In this document: positions 1 through 39,734 of the stretch, one piece after another
Layout: each line of letters starts with the position of its first letter
Numbering within the stretch: position 1 is the first letter of the stretch
Sequence record: OR594182
Length of the DNA stretch: 39,734 nucleotides
Strand: one strand, 5' to 3'
Origin: Escherichia phage vB_EcoM_SHAK7854
The notes under the pieces: model-generated
Database searches by the model: none
Told to the model about the DNA's origin: nothing
What the model saw: the letters and a program-made list of their open reading frames with translations, nothing else
Program-made: the position numbers and the translations under genes

Positions 1-1731
1 ATGACTGCACGTATGAAGTCAGACTTCGTGTTCTTCCTGTTCGTCCTGTGGAAAGCTCTGTCGCTCCCAGTCCCGACTCGCTGTCAGATTGACATGGCGA
101 AGAAACTATCGGCTGGGGACAACAGGCGCTTCATCCTACAGGCGTTCCGTGGTATAGGGAAGTCCTTCATTACGTGTGCCTTCGTTGTCTGGAAGCTATG
201 GAACAACCCAGACTTGAAGTTCATGATTGTGTCGGCCTCAAAGGAGCGAGCCGATGCTAACTCCATCTTCATCAAGCGAATCATCGACCTCATGCCTCAG
301 CTTCAGGAACTCAAACCTAAGCAGGGACAGCGAGATGCGGTTATTAGCTTCGACGTGGGACCTGCCAAGCCAGACCACTCACCTTCGGTTAAGTCCGTTG
401 GTATCACTGGTCAGTTGACTGGTAGTCGTGCTGACATCCTGATTGCCGATGACGTGGAGGTTCCGAACAACTCAGCGACTCAGGCTGCACGAGACCGTCT
501 ATCAGAGCTTGTGAAAGAGTTCGACGCTATCCTGAAGCCGGGAGGTACGATCATCTATCTGGGTACTCCTCAGAACGAGATGACCCTGTACCGTGAGCTG
601 GAAGGTCGTGGGTACACCACTACTATCTGGCCCGCTCGTTATCCACGCGACAGGAAGGACTGGCAGTCTTACGGCGACCGTCTGGCTCCTATGCTTCAGG
701 CAGAGCTGGAAGAGGACCCTGAGTCCTTCTACTGGCGTCCGACTGATGAAGTACGCTTCGATGATACGGACCTGAAGGAACGTGAGCTGTCCTACGGTAA
801 AGCTGGCTTCGCTCTACAGTTCATGCTTAACCCGAACCTGAGTGATGCCGAGAAGTACCCTCTTAAGCTCCGTGACCTTATCGTAGCCGACTTGGACCCA
901 GCGTCCAGCCCAATGGTCTACCAATGGTTGCCGAACCCTCAGAACAAGCGTGAGGACGTTCCTAACGTTGGACTCATGGGTGACTCGTACCACACGTATC
1001 AGACTGTAGGTTCTGCCTTCAGCTCATACACCCAGAAGATTCTGGTCATTGACCCTAGTGGTCGTGGTAAGGATGAAACTGGATATGCGGTACTGTACCA
1101 GCTCAACGGCTACATCTTCGCTATGGAAGTTGGTGGCATGCGTGGTGGTTATGAAGACTCTACGCTGGAAGCCTTGGCTAAGATTGGTCGTAAGTGGAGG
1201 GTAAACGAATACGTCATTGAGGGTAACTTCGGTGATGGTATGTACCTTGAGCTATTCAAGCCTGTATCGGCCCGTATCCATCCTGCGGCTGTAACTGAAG
1301 TGAAGAGTAAGGGTCAGAAAGAACTACGCATCTGTGACGTTCTGGAGCCTATCATGGGGTCTCACAGACTTATCGTTAACGCTGCTGCTATCGTCCAAGA
1401 CTACCAGACAGCCTCTGACAAGGATGGTGTTCGTAACCCTATCTACTCTCTATTCTATCAGATGACACGTATCTCTCGTGAGCGTGGAGCCTTGGCACAC
1501 GATGACCGACTTGATGCGCTGGCTATCGGTGTACAGTTCTTCGTTGAGTCGATGGCTAAGGATGCCAACAAAGGCGAACGTGAAGTCACTGAGGAATGGC
1601 TGGAGGAACAGATGGAGAACCCACGGAAAGGCTTCGAGTCCATCCACACTGAGTTCTGGGACAATGGGGTCCGGGTAACTCACGATACGGACGACGAGCT
1701 TGGACTAGGGTCATACGTTACGTTCCACTAG
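1..1731 (+). CDS. DNA packaging terminase large subunit (T7 gp19 family); 5-prime partial at window start, N-terminus supplied by 39702..39734 if the molecule is circular
   Basis: 576-aa ORF, collinear with T7 gp19 from about residue 12 ([55 protein letters not shown]). Confidence 0.93.
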
Positions 1732-1825
1732 CTGAATGAATAACTATAGGTGAAAGCTGCATGAATAAGCAGTTAGTAACCTATAGTTACTACCAGTCTA
1801 ACATACTGTTTTACAAGGAGTTTGG

Positions 1826-1848
1826 ACTTAACTATCACTATAGGGAAG
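1826..1848 (+). promoter_or_regulatory. phage RNAP promoter (phiOR-like, downstream of gene 19)
   Basis: ACTTAACTATCACTATAGGGAAG; core CACTATAGGGA identical to T7 class III -8..+3. Confidence 0.7.
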
Positions 1849-2028
1849 ACCCCCGGTTACTTATAGTATTACTGTAGTGAATATACATATGCAGACTTTA
1901 TGCAAGGCCTTAGGAGGCAGACTCCGAGTTCTTACCTAAGTCTTGCACCGATGGAAGGAGGGTGATATTAATCATAATCCCTCCAATACAGATAGTCACC
2001 GACCATAGATACAGGAGGTATGTAGCAT

Positions 2029-2187
2029 ATGGCAAAGACCAAAGCTGTACTTAAAGCTCTGGCGACCAATCGAGCTACATACAGGTTTCTTGCTGCTGTT
2101 CTACTTGCTGCTGGCGCTACTGCTGGAAGTCAGTGGGTCGGGTGGGTCGAGACTCTCGTATGTTCTCTGGTCTCTCAGTGTAATTAA
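2029..2187 (+). CDS. hypothetical small hydrophobic protein (52 aa) in the gene 19.5 position
   Basis: ATG with AGGAGG 10 nt upstream; below the ORF-track size cutoff; no homology recognised. Confidence 0.3.
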   Translation: MAKTKAVLKALATNRATYRFLAAVLLAAGATAGSQWVGWVETLVCSLVSQCN

Positions 2188-2344
2188 CGCCGTAATGGTA
2201 ACAATCAACGAAAGCAAGACCTAAGGTCAGTTCATAGCTGACGCTACTCTACTGACCTTAGCTACTGTAGTCAAGGACTTTAGGTAACACCTTAATAGAA
2301 GCTCACTTAGGGTCATCCTACTTATTGGTCTATCCTAGTGTCGC

Positions 2345-2390
2345 CTGACCTACGGTCCTTGACCTACAGTGGCTGTGGCCTACAGTAGTG
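2345..2390. repeat. short ACCTAC(A/G)GT direct repeats on the left flank of the terminal repeat
   Basis: three copies of ACCTACAGT-like motif; analogous to the CCTAAAG arrays next to the T7 terminal repeat. Confidence 0.55.
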
Positions 2391-2423
2391 ACGATGAGTT
2401 TTGGACCAAAAGTTTGAGACCAC

Positions 2424-2606
2424 ATCTCACACTTCAAGAACCTCAAGTCTCCCCATAGGCCTCTTTCAGTCCAGACCAAAGGCCCTACCCCAGTCTATCA
2501 TAAGGTTGGACCGATGGTCAAGACTTCAGGTCAACGATAGGCTGAGGCTATGGCTTAGGGAAGGACGATAGGTTGGGACTATTGGTCTGCCTCTGAGTCC
2601 CTATCT
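2424..2606. repeat. direct terminal repeat, copy 1 (183 bp; right genome end)
   Basis: exact tandem duplicate of 2607..2789; begins ATCTCACAC and ends GTCCCTATCT, resembling the T7 terminal repeat termini. Confidence 0.8.
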
Positions 2607-2789
2607 ATCTCACACTTCAAGAACCTCAAGTCTCCCCATAGGCCTCTTTCAGTCCAGACCAAAGGCCCTACCCCAGTCTATCATAAGGTTGGACCGATGG
2701 TCAAGACTTCAGGTCAACGATAGGCTGAGGCTATGGCTTAGGGAAGGACGATAGGTTGGGACTATTGGTCTGCCTCTGAGTCCCTATCT
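2607..2789. repeat. direct terminal repeat, copy 2 (183 bp; left genome end)
   Basis: identical to 2424..2606 by direct reading. Confidence 0.8.
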
Positions 2790-2814
2790 GTATAGTGATA
2801 TAGTATAACATTAC

Positions 2815-2940
2815 GTCCTACACCTACAGTCTAACTAACCTACAGTCATTGACTCCTGCTGTACCTACAGTCACCGACCATCGGTAAAGCCATTACCTAC
2901 AGTCAAAGACCTACAGTCAAAGACCTACAGTCTAACGACA
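2815..2940. repeat. array of about six ACCTACAGTC short direct repeats on the right flank of the terminal repeat
   Basis: CCTACAGTC recurs at about 2823, 2838, 2863, 2895, 2910, 2925. Confidence 0.6.
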
Positions 2941-3043
2941 CAAAGCTATAGACTTAAGGTCTAATACATGTTAGTCAAAGACTATATCCTCTTAGTCACT
3001 ATGGGCCGACGATAGCTTAATCAATATTATTTAAGATTACCTA

Positions 3044-3072
3044 TTGACTACAGGTCCAGACTATGGCTTAAT
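3044..3072 (+). promoter_or_regulatory. candidate host sigma70 early promoter (T7 A1-like position)
   Basis: TTGACT, 17-nt spacer, CTTAAT; surrounding sequence resembles the T7 A1 region. Confidence 0.4.
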
Positions 3073-3184
3073 AGCTTCCGTCAACACGACACGGCAACAA
3101 CCGGATAGTGAAGACGCCGGGTCATCCCGGTTAAGTAGACAGCCTGATAAGTCATACGAACAACAGGCAGATGACAGAAAGTAG

Positions 3185-3214
3185 TTGACAAGATGTACCG
3201 ACTTAAAGTAGTAT
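3185..3214 (+). promoter_or_regulatory. candidate host sigma70 early promoter (T7 A2/A3-like)
   Basis: TTGACA, 18-nt spacer, TAGTAT, followed by GTACCACAT as at T7 A3. Confidence 0.5.
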
Positions 3215-3341
3215 GTACCACATCAACACGAAACAACGGTGACGACCAACACTGAAACGGTCTACCTGAAGTCCTCTGACTGAAGGGAATGCTCTTTAAC
3301 AATCTGGATAAACTCTTAATGTGCGCCGACAGTGATTAACT

Positions 3342-3390
3342 ACAGGGTCTTTGAGTCTACATCTGAAGGCCCTGACTGATAGCCACTAAC
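3342..3390 (+). repeat. early intergenic hairpin element type A, copy 1 (candidate RNase III site)
   Basis: GTGATTAACTACAGG...CCTGACTGATAG element with internal inverted repeat; precedes ORF 3398. Confidence 0.5.
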
Positions 3391-3397
3391 TTAACGG

Positions 3398-3652
3398 ATG
3401 GACACTATGAAACACTTAAGCACAATCACTAATCGCAATGAAGTATTCGTGAACACTAAAGGTTATGCGTGGATTCAGCTTAAAGAGATGAGAGGAGCGC
3501 GTCACCGTGTGGTAGTTCGCAAGGTATCAAGCAAGCCGTTCAGCAACTACAGCGTAGATACTATGCGTATAGACAACGAGACTTACCTGATAGACTCGCA
3601 GATAACCGTGCGTCCTACAGCGGGCATCTCAGCTCCTTATTTCGCTAACTGA
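3398..3652 (+). CDS. hypothetical early protein (84 aa)
   Basis: first ORF of the early region, downstream of the candidate host promoters; no homology recognised. Confidence 0.55.
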   Translation: MDTMKHLSTITNRNEVFVNTKGYAWIQLKEMRGARHRVVVRKVSSKPFSNYSVDTMRIDNETYLIDSQITVRPTAGISAPYFAN

Positions 3653-3654
3653 GG

Positions 3655-3705
3655 GTGATTAACTACAGGTCGTTAGACTGATAGCGGCCTGACTGATAGT
3701 CACTA
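3655..3705 (+). repeat. early intergenic hairpin element type A, copy 2
   Basis: GTGATTAACTACAGGTCGTTAGACTGATAGCGGCCTGACTGATAGTCACTA; CAGGTC/GGCCTG stem. Confidence 0.55.
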
Positions 3706-3725
3706 GCAACCTAAGAGGATTCATT

Positions 3726-4004
3726 ATGAGACTGAACAAAGCTACAGCAGAAGCCTTTCGCAAGGAGCTTGAATCAAGATTATTGTGTGGAGTGGCGGAA
3801 GGAGCCGCTCGATATAAAGAGAATGGTCTAACGTTCAAGCGCTTTATGTGGGATTGCTATCACGGAGTGGGCCATAAAAAGTCGCAGGAAATAATCACCA
3901 GCAACAATGCGGAAGTGCAAGTGATAGGAGGATACATGGCTAACGTGAAGGATTCACACATAGAGACAATGCTTAAGAATGCACTTAAAGATGTAGCCTA
4001 CTAG
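3726..4004 (+). CDS. hypothetical early protein (92 aa)
   Basis: ORF with AGAGGA RBS 7 nt upstream. Confidence 0.6.
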   Translation: MRLNKATAEAFRKELESRLLCGVAEGAARYKENGLTFKRFMWDCYHGVGHKKSQEIITSNNAEVQVIGGYMANVKDSHIETMLKNALKDVAY

Positions 4005-4054
4005 TGATTAACTACAGGTCGTTAGACTGATAGCGGCCTGACTGATAGTCACTA
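4004..4054 (+). repeat. early intergenic hairpin element type A, copy 3
   Basis: identical to copy 2 over about 50 bp. Confidence 0.55.
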
Positions 4055-4084
4055 ACACATAATTAACTTTGAGAGGATATAACT

Positions 4085-4588
4085 ATGGAACGTAATGCTA
4101 ACGCATACTATGAGCTGCTGGCTGCAACCGTTGAGGCATTTATCGAGCGTATTCAGTACGACCACCTGACTCAAGATGATGACTACAGCGATGCGCTGCA
4201 TGAGGTCGTAGACGGTCAGGTTCCACACTATTACCACGAGATTTTTACGGTGATGGCTGCTGATGGTATAGACCACGAGTTCGAAGACTCTGGGCTGATG
4301 CCTGAAACCAAGGACGTAACGCGTATCCTACAAGCTCGCATCTATGAGGCGCTTTATAACGATGTGTCTAATAGCTTGGATGTAGTCTGGTTTGAGGATG
4401 AAGAGGCAGAAGAAGAGGATGAATATTGGGTAGTTGACGCTAAAACAGGCGCAATAATTGTGCAAGCTGTAGCTCTTGAGGTCGCTACTGCATGTGCCAA
4501 TGTTAACTATGCGGCAGGTCGCCACCTGAAGGTGGAAGACATCAATGATAACGTAGTGTTCGACCCTGCGGCTGAGGACTGCGAGTGA
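4085..4588 (+). CDS. ocr: Ocr-like DNA-mimic anti-restriction protein (T7 gp0.3 homolog) with about 50-aa C-terminal extension
   Basis: [43 protein letters not shown] matches T7 Ocr; acidic tail present; 167 aa versus 117 aa in T7. Confidence 0.85.
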
Positions 4589-4733
4589 TGGTAACTTATG
4601 GCCTCTGCCAGCACCACGTCACTAACGCCCGGCTTATGGTCAAGACCGGGCAGTTAGACCACGATTGGGCTATGCGTCTCTTGAAAGTGGTCTACAGGAG
4701 ACGCAAGCGTATACACGACAGTTTACACGCTAA

Positions 4734-4782
4734 GTGACAGACTACAGGTCATCAATGCTGGTGGCCTGACTGATAGTCATTA
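4734..4782 (+). repeat. early intergenic hairpin element type A, copy 4
   Basis: GTGACAGACTACAGGTCATCAATGCTGGTGGCCTGACTGATAGTCATTAAC. Confidence 0.5.
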
Positions 4783-4800
4783 ACAACTGAGAGGGAAGAT

Positions 4801-5028
4801 ATGAACACAATCACTGGTGCCATAACCAAAGGTTTTCGAGCAATTTTCGGTGAAACGCAAGAAGTATGCACCAATCATAAATTCGTACTTTCTTGCGTAG
4901 CAGGTGACGAGTTTGACGGGTTCGATAAACTGGTGGTTTGCGACCATTGCGGACAAGAGGCTATCCAACACTCAAACGGTAAATTTGAATTAATAGACGA
5001 TAGCCTTACAGAAGGAGACGGCGAGTAA
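4801..5028 (+). CDS. hypothetical early protein (75 aa) with four cysteines and acidic C-terminus
   Basis: GAGAGGGAAG RBS; C-x8-C...C-x2-C spacing suggests a small zinc-binding fold. Confidence 0.55.
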   Translation: MNTITGAITKGFRAIFGETQEVCTNHKFVLSCVAGDEFDGFDKLVVCDHCGQEAIQHSNGKFELIDDSLTEGDGE

Positions 5029-5092
5029 CCTAAATAAGCAGGAGAGAACCAAATCATAGCTTGACCATAACACTGACGTGATGGTACTGAGT

Positions 5093-5135
5093 GATAGACG
5101 AGAGGTCATCGACTGATAGGTGGCCTCAAAGATTA
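5093..5135 (+). repeat. early intergenic hairpin element type A, divergent copy 5
   Basis: GAGGTCATCGACTGATAGGTGGCCTC retains the AGGTC/GGCCT stem. Confidence 0.4.
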
Positions 5136-5160
5136 CCACTTACATTGATAGGAGTTAACT

Positions 5161-5265
5161 ATGAGCACTGCAATCATCTGGACTATCTCAGGCTTCGTAG
5201 CGTGGGGAATGTTTACTCTAGTCTGCAAACTACCGGTCCTTACTCAACTGTTATGGGGCTTATGA
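5161..5265 (+). CDS. hypothetical small hydrophobic peptide (34 aa)
   Basis: GGAG RBS; MSTAIIWTISGFVAWGMFTLVCKLPVLTQLLWGL; stop overlaps next ATG (ATGA). Confidence 0.3.
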   Translation: MSTAIIWTISGFVAWGMFTLVCKLPVLTQLLWGL

Positions 5266-5465
5266 CTATGAGTATCGCACTATTGATAGCCATAGGCTAT
5301 GGACTTATCGCCTACGTGCTGGTGAGAGACATCAACAAGGCACGTAAAGTCTATAAATTCAACTATGTACGTATGGTCCGCTGGACTGTACGTCAACCTA
5401 ACGGACGATTCCTGCGCAATTTAGCGAACGTCTGGGATATAGCAACTCTTGGGAGCAAACTGTAA
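5262..5465 (+). CDS. hypothetical early membrane protein (68 aa)
   Basis: internal Met of ORF-track 5091..5465 chosen as start; N-terminal hydrophobic helix then basic tail. Confidence 0.4.
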   Translation: MTMSIALLIAIGYGLIAYVLVRDINKARKVYKFNYVRMVRWTVRQPNGRFLRNLANVWDIATLGSKL

Positions 5466-5791
5466 TGAACAAGTCATACGGGATTAATCTGGTACACTCT
5501 ATGGACGCAGAAATGAACATGTTAAGCCTACTGGCTACCGGGTATCGTCACGGAACGTCAAGTCACACCGCACGTCAACAGCAGGAGCGGGACCGTGTAC
5601 TACAGGCGCGACTCCGGGCAGAGGGCCATAAGTCCGAACTGATGTGTCTGGCGTATGGCGGACGACCGATCACTGACGATGGTAAACTTCTGGTATCAGG
5701 CTGGAAGGCGATAGACCAACGGTCAACCATCAAGCACACGACTCATGGTGACTTCAGTCATCTTCACGCTAACCCACTGATATGCAAGTGA
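5465..5791 (+). CDS. hypothetical early protein (108 aa)
   Basis: TAATG coupling to upstream ORF; occupies the T7 0.7 position but is far too short to be the kinase. Confidence 0.5.
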   Translation: MNKSYGINLVHSMDAEMNMLSLLATGYRHGTSSHTARQQQERDRVLQARLRAEGHKSELMCLAYGGRPITDDGKLLVSGWKAIDQRSTIKHTTHGDFSHLHANPLICK

Positions 5792-5796
5792 TTCTG

Positions 5797-5819
5797 ACTT
5801 AACTATCACTATAGGACTC
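5797..5819 (+). promoter_or_regulatory. phage RNAP promoter immediately upstream of the RNAP gene
   Basis: CTTAACTATCACTATAGGACTCA; +1 GGA. Confidence 0.6.
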
Positions 5820-5888
5820 AAGGTCTAAGACTCCAAGTGAAAGACCAAAGAGACTTTAAGTGAAAGACTAATAACAAGGACTTTAAGT

Positions 5889-8570
5889 ATGAGCGTCATC
5901 TCTATTGACAAACACGACTTCTCTGATGTGTCGAACGCCATTGAGCCGTTTAACCTGCTGGCTGACCACTACGGGCAAGACCTTGCAGTCAAACAGCTTC
6001 AGCTTGAGCATGAGGCCTACACTGAAGGTGAGCGACGTTTCATCAAGAACCTTGAGCGTCAGACCGAGCGAGGGGAACTGGCAGACAATCAGGTCGCCAA
6101 GCCTTTGATGCAGACTCTGGTTCCTAAGATTGCGCAAGCCGTCAAGGAGTGGCACGAAGGTCCAGACGGGAAGCTGTCAACCTCACGTCCGAGCGTAGCG
6201 TTCACCATGTTAAGCACTGAAGAGAAGGCCGTCAAGGACCGCTCTCTTCGCATCTCCTGCGAGTCTGCTGCGGTTATCATACTGAAGGTCATCCTCTCCA
6301 AGCTGGTCAAGCCTGAAGGTATACCGATTACACCGATGGCCTCCGCGATAGGTCGCACACTTGAGGATGAAATCCGATTCGGTCGCATTCGTGACAAGGA
6401 GAAGGAGCACTTCAAGAAGGCGATAGCTGATAACCTGAACAAGAGAGCCGGGGCATCATACAAGAAAGCCTACATGCAAGCGGTCGAGACATCCATGCTG
6501 GAGCAAGGCCAACTAGAAGATGCGTGGGGAACTTGGAGTCCGACCGAGGCTGTCCACGTTGGAATCAAGATGCTGGAGATTGTCATACAGTCAACACAAC
6601 TGGTCGAGCTTAAGCGTTACGGTGCTGGCAATGCAGCGGCTGACGTTGAGATGGTCCACCTGTCAGACTTCTGGGTCAAGAAGATGGCACAACGAGGATT
6701 CAGCCTTGCGGGTATCGCCCCAGTCTACCAGCCTTGCGTCGTTCCACCTAAGCCGTGGACTGGTGTCGTAGGTGGTGGGTACTGGGCCAAAGGTCGCAGA
6801 CCGTTACCATTGATTCGCTTAGGGTCTAAGTCTGCGGTAGCACGTTATGAAGACGTATACATGCCTGAAGTCTATGACGCTGTGAATATCATCCAGAATA
6901 CACCTTGGAAAGTGAACAAGAAGGTATTGGACGTGGTGAACAAGGTCGAGAAGCTGAACAACACGCCTATTGATGACATCCCTCAGATGGAACCGCTGAA
7001 GCCTGAGGACTATGCGGGTGAGACTGAAGAAGAACTCAAGGCATGGAAGAAGGCTGCTGCTGGTATCTATCGCCGCGAGAAGGCCAGACAGTCACGAAGA
7101 TTGTCACTGAGCTTTATCGTCAACCAAGCGAACAAGTTCTCTCAGTTCAAGGCCATCTGGTTCCCGTATAACATGGACTGGCGCGGTCGCGTCTACGCTG
7201 TGCCGATGTTCAACCCTCAGGGTAACGACATGCAAAAGGGTCTTCTGACTCTGGCAGTCGGTAAGCCTATTGGTGCTGATGGTTTCAAATGGCTGAAGGT
7301 CCACGGTGCAAACTGCGCGGGTGTCGATAAAGTCACCTTCGAGGAGCGTATCAAGTGGGTGGAAGATAACCACGACAACATCATGGCTGCTGCCAAGGCA
7401 CCGATGGATAGCATTGAGTGGTGGGGCAAGTTAGACTCTCCGTTCTGCTTCCTAGCGTTCTGCTTCGAGTATGCTGGCGTAATGCACCACGGCTTGTCTT
7501 ACTCCTGCTCGCTGCCGATAGCGTTCGATGGGTCCTGCTCTGGGATTCAGCACTTCAGCGCTATGCTTCGCGACCACATCGGTGGACATGCAGTAAACCT
7601 GACGCCATCCGGTAAGGTCCAAGACATCTACCGCATCGTGTCTGACCGCATTGAGGAGGAGCTTAAAGTCCTACTGGTTAACGGTACGGACAACGAGATG
7701 GTAACTCACGAGGACAAGAAAACTGGTGAGATTACCGAGCGTCTCAAGCTGGGGACACGAGAGCTTGCCCGTCAGTGGCTGACCTACGGTATGTCACGAA
7801 AGGTCACTAAGCGTTCGGTCATGACTCTGGCCTACGGGTCGAAAGAGTACGGCTTCGCAGACCAAGTTTACGAGGACATCGTGATGCCAGCGATTGACTC
7901 AGGGTCTGGCGCTATGTTCACTGAACCAAGCCAAGCATCTCGCTTCATGGCTAAGATGATTTGGGAAGCTGTGAGTGTGACCGTAGTTGCTGCGGTTGAC
8001 GCGATGAAATGGCTTCAGGGTGCTGCCAAGCTGCTTGCTGCTGAAGTGAAGGACAAGAAGACTGGAGAAATCCTGAAGCCTTGTCTTCCGGTACACTGGG
8101 TCACACCTGATGGTTTCCCTGTCTGGCAGGAATACCGCAAGAAGGACACCACTCGTCTGAACCTGATGTTCTTAGGGTCATTCAACCTTCAGCCTACCGT
8201 CAACAAAGGCACGAAGAAAGAGCTGGACAAGCACAAGCAGGAGTCAGGCATTAGCCCGAACTTCGTCCACTCACAAGATGGTAGCCACCTCCGCAAGACT
8301 GTAGTCCACACTCACCGAAAGTATGGCGTGATGTCATTCGCAGTGATTCACGATAGCTTCGGGACCATCCCGGCTGACGCTGAGTATCTGTTCCGTGGAG
8401 TCCGTGAGACGATGGTAGAGACTTACCGCGATAACGATGTGCTGCTTGACTTCTACGAGCAGTTTGAATACCAGCTTCATGAAAGTCAGCGCGACAAGTT
8501 GCCTGAGCTTCCGAAGAAAGGTAAACTAAATATCGAAGACATCTTGTCTTCAGACTTTGCATTCGCTTAA
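5889..8570 (+). CDS. single-subunit DNA-directed RNA polymerase (T7 gp1 family)
   Basis: 893 aa, collinear with T7 RNAP (PFNLLADHYG, WFPYNMDWRGRVYAV, SPFCFLAFCFEYAG, AFDGSCSGIQHFSAMLRD, HDSFGTIPADA, C-terminal FAFA). Confidence 0.97.
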   Translation: MSVISIDKHDFSDVSNAIEPFNLLADHYGQDLAVKQLQLEHEAYTEGERRFIKNLERQTERGELADNQVAKPLMQTLVPKIAQAVKEWHEGPDGKLSTSRPSVAFTMLSTEEKAVKDRSLRISCESAAVIILKVILSKLVKPEGIPITPMASAIGRTLEDEIRFGRIRDKEKEHFKKAIADNLNKRAGASYKKAYMQAVETSMLEQGQLEDAWGTWSPTEAVHVGIKMLEIVIQSTQLVELKRYGAGNAAADVEMVHLSDFWVKKMAQRGFSLAGIAPVYQPCVVPPKPWTGVVGGGYWAKGRRPLPLIRLGSKSAVARYEDVYMPEVYDAVNIIQNTPWKVNKKVLDVVNKVEKLNNTPIDDIPQMEPLKPEDYAGETEEELKAWKKAAAGIYRREKARQSRRLSLSFIVNQANKFSQFKAIWFPYNMDWRGRVYAVPMFNPQGNDMQKGLLTLAVGKPIGADGFKWLKVHGANCAGVDKVTFEERIKWVEDNHDNIMAAAKAPMDSIEWWGKLDSPFCFLAFCFEYAGVMHHGLSYSCSLPIAFDGSCSGIQHFSAMLRDHIGGHAVNLTPSGKVQDIYRIVSDRIEEELKVLLVNGTDNEMVTHEDKKTGEITERLKLGTRELARQWLTYGMSRKVTKRSVMTLAYGSKEYGFADQVYEDIVMPAIDSGSGAMFTEPSQASRFMAKMIWEAVSVTVVAAVDAMKWLQGAAKLLAAEVKDKKTGEILKPCLPVHWVTPDGFPVWQEYRKKDTTRLNLMFLGSFNLQPTVNKGTKKELDKHKQESGISPNFVHSQDGSHLRKTVVHTHRKYGVMSFAVIHDSFGTIPADAEYLFRGVRETMVETYRDNDVLLDFYEQFEYQLHESQRDKLPELPKKGKLNIEDILSSDFAFA

Positions 8571-8585
8571 CAGGAGGAGAAGTAT

Positions 8586-8816
8586 ATGTCAATGAAACTT
8601 GTAGCACACAACAGGACATACAACGATGGGTCGGGACGTTGCCATGTAGAGCTGACTTATAGGGATTTAGTCATTCTCCGAGACAGATTACAAGAGGGTG
8701 TGACTGGGTGGATTCAACCTAACGAGTACAACCTTATAGCTTCGATTGATGAAGTGCTTAACGCGTGGATGGAAGACGAGCGCACTCAGTATCCATCATT
8801 CCCTATGATTAAATAA
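8586..8816 (+). CDS. hypothetical protein (76 aa), no T7 counterpart between gene 1 and 1.1
   Basis: CAGGAGGAG RBS. Confidence 0.55.
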   Translation: MSMKLVAHNRTYNDGSGRCHVELTYRDLVILRDRLQEGVTGWIQPNEYNLIASIDEVLNAWMEDERTQYPSFPMIK

Positions 8817-8826
8817 GGAGAGAGTT

Positions 8827-9042
8827 ATGAAATTTGCACACAAGCAGTCTGGCGTTAAGGGCGGGACTCAAATCGTGACCGTAACAGAACACAACGGCAA
8901 GGGTCTGGTGAAGACCACGGTCATCCCTACAGAGATGTCAAAGCAGCTTAACGTCCCATTCAAGACACTCGTCTATCTTGTGGAATCCAGCCACGAGAAA
9001 TACCTGAAAGACGCAGTGTCCAAGCTGGAGCAGGCCAAATGA
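8827..9042 (+). CDS. hypothetical protein (71 aa), no T7 counterpart
   Basis: AAGGAGAG RBS. Confidence 0.55.
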   Translation: MKFAHKQSGVKGGTQIVTVTEHNGKGLVKTTVIPTEMSKQLNVPFKTLVYLVESSHEKYLKDAVSKLEQAK

Positions 9043-9116
9043 CAGACATACAGTTACTGGCCCTGTGGCTGGGAGCACTCGCAGTATTCACTTTAATCCA
9101 ACGCAGAAGAGGTTAA
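9039..9116 (+). CDS. hypothetical hydrophobic peptide (25 aa)
   Basis: ATGA overlap with upstream stop; MTDIQLLALWLGALAVFTLIQRRRG. Confidence 0.25.
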   Translation: MTDIQLLALWLGALAVFTLIQRRRG

Positions 9117-9117
9117 C

Positions 9118-9140
9118 CCTAAACTATCACTATAGGATTA
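9118..9140 (+). promoter_or_regulatory. phage RNAP promoter (phi1.1-like)
   Basis: CCTAAACTATCACTATAGGATTA. Confidence 0.7.
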
Positions 9141-9182
9141 GACTCAAGGTCATGACTCAAAGTCGTGGCCTTCATGATTAAC
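9138..9182 (+). repeat. hairpin element type B (candidate RNase III site, R1.1-like)
   Basis: TTAGACTCAAGGTCATGACT...AGTCGTGGCCTT imperfect 12-bp stem. Confidence 0.5.
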
Positions 9183-9213
9183 CCTAAATAAACACTACTG
9201 GAGATTTAACCGT

Positions 9214-9393
9214 ATGTATCAGAACACTATCAACTTCGAGCGCATCCGTGAACGTCAGCAGACTGAAGGTTACATCCCTAAGGGCCGCAAGCTGAACAAG
9301 ACTAAACGTGGAGGAGGTATCAAAGGTGCTTTCCGTAACGCTGAAGGTAAAGACTCTATGGTTAACCAAGAGAAATACTTCATAGGAGCGTAA
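9214..9393 (+). CDS. gp1.1-like small basic protein (59 aa)
   Basis: KGRKLNKTKR shared with T7 gp1.1; below ORF-track cutoff. Confidence 0.6.
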   Translation: MYQNTINFERIRERQQTEGYIPKGRKLNKTKRGGGIKGAFRNAEGKDSMVNQEKYFIGA

Positions 9394-9396
9394 GCC

Positions 9397-9648
9397 ATGA
9401 GTAAACGTTGGTTATTCGACGCATCCACGAGCCAGTGGTCAGCGTTAGGCCGGACTCACCGCGAGATGAGTGAGGCAGGACTTGATGTCCTAATGGATTA
9501 CTCGCCGTGCCACGGAAAAACTCTGGTCAGAGTAATTGAAGCAGATGGTGGGAGGCTTCTGGTCTCCAGAGAATTTACCGAATATGAAATATTTAGCTGT
9601 GAGCAATGGTGCTTACAACAATTGAACGATTATAGGAGCTGGAAATAA
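9397..9648 (+). CDS. gp1.2-like protein (T7 gp1.2 is a dGTPase inhibitor)
   Basis: position and size (83 aa) match T7 gp1.2; C-terminal DYRSWK similar to T7 KDWK end. Confidence 0.5.
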   Translation: MSKRWLFDASTSQWSALGRTHREMSEAGLDVLMDYSPCHGKTLVRVIEADGGRLLVSREFTEYEIFSCEQWCLQQLNDYRSWK

Positions 9649-10712
9649 TGACTACGACTATTAAAACTAACCCGCACCGCGCTGTAGATTACTCTGAGTC
9701 AGGAGTTACGAAAGCACTGGCAGCAGCCGGGTCGCTGGAAGCTGAAGTGAAGTATGATGGTGTGCGGCTGAACCTACCGGTCTTCCCTACTGGTGAGACT
9801 CAATGGTTGAGCCGTGAGTCCAAGCCTCTTCCAGCCCTTGAGTGGCTATCAGTCCGGACCAACATCGACAACATCGTGGAAGACCAACAGATGGCTAGTG
9901 ACTGGCGATGGTTCCTGAAGCAGGCTGGATACGAAGGCACTGGCCTGATGATTGACGGTGAGGTCATGGTAAAGGGTGTAGACTTCAACACATCCTCAGG
10001 TCTTATACGAACGAAGTACGTCAAGTCTAAGAACTACGACTTCCACGATGGTGACTGGGACCTGAAGTCAAAGACTATACCATTCAGACTGGACCCTGAG
10101 CACATCAAGGTAATCGTCTACGGTGTCATCGACCTCAACGTCATCACCGACCCGAAAGCCGAAGGTCCTATCCATAGCGTCACACGCCTGAAGGCGGAAG
10201 CTATCGTCCCTCTCCTCCAGAAATACTTCCCGGAAATCGACTGGGTTCTGTCTGAGTCACACACGGTCTATGACCTTGAGTCGCTCAACTCCCTGTACGA
10301 ACAGAAGCGTCTGGAAGGACATGAGGGTCTGGTAGTCAAGGACCCGCTGGGTAAATATAAGCGTGGCAAGAAGTCTGGCATGTGGAAAATGAAGCCTGAG
10401 GAGACCATAGACGGGACCGTGTGTGGCCTCGTGTGGGGTACTCCTGGTAAGGCCAACGAAGGTAAGGTGATTGGCTTCGAGGTGCTGCTTGAGGATGGCA
10501 TGGTGGTTAACGCCTGTGGTCTGTCTGAAGAACAGAAGGACGAGTTTACGGAAGCCTGTAACACTGATACATATATTCTCGGTGGAATCAATCCGTACGA
10601 AGGATGGCAGTGTGAAGTACTCTTCATGGAGCGGTTCCCAGATGGATCCCTTCGTCACCCTAGCTTCAAGTGCTGGCGTGGAACGGAAGATAACCCAACC
10701 GTTAAGAGTTAA
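9648..10712 (+). CDS. ATP-dependent DNA ligase (T7 gp1.3 family)
   Basis: IKTNP, adenylation motif KYDGVR, EGHEGLVVKDP, KRGKKSGMWKMKPE, SLRHPSF. Confidence 0.93.
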   Translation: MTTTIKTNPHRAVDYSESGVTKALAAAGSLEAEVKYDGVRLNLPVFPTGETQWLSRESKPLPALEWLSVRTNIDNIVEDQQMASDWRWFLKQAGYEGTGLMIDGEVMVKGVDFNTSSGLIRTKYVKSKNYDFHDGDWDLKSKTIPFRLDPEHIKVIVYGVIDLNVITDPKAEGPIHSVTRLKAEAIVPLLQKYFPEIDWVLSESHTVYDLESLNSLYEQKRLEGHEGLVVKDPLGKYKRGKKSGMWKMKPEETIDGTVCGLVWGTPGKANEGKVIGFEVLLEDGMVVNACGLSEEQKDEFTEACNTDTYILGGINPYEGWQCEVLFMERFPDGSLRHPSFKCWRGTEDNPTVKS

Positions 10713-10722
10713 CTAAACGTCA

Positions 10723-10760
10723 ACCCAGTGGTCTTCGGACTGCTGGGTTTCTTTGCTTTG
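10723..10760 (+). terminator. rho-independent early terminator (TE-like) after ligase
   Basis: CCCAGTGG-TCTTCGGA-CTGCTGGG stem-loop followed by TTTCTTTGCTTTG. Confidence 0.65.
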
Positions 10761-10795
10761 TGCTAGCAAGCTATCGTCTGGGCCACCAGTTAGAC

Positions 10796-10818
10796 CCTAA
10801 GCTATCACTATAGGACAA
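10796..10818 (+). promoter_or_regulatory. phage RNAP promoter
   Basis: CCTAAGCTATCACTATAGGACAA. Confidence 0.65.
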
Positions 10819-10844
10819 CCATAACTCGACCTAAGGAGGCCGAC

Positions 10845-11099
10845 ATGTTTAAGAACTTAATGTTCAATCGTTATACCAGTACATTCCACCTGTCTCACAA
10901 CCCATTAGCTTGCATTAAGCGCAACGAGAAGATGGGATACTTCGGGAAGGCCGTTAAGCTGTCACCTACAGTCTTCGCTCTGATTACTCCTGGCAAAGCT
11001 GAAGAGGCTCGACAGAAGCAGGAGACAAGTGTGCCTGTGGTCTACACTAAGTGGCCTCGCTTTCGTCTGTTCGTTGAGTTCGTGAAGGAGGTGTTCTGA
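10845..11099 (+). CDS. hypothetical protein (84 aa; gene 1.4-1.6 region)
   Basis: AAGGAGG RBS. Confidence 0.5.
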   Translation: MFKNLMFNRYTSTFHLSHNPLACIKRNEKMGYFGKAVKLSPTVFALITPGKAEEARQKQETSVPVVYTKWPRFRLFVEFVKEVF

Positions 11100-11635
11100 T
11101 GGGATGTATAGCTTGCTTAGAGAAGGATGACCGTTATCCACACACCTGTAATAAAGGAGTTAACAATATGAACGCACTTGAACAAGAGATTATCATTAAG
11201 TTGGTAGATAATAACGAAGGTCGCCCAGATGATTTGAATGGCTGCAGTATTTTCTGCCATACTGTCCCTTGCTTCCTCTGCCCTGTAAATATCAATGAAA
11301 AGATAACCTTAGGTGAAATCCGAGCGATGGACATACGTAAGCCTAAACTGGAGAAACCAGAGGTAACTCCTACAGATGACCAACCTTCCACTGAGTCAAT
11401 CGACGCTGTCCGCAAGCCGTCCCACTATCAGGTATTTGACAGAGTGGAGTCCATTGAGATTATCGCTCGGTCCATGACTGTCAGCGAGTTCCGTGGGTTC
11501 TGCATGGGTAACGTCCTGAAGTATCGACTCCGGGCTGGTAAGAAGTCCGAGCTGGCTACTATGGAGAAGGACCTGAACAAAGCAGCCTTCTATCAGGAGC
11601 TGTTCGACCTGCATAAAGGTAAGTGCTATGCTTAA
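11099..11635 (+). CDS. nucleotide kinase (T7 gp1.7 family)
   Basis: GCIACLEKDDRYPHTCNKG, NNEGRPDDLNGC, KITLGEIRAMD, PEVTPTDDQPS, KYRLRAGKKSEL, C-terminal KCYA match T7 gp1.7. Confidence 0.85.
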   Translation: MGCIACLEKDDRYPHTCNKGVNNMNALEQEIIIKLVDNNEGRPDDLNGCSIFCHTVPCFLCPVNINEKITLGEIRAMDIRKPKLEKPEVTPTDDQPSTESIDAVRKPSHYQVFDRVESIEIIARSMTVSEFRGFCMGNVLKYRLRAGKKSELATMEKDLNKAAFYQELFDLHKGKCYA

Positions 11636-11715
11636 TGATATTGTGTATTACTGTGTAGTATGCGCCGGAGTTGGAGCACTAATCCTTTTAATATATTGGG
11701 CCATAGAGGTGTAAT

Positions 11716-11814
11716 ATGGAAAAGCCGAGTGAGTGGTGCGAGCGTAAATTTGAGGAGACAGGTAACGTCGATTACCTTCAGCTCTACAACTTATGGAAGG
11801 AGCGTGGTCTATGA
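11716..11814 (+). CDS. hypothetical small protein (32 aa; gene 1.8 position)
   Basis: GAGGTG RBS; ATGA overlap with the following gene. Confidence 0.35.
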
Positions 11815-11969
11815 CTGACGTAGAGAAGAAGTACATCGTGGAGCTTGAGGGTCGCATTCAGTCCTTCGAGGTTCCGGTGTACGCAAAGTCTCTTGAAGAG
11901 GCTACCCTGAAGTCCCAAGAGTATGAGGACGCTGGGTTTGTGGTCGGACGGATTCGTCCTGAGACCTAA
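11811..11969 (+). CDS. Gp2-like inhibitor of host RNA polymerase (52 aa)
   Basis: [14 protein letters not shown]...[10 protein letters not shown] resembles T7 Gp2 SFEVPIYAETLDEA...AGFEVTRVRP. Confidence 0.75.
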
Positions 11970-11987
11970 ACTATCACTGTAGGACAG
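11965..11987 (+). promoter_or_regulatory. phage RNAP promoter, variant (TGTAGG)
   Basis: CCTAAACTATCACTGTAGGACAG; stop codon of the Gp2-like gene lies within it. Confidence 0.55.
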
Positions 11988-12027
11988 ACGTCCAGTTCGT
12001 AACTTTTAAATTAGGAGATTTACACCG

Positions 12028-12729
12028 ATGGCTAAAGAGCAACTGAAGACTTTCACCACTCCGGTAGCTGGTATTGTTGAGCCTTACGCATGGCTTAACA
12101 AAGCAGACACCAAGTTCAACGAGCGTGGTGAACACAAAGTCAACCTTACATTCGACCTGAGCAACCCGAAGGTCCGTAAGATGATTGATGTCTTACAGAA
12201 GATTCACGACGATGCGTATGCGAAAGCACTTGCAGACCACGAGAAGAACCCACCTCAGGTTCAGCGTGGCAAGAAGCCTATTGAACCACGAGAAGGCGAC
12301 ATGCCGTGGATTGAGAATGGTGACGGTACTGTTACCCTGAAGTTTAAATGCTTTGCGTCTTACCTGAAGGATGGTAAGTCAGAGCCTATCGTATTACGGT
12401 TCTACGACACCGATGCTAAGTTAATCCGTGACGTCCCGAATATTGGCGCTGGCTCAAAGCTGAAGGTCAAGTTTAAAGTCCTGCCGTTCAAGTGGAACGC
12501 TGCGACTGGTGCAAGCGTTAAGCTACAGCTTGAGTCCTGCCTTCTGGTAGAACTGAAGGAATGGAAAGGTGATGGTGCTGGTGGCGATGGTGGCTGGGGT
12601 GATGATGAAGACCTTGGTACTGGTTACAAAGCGTCAACCGTTGGTGACTTCGGTGGTGATGACTTTGGGTCTGACGATGGTTACGAAGGTGGTGACGACT
12701 CCAACTCTGGTGGCGATTACGACTTCTAA
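12028..12729 (+). CDS. single-stranded DNA-binding protein (T7 gp2.5 family)
   Basis: 233 aa; Gly/Asp-rich acidic C-terminus ending DYDF as in gp2.5. Confidence 0.9.
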   Translation: MAKEQLKTFTTPVAGIVEPYAWLNKADTKFNERGEHKVNLTFDLSNPKVRKMIDVLQKIHDDAYAKALADHEKNPPQVQRGKKPIEPREGDMPWIENGDGTVTLKFKCFASYLKDGKSEPIVLRFYDTDAKLIRDVPNIGAGSKLKVKFKVLPFKWNAATGASVKLQLESCLLVELKEWKGDGAGGDGGWGDDEDLGTGYKASTVGDFGGDDFGSDDGYEGGDDSNSGGDYDF

Positions 12730-13181
12730 TGGCCCAATGGTCTGCAAAACGGGGGCACTCTGTGGGTGCCTACCGCTCTGGACTTGAAGCCAAGAACCAG
12801 CAGTGGCTGGAACAGAACGGCGTCAAAGCGGAGTACGAAAGCCATTATATCAACTATGTGATTCCGGCTTCCGACCACAAGTACACACCAGATTTTATTC
12901 TTCCTAACGGCATCATCGTGGAGACCAAAGGAATCTTCGATAGTGATGACCGTAAGAAGCACCTTCTGGTACGAGAACAGCACCCTGAGTTAGACATTCG
13001 GTTCGTGTTCTCAAGTTCACGCTCCAAGTTATACAAAGGGTCTCCGACCACGTATGGCGCATGGTGCGAAAAGAATGGCTTTAAGTATGCCGATAAATTC
13101 ATCCCGGTTGAGTGGCTTCGAGAGGCGACTGTACGTCTGCCTTCAGGTATACTCATCCCCAAGAAGAAAGGAGTTAAGTGA
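12729..13181 (+). CDS. endonuclease I / Holliday junction resolvase (T7 gp3 family)
   Basis: FRSGLE, YVIPAS, YTPDF, ETKG, DDRKKHLLVREQHPELDIRFVFSSSRSKLYKGSPTTYG. Confidence 0.93.
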   Translation: MAQWSAKRGHSVGAYRSGLEAKNQQWLEQNGVKAEYESHYINYVIPASDHKYTPDFILPNGIIVETKGIFDSDDRKKHLLVREQHPELDIRFVFSSSRSKLYKGSPTTYGAWCEKNGFKYADKFIPVEWLREATVRLPSGILIPKKKGVK

Positions 13182-13672
13182 TGAGCAAGAAGTTTAAACT
13201 GTTAGTAGATGCGCATGGCTGGCCTAGTGGGACTATAGTTACCAAGTGTGAGAATGACCCCGTACCAGATTCAAGAATGACCCTAGTTGAGTGCCAGACT
13301 CCAGGCGCATACAAACATGGGTCTAACGGCTGCAATACTCAGCCTGAGGGTATGTGGGGAGCATGGGTCCTTAATTGGAAACTTGAGGAAATCAAGCCGG
13401 AAGAGAAACTCACTGGTGTCCAAACCACTCAAGTCCTGCCAGCTTCGAGCGTACCGCCTGTGACTTTGAAGCGTGAAGTCCTGACCATCGACAAGATTGG
13501 TGTAGGCCAGACGTTCATCGTCCATGGAAAGCCTGAAGAAGTTTACGTGAAGATTAGCAACTCACACGTCTTCAACCATAAGCATCTCCAGATGCACACC
13601 ACGGACGCACAACGCTTCACCCAGCACCTGAATCTGGTTGTCGTAGAATTGGTGGTGTGCAATGGTAAGTAA
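13181..13672 (+). CDS. hypothetical protein (about 163 aa) inserted between gp3 and gp3.5
   Basis: ATG overlaps gp3 stop (TGATG) and the ORF overlaps the gp3.5 start; no T7 counterpart. Confidence 0.55.
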   Translation: MSKKFKLLVDAHGWPSGTIVTKCENDPVPDSRMTLVECQTPGAYKHGSNGCNTQPEGMWGAWVLNWKLEEIKPEEKLTGVQTTQVLPASSVPPVTLKREVLTIDKIGVGQTFIVHGKPEEVYVKISNSHVFNHKHLQMHTTDAQRFTQHLNLVVVELVVCNGK

Positions 13673-14120
13673 GGTACAGTTCAATCCACGGTCCAGGACC
13701 GACGCTATCTTCGTTCACTGTTCGGCTACCAAGCCAGAGATGGACATCGGGGTAGAGACCATCCGTATGTGGCACAAGCAGCAAGGCTGGCTGGACGTAG
13801 GCTACCACTTTATCATCAAGCGCGATGGTACTGTGGAAGAGGGACGCCCGGTCAATGTCGTAGGGTCACACGTTAAGGACTGGAACTCACGGTCTGTAGG
13901 CGTCTGCCTTGTAGGTGGAATTGACGCTAAGGGCAAGTTTGAAGCTAACTTCACTCCGGCCCAGATGAACTCCCTGCGCAACAAGCTGGCTGACCTGAAG
14001 GTCCTGTATCCTCAGGCAGAAATCAAAGCACACCATGACGTAGCACCTAAGGCGTGTCCAAGTTTTGACTTGCAACGCTGGCTGTCTACCAATGAACTGG
14101 TCACTTCCGACCGTGGTTAA
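13662..14120 (+). CDS. N-acetylmuramoyl-L-alanine amidase / lysozyme (T7 gp3.5 family)
   Basis: DAIFVHCSATKP, QGWLDVGYHFIIKRDGTVEEGR, GVCLVGGIDAKGKF, APKACPSFDL, NELVTSDRG. Confidence 0.93.
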   Translation: MVSKVQFNPRSRTDAIFVHCSATKPEMDIGVETIRMWHKQQGWLDVGYHFIIKRDGTVEEGRPVNVVGSHVKDWNSRSVGVCLVGGIDAKGKFEANFTPAQMNSLRNKLADLKVLYPQAEIKAHHDVAPKACPSFDLQRWLSTNELVTSDRG

Positions 14121-14144
14121 TAAACTCTAAGGGAGAACAACCCA

Positions 14145-14360
14145 ATGATTAAACTTATCGAATTTCTTGGTCGTCTGGTGGTGCGTGGTTATCGTCGTGC
14201 TGCGGTACTGGAACGAAAGGTAGAAAAGAAGACTGCGGACGGTGCGGCTGATGCTGCTGCTCTGGCTGACAAGCTGACCATCGCGTCACTGGAAGCTGGC
14301 ATGAAGGCGCGTCAGGCTGACACCAAAGCCGACCAGTTGGCTCAGTTCTTCAAAGCCTAA
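14145..14360 (+). CDS. hypothetical protein (71 aa; gene 3.8 position)
   Basis: AGGGAGAA RBS; Ala/Lys-rich, probably helical. Confidence 0.5.
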   Translation: MIKLIEFLGRLVVRGYRRAAVLERKVEKKTADGAADAAALADKLTIASLEAGMKARQADTKADQLAQFFKA

Positions 14361-14378
14361 ACTATCACCTTAGGGATG
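14356..14378 (+). promoter_or_regulatory. phage RNAP promoter, variant (CCTTAGGG)
   Basis: CCTAAACTATCACCTTAGGGATG; overlaps upstream stop; followed by GGGAC...GTCCC hairpin. Confidence 0.5.
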
Positions 14379-14425
14379 GGACCATGAGTCCTGTCCCTTT
14401 GTTCGCATTTGTGATTAAGGAGTGA

Positions 14426-16129
<1,704 letters not shown>

Positions 16130-16140
16130 GGAGGAGTACA

Positions 16141-16305
16141 TTGCTAAGAAAACTTAAAGCTCGCTACCATCGGTTCATGTACAAATGGTGGAGCGACGAA
16201 GCAACCTGCCTGTCGAACATTCTGGGAGACCAGCGGTTCAACTCTGAGGCATGGAAGAAAGCTAACCGGAAGTTCATGTATCACTTCTTGCGTACAGACT
16301 TCTAG
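16141..16305 (+). CDS. hypothetical basic protein (54 aa; gene 4.3-4.5 region), TTG start
   Basis: AAGGAGGAG RBS; the ORF-track ATG start at 16108 lies inside gp4. Confidence 0.35.
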   Translation: MLRKLKARYHRFMYKWWSDEATCLSNILGDQRFNSEAWKKANRKFMYHFLRTDF

Positions 16306-16357
16306 GTCTAGACTCAAGGTCATTCACATAGAGTGGCCTTTATGATTAGACTAAACG
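16306..16357 (+). repeat. hairpin element type B (candidate RNase III site)
   Basis: GTCTAGACTCAAGGTCAT...GTGGCCTTTATGATTAGAC. Confidence 0.5.
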
Positions 16358-16368
16358 GAGGATTAACC

Positions 16369-18540
16369 ATGTTTGACCTTAAGAGTATCTGGGGTTCTGA
16401 CATCGAGACCAACGGTCTCCTTGATACAGTCTCCCAGTTTCACTGTGGGGTCCTGATTAACGCCGAGTCGAATGAGACCCTTAAGTATGGGGTAGCTCCG
16501 ATGGTCGGTATCGTCGGTGGCTTCAAAGAGTATGTGCAGAAGGTGGAAGAGATTGCCGCATCACCTGATGGTATGCTGGTATTCCACAACGGTATCAACT
16601 ATGACGTCCCGGCTATTGACAAGCTGAAGCGTCTGTACTTCGGGAAACGCTTTAACTTCCCGAAACACAAGATGATTGATACCTTGGTGCTGGGTCGCTT
16701 GATGTATCCCAACATTAAGTTCTCAGACATGGGCGCGGTGAAAGCTGGTCGTCTGCCTCCTAAGATGATGGGACGCCAGTCTCTTGAGGCTTGGGGTTAT
16801 CGTCTCGGTGAGATGAAGGGTGAGTACAAACACGATTACGTTGCCAAGTGCAAGGCAGAAGGTATCGAATATAAGGCTGGGGACGAATGGCTGTTCCCGT
16901 CTCAGGAGATGCTGGACTATAACGTTCAGGACGTTGTGGTCACACTGGCGCTGTTCAAGAAGTTCCTGACTGACAAGTATTACTTCCAGTCTGAACAGTT
17001 CGCTTTCGACCAGATTTATGCGTTGCGTCTGGAACATGATGCTGCGTGGACCTGTGCGAAGATGGAACGTAACGGCTATCCGATGAACACCGAGATGGTC
17101 GAAGGCTTATATCGTGAACTAACCGTCAAACGTGCAGAGCTGCTGGACAAGCTGCGTTCGACTTTCGGTAGCTGGTACGCACCAAAGGGAGGCAAGAAGT
17201 TCTTCAAGCACCCACGGACTGGCAAGGACCTTCCGAAGTATCCGCGAGTCGTGTATCCTAAGGTCGGTGGCATCTTTAAGAAGCCGAAGAACAAAGCTCA
17301 ACGCTTAGGTCTTGAACCTTGTGAGCGTGATACGCGAGACACGATGGAAGGAGCGCCTTTCACGCCAATCACTTACGTTGAGTTTAATCCGGGAAGCGGA
17401 GACCACTTAGCGAAAGTCCTGATGGAGCGTGGCTGGGAGCCTGTAGACTTCACTGACACCGGGAAACCTGTAGTCGATGACGAGACGTTAGAACACGTTA
17501 AGTTACCAGACGCAGAGGCTCAGGCTTGCGTAGAGCTGGTCCGTGAGTACCTGGTAGTCCAGAAGCGCATCGGTCAGGCTGCTGAAGGTAAGAACGCATG
17601 GTTGAAACTTGTAGGTCCAGACGGACGTATGCACGGCTCAATAAACCCATGCGGGGCAGTAACCGGACGTGCGACCCATAGTTCACCAAACATGGCTCAG
17701 GTCCCGGCTAACGGTGCTCCATATGGTGAGACTTGCCGTGGTGCTTTCGGTGCAGCGTGGAACAAGAAGGACGGTAAGCCAGACCCTTGGATTCAAGTTG
17801 GTGTGGATGCCTCAGGTCTTGAGCTTCGTTGTCTTGGGAACAGAGCGGCTCCGTTTGATGGTGGTGCATATGCGAAGACTGTGGTAGAAGGTGACATCCA
17901 CTGGGCCAACGCAGTAAACGCTGGGTTAGCACCTAACGTCCAACGCGATAAGTCTAACCACGACCATGAGGCTTTCCGTAACAACGCTAAGACGTTCATC
18001 TACGCGTTCCTGTATGGTGCAGGGGCCGCTAAGATTGGACTGATAGTAGGCGGTGGTAAGAAGGAAGGTTCAGCGCTCATGAAGAAATTCATTGAGGGTA
18101 CACCAGCTATCAAGGACCTCAGGGAAGCTGTAAGTAATACGTTAATCTCAGACTCTAAGTGGGTGGACGGTGAGAATATCGTCAAGTGGAAACGTCGCTG
18201 GCTGAAAGGTCTGGATGGTCGTCGTATTCACATCCGGTCTCCACACTCAGCACTGAACGCATTACTTCAAGGTGATGGTGCGGTAGTATGTAAGCACTGG
18301 ATTGTTGAGACTGAACGTATGCTCGAAGAGGCCGGGTATGTCCACGGCTGGGAAGGAGACTTTGCGTACATGGCATGGGTCCACGACGAATTGCAGATTG
18401 CAGCTCGGAACATGGAGATTGCCGAAGATATTCGCAGGATTGCTCAACTTGCTATGCGTAAGGTGGGTGAGTTCTATAACTTTAAATGTGTCCTTGATAC
18501 TGAAGGTAAGATTGGACCAACTTGGAAGGAGTGTCACTAA
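16369..18540 (+). CDS. DNA polymerase (T7 gp5 family)
   Basis: SDIETNGLLDTVSQFHCGV, FHNG, YDVPA, VQDVVVT, NPCGAVTGRATHSSPN, AKTFIYAFLYGAG, AYMAWVHDE; start moved to ATG 16369 with GGAGGA RBS. Confidence 0.95.
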   Translation: MFDLKSIWGSDIETNGLLDTVSQFHCGVLINAESNETLKYGVAPMVGIVGGFKEYVQKVEEIAASPDGMLVFHNGINYDVPAIDKLKRLYFGKRFNFPKHKMIDTLVLGRLMYPNIKFSDMGAVKAGRLPPKMMGRQSLEAWGYRLGEMKGEYKHDYVAKCKAEGIEYKAGDEWLFPSQEMLDYNVQDVVVTLALFKKFLTDKYYFQSEQFAFDQIYALRLEHDAAWTCAKMERNGYPMNTEMVEGLYRELTVKRAELLDKLRSTFGSWYAPKGGKKFFKHPRTGKDLPKYPRVVYPKVGGIFKKPKNKAQRLGLEPCERDTRDTMEGAPFTPITYVEFNPGSGDHLAKVLMERGWEPVDFTDTGKPVVDDETLEHVKLPDAEAQACVELVREYLVVQKRIGQAAEGKNAWLKLVGPDGRMHGSINPCGAVTGRATHSSPNMAQVPANGAPYGETCRGAFGAAWNKKDGKPDPWIQVGVDASGLELRCLGNRAAPFDGGAYAKTVVEGDIHWANAVNAGLAPNVQRDKSNHDHEAFRNNAKTFIYAFLYGAGAAKIGLIVGGGKKEGSALMKKFIEGTPAIKDLREAVSNTLISDSKWVDGENIVKWKRRWLKGLDGRRIHIRSPHSALNALLQGDGAVVCKHWIVETERMLEEAGYVHGWEGDFAYMAWVHDELQIAARNMEIAEDIRRIAQLAMRKVGEFYNFKCVLDTEGKIGPTWKECH

Positions 18541-18824
18541 TGGCTATTACTAAACGTATTCGTGTGAGTTTTGATCTGAAGATGGTTGCTAACTCAAAGG
18601 AAGAAGATACCATGTGTCGCCAACTGGCTGATATGACTAAAGCCTACGCTGAGGGTGAGAAGCTGGATGGTCTTCAGTTGGCTCTGGTCAAAACCGCAAT
18701 CGAGTCAGGCCCTGAGTCTGCCCTTGAAATTGCCCTCAAGAAGACCATCAAGGAGAAGCTGGTAGACGACTTTGGTTATGGCCAGTTCGGAGTATCTAAC
18801 CTGCGATTCGAGGTCAAGCAATGA
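18540..18824 (+). CDS. hypothetical protein, possibly gp5.5-like
   Basis: TAATG overlap with gp5 stop; N-terminus MAITKRIRVSFDL recalled as similar to T7 gp5.5. Confidence 0.5.
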   Translation: MAITKRIRVSFDLKMVANSKEEDTMCRQLADMTKAYAEGEKLDGLQLALVKTAIESGPESALEIALKKTIKEKLVDDFGYGQFGVSNLRFEVKQ

Positions 18825-19030
18825 GTGAATACTTACGGGTCCTAGCGGCCCTTAAGTCCTGCCCGAAGACCTTCCAGTCCAACTATGTGCGCAACAACGC
18901 TGCACTTGTGGCTGAGGCTGCGAGTCGTGGACATCTAAGCTGCCTGTCTATGGATGGGCGTAACAACGGTGCGTGGGAGATTACCGCTGCTGGCACCAAG
19001 TTCCTGAACCAACACGGAGGATGCCTGTGA
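18821..19030 (+). CDS. gp5.7-like protein
   Basis: LKSCPKTFQSNYVRNNAALVAEAASRGHLSCL...GAWEITAAGTKFL closely matches T7 gp5.7. Confidence 0.8.
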   Translation: MSEYLRVLAALKSCPKTFQSNYVRNNAALVAEAASRGHLSCLSMDGRNNGAWEITAAGTKFLNQHGGCL

Positions 19031-19893
19031 GCGAAAAGAAAATAGCTCTGGTGCTAGACGGTGACTACTTAGTGTTCTCTTCTATGGCTGCTGCCGAGGA
19101 CGAGACAGACTGGGGTGATGGCATATGGACACTTATCTGCGACCATGAGAAGGCTCGTCGTATCCTTGAGAACACCATCGCTGAAATCGTTAAGAAGCGT
19201 AAGGCGTGGAAAGACGCTAAGATTGTGATGTGCTTTACTGACGATAACAACTGGCGTAAGGACGTGCTACCTACCTATAAGGCCAATCGTAAAGGTTCCC
19301 GCAAGCCTGTAGGTTACAAGAAGTTCGTAGCCGAAGTGATGGCTGACCCACGGTTCAACAGCTTCCTGCGTCCTACGCTTGAAGGTGATGACTGTATGGG
19401 CATCATCGGGACCAGACCTCAGATTGTCGGCTGTGACCATGCGGTTCTGGTATCCTGCGATAAGGACTTCAAGACCATCCCGAACTGCGAGTTCTTCTGG
19501 TTAACCACTGGTGAAATACTAAGTCATACGACTGCTGAGGCAGACTACTGGCACATGGAGCAGACCATCAAGGGTGACACTACAGATGGTTATGGCGGGA
19601 TTCCTGGGATGGGTGAGGACACCACTCGTGCGTTCCTTGACGAGCCGTACTACTTCGTGCAGGAGAGCCGTGAGCTTAAGACTGGCAAGAACAAAGGCCA
19701 GATTAAGACTGAGTGGAAGAAGTACCCTAAGCGTGAAGACATGACGCTGTGGGACTGCATGGTGACTCTGGCTGCTAAAGCTGGGATGACCGAGGAGGAA
19801 CTTCTGGTCCAAGCTCAGGTCGCTCGTATTTGTCGAGCCTCTGACTATGACCCTAAGTCAAAGGAGGTCATCCTGTGGACACCATCCATGTAA
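19027..19893 (+). CDS. 5-prime to 3-prime exonuclease (T7 gp6 family), GTG start
   Basis: LVLDGDYLVF, YKANRK, KPVGY, SCDKDFKTIPNCEFFW, TIKGDTTDGY, AKAGMTEEE; GGAGGA 6 nt before GTG. Confidence 0.9.
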   Translation: MSEKKIALVLDGDYLVFSSMAAAEDETDWGDGIWTLICDHEKARRILENTIAEIVKKRKAWKDAKIVMCFTDDNNWRKDVLPTYKANRKGSRKPVGYKKFVAEVMADPRFNSFLRPTLEGDDCMGIIGTRPQIVGCDHAVLVSCDKDFKTIPNCEFFWLTTGEILSHTTAEADYWHMEQTIKGDTTDGYGGIPGMGEDTTRAFLDEPYYFVQESRELKTGKNKGQIKTEWKKYPKREDMTLWDCMVTLAAKAGMTEEELLVQAQVARICRASDYDPKSKEVILWTPSM

Positions 19894-19900
19894 TTTACTG

Positions 19901-19923
19901 GGCCGGACTTCTGGCCCTTTACT
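19901..19923 (+). other. stem-loop after gene 6 (R6.5-like hairpin or weak terminator)
   Basis: GGGCCGG-ACTT-CTGGCCC followed by TTTACTG. Confidence 0.35.
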
Positions 19924-20019
19924 GCATGTACAAGTGGTTCGGGTCGAACAACCGCCCTAAACACTGAGTCTAACCGATAGTCATATCCTATCAATCCAAC
20001 AGTCATCCATAGGTGAAAT

Positions 20020-20042
20020 ACTAAACTATCACTATAGGGACT
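20020..20042 (+). promoter_or_regulatory. phage RNAP promoter (phi6.5-like)
   Basis: ACTAAACTATCACTATAGGGACT. Confidence 0.75.
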
Positions 20043-20103
20043 TTAGGACCTAAGATATGACTATAAGATAGACTTTAGTCTTAACTTAAAGAGGAGATTC
20101 AAG

Positions 20104-20376
20104 ATGGCGATTAATGCTATTGAAAACGTTGTTAAGCAGTTACAGGAAGAAAGACTTGATGTCCCTAACATCTCCCAGTCTGCCATCCAGTTCCTGCACG
20201 TACTGTTCAACGCAAGCTACGCTGAGAAGATGGGAGCTATCAGTCTCCTCAAGCAGCAGGGCTACAGCGATGCGTTCATTGCTGGGTTCATCAAGGGTCT
20301 CCAGTATTGTTCTGACACTCTCGACTCTGCGATTGCTATGCGTCGTGAGCTGAAAGATACCGTTCAGTTCGATTAA
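20104..20376 (+). CDS. hypothetical protein (90 aa; gene 6.5 position)
   Basis: GAGGAG RBS. Confidence 0.5.
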   Translation: MAINAIENVVKQLQEERLDVPNISQSAIQFLHVLFNASYAEKMGAISLLKQQGYSDAFIAGFIKGLQYCSDTLDSAIAMRRELKDTVQFD

Positions 20377-20390
20377 CTGTAGGAGGGACT

Positions 20391-20615
20391 ATGTGTTTCA
20401 GTCCAAAGATTAGCACTCCGAAGCCTTCGGTCCAAGCACCTGAACCAGCACCTCTGAGTGAGGAAGTTGCGTCAGTTGACATCGGGGCTGAATCGGATGT
20501 GGACACCAACGAGACCAAAGGTATCAAAGACCTTAAGGTCAAGAAGGAGTCTGCACCTAAAGATAAATCGTCAGTAAGTCGCGCTATGCGTAACTCTGGC
20601 GTCAACATGGGGTAA
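20391..20615 (+). CDS. gp6.7-like virion protein
   Basis: N-terminus MCFSPKISTPK...EPAPL matches T7 gp6.7. Confidence 0.75.
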   Translation: MCFSPKISTPKPSVQAPEPAPLSEEVASVDIGAESDVDTNETKGIKDLKVKKESAPKDKSSVSRAMRNSGVNMG

Positions 20616-20619
20616 GACA

Positions 20620-21042
20620 ATGCTACCATATCTCAACTCACGCGAAGGTCGCCACATGTGCGCTTGTCGCCTCTGGGAAGACGGGCAGTCTAACTTCAAG
20701 TCATTTGAGAACTTCAAGGCTCATACTTACCGTATGGCTGACGAGTTCGACGGTGAGGAGTACACAATCTACGATGTCTCAGGTCAACCAGTAGCGTATC
20801 TCTACATGCTGGCTACCGCATCATGGCACCGACCGACTCCCGGTCTTGACCTTTCAATCGTTGCTATTCGTCGTGACTCGCAGTCCTCCCGCAAGGTTCT
20901 TGAGACTGTCAGGCACATCATAAACGAAGAATGCAAGCGTTGGGGTCTTGGCTGGTATTCTCGTGTCAAGCATGTTTCCGGGTCGGTAGACATCGTAACA
21001 ACCAAGTGCGTTAGCACGAACAAGGAGATTAACCGTGGGTAA
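20620..21042 (+). CDS. hypothetical protein (140 aa; gene 7 position)
   Basis: position and size only. Confidence 0.5.
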   Translation: MLPYLNSREGRHMCACRLWEDGQSNFKSFENFKAHTYRMADEFDGEEYTIYDVSGQPVAYLYMLATASWHRPTPGLDLSIVAIRRDSQSSRKVLETVRHIINEECKRWGLGWYSRVKHVSGSVDIVTTKCVSTNKEINRG

Positions 21043-21283
21043 ATCAATCAGTAAGGCTTTCAAGAAAGTGGTGAACAATGCGTTGGGGACCGTTGGTCTA
21101 GGTAAGGACGATGCGCCTAAGGTTGTTGAGGCTCAGACCCCAGCAGCACCAGTGGAAGTACCGAACGACAAAGTGGAGGATGTGGATACTGAAACAACCG
21201 CATCTGACGAGAAGAAAGTGAAGCGTTCCGGTAAGCGTAGCCTTCAGGTCTCTCGTACCTCTGGTGGCGGTATTTCTATTTAA
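21035..21283 (+). CDS. gp7.3-like tail/ejection protein, GTG start
   Basis: C-terminal KRSGKRSLQVSRTSGGGISI matches T7 gp7.3 tail; AAGGAG RBS. Confidence 0.8.
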   Translation: MGKSISKAFKKVVNNALGTVGLGKDDAPKVVEAQTPAAPVEVPNDKVEDVDTETTASDEKKVKRSGKRSLQVSRTSGGGISI

Positions 21284-21294
21284 GGAGGTGACGA

Positions 21295-22863
21295 ATGGCT
21301 GAACGTGAAGGGTTCGCTGCTGAAGGAGCCAAAGCGGTCTATGACCGACTGAAGAACGGTAGACAGCCATATGAGACACGCGCTCAGAACTGTGCTGCTG
21401 TCACTATCCCGTCACTGTTTCCTAAGGAGTCCGACAACTCGTCTACTGAGTACACCACTCCGTGGCAAGCTGTGGGTGCTCGCTGCTTGAACAACTTGGC
21501 TGCGAAGCTGATGTTGGCATTATTCCCTCAGTCACCGTGGATGCGACTTACAGTCTCCGAATATGAGGCAAAGACCTTGAGTCAGGACTCAGAGGCGGCT
21601 GCTCGTGTTGATGAAGGGCTGGCTATGGTCGAGCGTGTGTTGATGGCTTACATGGAGACTAACAGTTTCCGTGTCCCATTATTCGAGGCGCTGAAGCAGC
21701 TTATCGTCTCAGGTAACTGCCTGCTCTACATCCCTCCTCCAGAACAAGGAACCTACAGTCCTATGCGAATGTACCGCTTAGTGTCCTACGTTGTTCAACG
21801 TGATGCTTTCGGTAACATCTTACAGATTGTGACTCTCGACAAGGTAGCGTTTAGTGCTCTACCGGAAGACGTGAAGTCTCAACTCAACGCAGACGACTAT
21901 GAGCCTGACACCGAGCTTGAAGTCTATACGCACATCTACCGTCAGGACGACGAGTATCTGCGCTACGAGGAAGTGGAAGGCATTGAGGTGACAGGTACCG
22001 ATGGTTCCTACCCGCTGACTGCATGTCCATACATCCCGGTACGAATGGTTCGACTGGATGGTGAAGACTACGGTCGTTCTTACTGCGAGGAGTATCTGGG
22101 CGACCTCAACTCGCTGGAGACGATTACAGAAGCTATCACAAAAATGGCTAAGGTAGCCTCCAAGGTGGTGGGCCTCGTTAACCCGAACGGTATCACGCAG
22201 CCTAGACGTCTGAACAAGGCGGCTACAGGTGAGTTCGTGGCTGGTCGAGTTGAGGACATCAACTTCCTGCAACTGACGAAAGGTCAGGACTTTACGATTG
22301 CTAAGTCGGTGGCTGACGCTATCGAGCAACGTTTAGGCTGGGCCTTCCTTCTTAATAGTGCTGTTCAGCGTAATGCCGAGCGTGTCACTGCTGAAGAGAT
22401 TCGTTATGTTGCTGGCGAACTGGAGGCGACCTTAGGTGGCGTGTACTCAGTACAGTCACAAGAGCTTCAGTTGCCTATCGTCCGTGTGCTGATGAACCAA
22501 CTTCAGTCTGCTGGCATGATTCCAGACCTTCCGAAAGAAGCGGTAGAGCCTACGGTCTCCACTGGTCTGGAAGCGTTAGGTCGTGGTCAGGACTTAGAGA
22601 AGCTGACTCAGGCAGTCAACATGATGACCGGGCTACAGCCTCTACAACAGGACCCAGACATTAACTTGCCTACACTGAAGCTGCGACTGCTGAATGCCTT
22701 AGGCATTGACACCGCTGGTCTGCTACTGACTCAGGACGAGAAGTTGCAACGCATGGCTGAACAATCCGCTCAAGGAGCTGTGGTCAATGGTGCGTCTGCT
22801 GCTGGTGCTAACATGGGTGCTGCTGTGGGTCAGGGAGCTGGTGAGGACATGGCTCAAGCCTAA
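21295..22863 (+). CDS. portal (head-tail connector) protein (T7 gp8 family)
   Basis: YETRAQNCA, TIPSLFPK, TPWQAVGAR, YVVQRDAFGN, LRYEEVEG, GRSYCEEYLGDL, RVTAEEIRYVA. Confidence 0.95.
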   Translation: MAEREGFAAEGAKAVYDRLKNGRQPYETRAQNCAAVTIPSLFPKESDNSSTEYTTPWQAVGARCLNNLAAKLMLALFPQSPWMRLTVSEYEAKTLSQDSEAAARVDEGLAMVERVLMAYMETNSFRVPLFEALKQLIVSGNCLLYIPPPEQGTYSPMRMYRLVSYVVQRDAFGNILQIVTLDKVAFSALPEDVKSQLNADDYEPDTELEVYTHIYRQDDEYLRYEEVEGIEVTGTDGSYPLTACPYIPVRMVRLDGEDYGRSYCEEYLGDLNSLETITEAITKMAKVASKVVGLVNPNGITQPRRLNKAATGEFVAGRVEDINFLQLTKGQDFTIAKSVADAIEQRLGWAFLLNSAVQRNAERVTAEEIRYVAGELEATLGGVYSVQSQELQLPIVRVLMNQLQSAGMIPDLPKEAVEPTVSTGLEALGRGQDLEKLTQAVNMMTGLQPLQQDPDINLPTLKLRLLNALGIDTAGLLLTQDEKLQRMAEQSAQGAVVNGASAAGANMGAAVGQGAGEDMAQA

Positions 22864-22881
22864 ACTATCACTATAGGAACA
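22859..22881 (+). promoter_or_regulatory. phage RNAP promoter (phi9-like)
   Basis: CCTAAACTATCACTATAGGAACA; overlaps portal stop codon. Confidence 0.7.
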
Positions 22882-22952
22882 ACGTCTGGTCTACAATTTG
22901 TAGGTTTCTAGTCCAGTTGTTCCTACCATTTCAATCAAAGGAGAATGACTCA

Positions 22953-23837
22953 ATGTCTCAATCAGTTTATGCCGAGTTCGGCGTTAGCTCTAATGCAATC
23001 ACTGGTTCCGTTGAGGACCTGAACGAACACCAGAAGTCTATGCTTGAACAGGACGTAGCTGTTCGTGATGGCGATGACGCTATTACCTTCAAGCAACTGG
23101 AAGCCGAAAACGAAGAGGCGACCGAAGAAGACGAGAACGTCGAAGAGACGGAGGGTGCTGAAGACAACGAGTCCGATGACGAAGAGTCTGAGACCGATGG
23201 TGAGCAGCCTGAGTTCATTGAACTGGGTGATGCACCGAAAGAGCTGACCGAAAGTGTCACCGCTCTGGATGAAAACGAAGCTGCATTTGACGACATGGTG
23301 TCTTCCGCTGTAGAAGCTGGCAAGGTCACTGCTGATGAAATTACCGCTATCAAGGCTGAATACGCCAAGGACGGTAAGCTGTCTGACGCATCCTACGCTA
23401 AGTTGCAGGAAGCAGGTTACACCAAGCGTTTCGTAGATTCGTTTGTCCGTGGTCAGGAAGCTCTGGCTGAACAGTATGCTGCTGGAGTGGTTCGCTACGC
23501 TGGTGGAGCTGAACAGTTTAACCGCATTCTGTCTCACCTTGAGTCAACCGACCCGTCAACTCGTGAGGCACTGGAAGCTGCTATCGTTCGTAAGGACATT
23601 TCGACTACCAAAGCTCTGCTGAATCTGGCTGGCAAGACTCTGGGTAAAGCTGTTGGTGTTAAACCTCAGCGTACCATCACCACTCAGGCTAAACCTGTGG
23701 TCGCACCTAAGGCTCCTCAGACCGAAGCATTCAGCTCCAAGGCTGACATGATTAAGGCTATGAGTGACCCGCGATACCTTCGTGACGCTAAGTACACGAT
23801 GGAAGTACGCGCTAAGGTAGCTGCCTCAAGCCTGTAG
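22953..23837 (+). CDS. capsid assembly scaffolding protein (T7 gp9 family)
   Basis: VYAEFGVSS, acidic central region, GYTKRFVDSFVRGQEALAEQY, IKAMSDPRY; start at ATG 22953 after AAGGAG. Confidence 0.9.
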   Translation: MSQSVYAEFGVSSNAITGSVEDLNEHQKSMLEQDVAVRDGDDAITFKQLEAENEEATEEDENVEETEGAEDNESDDEESETDGEQPEFIELGDAPKELTESVTALDENEAAFDDMVSSAVEAGKVTADEITAIKAEYAKDGKLSDASYAKLQEAGYTKRFVDSFVRGQEALAEQYAAGVVRYAGGAEQFNRILSHLESTDPSTREALEAAIVRKDISTTKALLNLAGKTLGKAVGVKPQRTITTQAKPVVAPKAPQTEAFSSKADMIKAMSDPRYLRDAKYTMEVRAKVAASSL

Positions 23838-23838
23838 G

Positions 23839-23861
23839 ACTAAACTATCACTATAGGGAGA
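23839..23861 (+). promoter_or_regulatory. phage RNAP promoter (phi10-like, strongest consensus match)
   Basis: ACTAAACTATCACTATAGGGAGA; +1..+6 GGGAGA as in T7 class III. Confidence 0.8.
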
Positions 23862-23963
23862 CCAAGAGACAGACTCAGGGTTTCCCTATTACTTCAGTCC
23901 ATACGGATTGGGCGTACAGTAAGTAATAAACTTTATCTTTCAATTGAATAGGAGAATTATCAT

Positions 23964-25013
23964 ATGGCAAACGTTCCGGGTCAGAAAGTTGGTACAGACC
24001 AAGGTAAAGGCAAATCTGGTTCCGACGCTCTGGCGTTGTTCCTGAAGGTCTTTGCTGGTGAAGTCCTGACCGCATTCACTCGCCGCTCTGTAACTGCTGA
24101 CAAGCATATTGTCCGTACCATTCAGAACGGTAAGTCTGCTCAGTTCCCGGTCATGGGACGCACCTCTGGGGTGTATCTGGCTCCGGGTGAGCGACTGTCC
24201 GATAAGCGTAAAGGTATCAAACATACCGAGAAAGTGATTACCATTGATGGTCTGCTGACTGCCGATGTGATGATTTTCGACATTGAAGACGCGATGAACC
24301 ACTATGACGTGGCTGGCGAGTACTCCAACCAGTTGGGCGAAGCTCTGGCTATCGCTGCCGATGGTGCGGTACTGGCTGAGATGGCTATTCTGTGTAACCT
24401 ACCGGCTGCATCTGATGAAAACATCGCTGGTCTTGGCAAAGCGTCTGTGCTGGAAGTTGGTACTAAAGCAGACCTGAACACTCCGGCTAAGCTGGGTGAA
24501 GCAATCATCGGTCAACTGACCATTGCTCGTGCGAAGCTGACATCCAACTACGTTCCTGCTGGCGACCGTTACTTCTACACCACGCCGGACAACTACTCTG
24601 CAATCCTCGCGGCTCTGATGCCGAACGCTGCTAACTATGCTGCGCTGATTGACCCAGAGACTGGTAACATCCGTAACGTAATGGGCTTCGTGGTTGTTGA
24701 AGTTCCACACTTGACTCAGGGTGGTGCTGGGGAAACTCGTGGTGCCGATGGTATCACTATTGCGACTGGTCAGAAGCACGCCTTCCCAGCTACTGCTACT
24801 GGTGATGTTAAAGTTGCTCTGGACAACGTTGTGGGCCTGTTCTCTCACCGTTCTGCTGTAGGTACTGTTAAGCTGCGTGACTTGGCGCTGGAACGTGACC
24901 GTGACGTCGATGCTCAGGGCGACCTGATTGTTGGTAAGTACGCTATGGGTCACGGTGGTCTGCGTCCAGAAGCAGCAGGCGCACTGGTTTTCACAGCGGC
25001 GTCAGCGGGTTAA
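23964..25013 (+). CDS. major capsid protein 10A (T7 gp10A family)
   Basis: 349 aa; KSAQFPV, HTEKVITIDGLLTADV, YSAILAALMPNAANYAALIDPE, HRSAVGTVKLRDLALER, KYAMGHGGLRPEAAG. Confidence 0.95.
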   Translation: MANVPGQKVGTDQGKGKSGSDALALFLKVFAGEVLTAFTRRSVTADKHIVRTIQNGKSAQFPVMGRTSGVYLAPGERLSDKRKGIKHTEKVITIDGLLTADVMIFDIEDAMNHYDVAGEYSNQLGEALAIAADGAVLAEMAILCNLPAASDENIAGLGKASVLEVGTKADLNTPAKLGEAIIGQLTIARAKLTSNYVPAGDRYFYTTPDNYSAILAALMPNAANYAALIDPETGNIRNVMGFVVVEVPHLTQGGAGETRGADGITIATGQKHAFPATATGDVKVALDNVVGLFSHRSAVGTVKLRDLALERDRDVDAQGDLIVGKYAMGHGGLRPEAAGALVFTAASAG

Positions 25014-25276
25014 CGACCTTTAAGGCCCTCTCTACAGAGGGTCCTACCTTAGAGACGTATAGTTCTACGGTGGGGACCAGCTTGAAGGTTGACTTCCCGG
25101 AGCTTTCAGATGTGACCGATTGGTCGCTTCTTGAGGTGACTACGCCTGATGGTGTTAGCTACTCCCGTAGAACCAACAGTCTCTACTTCAAGGCCACCTC
25201 TGGCGTGGAAGGTCTGGTGATTGTTGGGTATGACGGTGCGCCTGTGCGTTCCTTCAACGTATCTTTCACAAACTAA
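23964..25276 (+). CDS. minor capsid protein 10B-like, predicted product of a -1 ribosomal frameshift at GGTTTTC (24986..24992)
   Basis: same heptanucleotide context as the T7 10A/10B shift site; -1 frame open from 24938 to the stop at 25274..25276. Confidence 0.45.
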
Positions 25277-25281
25277 TTGAA

Positions 25282-25320
25282 ACCCCTTGGGTGCCTTCGG
25301 GTGCTTGAGGGGTTTTTTTG
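25282..25320 (+). terminator. Tphi-like terminator after the capsid gene
   Basis: AACCCCTTGGGTGCCTTCGGGTGCTTGAGGGGTTTTTTTG resembles T7 Tphi. Confidence 0.8.
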
Positions 25321-25340
25321 CTTAATGATGAGGAGGGACT

Positions 25341-25430
25341 ATGTTCCTTATTTACACATGGTTAGCACTATTCGTCTTATTCTGGGCGTACCTGCTGCCC
25401 AGCTCACCGTCTAGCCCCTATGACCGCTAA
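25341..25430 (+). CDS. hypothetical small hydrophobic peptide (29 aa) between Tphi and gene 11
   Basis: GAGGAGGG RBS 6 nt upstream; MFLIYTWLALFVLFWAYLLPSSPSSPYDR. Confidence 0.3.
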   Translation: MFLIYTWLALFVLFWAYLLPSSPSSPYDR

Positions 25431-25441
25431 GGAGTAAACCT

Positions 25442-26008
25442 ATGTCTCAATACATTCCACTTAATGCTAACGATGACTTAGATGCCATCAACGATATGTT
25501 AGCTGCTATTGGTGAACCAGCAGTCCTACAGCTTGACGAAGGTAACGCTGACGTCTCGAACGCTCAACGTATCCTGCATCGTGTTAATCGTCAGGTCCAA
25601 GCTAAAGGCTGGAACTTTAACATCAACGAAGCTGCTGTCCTGACGCCTGATGTCCAAGACAACAGGATTCGATTCCTGCCGTCTTACCTTCGGGTCATGA
25701 CTGCTGGGGCCACCAGCTACTACAGCAACATGGGTGGATACCTATACGACCTGTCCACTCAGTCAACCACTTTCACCGACCCTATAACGGTAGAGCTTGT
25801 TGAGATGAAACCGTTCTCGGAGATGCCTGTGGTATTCAGGGACTACATCGTTACCAAGGCCAGCCGTGAGTTCAACGCTAAGTTCTTCGGTAGCCAAGAG
25901 TCTGAACTGTACCTTCGTGAGCAGGAATCAGAACTCTATCAGCAGGTCATGGAATACGAGATGGACACTGGTCGCTACAACATGATGTCCGACATCGGGA
26001 GGGACTAA
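25442..26008 (+). CDS. tail tubular protein A (T7 gp11 family)
   Basis: IGEPAV, RILHRVNRQVQAKGWNFNI, GGYLYDLSTQS, YIVTKASREFNAKFFG, MEYEMDTGRYNM. Confidence 0.92.
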   Translation: MSQYIPLNANDDLDAINDMLAAIGEPAVLQLDEGNADVSNAQRILHRVNRQVQAKGWNFNINEAAVLTPDVQDNRIRFLPSYLRVMTAGATSYYSNMGGYLYDLSTQSTTFTDPITVELVEMKPFSEMPVVFRDYIVTKASREFNAKFFGSQESELYLREQESELYQQVMEYEMDTGRYNMMSDIGRD

Positions 26009-26235
26009 TGGCTAGTCACAACCTGAAGATTCACCGCCAGCACTTTGGTCCGGTACAACTAGGTCTAAAGACAGCAGAGCTGAGACTTAACGACCGGGAC
26101 TTTAAGGTTGGCGACTGGCTTATCCTGAATGAGTGGGACAACGGGTATACTGGACAACAGGTAGCACGTAAGGTTGTCCACATTGCTGACGTTGGTGACA
26201 TCGCTGAGGGATACGTCCTAATGAGTATGATTTAA
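26008..26235 (+). CDS. small ASCH/PUA-like domain protein (75 aa) inserted between gp11 and gp12
   Basis: GLKTAELR fits the ASCH signature GxKxxExR; TAATG coupling to gp11; GGGAGGG RBS. Confidence 0.55.
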   Translation: MASHNLKIHRQHFGPVQLGLKTAELRLNDRDFKVGDWLILNEWDNGYTGQQVARKVVHIADVGDIAEGYVLMSMI

Positions 26236-26244
26236 GGAGGGCCT

Positions 26245-28602
26245 ATGCCACTAATTACTCAATCAATCAAGAACCTTAAAGGTGGCATTAGCCAGCAGCC
26301 AGACATCCTGAGGTTCTCGGACCAAGGCGAGGAACAGGTAAACTGCTGGTCATCAGAGAGTGATGGCCTACAGAAGCGTCCACCTACAGTCTTCAAGAGA
26401 CGTCTTAACATCGACGTTGGGAGCAACCCTAAGTTCCACCTGATTAACCGTGACGAGCATGAGCAGTATTACATCGTGTTCAACGGGTCAAACATTCAGG
26501 TAGTTGACTTGAGTGGTAATCAATACTCAGTTTCCGGTGCGGTAGATTACGTTAAGTCGTCCAACCCGCGAGATGACATCCGTGTCGTTACTGTTGCAGA
26601 CTATACGTTCGTCGTTAACCGTAAGGTTGTCGTTAAAGGTGGAAGCGATAAGTCACACTCTGGTTATAATCGTAAAGCACGCGCTTTAATTAACCTGCGC
26701 GGTGGACAGTATGGTCGCACCCTTAAGGTAGGAATCAACGGTGGAGTTAAGGTCTCGCATAAGCTGCCAGCAGGTAATGATGCCGAGAATGACCCACCTA
26801 AGGTGGACGCTCAAGCCATTGGTGCAGCTCTGAGAGACCTTCTTGTTGCTGCCTATCCTACCTTCACGTTCGACCTTGGGTCTGGCTTCCTGCTAATCAC
26901 AGCTCCTTCAGGGACCGACATTAACTCAGTGGAGACTGAGGATGGATACGCTAACCAGCTAATCAGCCCAGTCCTCGACACGGTGCAAACAATCTCTAAG
27001 TTGCCTCTTGCGGCTCCAAATGGGTACATCATTAAGATTCAAGGTGAGACCAACAGTAGCGCCGATGAATATTACGTGATGTATGACTCCAACACTAAGA
27101 CGTGGAAGGAGACAGTAGAGCCGGGAGTGGTCACTGGGTTCGATAACACCACAATGCCACATGCTCTGGTGAGACAATCTGACGGCTCCTTTGAGTTCGA
27201 GACTCTGGACTGGTCCAAGCGTGGTGCTGGTAATGATGACACAAACCCTATGCCTAGCTTCGTGGATGCCACGATTAACGATGTGTTCTTCTACAGGAAC
27301 AGGCTGGGGTTCTTGTCAGGTGAGAACGTAATCATGAGCCGTTCAGCCAGCTACTTTGCGTTCTTCCCTAAGAGTGTGGCGACACTGAGTGATGATGACC
27401 CTATTGATGTAGCTGTAAGTCACCCTAGAATCTCAATACTTAAGTATGCCGTTCCGTTTAGCGAGCAGCTACTACTTTGGTCTGATGAGGTTCAGTTTGT
27501 GATGACAAGCTCTGGGGTCCTTACCTCGAAGTCTATCCAGCTTGATGTAGGCTCAGAGTTTGCCTTAGGTGACAATGCCAGACCGTTCGCTGTAGGACGC
27601 TCAGTCTTCTTCTCAGCTCCTCGTGGGTCATTCACCAGCATTAAGAGATACTTCGCTGTAGCTGATGTGTCTGATGTGAAGGATGCCGATGATACAACTG
27701 GTCACGTACTGTCCTACATCCCTAACGGGGTGTTTGATATTCAAGGTACAGGGACTGAGAACTACATCTGCGTCAACTCTACAGGTGCATACAACCGTAT
27801 CTACATCTACAAGTTCTTGTTTAAGGATGGCGTACAGCTTCAAGCCTCTTGGTCACACTGGGAGTTCCCTAAAGCTGATAAGATTCTGGCATCTGCTTCC
27901 ATTGGCTCTACCATGTTCATTGTTCGTCAGCACCAAGGCGGCGTGGACCTTGAGCACCTTAAGTTCATCAAGGAGGCAACTGACTTTCCGTCAGAGCCGT
28001 ATAGACTCCACGTTGACTCCAAGGTGTCTATGGTCATCCCAATTGGCTCGTTTAATGCTGACACATATAAGACTACGGTTGACATTGGTGCTGCTTATGG
28101 TGGTAATGCCCCTTCTCCCGGTCGGTACTATCTGATTGACAGTCAGGGTGCTTATTTGGACCTTGGGGACTTGACCAGTATCTCTACTGTGATTACCCTC
28201 AACGGCGATTGGTCAGGACGTACAGTGTTCATCGGGAGGCCCTATCTGATGTCCTACAAGTTCTCACGGTTCCTGATTAAGATTGAAGATGATAGTGGCA
28301 CCCAGTCTGAAGACACTGGTCGTCTACAGCTTCGTCGGGCTTGGGTCAACTACAAGGACACTGGCGCTCTGAGACTCATTGTCAGAAACGGTGAGCGAGA
28401 GTTCGTTAACACCTTTAATGGGTACACCCTTGGTCAGCAGACCATAGGGACTACTAACATTGGTGAAGGGCAGTATCGCTTCGCTATGAATGGTAACGCA
28501 TTGACCACGAGTCTAACCTTAGAGTCCGACTATCCTACCCCAGTGTCAATCGTTGGGTGTGGCTGGGAGGCGTCATACGCTAAGAAAGCTCGTTCCGTTT
28601 AA
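26245..28602 (+). CDS. tail tubular protein B (T7 gp12 family)
   Basis: SQSIKNLKGGISQQPDILR, HLINRDEHEQYY, VTVADYTFVVNR, NDVFFYRNRLGFLSGEN, DDDPIDVAVS, LQLRRAWVNY, GCGWE. Confidence 0.95.
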   Translation: MPLITQSIKNLKGGISQQPDILRFSDQGEEQVNCWSSESDGLQKRPPTVFKRRLNIDVGSNPKFHLINRDEHEQYYIVFNGSNIQVVDLSGNQYSVSGAVDYVKSSNPRDDIRVVTVADYTFVVNRKVVVKGGSDKSHSGYNRKARALINLRGGQYGRTLKVGINGGVKVSHKLPAGNDAENDPPKVDAQAIGAALRDLLVAAYPTFTFDLGSGFLLITAPSGTDINSVETEDGYANQLISPVLDTVQTISKLPLAAPNGYIIKIQGETNSSADEYYVMYDSNTKTWKETVEPGVVTGFDNTTMPHALVRQSDGSFEFETLDWSKRGAGNDDTNPMPSFVDATINDVFFYRNRLGFLSGENVIMSRSASYFAFFPKSVATLSDDDPIDVAVSHPRISILKYAVPFSEQLLLWSDEVQFVMTSSGVLTSKSIQLDVGSEFALGDNARPFAVGRSVFFSAPRGSFTSIKRYFAVADVSDVKDADDTTGHVLSYIPNGVFDIQGTGTENYICVNSTGAYNRIYIYKFLFKDGVQLQASWSHWEFPKADKILASASIGSTMFIVRQHQGGVDLEHLKFIKEATDFPSEPYRLHVDSKVSMVIPIGSFNADTYKTTVDIGAAYGGNAPSPGRYYLIDSQGAYLDLGDLTSISTVITLNGDWSGRTVFIGRPYLMSYKFSRFLIKIEDDSGTQSEDTGRLQLRRAWVNYKDTGALRLIVRNGEREFVNTFNGYTLGQQTIGTTNIGEGQYRFAMNGNALTTSLTLESDYPTPVSIVGCGWEASYAKKARSV

Positions 28603-28611
28603 CTTATTGAA

Positions 28612-28656
28612 GGGCCTATAGATTTACCTTAACTATCACTATAGGGACTATAGGCC
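28612..28656 (+). other. 10-bp perfect inverted repeat (GGGCCTATAG / CTATAGGCCC) enclosing the promoter before gene 13
   Basis: arms at 28612..28621 and 28647..28656. Confidence 0.5.
28627..28649 (+). promoter_or_regulatory. phage RNAP promoter (phi13-like)
   Basis: CCTTAACTATCACTATAGGGACT. Confidence 0.7.
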
Positions 28657-28688
28657 CTTTAAGTTATAATACTTTAATAGGAGACTTT

Positions 28689-29159
28689 ATGTATATTCGT
28701 AAAGCTACTGAACCCGATGTCCACCACTTTCTATGGAATCTTTCGGCAGATGATGTTAATGAGTGCAAAGCAAACTACGGGTCAACCGTGGGTCTCTCTG
28801 AAAGACTGCTTAAGCACCTATCTCCGTCATCTGTGGTTTTAACGAACGGTGTAGGCGAAGTGTTTGCCTATGGTGGAAACCAAGGGGATAACGTATGGTT
28901 CTTGACTTCCGGTCTTGTCTATAAGCTGAGACCTAAAGAGAAGCGAGAGTTCATGAAGCGTATCTCTGAGTACAGGGACTTAATGTTAGACCAATACGGG
29001 ACCATCTGGAACTACGTGTGGTCAGGCAATAAGTCTCACATTAAATTCTTGAAGTTGCTTGGGGCTAAATTCCATGATGATTGGACTGTCAGCCCGGTAA
29101 CTGGTGAGCGTTTTCAATTATTCACTATCTCTAAGGAGGACGTATGTGTGAACCCGTAA
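28689..29159 (+). CDS. internal virion / assembly protein (gp13-like)
   Basis: position between gp12 and gp14; 156 aa. Confidence 0.65.
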   Translation: MYIRKATEPDVHHFLWNLSADDVNECKANYGSTVGLSERLLKHLSPSSVVLTNGVGEVFAYGGNQGDNVWFLTSGLVYKLRPKEKREFMKRISEYRDLMLDQYGTIWNYVWSGNKSHIKFLKLLGAKFHDDWTVSPVTGERFQLFTISKEDVCVNP

Positions 29160-29731
29160 GTATCGGCATGGGTATCATGGCTGTAGCCGGGGCCACTATG
29201 TCCGCATCCCAGCAGGCCAAGGCCGAAGGTGCAGCAATTGACGCTCAGAACCGACAGGCTCAGGAAATGGTTAAGCAGATGAACTACTCTGACGCCAACC
29301 TGAGGATGCAGGAGCGAGACCTGAAGGAGCAGCAGATGGCTGAACTGACAGAGACCACGCTCAATGGTATCCGAAATCAGGGTATGGTACGAGCTGCGGT
29401 GGCTGAGTCCGGTCTGGAAGGTAACTCTATGGACAGGATTGAACGTCAGGTCGAAGGGGATACAGTCAAGGAGCGAGCAGGGATTACAGAAAGTTACAAC
29501 CGCGACTATGCGGCTATCTTCGGGAACCGTATCGCCAACATTGAGAACACCAAGTCTGCTATCCGTGGTCAGGGTAAAATTATCAAGACCAGCCCACTGG
29601 CTCATGCACTTAATGTTGCAAGCGCCGGGATGCAGGGGTACGCTGCTGGTAAGTCAATCTCTGGGGCATCAAGCTCTGGTGGTGCTGCACAGATTAGTGC
29701 TGCTAAAGGCACACCTACAGGTCATAGCTAA
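29144..29731 (+). CDS. internal virion protein A (T7 gp14 family)
   Basis: SMDRIERQVEGD and NRDYAAIFG resemble T7 gp14; AAGGAGG RBS. Confidence 0.85.
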   Translation: MCEPVSIGMGIMAVAGATMSASQQAKAEGAAIDAQNRQAQEMVKQMNYSDANLRMQERDLKEQQMAELTETTLNGIRNQGMVRAAVAESGLEGNSMDRIERQVEGDTVKERAGITESYNRDYAAIFGNRIANIENTKSAIRGQGKIIKTSPLAHALNVASAGMQGYAAGKSISGASSSGGAAQISAAKGTPTGHS

Positions 29732-29742
29732 GAGGAGGACTA

Positions 29743-32025
29743 ATGGCTAGTAATATTGAATCAGCTCTGGCTAATCGGACTATGGGTCGCGGCAGAGCGC
29801 CGGGTAAAACTATCGCCGTAAACTATCAAGCAGCCAACGTTCAGGCTCCGACTGGGGACTCCGGGCTGGCTCGTGCATTGACTAACTTCGTTGAGTCTGG
29901 GACAGGATTGTACAAGCAGTTCAAGGACGATGAGAAGACCAGAGCTGACGAGCGGTCTAACGAGATTATCCGTAAGTTGACACCTCAGCAGAGACGTGAG
30001 GCTATCCAGAACGGCACATTGCTGTATCAGGATGACCCTTACGCTATGGAAGCACTTCGAGTCAAGACTGGTCGTAATGCTGCCTTTGCCGTAGACGACG
30101 AGATTAACGTTAAGATTCAGAATGGTGAGTTCCGCACACGTCAGGAAATGGAAGAATATCGACACCAGCGACTTCAGGATGCCGCTAAGTCATATGCCGA
30201 AGAGGCGGGTATTAACCCTACCGACGAGTTCTTCCAGCGTGGATTCAACGATAACATCACGGACCGAAACATCGCTATCTATGGGTCTTTCAATAAGTAT
30301 TTCAGCAAGCAGTCTGAAGAGACAGCAATGTTGAACACTCGTATTGAGATGAACTCATTCCTGAACGATGGGGACCTGATGCGTTCGCCTGAGTCTGGAA
30401 AGACCTTCATGGCCTACCTTCGGGATGGACTAACGACTGCAGCTATCCCTTCGGACCAGCGAGCACGAGAGGTCATTACCCAGACGGTACGTGACGCAAT
30501 CCAGAAGTCTGGAGGCTCAAACTTCCTACAGCAAGTTCGAGGCGAGCGAATCACCCTTAACGGTGTGGATGCTACAGTCGAAGAGATTGTAGGACCTGAT
30601 GTCTTCAACGCTGCTATTGTTGAGGCACAGGGCACTGAGTACAAGCTGGTGGCTAAGTATCAGGAAGACTTGGCTTTAGGCGTTCAGTCTGCGATTCTTC
30701 AGGATGACCCGACCATCGGTCTGGCCCAGATTCAGAAACTCAAGGAGCAGAACAACCTGCTTCAACCGGGTGAAGAGCTCACGCCTCAGCGTCAGATGCT
30801 TATTAATGCCGAAGCCAGCTTGCTTGAAGCGGTCAAGCGTAAGTCTGCTGAACAGGCGAAGGAGAACACTAAGTTAATCCAGACCCAGAACAAGCAACTG
30901 GTCATTGACCAAGTGTATCAGCGACGTCTGGCTGGGGACAACGTGTCCACCAACTATGAGGACCTTCCTGTCTCTGACGCTACAGGTGAGTTCAAGCGTT
31001 CAGATATGAACAACTACGCGTCTGCCAAGCTACAGCAGATTGACCAGATGGACATCCCTGAGGCTGCTAAGGACGCTCAGAAGGTGGCATTGTTAAGAGC
31101 TGACACTAACAACGGTCCATTCCGTAATGCCTTCCAGACGCTGACTCAGGACGCTGCTGGTGAGTGGCAAGCTGCGGTCATCCGTGGACAGTACGACCCA
31201 GACAAGATGAAACGCTTCGAGTCTCTTCGTCGTGCCTACACTCAGGACCCTTCAAGTTTCGCTGCTCTGTATCCTGACCAAGCTCAGTTGTTCTCTACGT
31301 TCGACCAGATGGACAAGATGGGTCTGGACCCTCAGACGATGATTGAAGCCGATAAGCAAGCTGCAAGTCAAAGCCGTGAGATGCGCATGGAGTCAGACAA
31401 GGCGTGGCAGGAGTTGAAGAACGACTCTCGGAATAAGGACCTTTCGCGTCTTCCTACGTCTCTGGACGCAAGTGCTCGTAAGGTCTGGGACTCATGGTAC
31501 TACCGTACAGGTAACGCTGATGCTGCAACTCAGCAGACTCAACGATGGCTGAATGAAAATACCGTAACGTTCCAGTCTGAAGGTTCTGACGGTAAGTCCA
31601 TCGGCATGGTGTCAAAGCACCAGCTTATGGTCGGGGATAACCCAGAGTCGTGGCAGGTTGGTCGAGACATTATCGACACCGCTCGTAAGCAGCTCATTAA
31701 GGCCAACCCTTGGGTAGTGAACTCTCAGTTGTCCGTTGTTGAACAGAACGGCTCTATCTTCCTCCAAGACGCTACAGGGACTATTCGTATTCGCTACGAT
31801 AAAGAACTTGTAGGTAAACTCTACCGCGAACAACAGCAGAAGGCACAAGATGCCGCATACGCTCAGGCAGAACGTGACGCTAACAAGCGCGCGCGTATCG
31901 TCGGGACTAAAGCTGCTGGTGACAAACGTCGAGCTGACCGAGAGGCCAACATCGAGAAGCGCGGAGGGATGTACAATGACGTCTCATTGGAGGGTATCGC
32001 AAACGTACTAATCGGTAAGGAGTAA
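29743..32025 (+). CDS. internal virion protein B (T7 gp15 family)
   Basis: 760 aa, position and size match gp15. Confidence 0.85.
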   Translation: MASNIESALANRTMGRGRAPGKTIAVNYQAANVQAPTGDSGLARALTNFVESGTGLYKQFKDDEKTRADERSNEIIRKLTPQQRREAIQNGTLLYQDDPYAMEALRVKTGRNAAFAVDDEINVKIQNGEFRTRQEMEEYRHQRLQDAAKSYAEEAGINPTDEFFQRGFNDNITDRNIAIYGSFNKYFSKQSEETAMLNTRIEMNSFLNDGDLMRSPESGKTFMAYLRDGLTTAAIPSDQRAREVITQTVRDAIQKSGGSNFLQQVRGERITLNGVDATVEEIVGPDVFNAAIVEAQGTEYKLVAKYQEDLALGVQSAILQDDPTIGLAQIQKLKEQNNLLQPGEELTPQRQMLINAEASLLEAVKRKSAEQAKENTKLIQTQNKQLVIDQVYQRRLAGDNVSTNYEDLPVSDATGEFKRSDMNNYASAKLQQIDQMDIPEAAKDAQKVALLRADTNNGPFRNAFQTLTQDAAGEWQAAVIRGQYDPDKMKRFESLRRAYTQDPSSFAALYPDQAQLFSTFDQMDKMGLDPQTMIEADKQAASQSREMRMESDKAWQELKNDSRNKDLSRLPTSLDASARKVWDSWYYRTGNADAATQQTQRWLNENTVTFQSEGSDGKSIGMVSKHQLMVGDNPESWQVGRDIIDTARKQLIKANPWVVNSQLSVVEQNGSIFLQDATGTIRIRYDKELVGKLYREQQQKAQDAAYAQAERDANKRARIVGTKAAGDKRRADREANIEKRGGMYNDVSLEGIANVLIGKE

Positions 32026-32029
32026 CATA

Positions 32030-35000
32030 ATGGCGACTCGTGGTATTCGCAATAACAATCCGGGTAACATCCGGGTAAGTAAGGACCAATGGGAAGGAAT
32101 GACTGGAGATGATGGCGCATTCGTCACCTTCGATAGTCCAGAGTCTGGCGTCCGAGCTTTAGGTAAAAACCTGCTGTCCTACGGTCGCCAAGGTTATGAT
32201 TCCATCGAGAAGATTATCAACAGATGGGCACCTCCTAACGAGAACGACACTAAGGCTTATATTGACTCAGTGGTGGCTGCAACTGGTATTCCAGCTACAC
32301 AGAGTCTCGACCTATCGGACCCTGACACCCTGTCTTCTCTGGCACAAGCTATCAGCTTCCATGAGACAGGCTCACGGTACGACCCTGAAGTCTATCAGAA
32401 GGGAGTCGCACGGGCACTCAACGGCATTAGCCCAAAGACTCCACCAGTAAGCGCTAACGTATTTGACGCACTCACGGAAGGACTCAAGGCTAAACCTAAA
32501 GTAGCTCTGGGTGAGAACCTTCCGACCGCTGCTGGTCTGAACATTGAGGGTCAAGCACCTGAATCTCCCAACGAATCGTTCGGTGAGATGTTCTATAAGG
32601 CTACTGGAGAGACCATGCAGGAGCAAGAGGACCGCTCTACGTGGTTCGGTTTCGGTGCGGCTACAGAAGCTGAAGTGAAGAACTCTATGGTCGGCGTGGC
32701 TATACGAGCTGGTCAGACTGAGGACTCACTGGATGTCATTGGCGATGTGTTCAACCCAACCAGATGGAACAACCATAAGTGGTCTCGTGAGGAGCTAGAC
32801 CAGATTCGTAACGCTGGGGTTTTGCCTCAGTATTACGGAGTCATTACTGGTGGATCTCCTCAGAACCTGACCGAGCTTATTAACTTGGCGCTTGAGAACC
32901 AGAAGTTGGACCAAGAGAAGGCCAAGGCTGGGACTGGTGCTCAACTGGCGGCTGGTGTGATTGGTGCTGGCGTGGACCCTCTGACCTACGTTCCTATTGC
33001 TGGGCAGGTAGGTAAAGGTGGTAAGCTAGTCAACAAGATGTTCACTGTGGCTGCTCAGTCTGGTGCTCTGGCTGGGGCATCCGAGATTGCTCGAACCTCA
33101 GTTGCTGGTGGGGACGCTCATGTTGCTGAAGCTATCCTTGGTGGTGCTCTCTTCGGTGGTGGCATGACTGCTATCGCTGATGGACTAGGTAGAGCCTTAG
33201 GTCGCAACACTAATGAGTTTGCTGGTCCAGCTACACGTTTGGAAGCTCGTGAGACCGCTCGTAACGTTGATGGTCAGGACCTGTCCCGTCTCCCTATTCA
33301 GGAAGGTGAGCAGACCTTTAGTCATCAAGGCGTTAAGTTCGCTGACGTTCCGAATGAGCCGGGAAGTGTACGATTAGAAGACGGTTCAATCCTGATTGGT
33401 GAGAACCCTCTGAACCCTAAGACACGTCAAGTCTTTGACGAAGTGATTGAGCCGGAACGTGCCGCTGCTGGTGTTAACCTTGGTGGACTTACCGAGATTG
33501 GCCTGAAGCTGCTTCGGTCTGAGAACCCTGAGATTCGTGGAGTAGCTGCTGACTTAGTGCGTTCACCTACTGGTATGCAGTCTGGGGCCTCAGGTAAAAT
33601 CGGGACAACAGCGTCAGACGTGTTCGAGAGACTTCGTGCTGTGGACCATCGGTTCTACAACGACATAGACGATGCGGTTACTGAGGCACTCAAGGATCCG
33701 TACTTCCAGACAGCATTCTGGCGAGACTCTGGCGCATTCCGTCAGGACATCTACCAGCGTGTGTCTATGGCTATTGAAGACGGAAGTGGGAACCTGAAGG
33801 CTGAACTGACTCCGGGAGAACTGAAAGTCTATGACCTACTGAAGAACCAGTTCGACGCCAAGCGTGAGATGATGGAGAACCCAGCGATGTTTGGTCGTCC
33901 AGACGCTCAGTCTATCTTTCCGGGTAGCCGCTTCAAGGGAACCTACGTCCCTCATGTGTATAGCAAACAGATGAAGGAGCTGTACATCAAGGAGCTTGGG
34001 AGTCCAGAGGCGTTGCAGGAGGCCATCAAGAAGTCATGGTTGACCAGCTATGCGTCTCGACCTGAAGTCAAGAAACGCGTGGACGAGGCACTTTTAGAGG
34101 CTGACCCTACGTTGACTCCAGAAGGACTTGCGGCTGCGGTCGATAAGTACGCCAACGATAAGGCTTATGGTATCTCTCACACCGAGCAGTTCGAGCGTTC
34201 ATCCGTAATGGAGGAGAACATCAACGGGCTGGTGGGTCTGGAGAACAACAGCTTCCTTGAGGCTCGTAACCTGTTCGATAGCGATATGTCAATCGTTCTT
34301 CCTAACGGTCAGACCTTCAGTGTCAACAACCTGCGTGAGTGGGACATGGACAAGATTGTCCCGGCCTACAACCGTCGAGTTAATGGTGATATTGCTATCA
34401 TGGCTGGTACAGGCAAGACCACGAAGGAAATGAAGGACTTAGTTGAGACCATGATGAACAAGGCTGGCGATGACGGAAAGTTGAAAGGTGAAGTATCTAC
34501 CTTACGTGACACCCTGAAGATTCTCACTGGTCGTGCTCGACGTGATGGTGCTGATGATGCGGCCTTCGCTACCGTGATGCGCACGATGACAGACCTATCG
34601 TTCTTCGCTAAGAATGCCTACATGGGTGTTCAGAACTTAACGGAGATTGGTGGTATGCTGGCTCGTGGTAACGTTCGTGCCCTGCTACACGGAGTACCGA
34701 TGTTCCGTGACCTAGCCTTCCGTAACAAGAAGGTCGGGGCCTCGGAGATTAAGGACCTGCATAATGTTATCTTCGGTAAAGAATTAGACGACTCAATCCG
34801 TCCGTCTAAACAGGATGTTATCGACCGTCTGCGATCTTACAGTGACCTTAGTCGTGGTACAGCTACAGCTCTGGGGACTGCTAAGTATTACACTGGTGAA
34901 CTTGTAGTACGCTCTCCGTTCACTAAAGTCCTCAACGGTACGACCAACTACCTGTTAGATGCTGGACGTCAAGGCTTCCTGTCTGACATAGTGGAGCATA

Positions 35001-35917
35001 GCCTGACTGGTAGTAAGCGTAAGTTCGATGACCGCTGGCTGAAGACCGCTGGTATATCTGACGAGCAGTGGAGTGGAATTAAGTCCCTAATCCGTGAGTC
35101 AGTGACTCGTGGGCCAGACGGGAAGTACACCATCAAGGATAAGAAGGCATTCAGTCAGGACCCAAGGGCTATGGACCTGTGGCGTATGGGTGACACCATC
35201 GCTGACGAGACGTTACTCCGGCCTCATAAGCTGTCAAACATGGACGCCAAGGCTTATGGTCCTCTCGCTAAGACTGTCCTTCAGTTTAAGAACTTCGTCA
35301 TCAAGTCTATCAATGGGAGAACCATGCGAACCTTCTATAACGCCACGAAGAACAACAGAGCGATTGACGCTGCACTGTCGACCGTGATGTCTATGGGTCT
35401 GGCTGGTATCTACTACATGGCTCAGGCGCATGTCAAGGCTTATGCTATGCAGGATGGTCGAGACCGTGACTACCTTAAGCAAGCTCTGGACCCAACGATG
35501 ATTGGCTATGCGGCCCTGTCCCGTAGTTCACATCTTGGTGGCCCACTTGGGGTAGCTAACATTCTGGGAGGCATCGCTGGATATGAGGACACTAAGATGC
35601 TCCGTTCGTCTATCCTACCTCGTTCTCCTACAGAGAAGCCTGAGCGTGCCATCGCGTATGGTGCAGCTACAAGTGACCCTGTGATGAATGTTGTTGGTAA
35701 CTTCTTGGAGCAGGTTCCAGCTTTCGGATATGCTGCTAACGTTGGCGCTTCGGCTTACAACTTGGCTGGCTACCTCAAGGCTGATACTCGTGTCAACGAG
35801 CGTGACTACATGACCGGGATGTATAATACGTTCCGTGAACTGGTTCCGAACGACCCCATTACCCAGAAGCTGCTGCTTGGAACGTTTGAGGAGCAAGGCA
35901 TCCACATCAAGGACTAA
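32030..35917 (+). CDS. internal virion protein C/D (T7 gp16 family) with divergent N-terminal domain
   Basis: 1295 aa; from about residue 200 collinear with T7 gp16 (RWNSHIWT-like, GGSPQNL, VRSPTGMQSGASGK, TYVPHVY, RPEVK, AYGISH, ENNSFLEARNLFDSD, RRVNGDIAIM, FFAKNAYMG, NGTTNYLLDA, RAMDLWR, NNRAIDAALS, DPTMIGYAALSRSS, LVPNDP). Confidence 0.93.
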   Translation: MATRGIRNNNPGNIRVSKDQWEGMTGDDGAFVTFDSPESGVRALGKNLLSYGRQGYDSIEKIINRWAPPNENDTKAYIDSVVAATGIPATQSLDLSDPDTLSSLAQAISFHETGSRYDPEVYQKGVARALNGISPKTPPVSANVFDALTEGLKAKPKVALGENLPTAAGLNIEGQAPESPNESFGEMFYKATGETMQEQEDRSTWFGFGAATEAEVKNSMVGVAIRAGQTEDSLDVIGDVFNPTRWNNHKWSREELDQIRNAGVLPQYYGVITGGSPQNLTELINLALENQKLDQEKAKAGTGAQLAAGVIGAGVDPLTYVPIAGQVGKGGKLVNKMFTVAAQSGALAGASEIARTSVAGGDAHVAEAILGGALFGGGMTAIADGLGRALGRNTNEFAGPATRLEARETARNVDGQDLSRLPIQEGEQTFSHQGVKFADVPNEPGSVRLEDGSILIGENPLNPKTRQVFDEVIEPERAAAGVNLGGLTEIGLKLLRSENPEIRGVAADLVRSPTGMQSGASGKIGTTASDVFERLRAVDHRFYNDIDDAVTEALKDPYFQTAFWRDSGAFRQDIYQRVSMAIEDGSGNLKAELTPGELKVYDLLKNQFDAKREMMENPAMFGRPDAQSIFPGSRFKGTYVPHVYSKQMKELYIKELGSPEALQEAIKKSWLTSYASRPEVKKRVDEALLEADPTLTPEGLAAAVDKYANDKAYGISHTEQFERSSVMEENINGLVGLENNSFLEARNLFDSDMSIVLPNGQTFSVNNLREWDMDKIVPAYNRRVNGDIAIMAGTGKTTKEMKDLVETMMNKAGDDGKLKGEVSTLRDTLKILTGRARRDGADDAAFATVMRTMTDLSFFAKNAYMGVQNLTEIGGMLARGNVRALLHGVPMFRDLAFRNKKVGASEIKDLHNVIFGKELDDSIRPSKQDVIDRLRSYSDLSRGTATALGTAKYYTGELVVRSPFTKVLNGTTNYLLDAGRQGFLSDIVEHSLTGSKRKFDDRWLKTAGISDEQWSGIKSLIRESVTRGPDGKYTIKDKKAFSQDPRAMDLWRMGDTIADETLLRPHKLSNMDAKAYGPLAKTVLQFKNFVIKSINGRTMRTFYNATKNNRAIDAALSTVMSMGLAGIYYMAQAHVKAYAMQDGRDRDYLKQALDPTMIGYAALSRSSHLGGPLGVANILGGIAGYEDTKMLRSSILPRSPTEKPERAIAYGAATSDPVMNVVGNFLEQVPAFGYAANVGASAYNLAGYLKADTRVNERDYMTGMYNTFRELVPNDPITQKLLLGTFEEQGIHIKD

Positions 35918-35935
35918 ACTATCACTATAGGAAAC
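35913..35935 (+). promoter_or_regulatory. phage RNAP promoter (phi17-like)
   Basis: ACTAAACTATCACTATAGGAAAC; overlaps gp16 stop codon. Confidence 0.7.
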
Positions 35936-35981
35936 TGGAGGCGCTACCATAGGTCTCCATTTAAATCACAAAGGAGGCATA

Positions 35982-38513
35982 ATGTCCACGATTACACAAT
36001 TCCCTTCAGGAACCACTCAGTACAGGATTGAGTTCGACTACCTAGCCAGAACGTTTGTTGTTGTTACGCTGGTGAATAGCTCTAACCCTACCCTGAACCG
36101 TGTACTGGAAGTTGGTCGAGATTACCGATTCCTTAATCCAACGATGATTGAGATGTTGGTTGACCAATCAGGTTTCGACATAGTTCGTATTCACCGTCAG
36201 ACTGGAACTGACTTAGTGGTAGATTTCAGGAATGGCTCAGTGTTGACAGCTAGTGACCTGACCAATTCAGAGCTTCAGGCTATCCATATTGCAGAAGAAG
36301 GTCGAGACCAAACGGTTGACTTAGCGAAGGAATATGCCGATGCTGCTGGTAGCTCTGCTGGCAACGCTAAGGATAGCGAGGACGAAGCACGCCGAATCGC
36401 TGCGAGTATCAGGGAAGCTGGTCTAATTGGCTATATTACCCGTCGCTCCTTCGAGAAAGGCTACAACGTTACAACATGGAGCGAGGTCCTGCTATGGGAA
36501 GAGGATGGTGATTATTACCGCTGGGATGGTACGCTTCCAAAGAACGTTCCTGCTGGTTCAACTCCTGAAACTTCCGGTGGGATTGGATTAGGTGCGTGGG
36601 TTAGTGTTGGTGATGCTGCTTTAAGAAGTCAGATTTCAAACCCGGAAGGGGCAATACTCTACCCGGAATTGCAGATGGCAAGATGGCGTGATGAGGGTGA
36701 TGTTCGAGGCTGGGGTGCTAAAGGGGATGGTGTAACAGATAGTACGGAGAATATAGCTGCTTCACTAAATTCTCAAAAAGCTGTCGTAGCATCAGAAGGT
36801 GTATTCTCTAGTTCTGGTATTAATAGTAATTACTGTAACTTAGACGGTAGAGGTAGTGGCGTGCTAAGTCACCGTTCCAGTACAGGTAACTACTTAGTAT
36901 TTAACAATCCACGTACAGGTCGCTTAAGTAATATTACGGTAGAAAGTAATAAGGCGACTGATACAACTCAGGGACATCAGGTATCTCTTGCCGGTGGAAG
37001 TGATGTTACTGTAAGTGACGTTAACTTCTCAAACGTTAAAGGTACTGGTTTCAGTTTAATCGCATACCCTAATGATGCGCCACCTGATGGACTTATGATT
37101 AAAGGCATTCGAGGTAGCTATTCCGGATATGCTACTAATAAGGTAGCAGGATGCGTACTTGCTGACTCATCAGTTAACTCCCTCATAGATAACGTCATTG
37201 CTAAGAACTACCCTCAGTTCGGAGCAGTAGAGTTGAAAGGTACAGCCAGTTATAACATAGTAAGTAATGTTATAGGGGCAGATTGCCAGCATGTAACTTA
37301 CAACGGCACTGAAGGGCCAATAGCTCCTTCTAATAACCTTATCAAGGGGGTGATGGCTAATAACCCTAAGTATGCAGCGGTTGTTGCAGGCAAAGGAAGT
37401 ACGAACTTAATCTCAGACGTGCTCGTAGATTACTCAACTTCTGATGCTAGGCAGTCTCATGGTGTTACCGTAGAAGGGTCTGATAACGTCATAAATAATG
37501 TGCTTATGTCAGGATGTGATGGTACTAACTCTTTAGGACAAGGGCAGACTGCTGCAATTGCACGCTTTATAGGTACAGCTAATAACAACTATGCGTCTGT
37601 ATTTCCTAGCTACAGTGCTACAGGTGTTATTACTTTCGAATCCGGCTCTACCCGTAACTTCGTAGAGGTAAAGCACCCTGGCAGGAGGAACGACCTTCTC
37701 AGTTCTGCTAGTACTATTGACGGTGCAGCTACTATTGACGGCACTAATAATAGTAACGTAGTGCACGCACCCGCCTTAGGGCAGTACATAGGTAGTATGT
37801 CAGGTAGGTTCGAATGGCGGATTAAGTCCATGTCACTTCCGTCAGGCGTTCTTACCTCGGCTGATAAGTACAGAATGCTTGGGGATGGTGCTGTGTCATT
37901 AGCTGTAGGAGGGGGTACTTCTTCTCAAGTTCGCTTATTTACTTCTGATGGTACTTATCGGACAGTATCGCTCACCAACGGTAACGTGCGTCTTCCTACC
38001 AGTAGCACAGGTTATTTGCAGTTAGGTTCTGATGCAATGACACCAGATAGTACTAATACATACGCATTAGGTTCCGCAAGTAGAGCATGGTCTGGCGGTT
38101 TTACTCAATCAGCATTCACTGTTGTCTCAGATGCTAGGGATAAAACAGAGCCTCTTAATATCTCAGATGCTTTACTGGATGCTTGGTCTGAAGTTGACTT
38201 TGTGCAGTTTCAGTACTTGGACCGAATTGAGGAGAAGGGTGCAGACTCAGCTAGATGGCACTTCGGCATCATCGCTCAGCGAGCTAAGGAGGCATTCGAA
38301 CGTCACGGTATAGATGCACATCGCTATGGCTTCCTGTGCTTCGACAGTTGGGATGATGTATACGAGGAAGATGCCAATGGCTCTCGTAAACTGATTACAC
38401 CAGCAGGTTCCCGCTACGGTATTCGTTACGAGGAAGTACTGATATTAGAGGCTGCGTTGATGCGGCGTACTATTAAGCGTATGCAGGAAGCATTAGCTGT
38501 TATGTCTAAGTGA
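35982..38513 (+). CDS. tail fiber / tailspike (gp17): T7-like N-terminal adaptor, beta-helix-like central domain, C-terminal intramolecular chaperone-like domain
   Basis: N-terminus FDYLARTFVVVTL, DYRF, VDFRNGSVLTASDL, IAEEGRDQT matches T7 gp17; central region has short repeated beta-strand-like segments; C-terminus carries SDARDK Ser-Lys motif. Confidence 0.9.
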   Translation: MSTITQFPSGTTQYRIEFDYLARTFVVVTLVNSSNPTLNRVLEVGRDYRFLNPTMIEMLVDQSGFDIVRIHRQTGTDLVVDFRNGSVLTASDLTNSELQAIHIAEEGRDQTVDLAKEYADAAGSSAGNAKDSEDEARRIAASIREAGLIGYITRRSFEKGYNVTTWSEVLLWEEDGDYYRWDGTLPKNVPAGSTPETSGGIGLGAWVSVGDAALRSQISNPEGAILYPELQMARWRDEGDVRGWGAKGDGVTDSTENIAASLNSQKAVVASEGVFSSSGINSNYCNLDGRGSGVLSHRSSTGNYLVFNNPRTGRLSNITVESNKATDTTQGHQVSLAGGSDVTVSDVNFSNVKGTGFSLIAYPNDAPPDGLMIKGIRGSYSGYATNKVAGCVLADSSVNSLIDNVIAKNYPQFGAVELKGTASYNIVSNVIGADCQHVTYNGTEGPIAPSNNLIKGVMANNPKYAAVVAGKGSTNLISDVLVDYSTSDARQSHGVTVEGSDNVINNVLMSGCDGTNSLGQGQTAAIARFIGTANNNYASVFPSYSATGVITFESGSTRNFVEVKHPGRRNDLLSSASTIDGAATIDGTNNSNVVHAPALGQYIGSMSGRFEWRIKSMSLPSGVLTSADKYRMLGDGAVSLAVGGGTSSQVRLFTSDGTYRTVSLTNGNVRLPTSSTGYLQLGSDAMTPDSTNTYALGSASRAWSGGFTQSAFTVVSDARDKTEPLNISDALLDAWSEVDFVQFQYLDRIEEKGADSARWHFGIIAQRAKEAFERHGIDAHRYGFLCFDSWDDVYEEDANGSRKLITPAGSRYGIRYEEVLILEAALMRRTIKRMQEALAVMSK

Positions 38514-38614
38514 GTAATACTGGAAAGAATCGAAGCCAGACTTTCTGCTCTTGAACAGAAGTAATAAACAAACCATTTTGCCATTAAGTTGGTGGGTAGA
38601 TGTTAGAGGGTTGT

Positions 38615-38623
38615 GGGGGGGGG
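38615..38623. repeat. G9 homopolymer tract in the gene 17-17.5 intergenic region
   Basis: nine consecutive G read directly. Confidence 0.9.
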
Positions 38624-38699
38624 TAGAGACTAACTACACGCTAACCAACGTATGTAACAACTTTGGGTCACGGACGACCCGCTTTAAACTGGAGGTTTT

Positions 38700-38894
38700 A
38701 TGATTGAGTTAGACTTCAAGAATGAGGTCCTTAAAGCCTCTCCTATCGTCGGGACCGCTGCGGCTGATGGTGCCAGTCGGTTCTTCTTCGGACTTACACT
38801 GAACGAATGGTTCTACGTTGCAGCTATCGCGTACACCGTTGTCCAGATTGGTGTGCTAGTCTATAAAACGATTAAAGGAGGTGGTAAAACATGA
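38700..38894 (+). CDS. holin (T7 gp17.5 family)
   Basis: LDFKNEVLKASPIVGT, FFFGLTLNEWFYVAAIAYTVVQIG closely matches T7 gp17.5. Confidence 0.88.
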   Translation: MIELDFKNEVLKASPIVGTAAADGASRFFFGLTLNEWFYVAAIAYTVVQIGVLVYKTIKGGGKT

Positions 38895-39154
38895 CGCAGA
38901 TGGACTTAGAGAAGTTCCTCTTGATGCTTGATACTGAGCGTGCTCGACTTATGCTGCAAGACTTGCGGGATGACACTAAGCGTTCACCTCAGCTCTACAA
39001 CGCCATTGAGAAGCTGCTTGCTCGTCACAACTTTGTGTTAAGCAAGGTGTCTGTTGACGAGAAGACGCTGGCTGATATGGAGGCCCTGAACGCAGAGTAC
39101 GATAAGGTGCTTTCAGCGACTGAGGATAATGACACCGGGTATGGCGTTCAATAA
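38891..39154 (+). CDS. terminase small subunit (T7 gp18 family)
   Basis: LMLDTERA, RSPQLYNAIEKLLARH matches T7 gp18. Confidence 0.85.
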   Translation: MTQMDLEKFLLMLDTERARLMLQDLRDDTKRSPQLYNAIEKLLARHNFVLSKVSVDEKTLADMEALNAEYDKVLSATEDNDTGYGVQ

Positions 39155-39155
39155 G

Positions 39156-39205
39156 TGTTAGACTCAAGGTCATTACTGTATGTAGTGGCCTTTATGGTTA
39201 ACACT
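39156..39205 (+). repeat. hairpin element type B (candidate RNase III site, R18.5-like)
   Basis: GTGTTAGACTCAAGGTCATTACTGTATGTAGTGGCCTTTATGGTTAACAC. Confidence 0.5.
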
Positions 39206-39255
39206 AACTAGTGGAGGAGACTCTACGTGCAATCTGATAAACCGGGAGGGCAACT

Positions 39256-39705
39256 ATGCTCGAATTTTTAAAGAGAGCGGCTCCGTGGTTACTTGCAGCA
39301 GTGATGTTTGCTGGTGGCTACCACACCGCTAACAATAAGTGGGAGGCTAAGGTAAATGAAGAATACACCTCGAATCTTAAGGCATCGGAAGATACAAGGC
39401 TTGCTGTCCAAGCTGAAGTCAACAAAGTGTCCAAACGGTTTCAGGACGAAATGTCCTCGCTGGAAGGCAGCACTGATAGGATTATTGCTGATCTTCAGTC
39501 TGACAATAAGCGGTTGCGCATCCGAGTCAAACCAACGAGTGGAACCACGCAAAGTGACGGTCGATGCTTCATTGATGGTTACGCCGAACTTGACGAACGA
39601 GATGCTAAACGTCTTATCGCCATCGGAGTGAAAGGAGACAAGTGGATTAAGGCCCTTCAAGACACTGTGAGAGCCTTACAGCAAGAGAAGGAGGTGACGC
39701 ATTGA
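39256..39705 (+). CDS. Rz-like inner-membrane spanin (T7 gp18.5 family)
   Basis: MLEFL, LEGSTDRIIADLQSDNKRLRIRVK, ELDERDAKRL, WIKALQDTVRALQ matches T7 gp18.5. Confidence 0.88.
   Translation: MLEFLKRAAPWLLAAVMFAGGYHTANNKWEAKVNEEYTSNLKASEDTRLAVQAEVNKVSKRFQDEMSSLEGSTDRIIADLQSDNKRLRIRVKPTSGTTQSDGRCFIDGYAELDERDAKRLIAIGVKGDKWIKALQDTVRALQQEKEVTH
39356..39631 (+). CDS. Rz1-like outer-membrane lipoprotein spanin embedded in gp18.5 (+1 frame)
   Basis: PRWKAALIGLLLIFSLTISGCASES lipobox with Cys, then VDASLMVTPNLTNEMLNV. Confidence 0.7.
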   Translation: MKNTPRILRHRKIQGLLSKLKSTKCPNGFRTKCPRWKAALIGLLLIFSLTISGCASESNQRVEPRKVTVDASLMVTPNLTNEMLNVLSPSE

Positions 39706-39734
39706 GTAAAGACTTAGTGGCGCGTCAGGCGCTA
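39702..39734 (+). CDS. N-terminal fragment of terminase large subunit (TTG start), 3-prime partial at window end
   Basis: AAGGAGGTGA RBS then TTG; reading frame is contiguous with position 1. Confidence 0.5.
   Translation, partial: MSKDLVARQAL

Follow-up and report, generated by a model that had tools for sequence, protein, structure and literature searches.

The window analysed here is the 39,734-nt sequence of Escherichia phage vB_EcoM_SHAK7854 (OR594182), a Kayfunavirus (K1F/LM33_P1-like). Between the genes for endonuclease I (gene 3) and N-acetylmuramoyl-L-alanine amidase (gene 3.5), it carries on the same strand an ORF of 163 codons, which we call gene 3.2 (Table 1). An earlier note on this DNA had described an ORF of this length that overlaps the stop codon of gene 3 in a TGATG and runs into the start of gene 3.5, and the description is right in every detail; an in-frame GTG lies one codon 5' of the ATG, at 13178, both in the ORF listing and in the raw sequence. 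As had also been noted, the ORF is an extra gene relative to T7, since in T7 genes 3 and 3.5 meet at the same base (10706), where one ends and the other starts. The tight coupling to both neighbors is equally evident, through the shared base of the TGATG with gene 3 and the 11-nt overlap with gene 3.5. Overlaps of the same kind with the gene 3 stop are present in homologous gene 3.2 loci, and the 11-nt overlap with the amidase is retained in two divergent members of the family (P0129 and P0130). The start and stop overlaps suggest that translation of gene 3.2 is coupled to that of both its neighbors.

Table 1. Features of the gene 3.2 region (positions in the window)
Feature	Position	Strand	Remarks
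Phage promoter before gene 2.5	11962..11984	+	CTAAACTATCACTATAGGA family member; nearest promoter upstream of gene 3.2
Gene 3, endonuclease I	12729..13181	+	Pfam PF05367 Phage_endo_I, E 8e-82; upstream neighbor, left-hand cassette boundary
Shine-Dalgarno AAAGGAG	13167..13173	+	Within the end of gene 3, 7 nt before the gene 3.2 ATG; read from the sequence
TGATG	13179..13183	+	Gene 3 stop TGA (13179-13181) and gene 3.2 ATG, one base in common
Gene 3.2 coding sequence	13181..13672	+	163 aa and TAA; ATG 13181-13183, TAA 13670-13672
N-terminal module, type A	13181..13393	+	aa 1-71; predicted SH3-like barrel; hypervariable, exchangeable cassette
Linker, Pro/Glu/Thr-rich	13394..13459	+	aa 72-93; ends in conserved VLPASSVPPV; right-hand cassette boundary
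Constant C-terminal domain	13460..13669	+	aa 94-163; predicted small SH3-like barrel
Hallmark motif Y122-F146	13544..13618	+	YVKISNSHVFN-x4-QMHTT-x3-RF; invariant polar patch of the family
Gene 3.5, N-acetylmuramoyl-L-alanine amidase	13662..14120	+	Pfam PF01510 Amidase_2, E 2e-16; downstream neighbor
Overlap of gene 3.2 end and gene 3.5 start	13662..13672	+	11 nt; from the ORF listing and the sequence
Next phage promoter, before gene 4	14353..14375	+	None between 11962 and 14353

The window contains a family of 23-nt promoters for the phage RNA polymerase, with a consensus of about CTAAACTATCACTATAGGA. It has 12 copies, which start at 1823, 5794, 9115, 10793, 11962, 14353, 20017, 22856, 23836, 28624, and 35910, plus a weak copy at 9180. 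Because none of them falls between 11962 and 14353, gene 3.2 is predicted to be transcribed together with genes 2.5, 3, 3.5, and 3.7. Between 12000 and 14600 we found neither a sigma-70-like promoter nor a terminator on the + strand. The earlier note had put the ORF forward as a candidate moron. That label does not fit a gene that lies within a phage-polymerase unit bounded by the promoters at 11962 and 14353: lacking an autonomous promoter and terminator, gene 3.2 is not a classic moron.

A stretch of 1.5 kb around the ORF is 98.9% identical in DNA sequence to Escherichia phage vB_EcoP-101136BS1 (species Kayfunavirus LM33P1) and ~92% identical to K1F and EcoDS1. The ORF carries the name gene 3.2 (gp3.2) in the annotation of K1F and EcoDS1, and 3.01 (gp3.01) in that of the Citrobacter phages CR44b and CR8; its product is labeled hypothetical in every record, vB_EcoP-101136BS1 included. 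The gene is therefore already known as an ORF, the family having been named with the K1F genome and the window copy being 98% identical to an annotated hypothetical protein (QZI79902 of vB_EcoP-101136BS1). What is new with respect to the literature searched is the dissection into domains, the assignment of an SH3-like fold, and the cassette behavior of the N-terminal slot. Searches of the literature for gp3.2 and gene 3.2, the accessions, the PHROG identifiers, and anti-defense in Kayfunavirus returned genome tables only, with no functional information. The K1F, EcoDS1, CR44b, and CR8 proteins share family, position, and two-domain layout with the window protein; the K1F protein is about 72% identical to it in the N-domain and 93% in the C-domain. 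Nothing essential distinguishes the window protein from the K1F type, apart from its own residues at hypervariable positions and a Cys for the consensus Tyr at residue 160. At this residue (13658-13660) the window has TGC, and nearly all aligned members, the closest relative at 98% identity among them, have Tyr or Phe (VVYNGK).

Three records deserve comment. In the second deposited K1F sequence (NC_007456.1 / DQ111067, around 9969-10112), the tblastn match to the C-domain covers its residues 1-48 only, compared to 1-70 in AM084414, which suggests that the two K1F records differ, through a frameshift or otherwise in sequence, at the 3' end of the gene. In Escherichia phage vB_EcoM_SHAK9454 (OR594184.1, an UNVERIFIED record), a label "similar to endonuclease VII" appears at this locus. 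We discarded it as a clue to function, as the feature table is out of register: the mislabeled feature extends from the end of a gene 3.2 of type E (see below) into the start of the amidase, and the true order is endonuclease I, gene 3.2, amidase. Finally, Providencia phage PSTRCR_120 (MW358928) has an unrelated ORF of 117 aa between its gene 3.2 homolog and the amidase (positions 1659-2012 of the extracted locus, L026). Insertion of small accessory genes seems to be a general property of the junction of genes 3 and 3.5.

The window protein matches PHROG 16385 over its full length (residues 1-163, E 6.1e-94) and PHROG 15211, that of the short form, over residues 94-163 (E 7.5e-38); neither carries a functional annotation. 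The observation that the protein has no recognizable motif held up: there was no match in Pfam (E up to 1), in NCBIfam (E up to 10), or among PDB sequences, and none of the PADLOC models, a library of defense rather than anti-defense proteins, matched at E up to 10. Nine other family members, chosen to cover the other module types described below, gave nothing above noise when scanned against the sequence libraries; their matches to Imm11, YlzJ, and ApaG (E 0.04-0.2) lie below the cut-offs of these models and were rejected. When 1.8 billion representative proteins were searched exhaustively with a profile, the matches fell into only 17 clusters (50% identity), each consisting of family members or fragments, and included no distant relative of known function.

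In a large protein database the window protein has 255 homologs, mostly from contigs of 39-40 kb. A synteny comparison, as proposed in the earlier note, places gene 3.2 between endonuclease I and the amidase, on the same strand, in each of the 25 related loci that were examined first, and likewise in the members that diverge most. Given this number of homologs, the same position in every locus examined, and synonymous differences that far outnumber nonsynonymous ones, gene 3.2 is a real gene rather than a chance ORF. A few type A copies (see below) from metagenome assemblies (P0123, P0131, P0132, and P0134) are truncated or frameshifted; either errors of assembly or a natural decay of the N-terminal module could explain them. 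Such copies are what could be cited for a spurious or decaying ORF devoid of function, an explanation that the conservation data refute: both halves of the gene have a pN/pS well under 1, the Shine-Dalgarno and coupling signals are conserved, the folds are predicted with confidence, and one motif is invariant across members that are only 30% identical. We regard this explanation as practically eliminated.

The protein consists of two parts with very different histories. The C-terminal domain (aa 94-163) is almost invariant within Kayfunavirus. By tblastn we detected it in 220 of 50,697 phage records, and in 220 of the 247 that match the gene 3.2 region; nearly all are Kayfunavirus-like, and the domain is always encoded between genes 3 and 3.5. 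The hosts of these phages include Escherichia, Salmonella, Enterobacter, Citrobacter, Shigella, Klebsiella, Cronobacter, and Providencia, among others, and gene 3.2 is confined to one phage lineage. The hallmark of the domain is a motif whose family-wide form is Y-x3-SNSHxFN-x4-QMHxT-x3-RF, to which residues 122-146 of the window protein conform (alignments A2 and A3). Thirteen of its residues (Y122, S126, N127, S128, H129, F131, N132, Q137, M138, H139, T141, R145, and F146) are invariant even in members that are 30-35% identical. The domain is also found alone, as a protein of 74-75 aa with no N-terminal module, in 13 of 23 IMG/VR loci.

We quantified the rates of nonsynonymous and synonymous differences in the C-domain and in the two flanking genes. 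For the C-domain, pS is 0.48 and pN 0.11 across 26 loci (pN/pS 0.23); the ratio is 0.16 when only the 8 type A loci of this set are counted, and 0.12 in a set of 19 unique genes of type A. The corresponding values are 0.14-0.18 for endonuclease I and 0.13-0.17 for the amidase. The C-domain is therefore under purifying selection, and is as constrained as the two enzymes between which it is encoded. We also considered whether a DNA or RNA element could account for its conservation. This was ruled out by the freedom of synonymous sites to vary (pS 0.36-0.48 across sets), on account of which the conservation must act on the protein; in keeping with this, there is no Rfam match, and neither a sigma-70-like promoter nor a + strand terminator is present. 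A C-terminal half that is conserved in 220 phage records, and constrained as strongly as endonuclease I and the amidase, again argues against the label of moron. The accessory character that had been suggested for the gene is seen in the behavior of its N-terminal half only, which is exchangeable, and not in the C-terminal half, which behaves as a conserved gene. The earlier note had considered its view refutable by a conserved core gene of known function; the gene has proved to be conserved, and it is labeled hypothetical everywhere.

In front of the C-domain, at least seven unrelated N-terminal modules fill the same slot. Type A, that of the window, is recognized by GWPxGTIVTKC...GMWGAWV, type B by CKDLxVGxxYxF, and type C by YRVLNT...; the remaining types are D, E, F, and G, the last in a group of Providencia phages. 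Modules can also be stacked, with A and B together in proteins of 221-227 aa and A and E together in one protein (P0119). We considered that the modules might be diverged duplicates of one another, and rejected this, as hhalign found no significant pair (the best, module B versus the C-domain, had a probability of 32% over 17 residues). No N-module matches a Pfam family, or any PHROG beyond 16385 and 15211. Module A is present in 55 phage records, module B in 27, and module E in 10, in each case only at the gene 3.2 locus; a scan of metagenomes for further type A loci yielded only 6. Type A is mostly found in phages of E. coli, and 7 of the 10 records of type E are from Enterobacter phages, a skew that is confounded by phage phylogeny. 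Between module and C-domain runs the linker, in which A88, S89, S90, P92, and P93 are invariant (alignment A1). In one member (P0104) a linker heptapeptide, PEVGEQT, is tandemly duplicated; the linker thus tolerates changes in length.

The boundaries of the slot are sharp. When the window is compared block by block with phages that carry other modules, DNA identity is at least 90% through endonuclease I up to its stop codon, collapses from 13181 to about 13430, and is back to at least 90% at the linker segment VLPASSVPPV, remaining high through the amidase. A phage with module B (L008) is 97.6% identical to the window upstream of the slot and 95.9% downstream, a phage with module E is 97.9% identical downstream, and two phages that have no module (L019 and L021) are 96-97% identical upstream. 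With flanks nearly identical and modules different or absent, exchange, addition, or loss of the module must have taken place on what is essentially one backbone. It is the N-module whose presence is patchy among close relatives; that of the C-domain is not.

Within type A, the N-domain evolves faster and diverges more deeply than its flanks, with dN not above dS. In the 19 unique genes, pS is 0.59 and pN 0.24 (ratio 0.40), with ratios of 0.25 in strands and 0.47 in loops. Counting methods applied to these 19 genes do not support a claim of positive selection on this domain: no partition has a pN/pS of 1 or more, and the synonymous sites are close to saturated. Relaxed constraint and alleles of old origin, instead of an arms race, could account for the variability. 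In a set of 96 unique type A sequences, we count 27 near-invariant positions (G13, W14, G17-T21, C23, D26, L35-E37, G42, H46, G47, G50, Q54, P55, and G57-V63, among others) and 16 with an entropy above 2 bits. The most variable positions accept up to 17 residues (A11, D30, and A43) or 16 (V28 and L64). Hypervariable positions alternate with invariant residues of the scaffold, and almost all of them are located in predicted loops or at strand ends.

Structure prediction with AF2 gave complementary views of the two halves. With the full-length alignment, the N-domain forms a block of five strands with pLDDT 61-90 (average about 78), the linker is unstructured (pLDDT 33-48), and the C-domain is poorly resolved; with a more diverse alignment of the C-domain, this domain reaches pLDDT 80, with a core near 90, and is modeled as four to five strands with a short helix ahead of the last one. 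In these models both domains are SH3-like barrels, i.e., five-stranded small beta-barrels. Fold searches returned generic small barrels, and a search of a library of viral structures returned only members of the family and uncharacterized small proteins. The nearest known domains are SH3 and other small beta-barrel binding domains (eukaryotic SH3, Tudor, KOW, FeoA, and the C-terminal domain of DtxR), at sequence identities of 4-17%; by profile, the protein belongs to none of the curated SH3, SH3b, Tudor, or KOW families (Pfam E up to 1; NCBIfam E up to 10).

SH3-like folds also bind nucleic acids and peptidoglycan. A nucleic-acid-binding protein of KOW, Sm, or Tudor type, acting on phage DNA or RNA in replication, recombination, or translation, is a rather unlikely identity for gp3.2. 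Still less probable is a separate cell-wall-binding subunit for the adjacent amidase, in the manner of the SH3b domains of endolysins or of PlyCB in PlyC. No Pfam family of SH3b type matched at E up to 1. Furthermore, the peptidoglycan of enterobacteria is chemically uniform and so gives no reason for a diversity of modules, the T7 amidase has no need for a binding domain, and gene 3.2 is made in the period of DNA metabolism, alongside the replication genes. We also considered a sponge for a host immune signaling nucleotide, similar to Tad2 or Acb2, in which the polar patch would form the ligand pocket of an oligomer. Neither profiles nor fold comparison gave a significant match to Tad2 or a nucleotide-sponge family, and we judge this role highly improbable.

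A more serious alternative, on balance also unlikely, is that gp3.2 is a regulator internal to the phage, its C-domain binding and tuning or restraining endonuclease I, the amidase/lysozyme, the polymerase, or another replication protein, and its N-modules being secondary decorations. The amidase/lysozyme of T7 also inhibits the phage RNA polymerase. In every member the gene lies between genes 3 and 3.5 and overlaps both, even in the most divergent ones, an arrangement that would favor co-translation in a fixed proportion; the C-domain is constrained like both enzymes, and it occurs with no N-module at all in many phages. Such strict coupling to endonuclease I and the amidase fits an internal role at least as well as it fits the adaptor that we propose below. 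On the other hand, such a protein is absent from T7, T3, and most other relatives, in which the same enzymes operate. Across 26 loci, moreover, C-domain variants recombine freely with respect to those of endonuclease and amidase, with no visible co-variation, and a regulator of these enzymes would leave the variability of the N-terminal slot unexplained.

We tentatively favor the view that gp3.2 is a protein-binding adaptor, in which a constant anchor is combined with exchangeable, host-specific modules. It would be a small, nonenzymatic protein of the middle class (the DNA-metabolism period), made of two SH3-like barrels joined by a flexible, proline-rich linker. The C-terminal barrel may anchor the protein, through the invariant polar patch SNSH..N....QMHTT...RF, to a partner that does not change from host to host; this would be either a conserved machine of the host or a phage protein made from the same transcript. 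The role of the N-terminal barrel would then be recognition: as an exchangeable module, it would contribute an interaction specific to a strain or genus, most plausibly by binding or evading a variable host factor, e.g., an immunity protein. This reading is suggested by the cassette behavior of the slot, by the concentration of variability in loops, and by the partial skew of module types toward host genera. It also fits the habit of T7 of keeping small inhibitors of host proteins among its class II genes, where the small nonessential genes 1.2, 4.5, 5.5, and 5.9 encode such inhibitors; K1F has no annotated genes 0.7, 4.5, or 5.9. We infer from these observations that gp3.2 acts by binding, that its variable module faces the host, and that its role is in host takeover or counter-defense.

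The adaptor may be taken one step further, to a proposal that is possible, if doubtful. The slot from the gene 3 stop to the gene 3.2 linker would be a dedicated "specificity cassette," in which the SH3-like anchor delivers interchangeable and stackable modules, of at least seven unrelated kinds, each of which neutralizes or hides from a different strain-specific immunity factor. If this hypothesis is true, then alleles of gene 3.2 should set the intracellular host range independently of the tailspike.

The class II host modulators of T7 (gp1.2, an inhibitor of dGTPase; gp4.5, of Lon; gp5.9, of RecBCD; and gp5.5, which binds H-NS) resemble gp3.2 in being small, encoded amid DNA-metabolism genes, expressed from phage promoters with no signals of their own, and restricted to a lineage. 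They differ in that there is no homology between them and gp3.2, and in that a host target of gp3.2 is only inferred. To our knowledge, none of the four consists of a constant domain fused to exchangeable modules. For this feature, the closer likeness is to the modular receptor-binding proteins of phages, which also combine a conserved part, sharp mosaic boundaries, and unrelated modules swapped between near-identical backbones. Unlike these, gp3.2 is a middle-gene product of 8-25 kDa encoded outside the virion genes, and its orientation is reversed, with the N-terminus variable and the C-terminus constant.

K1F- and LM33_P1-like phages are under development against invasive E. coli, Salmonella Typhi, and Enterobacter, and their host range is usually ascribed to the tailspike alone. 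Gene 3.2, which occurs throughout the genus and has its N-terminal half swapped among genomes that are otherwise nearly identical, is a concrete candidate for a second determinant of strain specificity, one that would act inside the cell and is easy to engineer. Its C-domain represents an orphan fold family of 70 residues with an invariant polar patch; identifying the partner of this domain would bring to light a step in infection by T7-like phages for which T7 has no need. If gene 3.2 instead regulates endonuclease I or the lysozyme, it would add to two well-studied enzymes of T7 a layer of control that is specific to a lineage.

Several repeats were observed elsewhere in the window. A sequence of 183 nt is present in two tandem copies, 100% identical, at 2424-2606 and 2607-2789. 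It resembles a direct terminal repeat, as in the linear genomes of T7-like phages, that was captured twice where two units of a concatemer meet. In that case, the assembly of the window would be circularly permuted, with the true left end near 2424 or 2607. The early region (3331-4057) contains a pair of 54-nt repeats, 98% identical, at 3655 and 4004, and 16-nt copies at 3331, 3654, and 4003. Lastly, an element of 21-53 nt (TTAGACTCAAGGTCAT...GTGGCCTTxATGrTTA) recurs at three sites, 9133-9190, 16303-16348, and 39153-39210, possibly as processing or terminator hairpins.

Follow-up and report, generated by a model that had tools for sequence, protein, structure and literature searches.

Gene 10 of the Escherichia phage vB_EcoM_SHAK7854 very probably encodes two capsid proteins with a common N-terminus: 10A, the major capsid protein, and a longer minor protein, 10B, made by a −1 ribosomal frameshift a few codons before the 10A stop and predicted to end in an Ig-like domain. 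The DNA analysed (record OR594182), referred to here as the window and used for all positions unless another locus is named, is 39,734 nucleotides long. This is the complete genome of a T7-like phage in the genus Kayfunavirus, and its gene 10 region is 99% identical to those of several sequenced Escherichia phages. The recoding event is the textbook T7 gene 10 case, already annotated in close relatives, and no new mechanism is involved. A long 10B is likewise not unusual in the family, that of T3 having 433 residues. What we add is that the extra length corresponds to an unclassified Ig-like domain, that this domain lies in an exchangeable cassette between the slip site and the terminator, and that the product is mis-annotated in most database records. 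A C-terminally extended 10B had been predicted in an earlier, sequence-only reading of the window, and the prediction is supported by the constraint on the slip site, by purifying selection on the −1 frame peptide and by the lack of an independent start signal.

The proposed slip site and its conservation

Gene 10A occupies positions 23964..25013 of the plus strand and, according to the ORF list, encodes a protein of 349 residues and 36.3 kDa in the 0 frame. The protein matches the Gp10A-like family in Pfam (5e-105), is 96% identical to the capsid chain 9vvq in the PDB and is homologous to T7 gp10A (2xvr). The Shine–Dalgarno (SD) duplex at its start has an energy of −7.3 kcal/mol. Upstream of the gene, a T7-type late promoter core, ACTATAGGGAGA, is found at 23850..23861 (+); this putative promoter, identified by sequence match only, occupies the position of phi10 in T7 and T3. 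Proteins of the 10A type (347–349 residues) are named ‘minor capsid protein’ in PDB 9vvq chain I and in GenBank MT862763 and MN067430, which looks like a naming error inherited from BLAST matches to 10B.

The proposed site of slippage is the heptamer G GTT TTC at 24986..24992 (+), encoding Val342-Phe343. Its GTT (24987) and TTC (24990) are 0-frame codons 342 and 343 of the 349 in 10A, and after the TTC there are six sense codons before the 10A stop codon, TAA, at 25011. In the −1 frame the nearest upstream stop is a TAA at 24935..24937, and from 24938 onwards the frame stays open up to a TAA at 25274..25276 (+), the predicted 10B stop codon, which is part of an AAC TAA ending common to K1F and GA2A. 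The computed product of a −1 slip has 343 + 94 = 437 residues and a mass of 45.9 kDa. The heptamer near the 10A stop, the −1 frame open from 24938 through 25276, the addition of about 95 residues to give about 437, and a 10B about 10 kDa larger than 10A had all been put forward in the sequence-only reading, and all are borne out by the sequence, the ORF check and the computed lengths and masses.

In the proposed mechanism, most ribosomes would read 23964..25013 to give the 349-residue 10A, and a minority would, as they decode G GUU UUC at 24986..24992, slip back by one nucleotide. The slippage would be a tandem one, in which the A-site tRNA-Phe re-pairs from UUC to UUU and the P-site tRNA-Val from GUU to GGU, keeping two of its three pairs. 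The slipped ribosomes would then translate the −1 frame as far as 25273 and complete the 437-residue 10B. The heptamer deviates from the strict X XXY YYZ form. It is the sole in-frame slippery-type heptamer in the overlap of 10A with the −1 frame, and GGTTTTC occurs only twice in the window compared with 3.8 times expected from shuffled sequences, that is, not above chance. What gives it weight is therefore the frame in which it lies, where it is placed and how it is conserved among relatives, rather than its bare occurrence.

Conservation was assessed in a set of 70 sources of the capsid gene end, consisting of the window, 11 GenBank records (T7, T3, K1F, Peacock, U8, KP32, JA10, PP47 and GA2A among them) and 58 IMG/VR contigs. 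Among 68 related loci, an in-frame GTT TTC is found 5–8 codons before the 10A stop in every scorable locus except T3, and in the codon alignment the pair is invariant in 67 of 67 capsid genes. Val342 is always encoded by GTT, whereas the other 14 of the 15 invariant valine columns vary synonymously across the same 67 genes. Only 21 of the 183 degenerate columns that are invariant in amino acid are also invariant in codon, and the adjacent V342 and F343 are both among these. Such synonymous constraint is a signature of selection acting on the RNA sequence.

The bases flanking the codon pair are less uniform. The base that follows is A in all loci but one; the preceding base, a G in most loci, is replaced by C in the JA10 group and by A in the PP47 group. 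Phages of the latter two groups thus have C GTT TTC or A GTT TTC, yet their Ig-like extension is intact and conserved. That they keep the extension under selection without the G before GTT suggests that the A-site phenylalanine slip is the essential part of the signal, and re-pairing at the first position in the P-site seems not to be required. This agrees with the TTTTCA site shown by mass spectrometry in Kvp1 (PMC2579914).

The T run within the site raises the question of the level at which slippage would occur. If the phage RNA polymerase added one U at the run of four T's and the resulting minority mRNA were read normally, the one-nucleotide insertion would yield the same protein, and to a sequence analysis such as ours slippage at the RNA and at the ribosome look alike. 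We nevertheless consider transcriptional slippage extremely improbable. The run comprises only four T's, productive polymerase slippage usually requires much longer homopolymer runs, and what is conserved is GTT TTC as a pair of codons in frame rather than any longer run of T's. Furthermore, the events at the same motif in T7 and Kvp1 are described as ribosomal frameshifting (PMC5009743; PMC2579914).

No convincing structure that might serve as a proximal 3′ stimulator at the canonical spacing of 5–9 nt was found in the window lineage. The 75 nt that follow the heptamer fold no better than shuffled sequences (z = −0.7), and a 125-nt fold, with z = −2.4, is not counted as part of the signal. 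Rfam gave nothing near threshold. The strongest hairpins begin 14–36 nt past the heptamer, their positions differing between lineages, and the KP32 lineage alone has a clearly structured hairpin together with a compensatory change. In these KP32-like phages a 12-bp hairpin starts ~29 nt past the heptamer (~1333..1360 of the KP32 locus, L005) with z of about −4, and in the locus L066 the two arms have changed in a compensatory manner from CGGACGG/CCGUCUG to CGGGUGG/CCACCUG.

Probable translation of the −1 frame

The −1 frame runs without a break from slip site to extension end in each of the 65 distinct sequences. Counted from the slip, the extension has 91–103 residues among loci with the Ig-like domain, 48 in K1F and 56 in T7, and the −1 frame remains intact even though the position of the 10A stop shifts among loci between 5 and 8 codons after the slip. 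The pattern of substitution is that of a translated sequence under purifying selection. Read in the −1 frame, the domain has a dN/dS of 0.13–0.18 when compared with relatives of 85%, 78% and ~50% identity, and the linker that precedes it, taken from the 10A stop to the first start codon possible, has values of 0.07 and 0.23 in the two informative comparisons, with the 85%- and 78%-identical relatives, respectively. Variable sites in the domain among close relatives are distributed 14/10/44 over the three codon positions. In tblastn searches the extension peptide matches 454 phage records with identities down to 41%: 75–99% in Kayfunavirus, ~44% in the KP32-like Klebsiella phages (Przondovirus) and 41–46% in Dickeya and Pectobacterium phages. 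Ningirsuvirus and Pektosvirus are also among the genera matched in this way, and a homologue in Caroctavirus, 50% identical, is dealt with separately below.

These data bear directly on whether the slip site and the downstream frame could be evolutionary leftovers from which nothing is expressed in this phage. Extensions of the 10B type can be replaced, different and shorter ones being present in K1F and T7, and one relative, L021, is without half the domain. The low dN/dS combined with the strong third-position bias, the intact frame in every one of the distinct sequences and the conservation of the protein across genera all argue to the contrary, and we give the leftover explanation almost no credence.

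Another alternative is that the extension is translated without any frameshift. The 68-residue ORF at 25070..25276, or a longer form of it, would then be translated alone from an internal start and give a separate decoration or minor capsid protein. This ORF, initiated by GTG, is present in the ORF list, and the Ig-like domain of ~74 residues falls almost wholly inside it; most related records annotate a separate ‘hypothetical protein’ or ‘minor capsid protein’ here, and certain other T7-like phages have Ig-like proteins that decorate the capsid as separate products, P2_50 of Peru-2 being one. The start itself, however, has little to commend it. The SD duplex of the GTG at 25070 is −2.9 kcal/mol, which equals the median of random positions and compares with −7.3 to −12.8 kcal/mol for the neighbouring genes 10, 11 and 12. 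This GTG is the only internal start candidate, there being no ATG, GTG or TTG in the linker before 25070, and yet the start-free linker is under purifying selection in the −1 frame. Neither is the start conserved, gene callers beginning the extension ORF at no fewer than seven places to give products of 55–87 residues. Throughout at least five divergent lineages the domain keeps to the −1 frame relative to 10A, with no interruption between it and the slip site, and the synonymous constraint on the slip site also speaks against separate internal initiation. The absence of an SD signal, the unconserved start, the selected linker and the continuous −1 frame together make independent initiation very unlikely.

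Readthrough of the 10A stop codon was also considered and was rejected, as the 0 frame stops again 13 codons past the TAA and the domain is in the other frame.

The reading we favour is thus programmed −1 frameshifting at G GTT TTC. Of the features expected of a T7-type gene 10 frameshift, the window has, at the level of sequence, the heptamer, the overlapping ORF, the synonymous constraint and a protein-like extension that lacks initiation signals of its own. Peptides predicted from the −1 frame of 10B include ALSTEGPTLETYSSTVGTSLK and VDFPELSDVTDWSLLEVTTPDGVSYSR. The predicted junction peptide of the slipped protein is ...ALVFHSGVSGLTTFK, and ...EAAGALVFHSGVSGLTTFK would place the slip at Val-Phe|His.

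The annotation of related phages does not reflect this product. Most related GenBank records call a free-standing hypothetical ORF of 55–87 residues, or mislabel 10A, in place of what we predict to be the correct product, a joined minor capsid protein of 437 residues. When a large protein collection, composed of gene-caller ORFs, was queried with the junction, no joined full-length 10B was returned.

The Ig-like extension as an exchangeable cassette

The part of the predicted protein that is specific to 10B consists of a linker and a domain, both encoded in the −1 frame of the plus strand. The linker, which begins HSGVSGLTTFKALSTEGPTL, comprises residues 344 to ~363 (24992..25051), and it overlaps the 3′ end of 10A by 22 nt. 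The domain comprises residues ~364–437 (25052..25273). An AlphaFold2 model of the extension, built from an alignment of 50 sequences, has residues 1–18 disordered (pLDDT < 50) and, after residue 18, a seven-strand β-sandwich with pLDDT of ~90. On this model the appended C-terminal module has an Ig-like β-sandwich fold.

Sequence comparisons do not place the domain in an established family. No Pfam match at E < 0.1 was obtained for the extensions of the window, KP32 or PP47, and the PHROGs family to which the extension belongs, phrog_7473, is listed as of unknown function. A profile search of 1.84 billion representative proteins gave just 12 matches, some of them weak ones to Big_2 or BACON repeat proteins. 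Alignment with the Big_2 domain of T3 gave an hhalign probability of 0.1%, the two being unrelated in sequence, and no sequence relation was found to the extension of T7 or K1F. Since there is no significant match to Big_2 (PF02368), we describe the domain as Ig-like in fold and do not class it as Big_2. In the PDB no structure was found for the extension, the entries being 10A-type chains only (9vvq, 7y23 and 2xvr).

The organisation of the region is clear from an alignment of the window with K1F, GA2A and T7. The sequences are near-identical, with few synonymous differences, through GGTTTTCA, then diverge completely, and converge again at AAC TAA and the terminator. With T3 included in the comparison, three unrelated inserts are found in the slot between GGTTTTCA and AACTAA, which in the window corresponds to 24993..25273. 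The first, in T7 and K1F, is a helical, low-complexity tail of 44–53 residues. The second is the Ig-like domain of the window type, present in most Kayfunaviruses, in the KP32-like phages, in CR8 and in PP47. The third is the Big_2 domain of T3, which is accompanied by a different slip site, C CCA AAG. Judged from these alignments, the 10B extension behaves like a cassette that can be exchanged, with the slip site and the terminator as its limits.

The terminator that forms the distal boundary is located at 25279..25322 (+), or at 25279..25316 if delimited more narrowly. It is a predicted intrinsic terminator resembling Tphi, consisting of a 17-pair hairpin, with ACCCC in the 5′ arm, and a following T run. 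It folds at −25.2 kcal/mol and starts 3 nt past the 10B TAA, as the earlier proposal of a Tphi-like terminator after the extended stop had it. The sequence is almost the same as that of the terminators found after 10B in K1F, GA2A and T7, and in all lineages examined the terminator lies 2–13 nt past the 10B stop. Pairing at long range between the slip region and the CCCC of the terminator was inspected by eye and discarded, only ~5 bp being possible in the window.

Two small ORFs lie further downstream on the plus strand. Between the terminator and gene 11, a hydrophobic ORF of 29 residues, MFLIYTWLALFVLFWAYLLPSSPSSPYDR, is found at 25341..25430. Its SD signal of −12.8 kcal/mol is among the strongest measured here; it is annotated as hypothetical in close relatives, is absent from K1F and GA2A, and its product may be a small membrane peptide. 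An ORF of 75 residues at 26008..26235 lies between genes 11 and 12, and its counterpart in GA2A is annotated ‘RNA-binding protein’. The T7 gene map presumably has no gene at this position.

In L021 (IMGVR_UViG_2974604219_000001) a natural deletion at ~1660..1782 has eliminated both the C-terminal half of the domain and the terminator and has joined the −1 frame to a homologue of the small hydrophobic ORF. This suggests either that the Ig-like domain is probably not essential for growth or that the L021 contig is a defective variant.

As 10B would have the first 343 residues of 10A, we propose that it co-assembles with 10A into the T=7 shell, to which it would add a flexible linker of ~20 residues and an Ig-like β-sandwich of ~74 residues. 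The domain would probably project from the outer surface of the capsid. Its function may be the weak accessory binding of surfaces rich in carbohydrate, for instance mucus, bacterial capsule or LPS, an assignment we make tentatively and purely on the analogy of other Ig-like decorations in phages. On a wider view, and with similar reserve, the domain could represent an unclassified Ig-like family, missing from Pfam, that hundreds of enterobacterial T7-like phages carry as a swappable cassette and that is mostly mis-annotated as a stand-alone ORF; it would perhaps be a natural capsid-displayed adhesin that affects retention in mucus or capsule, the counterpart of the Ig-like domains engineered onto K1F 10B. 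Kayfunaviruses and the KP32-like phages of Klebsiella are candidates for therapy, and K1F 10B serves as a scaffold for display. Many natural relatives displaying an Ig-like domain, and an exchangeable segment between GGTTTTCA and the terminator, would bear on display design, on immunogenicity and on the prediction of mucus adherence.

Comparison with known systems

The programmed −1 frameshift of T7 gene 10A/10B was reportedly described by Condron, Atkins and Gesteland in 1991. For the details of the T7 signal we have followed the Atkins review of 2016 and Slootweg 2006. The window shares with T7 the heptamer G GUU UUC (PMC5009743), placed in both phages on corresponding Val-Phe codons shortly before 10A ends, and a terminator of the Tphi type with ACCCC directly after the 10B stop. 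The sequence-only reading had pointed to the T7 gene 10 context, and the likeness indeed extends beyond the heptamer, the sequence through GGTTTTCA being near-identical in T7, K1F, GA2A and the window. The extensions differ: that of T7 amounts to 53 net residues, lacks Ig-like character and is without a Pfam match, whereas that of the window adds 94 residues and is Ig-like. In T7, frameshifting depends in part on a CCCC of the terminator, which lies more than 200 nt downstream (PMC5009743). As a consequence of the 94-residue Ig-like extension, the terminator, with its ACCCC arm, is ~290 nt from the slip site in the window compared with ~175 nt in T7. About 10% of translations frameshift in T7 (PMC1635266); we infer slippage and its efficiency in the present phage, and the ~10% figure is that of T7.

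T3 10B, in which a −1 frameshift adds an Ig-like domain, is the classical example of such an addition (Fraser et al. 2006, cited through PMC5009743 and PMC13320782), and structural proteins of phages extended in this manner are the class reportedly described by Fraser et al. As predicted for the window, the frameshift is at the homologous capsid gene end and appends one Ig-like domain, giving proteins of similar size (433 residues in T3, 437 here). The two differ in that T3 slips on C CCA AAG at a lysine, two codons downstream of the T7-type site, and in that its domain is a member of the Pfam family Big_2 (4.5e-10).

The closest annotated counterpart is that of Peacock (QEG09703.1), which has a joined CDS of 437 residues over the same span, named ‘minor capsid protein’. 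The nucleotide sequences are 98.5% identical and the proteins differ by a few amino acids only. A joined 10B is likewise annotated at G GTT TTC in the Citrobacter phage CR8 (YP_009004195.1), its Ig-like extension being homologous to that of the window (50% identity, E = 5e-27); CR8 belongs to another genus, Caroctavirus, and its 10B has 430 residues. The GenBank note to CR8 10B states ‘matches in mass spectrometry analysis’ and does not specify peptides unique to the extension; the CR8 genome announcement does not describe those mass-spectrometry data. In Kvp1, a Kluyvera phage, a −1 slip at TTTTCA on phenylalanine was demonstrated by mass spectrometry of a minor band that ran above the capsid protein (PMC2579914). 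TTTTCA is present in the window too, and Kvp1 differs in its shorter extension, its 10B being of 42.1 kDa.

Two capsid proteins with a shared N-terminus have been found in virions of T7, Kvp1 and K1F (PMC1635266; PMC2579914; PMC6277420). In the literature on virion proteomics of the Ig-type 10B we found only the CR8 note and a study of SH4, whose extension is 99% identical to that of the window and for which the 36-kDa major capsid protein alone is listed (PMC4925675). 10B was perhaps outside the database searched in that study, and if it was missing the SH4 result is uninformative.

K1F, the type species of the genus, has a 10A ~96% identical to that of the window, and the slip site and its 47-nt context through GGTTTTCA are identical in the two phages. 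It differs in having a short, T7-type tail, of 44–48 residues after the slip depending on how these are counted, with no Ig-like domain. The K1F 10b frameshift product enters virions and has been used to display GFP and foreign Ig-like domains (PMC6277420; PMC13370021). An Ig-like domain on 10B, which in K1F was engineered, is thus what the window phage would carry naturally.

Follow-up and report, generated by a model that had tools for sequence, protein, structure and literature searches.

Among the closest described systems for the gene studied here are the ASCH proteins that act on N4-acetylcytidine (ac4C). All 19 ASCH proteins assayed in one 2026 preprint, from both subgroups, reportedly removed ac4C from tRNA, and the Lys and Glu of the motif were essential for this removal in TthASCH, EOLA1 and TRIP4 (10.64898/2026.02.27.708502); no phage, Enterococcus or DUF3850 protein, nor PDB 3IUW, was found among the 19. 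YqfB also hydrolyses N4-acetylcytidine, and proteins of the YqfB type are acidic, act on nucleosides and bind no nucleic acid in vitro (PMC9599836). For the DUF3850 family, the crystal structure of a homologue has been available since 2009. The sole solved relative of the present protein by sequence is 3IUW, an 83-aa 'activating signal cointegrator' of Enterococcus faecalis from structural genomics. A 2025 PNAS study of the ParB-CTPase fold counts DUF3850 among the fusion partners of this fold that are enriched in phages, and describes its role as unknown (PMC12704722). In the literature naming DUF3850 no functional study was found, and none was found on the Kayfunavirus RNA-binding protein.

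The DNA analysed here (the window, 39,734 nucleotides of Escherichia phage vB_EcoM_SHAK7854, OR594182) comes from a Kayfunavirus (K1F-like, Studiervirinae, T7 family). The region of interest shares 99.8% identity with Escherichia phage vB_EcoP-101120B1-2, and about 200 Kayfunavirus genomes match it at 92-97%. The window opens with the large terminase (1..1731, phrog_38) rather than a terminal repeat and has gene 18.5 at its end (39256..39705); in linear Kayfunavirus records such as CR44b, the terminase directly follows gene 18.5, close to the right end. The window thus seems to give the genome in circularly permuted form.

Gene 11.5 (11.05 in CR44b) occupies 26008..26235 on the plus strand and encodes a DUF3850, or mini-ASCH, protein of 75 residues and 8.5 kDa (MASHNLKIHRQHFGPVQLGLKTAELRLNDRDFKVGDWLILNEWDNGYTGQQVARKVVHIADVGDIAEGYVLMSMI). 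The gene and its locus are already annotated publicly in well over a hundred genomes, as 'RNA-binding protein', 'DUF3850 domain-containing protein' or gene 11.05. Upstream lies gene 11 (tail tubular protein A, the gatekeeper; 25442..26008, plus strand, 188 aa), which matches the tail protein family phrog_446 (E 1e-67), and downstream gene 12 (tail tubular protein B, the nozzle; 26245..28602, plus strand, 785 aa), which matches phrog_457 (E 2e-284). A first-pass annotation had named these two flanks and had described a 75-aa ORF coupled to gp11 through TAATG, and both statements were borne out. In TAATG (26006..26010), the gp11 stop TAA (26006..26008) and the gene 11.5 ATG (26008..26010) have two bases in common. 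A strong Shine-Dalgarno (SD) sequence GGGAGGG (25997..26003, plus strand) ends 4 nt upstream of the ATG and is made from synonymous codons at the end of gp11, GGG-AGG-GAC (Gly-Arg-Asp). Gene 12 has its own SD, AAGGAGGG (26234..26241, plus strand), which overlaps the stop codon of gene 11.5. Two antisense ORFs, 26031..26201 (56 aa) and 26065..26181 (38 aa), were considered and found unsupported, and selection tracks the plus frame. A search of both strands of the whole window against Rfam gave no RNA family match, which leaves the locus without a competing interpretation as an RNA.

How is the gene transcribed? A Tphi-like intrinsic terminator with a 17-bp stem and a T-run (25279..25316, plus strand) follows gene 10, and phage-promoter cores (CACTATAGG) occur in this stretch only at 23849, before gene 10, and at 28637, before gene 13. 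With a terminator upstream and no phage promoter before 28637, genes 11, 11.5 and 12 are reached by transcription that passes through the terminator. Promoters and terminator are arranged likewise around genes 10-12 of T7. A scan for sigma-70 promoters and terminators around gene 11.5 gave counts at the level of shuffled sequence, with the Tphi-like terminator as the sole convincing site.

The spacer between genes 10 and 11 holds further small ORFs. One of 68 aa (25070..25276, plus strand) sits between gene 10A and the terminator, matches phrog_7473 (E 6e-35) and has counterparts in Dev2 ('gp10.1') and in Kc166A. Its frame is -1 with respect to gene 10A and is open from 24938 across the 10A stop (25013), and the ORF could be a 10B-type frameshift extension and not a separate gene. 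The spacer of K1F, Bas105 and Hafnia phage yong1 is much shorter (about 195 bp) and is without this ORF. Immediately 3' of the terminator there is also a strongly hydrophobic ORF of 29 codons (25341..25430, plus strand; MFLIYTWLALFVLFWAYLLPSSPSSPYDR) whose SD (GAGGAGGG) is nearly perfect. It is without a match in PHROG, and the corresponding spacers of K1F, Bas105 and yong1 yielded no ORF of 18 codons or more.

Gene 11.5 is not present in every Kayfunavirus. The earlier claim that T7 has no gene between 11 and 12 is correct, the two being separated there by a 23-nt gap alone. In K1F, the type species of the genus, gene 11 overlaps gene 12 directly via TAATG (...GGGAGGGACTAATGCCGCTT...) and gene 11.5 is absent, yet the gp11 and gp12 of K1F are 98% identical in amino acids to those of the window. 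The gene is thus accessory, and tail building is independent of it. Among the 60 records nearest to the K1F junction, 26 are cassette-free (401 bp) and 33 carry a cassette (638 bp = 401 + 237), which in the window spans 26008..26244 (plus strand; 237 bp) and consists of gene 11.5 and a 9-nt spacer, with boundaries made ambiguous by the shared ATG. The first-pass description of an accessory insertion in the structural module therefore holds, as K1F and about 25 close relatives join gene 11 to gene 12. The remaining record, Hafnia phage vB_HpaA_yong1 (MK610268), has gene 11.5 followed by an HNH endonuclease gene (146 aa, 1040..1480) and then gene 12, which suggests that mobile genes have inserted repeatedly at the 11/12 junction in the genus. 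Shigella phage ESh23 was considered as a third type of junction and dropped, its record being 'UNVERIFIED' and its annotation unusable.

The cassette-free Kayfunaviruses include K1F, Dev2, SH3 and SH4, whereas PE3-1, EcoDS1, LM33_P1, ST31, vB_EcoP_F, Bas105, CR44b, Kc166A and others have the gene at the same locus with the same TAATG coupling. Copies of at least 80% identity occur in about 155 records, out of about 212 Kayfunavirus-like records, and 48 records carry a protein at least 99% identical. The protein is 96-100% identical in many Kayfunaviruses and is orthologous even at 67%, as in Kosakonia phage Kc166A, which shows the same layout with identities of 92% for gp11, 67% for gp11.5 and 68% for gp12. 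The cassette is therefore old in the genus. Its arrival at the 11/12 junction would date to the early Kayfunavirus lineage, with a later deletion in the K1F clade. The codons at the end of gp11 bear on this history. The Gly-Arg-Asp end is written GGG-AGG-GAC, which forms an SD, in the cassette phages and in K1F; it is written GGT-CGA-GAC, which forms none, in the Cronobacter phage Dev2 (NC_023558, 1895..1921; window 25994..26010), where the SD of gene 12 lies in an 11-nt spacer. GGG-AGG-GAC in gp11 creates an SD only where there is an overlapping downstream ATG. The comparison is a clear example of selection among synonymous codons to supply a following gene with its ribosome-binding site. Since K1F keeps the SD codons, its junction looks like a secondary, precise deletion, one between the two SD-ATG microhomologies (GGAGGGACTAATG / GGAGGGCCTATG).

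To which family does the protein belong? It matches Pfam PF12961 (DUF3850) with 70.1 bits against a cut-off of 22.9 (E=1.9e-19), residues 4-73 aligning to positions 2-76 of the 77 in the model. The match to PF04266 (ASCH) reaches 26.2 bits against a cut-off of 21.2 and covers model positions 2-61 of 103 alone; the protein ends at residue 75 without the C-terminal elements of a complete ASCH domain and can be called a truncated 'mini-ASCH'. It matches PHROG 986 ('RNA-binding protein') with E=2.8e-35, a label inherited from the superfamily, and it has no match in NCBIfam. The match to 3IUW has an E of 1e-10 by sequence and 4e-19 by profile. An AlphaFold2 model built with 21 homologues (pLDDT 84) places a helix at residues 10-17 and strands at 3-9, 23-26, 37-43, 47-61 and 69-74. 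The predicted fold is a PUA-like barrel of five strands and a single helix, the fold of 3IUW. The best BFVD matches are phage DUF3850/ASCH proteins. In the model the octapeptide GLKTAELR (residues 19-26; 26062..26085, plus strand; G19-L-K21-T-A-E24-L-R26, 'GKER' type) falls on strand 2 after the beta1-alpha1 unit, as in ASCH domains (Iyer, Burroughs & Aravind 2006). It is directly followed by the DUF3850-specific N28-D29-R30 (26089..26097, plus strand), the stretch with the lowest model confidence.

The first-pass annotation had proposed that this octapeptide fits the ASCH signature GxKxxExR and precedes a beta-rich segment; it does, and four of the predicted strands lie there (23-26, 37-43, 47-61, 69-74). 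It had also said that the assignment would fall if no profile matched and an unrelated fold were predicted, and both outcomes were contradicted by the two Pfam matches and the predicted barrel. With 3IUW the protein has in common a full-length HMM match, the signature KTxExRxNDRxFxxGD (3IUW reads KNDRNF) and the size of a single domain; it is unusual relative to 3IUW and DUF3850 only in its genomic site, between tail-tube genes and not in an early or replication module. We are nearly certain of the family, the fold and the accessory status of gene 11.5.

A word-indexed protein search gave only 31 close relatives, so an exhaustive profile search was needed. Over 1.84 billion cluster representatives (clusters defined at 50% identity), this search found 16,089 relatives with E<=1e-3 and 5,337 with E<=1e-10. 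In 155 diverse representatives of the family, 14 positions are at least 95% conserved (H4, K7, G19, K21, E24, R26, N28, D29, R30, G35, D36, L40, E42 and G49), and the window protein is identical at 14/14. K21, E24 and R26 are each at least 98% conserved (K21 and E24 in 152/155 each), and N28, D29 and R30 are found in 151, 155 and 153 representatives, respectively. The motif is less steady in CR44b (NC_023576, 22053..22277), whose 11.05 protein is 44% identical to that of the window (gp11 81%, gp12 75%); it has lost N-D-R and K7 and carries E24D. Constraint on the motif is therefore not uniform within the genus, and the substitutions would indicate relaxed or changed selection on gene 11.05 in the CR44b lineage. 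Two IMG/VR Kayfunavirus contigs differ at otherwise conserved positions, one with R30L (gene at 3001..3228) and the other with D31G (589..816); these may be natural loss-of-function variants or sequencing errors.

Then what does the protein do? K21 and E24 provide the Lys/Glu dyad of the octapeptide that characterizes GKER erasers. Compared with YqfB (9KYF), TthASCH (2DP9), EOLA1 and the ASCH domain of TRIP4, the protein has Lys21 and Arg26 at the same positions and is likewise acidic, small and monomer-sized; its Glu24 is as in the GKER subgroup, whereas YqfB has Thr24. An hhalign comparison with YqfB pairs K21/E24/R26 with K21/T24/R26, though it is weak (probability 21%, 38 columns). YqfB-type proteins have Lys21, Thr24 and Glu74 with Arg26, whereas the gene 11.5 protein has Glu at 24 and no segment equivalent to that of Glu74, being about 30 residues shorter than YqfB and missing the C-terminal third with the Glu74 region. 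By its residues, then, it is no member of the YqfB type. It also has the extra invariant N-D-R, H4, D36 and E42 relative to YqfB and other ASCH ac4C enzymes. With YTH, EVE, SRA and McrB-N, the PUA-superfamily readers of modified bases, and with ZmASCH (an ssRNA nuclease), domains that are usually within larger proteins, there is no relation at the sequence level, and the pocket is different. With a pI of 6.4 and a net charge of -1.1 at pH 7 the protein is mildly acidic, and its composition shows no sign of a basic surface, so that a general ability to bind RNA is no obvious trait of it. Binding of RNA or modified nucleotides, which the first-pass annotation gave for ASCH/PUA-like domains, is a trait of the superfamily and would carry over to DUF3850 by analogy alone.

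Taken together, the best explanation in our view is that gene 11.5 encodes a free-standing minimal protein of the ASCH superfamily, of the DUF3850 family. It would be a dispensable 'moron-like' accessory gene and not part of the tail, expressed late from the gene 10-12 read-through transcript, with its own SD inside the end of gene 11 and translational coupling to gp11. The protein, we infer, acts in the cytoplasm of the infected cell to some benefit of the phage. The conserved residues H4, K7, K21, E24, R26, N28-D29-R30, D36, E42 and H58 may line one cleft, in which a nucleobase would sit, whether free or flipped from a nucleic acid. A nucleobase-binding cleft is probable. The likeliest chemistry would be hydrolysis by the Lys/Glu dyad of an N4-acyl group, for example that of N4-acetylcytidine, on host tRNA or nucleosides. 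We rate the overall account, a cytoplasmic, late-expressed mini-ASCH that binds and perhaps deacylates a modified nucleobase, as slightly better than even; an ac4C-type deacylase specifically, drawn by analogy with the assayed ASCH enzymes, is a tentative suggestion and on balance unlikely.

On a different reading the protein has no catalytic role and reads or senses a modified DNA base (e.g. m6A or another mark) or a nucleotide ligand; its barrel would dock on DNA or bind the nucleotide and then mask, recruit or signal, in DNA transactions or counter-restriction and not on tRNA. This comes from the company that DUF3850 keeps in other genomes. Within two genes on each side in about 50 non-redundant viral contigs, the neighbours are mainly helicases, primases, the P2 GPA nickase and NinB/NinG, and also HNH endonucleases, Holliday-junction resolvases, DNA methyltransferases (Dam/N6_N4), Mom and transcription regulators; no structural genes were among them. 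The usual place of DUF3850 is the early/replication part of phage genomes. The placement in the tail operon is peculiar to Kayfunavirus and says more about tolerated insertion sites than about function. Many members are longer: DUF551 is the partner in 12/104, others are fused to a dATP/dGTP pyrophosphohydrolase, LexA_DNA_bind or MarR and Crp-type HTH domains, and an IMG/VR contig (2533..3234) encodes a 233-aa protein with a DnaA C-terminal HTH (PF08299, E 1e-10) and a C-terminal DUF3850. The HTH, LexA and ParB-CTPase fusions and the replication-module neighbours point to a DNA or nucleotide ligand as much as to tRNA, and the DNA-linked fusions leave a role with modified DNA or a nucleotide ligand about as alive as the best explanation above.

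The methyltransferases and Mom among the neighbours, and the phage-enriched partnership with the ParB-CTPase fold (PMC12704722), would suit such a reader. Moreover, ASCH, EVE, YTH and SRA are established or predicted sensors of modified bases (PMC4738411, PMC7641849, PMC12191111), and a 5hmC DNA glycosylase has been reported in a preprint with an ASCH-like fold. However, small early genes adjoin replication genes by default, which makes this context weak, and the net charge of -1 with no basic surface evident does not favour docking on DNA. The strict set of Lys, Glu, Arg, Asn, Asp, Arg and His resembles an active site more than a reader pocket. In addition, expression of the Kayfunavirus gene comes late, once the DNA has entered, by which time restriction would have acted already. 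We regard a reader role as unlikely.

The protein might also be a counter-defence 'sponge' or decoy that sequesters a nucleotide-derived immune signal or blocks a host defence sensor. It is small, its family is phage-enriched and widespread (the 16,089 clusters above), and the gene is patchy among near-identical phages; the authors of PMC12704722 speculate on anti-defence roles for phage ParB-fold fusions, those with DUF3850 included. But it resembles no known sponge, and PADLOC gave nothing significant, with PDC-M07B alone matching a partial stretch at E 0.007 and 14 bits. Late expression is ill-suited to blocking early abortive-infection signalling, and full-text literature searches gave no experimental hint. 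A sponge is thus improbable.

Could the ORF be simply decaying or selfish filler, a spacer or a hitch-hiker with homing elements at the junction? It was lost without obvious cost in the K1F clade, an HNH endonuclease adjoins it in yong1, and the CR44b copy is without part of the signature. Against this, dN/dS over 15 Kayfunavirus copies is 0.12 (dN 0.026, dS 0.216), with dS saturating in the deepest pair, and the reading frame is unbroken in 15/15; for the flanks dN/dS is 0.025 (gp11) and 0.043 (the first 300 codons of gp12). The window protein keeps all invariant residues of the family, the SD is maintained via rare gp11 codons, and gene 12 with its own SD needs no spacer. Gene 11.5 is confirmed as a real, selected gene, far beyond chance, and the filler reading is hardly credible.

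As to the virion, the CR44b record marks genes 7.3, 8, 9, 10A, 11, 12, 14-16, 17 and 17.01 as matched by virion mass spectrometry and gives no such flag to gene 11.05, a weak negative for an 8-kDa protein. A virion proteomics paper on the K1F-like Citrobacter phages SH3 and SH4 was consulted and is uninformative on gene 11.5, these phages being cassette-free. The gene 11.5 protein is very probably non-virion. A part as tail-assembly chaperone or as a minor component of the virion, to which its seat in the tail operon and its translational coupling to gp11 might point, is largely refuted and very improbable, since gene 11.5 is missing from T7 and from the K1F-type phages with nearly the same gp11 and gp12 and so lacks the constancy of a T7-group structural protein, the CR44b flags fall on its neighbours and not on 11.05, and its homologues elsewhere lie in non-structural modules.

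The family, the gene and its position are already known, and the finding is correct but not new; for this window alone gene 11.5 matters little. The wider interest lies in DUF3850, which abounds in phages (more than 16,000 clusters) and is a recurrent fusion partner of ParB-CTPase and HTH domains. The window phage and the K1F-type phages form a natural presence/absence pair in which the flanking tail genes are 98% identical, a clean system for the function of the domain. A bolder reading, which we consider doubtful, is that DUF3850 is a large phage-spread class of minimal ASCH enzymes that erase or capture a modified cytosine-type base. The target would be, for example, ac4C at the wobble position of the host elongator tRNA-Met, or an acylated or otherwise modified nucleotide. 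If this is true, host translation or nucleotide pools would be retuned, or a modification-dependent defence blunted. At 8.5 kDa, the protein would in that case rank as the smallest enzyme known to remove modifications from nucleic acids and as the first ac4C eraser of a virus, and the Kayfunaviruses would have wired such an enzyme into their late tail operon.

Follow-up and report, generated by a model that had tools for sequence, protein, structure and literature searches.

The window, that is, the whole 39,734-nt stretch of Escherichia phage vB_EcoM_SHAK7854 that was analysed (sequence record OR594182), carries a Kayfunavirus backbone, with 97.8% identity to vB_EcoP-PM129 over 20 kb. The open reading frame at 35982..38513 lies where T7-like late operons have gene 17, with gp16 ahead of it and the holin and gp18 behind, as it also does in annotated relatives, and its neighbours are a gp16 equivalent, a T7-family holin, a DNA packaging protein, the Rz/Rz1 spanins and the terminase. 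The whole gene is present in thirteen Kayfunavirus records at 96–99% DNA identity, and its product aligns end to end with PDB chain 9vvr_A ("Tail spike protein", 843 aa; 1821 bits). Searches of NCBIfam returned no family, and Rfam had no hits across the window. Two minus-strand open reading frames inside the gene (37533-37766 and 37610-37831) were unsupported and were set aside as spurious. The features of the locus are the following:

35910..35932, plus strand: phage-RNA-polymerase promoter-like 23-mer AGGACTAAACTATCACTATAGGA, conserved and present in 12 copies along the plus strand
35982..38513, plus strand: tailspike precursor gene (gene 17 equivalent), an open reading frame of 843 aa, 90.3 kDa
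35982..36431, plus strand: T7 gp17-type tail-attachment (adaptor) domain, aa 1-150 (PF03906 at aa 10-115; T7 gp17 chains)
36447..36614, plus strand: Tail_spike_N (TSP1/gp66-type) domain, aa 156-211 (PF18668, 69.2 bits, Pfam)
36705..38129, plus strand: K5 (heparosan) lyase domain, aa 242-716 (2x3h_A match, phrog_14895)
36735..36746, plus strand: 5' recombination junction at G-D-G-x-T-D codons, gene nt 754-765 (switch between K1F and K5A identity)
37230..37301, plus strand: codons for E417, K419 and Y440, equivalent to KflA E206, K208 and Y229 (alignment with K5A KflA and UE-S5b)
38127..38510, plus strand: Peptidase_S74 C-terminal intramolecular chaperone, aa 716-843 (PF13884, 3gud, 3gw6)
38516..38564, plus strand: remnant of the replaced gene 17 of K1F type (renewed K1F identity from 38516; base alignment and translation)

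The 23-mer at 35910..35932 overlaps the end of gene 16, and the tailspike ATG lies 50 nt downstream of it. Its position is presumably that of the T7 promoter phi17, and by this analogy the 23-mer is a putative phage promoter, from which the tailspike gene would be transcribed late by the phage polymerase. Scans for sigma-70 promoters and intrinsic terminators around the gene remained at chance level.

The first-pass annotation had proposed that the first 150 or so residues match the tail-attachment domain of T7 gp17, and this was borne out both by PF03906 (Phage_T7_tail), found over aa 10-115 with 56.4 bits for a Pfam gathering threshold of 25.2, and by the T7 gp17 chains 7boz, 8dsp and 8e4g, which align to aa 7-116 only. 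The further statement that the following 560 or so residues are unrelated to T7 gp17 also holds. The boundary drawn at aa 150 had to be moved, because the conserved module, which includes the Tail_spike_N domain (matched over aa 156-211 by chains 4oj5, 5w6h and 6nw9), extends from gene nt 1 to about nt 635 (aa ~211) in most Kayfunavirus relatives and to nt 759 (aa 253) in K1F; the start at 36430 given in the first-pass annotation is also off the codon register by one base. T7 gp17 resembles the window tailspike in the tail-binding domain at the N-terminus (PF03906 over aa 10-115) and in its genomic position between gene 16 and the holin gene. The rest of the T7 protein is a fibre without enzymatic activity that carries a receptor-binding tip at its distal end and lacks beta-helix, lyase and S74 domains. 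Judging from T7 and from the 18 chains of entry 9VVR, the T7 gp17-type domain (aa 1-150) and the Tail_spike_N neck (aa 156-211) would anchor six trimers to the tail.

Downstream of the attachment module, residues 68-542 of chain 2x3h_A ("K5 LYASE", KflA) align to aa 242-716 with an E-value of 1.1e-290 and about 22 differences in 475 residues, and phrog_14895 (PHROGs) covers aa 209-843 with 1306 bits. Compared over aa 242-843, the window tailspike and KflA of coliphage K5A differ at 29 amino acids, 11 of which are clustered at aa 242-272, adjoining the 5' junction. KflA is a trimeric beta-helical capsule lyase in which a beta-helix is followed by a triple-stranded beta-helix (PMC8822698), and the lyase domain of the window protein is expected to form likewise a parallel beta-helix that continues into a triple-stranded beta-helix stalk (roughly aa 653-715). 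The stalk stretch is common to other S74 proteins (6eu4 at aa 653-815, 3gw6 at aa 681-838). An AlphaFold2 model of aa 150-720, computed from the single sequence without an alignment, was uninformative (mean pLDDT 32.5), so that the fold assignment rests on the ~95–97% identity to the solved 2X3H and 9VVR.

Glu206, Lys208 and Tyr229 of KflA are reportedly the catalytic residues proposed by Thompson et al. 2010. These positions do carry E, K and Y in KflA, and all three equivalents (E417, K419 and Y440) are conserved in the alignment of the window tailspike, K5A KflA and UE-S5b. A text search of the literature for catalytic residue names together with KflA returned nothing relevant. The K5 depolymerase has been reported to degrade K5 capsule in vitro, with a 52 kDa form "after proteolysis" (PMC5696595). 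The lyase would cleave the K5 capsule polysaccharide by beta-elimination at a site including E417, K419 and Y440, and such cleavage would let the virion bore through the capsule and reach the outer membrane. Degradation of the E. coli K5 capsule is the likely function of the tailspike, which would thereby set host range. The beta-helix enzyme cleaving capsule or O-antigen that the first-pass annotation had suggested agrees well with a protein ~95% identical to the K5 lyase KflA (2X3H), and given this identity to a characterised enzyme the phage should be K5-specific.

The C-terminal 127–128 aa belong to the Peptidase_S74 chaperones: PF13884 was detected over aa 716-776 (52.8 bits; Pfam gathering threshold 22), and 3gud and 3gw6 align to aa 716-834 and aa 681-838, respectively. 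The window and K1F chaperone domains are only 30% identical by BLASTP; in the same alignment S716, K721 and R701 face S911, K916 and R897 of K1F gp17. The Ser-Lys autocleavage mechanism and the roles of the equivalent residues have been described for T5 (PMC4690869), and Ser716/Lys721 is the predicted autocleavage dyad (Ser-x4-Lys) of the window protein. By analogy with K1F and T5, the 90-kDa precursor would trimerise, the S74 domain (aa 716-843) would template the intertwined triple beta-helix stalk, and this domain would then cleave itself off at Ser716 through the Ser716-Lys721 dyad, with Arg701, contributed by a neighbouring chain, as the likely folding-sensor arginine. Self-cleavage at Ser716 would leave a mature subunit of ~75.5 kDa (computed masses: precursor 90.3 kDa, mature subunit 75.5 kDa, C-terminal fragment 14.8 kDa). 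The first-pass annotation mentioned neither the Tail_spike_N domain nor the autocleaving chaperone, nor that the protein is known and solved.

We conclude, with a probability of roughly 93%, that the product of 35982..38513 is a tailspike with a K5 capsule lyase as its receptor-destroying module and that the phage is a Kayfunavirus (K1F-like, T7 supergroup). Tailspikes of this kind are already known, characterised and structurally solved, and the gene reveals no new biology. KflA of coliphage K5A (Y10025; PDB 2X3H) and the equivalent proteins of K1-5 and of Vectrevirus phages such as VEc3 have the catalytic beta-helix and the stalk that are predicted for the window protein and share its S74 domain. 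Aa 242-843 of the window protein are the counterpart of KflA aa 31-632, at 95.9% DNA identity. KflA, however, carries only a ~30-aa N-terminal peptide, docking on a separate adaptor in SP6-like phages (PMC5380687), whereas the window enzyme is fused to a T7/K1F-type tail-attachment module of 241–253 aa, hence a precursor of 843 aa instead of 632 aa. Chain A of PDB 9VVR, an 18-chain entry, has the same length and architecture and is the version of a sister phage, with a few dozen scattered point differences. Within the literature library consulted, searches found no publication on 9VVR and no recent cryo-EM work on a T7-like K5 phage. The gp17 endosialidase of K1F (endoNF) comes from the same genus and gene position, is 96% identical in DNA over its first 253 codons and has the same design of adaptor, depolymerase and S74 chaperone, its Ser/Lys/Arg cleavage site aligning with that of the window protein, but its catalytic module is an endosialidase for K1 polysialic acid where the window has a K5 lyase.

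The comparison with K1F allowed us to map the borders of the exchange. The two flanks are collinear with K1F, at 95.2% identity over 32482..36740 and at 96.4% over 38516..39629, and the 1.78-kb interval between them is 95.9% identical to kflA of K5A. At the 5' side, K1F identity (96.2%) stops at gene nt 759, and K5A kflA identity (95.9%) begins at nt 754. At the 3' side, a now non-coding relic begins directly after the lyase stop codon and comprises the last 14 codons and the stop of a K1F-type gene 17, LERIEARLSALEQK*, at 38520-38564 (45 nt); the equivalent stretch lies inside the tailspike coding sequence in K1-type phages, and phage PM129 retains a longer relic of 214 nt. In comparison with K1F, a 1775-nt kflA-type cassette has taken the place of 2387 nt of a gene 17 of K1F type, a stretch comprising the catalytic part of the endosialidase and most of its chaperone domain. 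One crossover lies in the G-D-G-x-T-D codons and the other at the stop codon, and a 45–49-nt fossil of the old 3' end has persisted. The junctions and the fossil record what appears to be a change of capsule type from K1 to K5 in an ancestor resembling K1F. Horizontal acquisition, which the first-pass annotation had suggested from base composition, is shown directly by this mapping against K1F and K5A.

The composition of the gene was also unusual. The richness in Gly, Ser, Asn, Thr and Val noted at first reading was found again: the remaining 32 window proteins consist to 31.0% of these five residues, whose share reaches 48.9% in aa 150-716 and 51.2% in aa 242-716. The proposed AT-richness is real, since the GC content of 36430-38130 is 0.451 compared to 0.498 for the window and the lyase domain has a GC3 of 0.331, but the drop in GC3 is not limited to the lyase part and extends to the adaptor (0.447) and the S74 domain (0.441). 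By GC content alone, 1.1% of non-overlapping 1701-nt sub-windows are equally low, the lowest near 2761 in the early/terminal region. For GC3, 2348 equal-sized (475-codon) sub-windows in other genes gave a mean of 0.559 (sd 0.043, minimum 0.461), and the synonymous-codon G statistic was 174 for the lyase domain against a maximum of 84 elsewhere; the tailspike gene as a whole has the lowest GC3 of the 33 genes (0.376). Composition is not uniform, uniformity across the gene being what the first-pass annotation had named as speaking against its reading. Gene 17 of K1F is itself low in GC3 (0.39), and the donor is not identifiable from composition alone. The low GC3 of the cassette nevertheless fits lower-GC phages such as Vectrevirus and Gamaleyavirus better than the window genome: Vectrevirus VEc3 has a genome GC of 0.450 and a structural-gene GC3 of 0.36–0.39, and the 9.9-kb UE-S5b locus has a GC of 0.438. 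A Vectrevirus-like source is an unproven candidate for the ultimate donor.

Other readings of the locus can be weighed on the same evidence. That the protein is a fibrous, non-enzymatic fibre like T7 gp17, the alternative named in the first-pass annotation, is favoured by the N-terminal domain alone and we regard it as practically negligible, given that beyond aa 7-116 the alignment is to the K5 lyase beta-helix and to S74 proteins; the predicted fold is not that of a T7 fibre. It is very improbable, though slightly less so, that the compositional dip reflects amino-acid bias or local selection on a native gene instead of transfer. The lyase domain does have an unusual amino-acid make-up (51% G/S/N/T/V) and GC3 is lowered across the whole gene, the conserved adaptor included, but neither GC3 nor the synonymous-codon G statistic depends on amino-acid content, both fall well outside the range of the genome, and the sharp K1F/K5A junctions and the fossil of the displaced gene show transfer directly. 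The domain might also act in binding only, or have drifted towards another glycan such as O-antigen or host-mucosal heparan sulfate, without K5 lyase action. A precedent exists in the ES17 tail fibre, which resembles the binding domain of K5 lyase, bound heparan sulfate and had no reported capsule depolymerase activity (PMC7885116), and the window tailspike carries 29 substitutions relative to KflA. ES17 is however only remotely similar to K5 lyase, whereas the window protein is ~95% identical to an active enzyme, conserves E417, K419 and Y440 and contains a cassette labelled K5 lyase in the annotations of phage K5 and UPEC phages, so that we give this reading little credence. For the same reason ES17 was rejected as the closest analogue, the window protein being essentially KflA.

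The direction of transfer is less settled. Gamaleyavirus phages UE-S5a, UE-S5b, UE-M3 and UE-M6 (Schitoviridae) carry a K5 lyase that is 93.4% identical over gene nt 615-2542 and has the same K1F/K5A junction, but these N4-like phages of ~74 kb have another N-terminal attachment region, and an endosialidase gene adjoins the lyase. In UE-S5b, sequence of Kayfunavirus type is found in the lyase over gene nt 615-759, at the junction, which is identical, and in the 10 nt past the stop, and the endosialidase beside it has a K1F-type 3' end followed by 32 nt of intergenic DNA of K1F type. Kayfunavirus sequences thus do pass to other families, which makes it conceivable, if rather unlikely, that the lyase cassette is ancestral in Kayfunavirus-type phages and reached Vectrevirus/K5A and Gamaleyavirus from there, in which case the 3' relic would stem from a later event. 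Against such a reversal, the relic shows that a K1F-type gene 17 was resident in the window lineage before the lyase arrived, and the cassette GC3 of 0.33 fits Vectrevirus structural genes (0.36–0.39) and not the window genome (0.56). We favour entry of the cassette into a K1F-like ancestor, and the junctions and the fossil suggest that the recombinant cassette may have been passed on to N4-like Gamaleyavirus phages.

The K5 polysaccharide is chemically the unsulfated precursor of heparan sulfate. The virion lyase could for this reason also bind or trim N-acetylated heparan sulfate domains on gut or urinary epithelium, a speculative extension to which we assign a low probability. If true, such binding or trimming would locate the phage on mucosal surfaces, which has been reported for the distantly related ES17 fibre (PMC7885116).

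The tailspike is the probable host-range determinant of the phage, whose host is most likely K5-encapsulated E. coli; the K5 capsule type is common in extra-intestinal infection (PMC5696595). As most GenBank relatives label the gene "hypothetical protein", the identification is useful for annotation, and the cassette swap is also useful to phage host-range engineering. For the change of capsule specificity in T7-like phages the locus provides a clean, base-resolved case, in which a depolymerase-plus-chaperone cassette was exchanged behind a conserved adaptor.

The window is a complete T7-like phage genome in circularly permuted form, opening with the ATG start codon of the large terminase (1-1731). 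It contains a perfect tandem duplicate of 183 nt (2424-2606 and 2607-2789; 2424-2789 in all), in which the direct terminal repeats from both ends of the linear genome are most likely joined head to tail. Across 20 kb the window shares 97.8% identity with Kayfunavirus phages, vB_EcoP-PM129 among them. Positions 36430-38130 fall inside a single long + strand ORF (35982..38513, 843 aa) that occupies the gene 17 position in the following setting:

Upstream of the tailspike ORF: gp16-equivalent internal virion protein (from window ORFs and annotated relatives)
35910-35932, + strand: phage-promoter-like 23-mer, 50 nt before the tailspike ATG
Downstream of the tailspike ORF: T7-family holin, DNA packaging protein and nested Rz/Rz1 spanins (from window ORFs and annotated relatives)
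1823-1845, 5794-5816, 9115-9137, 9180-9202, 10793-10815, 11962-11984, + strand: 23-mer copies 1-6
14353-14375, 20017-20039, 22856-22878, 23836-23858, 28624-28646, 35910-35932, + strand: 23-mer copies 7-12

The 12 + strand copies of the 23-mer, with a consensus of about CTAAACTATCACTATAGGA, look like a phage RNA polymerase promoter set. Three related elements of ~55 nt that form stable hairpins (9133-9190, 16303-16348 and, between gene 18 and Rz, 39153-39210; -19 to -23 kcal/mol, z -3.1 to -4.6), for which Rfam returned no match, resemble T7 RNase III processing sites. A 54-nt intergenic repeat follows successive small early genes (3655-3708 and 4004-4057, 98% identical; also 3331-3346). In the closest relatives, PM129 (L006:4159-4596) and 22664UKE3-2 (L007:4183-4620), an HNH homing endonuclease gene sits between the Rz and large-terminase genes; none is present there in the window (39705-39734 and 1).

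Kayfunavirus K1F is collinear with the window from gene 16 to nt 759 of gene 17 (32482..36740) at 95.2%, and collinearity resumes from 38516 to 39629 at 96.4%. Between these blocks, gene nt 754-2536 share 95.9% identity with kflA, the K5 lyase gene of coliphage K5A, and 95.5% with Vectrevirus VEc3. The 5' crossover coincides with the codons of a shared G-D-G-x-T-D motif and the 3' crossover with the stop codon. Straight after this stop, 38520-38564 reads LERIEARLSALEQK*, the last 14 codons and stop of K1F gene 17, and its counterpart in K1-type relatives falls within the tailspike CDS; 38516-38564 is a non-coding fossil of a K1F-type gene 17 end. Sister phage PM129 retains a longer relic of 214 nt, which carries the annotation 'tail fiber protein' (54 aa; L006:2885-3049). 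From the junctions and the fossil we conclude that a K1F-type gene 17, which in K1F encodes an endosialidase, was resident first and that its depolymerase-plus-chaperone part was replaced, in agreement with the horizontal acquisition proposed in the first-pass annotation.

The N-terminus matches T7 gp17 as anticipated: Pfam Phage_T7_tail covers aa 10-115 with a score above threshold, T7 gp17 PDB chains align only over aa 7-116, and the module agreed with gp17-type adaptors on every testable point. The proposed order of an adaptor followed by an unrelated part holds, but not the boundary at residue ~150, since the module conserved in the genus includes a Pfam Tail_spike_N domain (aa 156-211) and ends at aa ~211 in most relatives and at aa 253 in K1F.

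A match to the expected beta-helix capsule enzyme was also recovered, aa 242-716 aligning with PDB 2X3H, 'K5 lyase' (E 1.1e-290). Across aa 242-843 the protein differs from KflA of K5A (Y10025) at 29 positions, 11 of them within aa 242-272, adjoining the recombination junction. KflA residues E206, K208 and Y229, reportedly proposed as catalytic by Thompson et al. in 2010, do fall on glutamate, lysine and tyrosine in that protein, and all three are conserved at the corresponding positions, E417, K419 and Y440. Every testable property agreed with a KflA-type lyase apart from direct fold prediction, whose low confidence (pLDDT 32.5) means that the fold is assigned from identity to solved structures. 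KflA is a trimeric lyase with a central beta-helix followed by a triple-stranded beta-helix (PMC8822698), and a recombinant K5 depolymerase, 52 kDa 'after proteolysis', degraded K5 capsule (PMC5696595). The tailspike itself is already known: the whole gene is present in 13 deposited Kayfunavirus genomes at 96-99% identity (best MZ234011, 99.0%), and 'Tail spike protein' chain A of the 18-chain PDB entry 9VVR aligns end to end with all 843 aa. What is mildly fresh is confined to the junctions at base resolution and the remnant that the displaced gene left behind.

The final 127-128 residues, which the first-pass annotation left unmentioned, form a distinct Peptidase_S74 domain (PF13884, aa 716-776) that matches chaperone-domain structures 3GUD (aa 716-834) and 3GW6 (aa 681-838) and agreed with S74 chaperones on every testable point. 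By BLASTP, S911, K916 and R897 of K1F gp17 align with S716, K721 and R701. In the T5 and K1F systems a lysine five residues downstream activates the serine, and an arginine of the neighbouring chain acts as sensor, so that cleavage waits until the triple beta-helix has formed correctly (PMC4690869). The precursor has a predicted mass of 90.3 kDa, the mature protein one of about 75.5 kDa and the fragment set free by cleavage one of 14.8 kDa. The annotation of phage ZG49 (L003:3001-6241) splits the homologous tailspike into two adjacent CDS (686 and 386 aa); DNA identity to the window gene ends at gene nt 2049, and the 3' part has therefore been rearranged or replaced.

Composition bears out the low G+C noted earlier (0.451 for 36430-38130 vs 0.498 for the whole window), a value as low being found in only 1.1% of non-overlapping windows of that size, the lowest near 2761 in the early/terminal region. 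The codons for aa 242-716 have a GC3 of 0.331, compared with a mean of 0.559 (sd 0.043, minimum 0.461) in 2348 equal-sized windows of other genes, and the codon-usage G statistic reaches 174 against a maximum of 84. Gly, Ser, Asn, Thr and Val make up 48.9% of aa 150-716 vs 31.0% in the other 32 proteins, as the first-pass annotation had noticed. Cassette GC3 fits VEc3 structural genes (GC3 0.36-0.39; genome GC 0.450) and the locus of Gamaleyavirus UE-S5b (GC 0.438) better than the window genome. K1F gene 17 is likewise low (GC3 0.39), and composition therefore flags the locus as traded without naming the donor.

The lyase gene of N4-like UE-S5b shares gene nt 615-2542 with the window, identical junction included. 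In this locus (L002:1-5918) an endosialidase gene and a K5 lyase gene are direct neighbours, both with Kayfunavirus-type flanking sequence, the endosialidase ending in a K1F-type 3' end and 32 nt of K1F-type intergenic DNA. These flanks and the same K1F/K5A junction suggest that T7-like phages were the source of the cassettes; an onward transfer from Kayfunavirus to Gamaleyavirus is likewise suggested.

In the proposed mechanism, the chaperone domain would guide trimer folding and then cut itself off at Ser716, the gp17-type N-terminus would fix six trimers to the tail, and the beta-helix would break down K5 capsule, giving the virion access to the outer membrane. A beta-helix that degrades K5 capsule would therefore make this capsule the probable determinant of host range.

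Follow-up and report, generated by a model that had tools for sequence, protein, structure and literature searches.

Gene 17 and the Layout of Its Product

The window analysed here (39,734 nucleotides of Escherichia phage vB_EcoM_SHAK7854, record OR594182) is a Kayfunavirus (K1F-like) genome. Its gene 17, at 35982..38513 (this and all the features below lie on the + strand), is an open reading frame for a chimeric tailspike of 843 aa, with a calculated precursor mass of 90.3 kDa. The product, gp17, is 97–99% identical to 843-aa proteins from other Kayfunavirus genomes, of which close relatives have been deposited under the name “hypothetical protein”, and it aligns at ~97% identity with PDB 9vvr, the tail spike of phage E1004.

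The protein begins with a T7-type tail-fibre N-terminal adapter (residues 10–115, 36009..36326; PF03906, E = 3.6e-15) and a Tail_spike_N domain of the TSP1/gp66 type (residues 156–211, 36447..36614; PF18668, E = 3.2e-19), the latter within a segment derived from a K1F-type gene. The K5 (heparosan) lyase right-handed β-helix catalytic domain then occupies about residues 242–639 (36705..37898) and is followed, across a boundary that is approximate, by a stalk of about residues 640–715 (37899..38126) lying ahead of the predicted cleavage site. The stalk aligns with residues 843–910 of the endosialidase NF (endoNF) stalk and also with the C-terminal part of the mature K5 lyase KflA in 2x3h; its conserved columns include P688, N692, G697, and R701, and V715 is at position −1. 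Its homologues suggest a triple-β-helix, in a region where the model has a pLDDT below 50.

The remainder, residues 716–843 (38127..38510; 14.8 kDa), is a C-terminal intramolecular chaperone/peptidase S74 domain (CTD; PF13884), which runs to the TGA stop codon at 38511–38513. It opens with Ser716 (codon 38127..38129), the predicted nucleophile and cleavage-site serine, and with Lys721 (codon 38142..38144), the predicted general base of a Ser-Lys dyad. Further on come the core motif A757-R-W-H-F-G-I-I-A-Q766 (38250..38279), which is conserved in homologues, a β-hairpin “tentacle” of predicted strands (residues 785–814, 38334..38423), and a predicted long C-terminal helix (residues 816–842, 38427..38507) with a pLDDT of ~80–90. 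No NCBIfam match was obtained, nor was there an Rfam match across the whole window; scans for promoters and terminators and RNA folding of the spacer between gene 17 and the holin gene gave nothing exceeding shuffled sequences.

A Recombinant Gene and the Relic of Its Predecessor

Similarity to K1F gp17 extends from residue 1 to about residues 255–263, at 93% identity, and similarity to KflA begins at residue 242. A three-way DNA alignment places the approximate 5′ recombination joint between K1F-like and K5A-kflA-like DNA at 36735..36750, inside a shared GAxGDGxTD motif. Judged by these alignments, gp17 is a chimera of a K1F-type N-terminal part and the module of the K5 lyase KflA. The descent of this module is clear, as residues 242–843 are 95% identical to KflA 31–632 of phage K5A (Y10025.2), and the CTDs share 122 of their 128 residues. 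The phmmer search also gave E = 1.1e-290 to the K5 lyase structure 2x3h, with near-identity over residues 242–716, and 2x3h was the best Foldseek match of the full-length gp17 model (E = 9e-37, 95% identity). On this sequence and model evidence, gp17 carries a right-handed β-helix K5 lyase domain of the KflA type, for which enzymatic activity is predicted.

What the module displaced can still be read just past the stop codon, where an untranslated stretch of 49 nt (38516..38564) is the relic of the 3′ end of an endosialidase gene. Its in-frame translation finishes with ...LERIEARLSALEQK and two stops. The relic opens a longer region of homology, 38516–38699, that is 94.6% identical to K1F 35812–35993, and the first 49 nt of this region correspond to the end of K1F gene 17.

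K1F is the type phage of the genus, and its own gp17, endoNF (CIMCD structure 3gw6; the MEROPS S74 holotype), occupies the same gene slot as the lyase does here; its catalytic module is a sialidase β-propeller, whereas that of the present gp17 is a lyase β-helix. KflA, for its part, has an N-terminus of only ~30 aa, which docks on an adapter protein in phages of the Vectrevirus/K1-5 type, whereas in gp17 the lyase module is fused to a 240-aa K1F-type adapter with its Tail_spike_N domain.

The C-Terminal Domain Belongs to the S74 Family

A sequence-only reading of this DNA had proposed that the last 127 or so residues of gp17 form a self-cleaving chaperone domain with a Ser-Lys dyad, and had suggested an S74 profile search as a check. 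The interpretation is supported. The SDARDK sequence opens at residue 716, with its first codon starting at nucleotide 38127, the Lys comes five residues after the Ser, and the domain measures 128 aa, or 127 aa if the Ser is left out. PF13884 (Peptidase_S74) matches residues 716–776 with E = 2.1e-15 over profile positions 1–57 of 58, scoring 52.8 bits with the full protein and 57.2 bits with the CTD alone, well over the gathering score of 22. PHROG tail-spike families extend over the CTD too.

In a BLASTP alignment with K1F gp17, the Ser and Lys singled out earlier fall on S911 and K916, which form the catalytic dyad of endoNF (PMC8326128), and the correspondence of S716 and K721 to the dyad positions also holds for 3gud, 3gw6, 6eu4, and 7y5s. 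S716 thus aligns with the first residue of 3gud, the CIMCD of the GA-1 neck appendage gp12, and with the S911A site of 3gw6. Against the PDB, phmmer matched the CTD to 3gud (1.6e-23), 3gw6 (6.1e-21), and 4uw8 (6.7e-10), and the core motif has close counterparts in endoNF (ARIHFGVIAQ) and GA-1 gp12 (ARYHFGVIAQ).

The fold agrees. With an AlphaFold model of residues 681–843, Foldseek gave E < 1e-3 solely to 3gw6, 3gud, and 4uw8, each with a probability of 1.00, and the result for the CTD within the full-length model was the same; these models are monomeric and of moderate confidence (mean pLDDT 63–66), and the stalk is not resolved in them. The CTD is modelled as helices, four strands (785–790, 793–796, 802–806, and 809–814, with equivalent strands in a second model), and a 27-residue terminal helix (816–842) that aligns with the terminal helices of endoNF and GA-1 gp12. 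A role for the tentacle may be proposed by analogy with T5 pb1 and endoNF (PMC4690869). The terminal helix acts as a coiled coil in characterised members (PMC4690869, PMC8326128), and that of gp17 is expected, from the model and this analogy, to form a trimeric one. KflA crystallised with three chains (2x3h), and gp17 is probably a trimer as well.

Among solved chaperones, the best-scoring is that of GA-1, a Bacillus phage, which is equal in length to the CTD, sets SDERHK over SDARDK, and gives a TM score of 0.62–0.69 normalised to the target, although its host and passenger domain are unrelated to those of gp17. EndoNF shares 29% identity with gp17 over stalk and CTD and matches in fold, but its CTD is longer (153 versus 127 aa) and carries a larger insert separating the core from the tentacle. 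The more distant match, 4uw8, is the same domain in the L-shaped tail fibre protein pb1 of T5, where it has a fibre tip, not an enzyme, as its passenger; its dyad is S1264/K1269, and a Ser-to-Ala change blocks cleavage (PMC4690869).

The contrast with T7 gp17 that had been drawn from the sequence is correct because the T7 protein shares the N-terminal adapter only: the match, to PDB 7boz, covers residues 7–116 and reflects the PF03906 domain common to both, whereas no T7-type fibre shaft or tip was seen in gp17, the rest of which is K5 lyase and S74 domain. T7 gp17 is not known to have an S74 domain or a depolymerase, or to undergo autoproteolysis. A better comparison is with K1F gp17 and, above all, with KflA.

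Conservation of the Dyad and Its Surroundings

Conservation was assessed in 72 distinct IMG/VR proteins, 35–99% identical to gp17, from loci retrieved with the patterns [LIF]C[YF]D[ES]W and FERHG[LI]D[AP]; these replaced a word-indexed CTD search, which had given 11 proteins, mostly fragments. S716 and K721 are invariant in all 72, as are K752, A757, R758, H760, G762, Q766, G809, and R815; G753 and A765, both present in gp17, are invariant or nearly so. These residues cover the core motifs of the family, K-G...A-R-x-H-F-G-x-I-A-Q and G-x-x-x-G-I-R. The invariance of C786, D788, and W790 is biased because these residues lie inside the first retrieval pattern.

Two positions of the stalk differ from the usual arrangement. 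An Arg from the neighbouring chain acts as a folding sensor or oxyanion helper (R897 in endoNF, R1250 in T5), usually at position −14. It is at −14 in 45 of the 72 homologues, while gp17 has its stalk Arg at −15 (R701) and Ala at −14. This R-A-W arrangement is identical in KflA, which is reported as processed, and both KflA and K1-5 gp46 have the stalk motif together with the catalytic Ser and Lys, as in gp17. The second difference is at −1, where gp17 has Val (V715) and 66 of the 72 homologues, as well as KflA, have Thr; at +4, gp17 has Asp and KflA Cys. A preprint on deep mutational scanning of the K1F tailspike does not discuss S911, K916, or T910.

Processing and a Proposed Mechanism

Self-cleavage is established knowledge for this module because the processing of KflA is documented. 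A size of 52 kDa, the “expected size after proteolysis”, is reported for the purified K5 depolymerase (PMC5696595), and a review table lists the K1-5 ORF46 lyase as “67/mature form 52” (PMC5380687). The calculated masses are 66.86 kDa for full KflA and 52.24 kDa for KflA 1–505, the latter matching the reported 52 kDa. The SEQRES of 2x3h ends exactly on KflA S505, the Ser equivalent to S716. This chain end puts the cut after the Ser, contrary to the placement before the Ser given for T5 and K1F (PMC4690869). In a passage of PMC8326128 that cites Schwarzer 2007, K5 lyases are counted as one of four founding ICA families. Autoproteolytic release is likewise documented for T5 and endoNF, and endosialidases truncated ahead of this domain are known not to give soluble trimers. 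By analogy, gp17 is predicted to be a 90.3 kDa precursor that yields a mature spike of ~75.6 kDa and a domain of 14.7 kDa.

Residues 716–843 are the CIMCD/ICA (MEROPS S74) of a K5 lyase module mounted on a K1F-type gp17 adapter, and they very probably release themselves. The analysis establishes the identity and fold of the domain, its conserved dyad, and its descent from KflA; homologues are the source for its chaperone role, for a dependence of cleavage on trimerisation, and for cleavage in gp17. In the mechanism that we propose, the CTD would bring three nascent chains into register via the coiled coil of its C-terminal helix and the β-hairpin tentacles, and this registration would nucleate the folding of the preceding stalk and β-helix trimer. 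Once the stalk is correctly folded, Lys721 would activate Ser716 and the chain would be cut at the Ser. The 14.7-kDa CTD would then be released, leaving the ~75.6 kDa mature spike kinetically locked, and virions would be expected to contain the mature spike only.

Alternative Readings

One alternative is that the S74 domain is kept as an attached chaperone that is no longer cleaved, because of either the Val at −1 or the new N-terminal context. The replacement of the prevailing Thr by V715 is in its favour. The 9vvr structure of the E1004 tail might also seem to be, since it models 121–140 N-terminal residues only (up to ~140); however, it says nothing on the C-terminus in virions, precisely because the modelled part is N-terminal, and a literature search found no paper on 9VVR or the E1004 spike. 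Against this reading, the dyad and every other invariant residue are intact, and Val or Leu is found at −1 in four other lineages (40–62% identity) and in PDB 6eu4 (VTVVSDARKK). Moreover, in the mechanism given for T5/K1F, the −1 residue (Thr1263) uses its carbonyl to position the guanidinium of the Arg (PMC4690869), and a Val might serve likewise. Retention of the CTD would probably be costly, since a T5 fibre left uncleaved cannot compete for receptor (PMC4690869). We consider such a loss of cleavage very unlikely. A related proposal, and a highly improbable one, is that the change from Thr to Val at −1, a fixed difference of the K5-lyase chimeras of Kayfunavirus, combines with the foreign adapter to alter processing, making it slower, absent, or shifted to another bond; if so, some virion spikes would keep the 14.7-kDa chaperone, which might cap the lyase stalk as a regulated “safety cap”.

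It could also be asked whether the CTD, like the endosialidase relic, is a decaying and dispensable remnant left behind when the modules were exchanged, given that the gene is recombinant and a true relic lies directly downstream; the probability of this is minimal, for the reading frame is intact, the dN/dS of the CTD relative to kflA is 0.18, the family-invariant residues are all retained, and PF13884 is present in all 17 of the 843-aa relatives among the matches listed. The idea that SDARDK is a chance Ser-x4-Lys on an ordinary fibre tip that acts neither as a protease nor as a chaperone starts from the fact that S....K occurs four times in gp17 (residues 125, 261, 450, and 716) against 2.5 expected from composition, which is within chance and makes the motif alone weightless, but it is refuted by the profile, PDB, conservation, and Foldseek results, as similarity to the S74 profile, to three solved chaperone structures, and to the KflA CTD (E from 1e-10 to 1e-91) extends over the whole 128-aa region and SDARDK falls exactly on the catalytic positions. 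Since the bare pattern is not significant, the argument for a self-releasing S74 chaperone rests on the profiles and on domain-level similarity.

Implications for the K1F-like Phages

The S74 feature of gp17 is real but ordinary; the current understanding of the S74 family is unchanged by these findings, the value of which lies in annotation and engineering. Gene 17 is properly annotated as encoding a tailspike that combines a K5-capsule lyase and a self-cleaving S74 chaperone. Constructs for expressing the depolymerase should retain the CTD, and a product of ~75.6 kDa is to be expected from them. Together, the chimera and the relic provide a clean example of K1F-like phages switching capsule specificity from K1 to K5, a switch in which enzyme, stalk, and chaperone are exchanged together as one cassette.

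The C-Terminal Domain of gp17

Gene 17 (35982–38513, plus strand, with its TGA stop at 38511–38513) encodes gp17, a tailspike of 843 aa whose C-terminal domain (CTD, from residue 716 on) is, on every sequence-level and fold-level measure open to testing in silico, a textbook case of peptidase family S74, the self-cleaving intramolecular chaperones. The sequence-only reading had taken SDARDK, at the start of “127 or so residues” encoded at 38127–38513, for a Ser-Lys dyad. Translation of the ORF confirms these coordinates, sequence and length exactly: on the plus strand, the codon of Ser716 starts at nt 38127 and that of Lys721 lies at 38142–38144, and the stretch comprises 128 aa including the serine, or 127 aa after it. 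The other frames and the opposite strand at the 3′ end of the gene contain only short ORFs of 52–63 aa and nothing notable.

A bare S-x4-K motif does not exceed chance (four occurrences in gp17 versus 2.5 expected from composition); it is the domain match that is significant and not the motif alone. A profile search against the S74 family, which the same reading had called for, was positive: PF13884 (Peptidase_S74, “Chaperone of endosialidase”) matches residues 716–776 with 52.8 bits for the whole of gp17 and 57.2 bits (E = 2.1e-15) for the C-terminus alone, the gathering score being 22, and the match begins at profile position 1, placed on Ser716. PHROG tail-spike families span the whole 128-residue stretch, the lowest E being 6e-78. 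A search of PDB sequences with the last 163 residues of gp17 found all three structurally characterised intramolecular chaperones, which are those of GA-1 gp12 (3gud, E = 1.6e-23), endosialidase NF with S911A (3gw6, E = 6.1e-21) and T5 pb1 (4uw8, E = 6.7e-10), and also 6eu4 and 7y5s, tail proteins with an S74 domain in the deposited sequence.

An AlphaFold2 model of residues 681–843 (mean pLDDT 65.6, mostly 70–90 in the CTD and below 50 in the stalk) predicts several elements: short helices, a hairpin region of four strands and, at the end of the chain, a helix of 27 residues. In a Foldseek search of the PDB, ten matches reached E < 1e-3, all of them 3gw6, 3gud or 4uw8 chains with a probability of 1.00, a comparison that concerns topology and not active-site geometry since the models are monomers and the solved homologue domains are trimeric. 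The next matches were unrelated ribosomal proteins (E ~1e-2). With a full-length gp17 model, the CTD matches were unchanged, and the best match was 2x3h, the structure of the K5A lyase (E = 9e-37, 95% identity).

The Catalytic Dyad and Conserved Residues

BLASTP against K1F gp17 (endosialidase NF, or endoNF) aligns S716 with S911 and K721 with K916, so the serine and lysine singled out from the sequence do sit on what has been reported as the endoNF Ser-Lys dyad (PMC8326128). SDARDK also lies under SDERHK, the first residues of 3gud, and 3gw6 has an engineered Ala at the S716 position with a Lys five residues on.

Homologues from 80 loci in IMG/VR viral contigs gave 72 distinct sequences (35–99% identity), which were aligned. 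S716 and K721 are invariant in all 72, and D717 is present in 71; the block K752-G...A757-R-x-H760-F-G762-x-I-A-Q766 shows no or almost no variation, and the same holds for G809 and R815. No variation is seen at C786, D788 and W790 either, but one of the two peptide patterns by which the sequences were retrieved includes these positions, which biases the result; the dyad positions are free of that bias.

The residue preceding the serine (−1) is V715 (38124–38126) here, as in the nearest relatives of this phage, and Thr in KflA, the K5-capsule (heparosan) lyase of coliphage K5A, and in 66 of the 72 homologues; Val or Leu recurs here in four other lineages (40–62% identity) and in 6eu4. In the published mechanism, it is the carbonyl of Thr1263, the residue at −1, that positions an Arg guanidinium (PMC4690869). 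On that basis, V715 is judged unlikely to matter and probably has no functional effect. The stalk Arg, the proposed folding sensor, is at −15 rather than −14, an arrangement shared with KflA, and the ElmA-like prophage homologues are without it entirely.

Predicted Cleavage and the K5 Lyase Precedent

By analogy, the mechanism for the gp17 CTD is most likely as follows. The CTD would trimerise via its C-terminal helix, as in its homologues, and would embrace the stalk and beta-helix that precede it and serve as their template; after correct assembly of the stalk, Ser716, activated by Lys721, would cut the chain at the Ser, and the departure of the CTD would leave the mature trimer kinetically trapped. 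Such a mechanism has been described for T5 pb1 and endoNF (PMC4690869) and for MyRF and endoNF (PMC8326128). The calculated masses are 90.31 kDa for the precursor and, as predicted products, 75.5–75.6 kDa for the mature spike and 14.7–14.8 kDa for the freed CTD.

According to PMC8326128 (citing Schwarzer et al. 2007), K5 lyases are one of the four phage protein families in which the domain was originally defined. A purified K5 depolymerase ran at 52 kDa, “in accordance with expected sizes after proteolysis” (Lin et al. 2017, PMC5696595), and the K1-5 ORF46 lyase was tabulated as “67 / mature form 52” (Latka et al. 2017, PMC5380687). Taken together with the masses calculated for KflA (66.86 kDa for residues 1–632 and 52.24 kDa for 1–505), these sizes place the cleavage at S505, the equivalent of S716 in gp17. 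The deposited sequence of 2x3h stops exactly at the equivalent serine.

The sources disagree as to whether the scissile bond lies before or after the Ser, an 87-Da difference that does not affect the conclusion. In 2007, Schwarzer’s group reportedly found, in one representative per family, that the CTD is removed by a cut following a serine without exception conserved, and Ala in place of this serine is said to prevent cleavage. Compared with kflA, dN/dS is 0.18 in the CTD and 0.30 in the lyase and stalk (small counts), which fits purifying selection acting on a domain that would be discarded from the virion.

Gene 17 as a Chimera

The window holds the whole genome of a Kayfunavirus (K1F-like, T7 supergroup). 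The record opens exactly on the start codon (ATG) of the gene for the large terminase (576 aa, 1–1731), so this linear T7-like genome is given in rotated form, with its physical ends and terminal repeats at internal positions of the window.

Residues 1–263 of gp17 are 93% identical to K1F gp17 and hold the T7-type adapter (PF03906) and Tail_spike_N (PF18668), whilst residues 242–843 are 95% identical, gap-free, to KflA 31–632 (122 of 128 identical in the CTD). On these alignments, gene 17 is a clean chimera of a K1F gp17 N-terminus and a KflA module. The 5′ joint, from K1F-like to kflA-like sequence, lies at about 36735–36750 (within 36705–36770) on the plus strand, inside a GAxGDGxTD motif common to both parents, and the 3′ joint is at most ~20 nt from the stop codon. 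The CTD is a near-identical copy of one founding S74 example, and nothing new in kind. The contrast drawn earlier with T7 gp17 is correct, the N-terminal adapter alone being in common, but the informative comparison is with K1F gp17, from the type member of the genus, which has the same kind of domain. Among 120 listed gp17 relatives, many share the N-terminus, some of these with PF13884 and many without.

After the gp17 stop, the same frame reads VILERIEARLSALEQK and two stop codons (38514–38564), the exact C-terminus of the K1F endosialidase. The stretch 38516–38699 is 94.6% identical to K1F 35812–35993, which covers the K1F gene 17 end plus the spacer between that gene and the holin gene; the first 49 nt of this K1F stretch are the last codons of the endosialidase gene. 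Positions 38514–38564 are a relic of the displaced endosialidase gene and mark the 3′ recombination joint. The relic shows that the K5 lyase cassette, which replaced the enzyme, stalk and chaperone cassette of the endosialidase, arrived with a chaperone of its own, and that the exchange stopped right where the sequence encoding the CTD ends.

The gp17–holin spacer also contains a nine-G run (38612–38620), against GGAGG in K1F and TGTGG in a close relative; either the homopolymer has genuinely expanded or the run is an error of sequencing or assembly. Further downstream is an Rz-like spanin gene (149 aa, 39256–39705), in which is embedded a +1-frame ORF (39356–39631) with a lipobox-like LTISGC, the expected Rz1 o-spanin nested in Rz; annotation of relatives was used alongside the ORF itself. 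In MZ234011, the closest K5-lyase relative, an HNH homing endonuclease gene starts directly after Rz, at a position where K1F has the large terminase gene; this HNH gene is absent from the window (record end 39706–39734 and start 1–1731).

The 843-aa protein occurs in many sequenced Kayfunavirus genomes (93–99% identity), mostly annotated “hypothetical protein”, and is the tail spike of phage E1004 (PDB 9vvr), a structure that models only 121–140 N-terminal residues and is silent on the C-terminus. The K5 lyase and S74 cassette (36705–38510) is found behind at least five N-terminal architectures of 632–1012 aa: 632–640 aa (Vectrevirus/K1-5 type), 755/756 aa, 784 aa (73-kb UE-S5b-type phages), 843 aa (Kayfunavirus) and 1012 aa; an 820-aa E. 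coli prophage protein is also related (57% identical). This variety of N-terminal attachment modules illustrates the mobility of the K5 lyase and S74 cassette.
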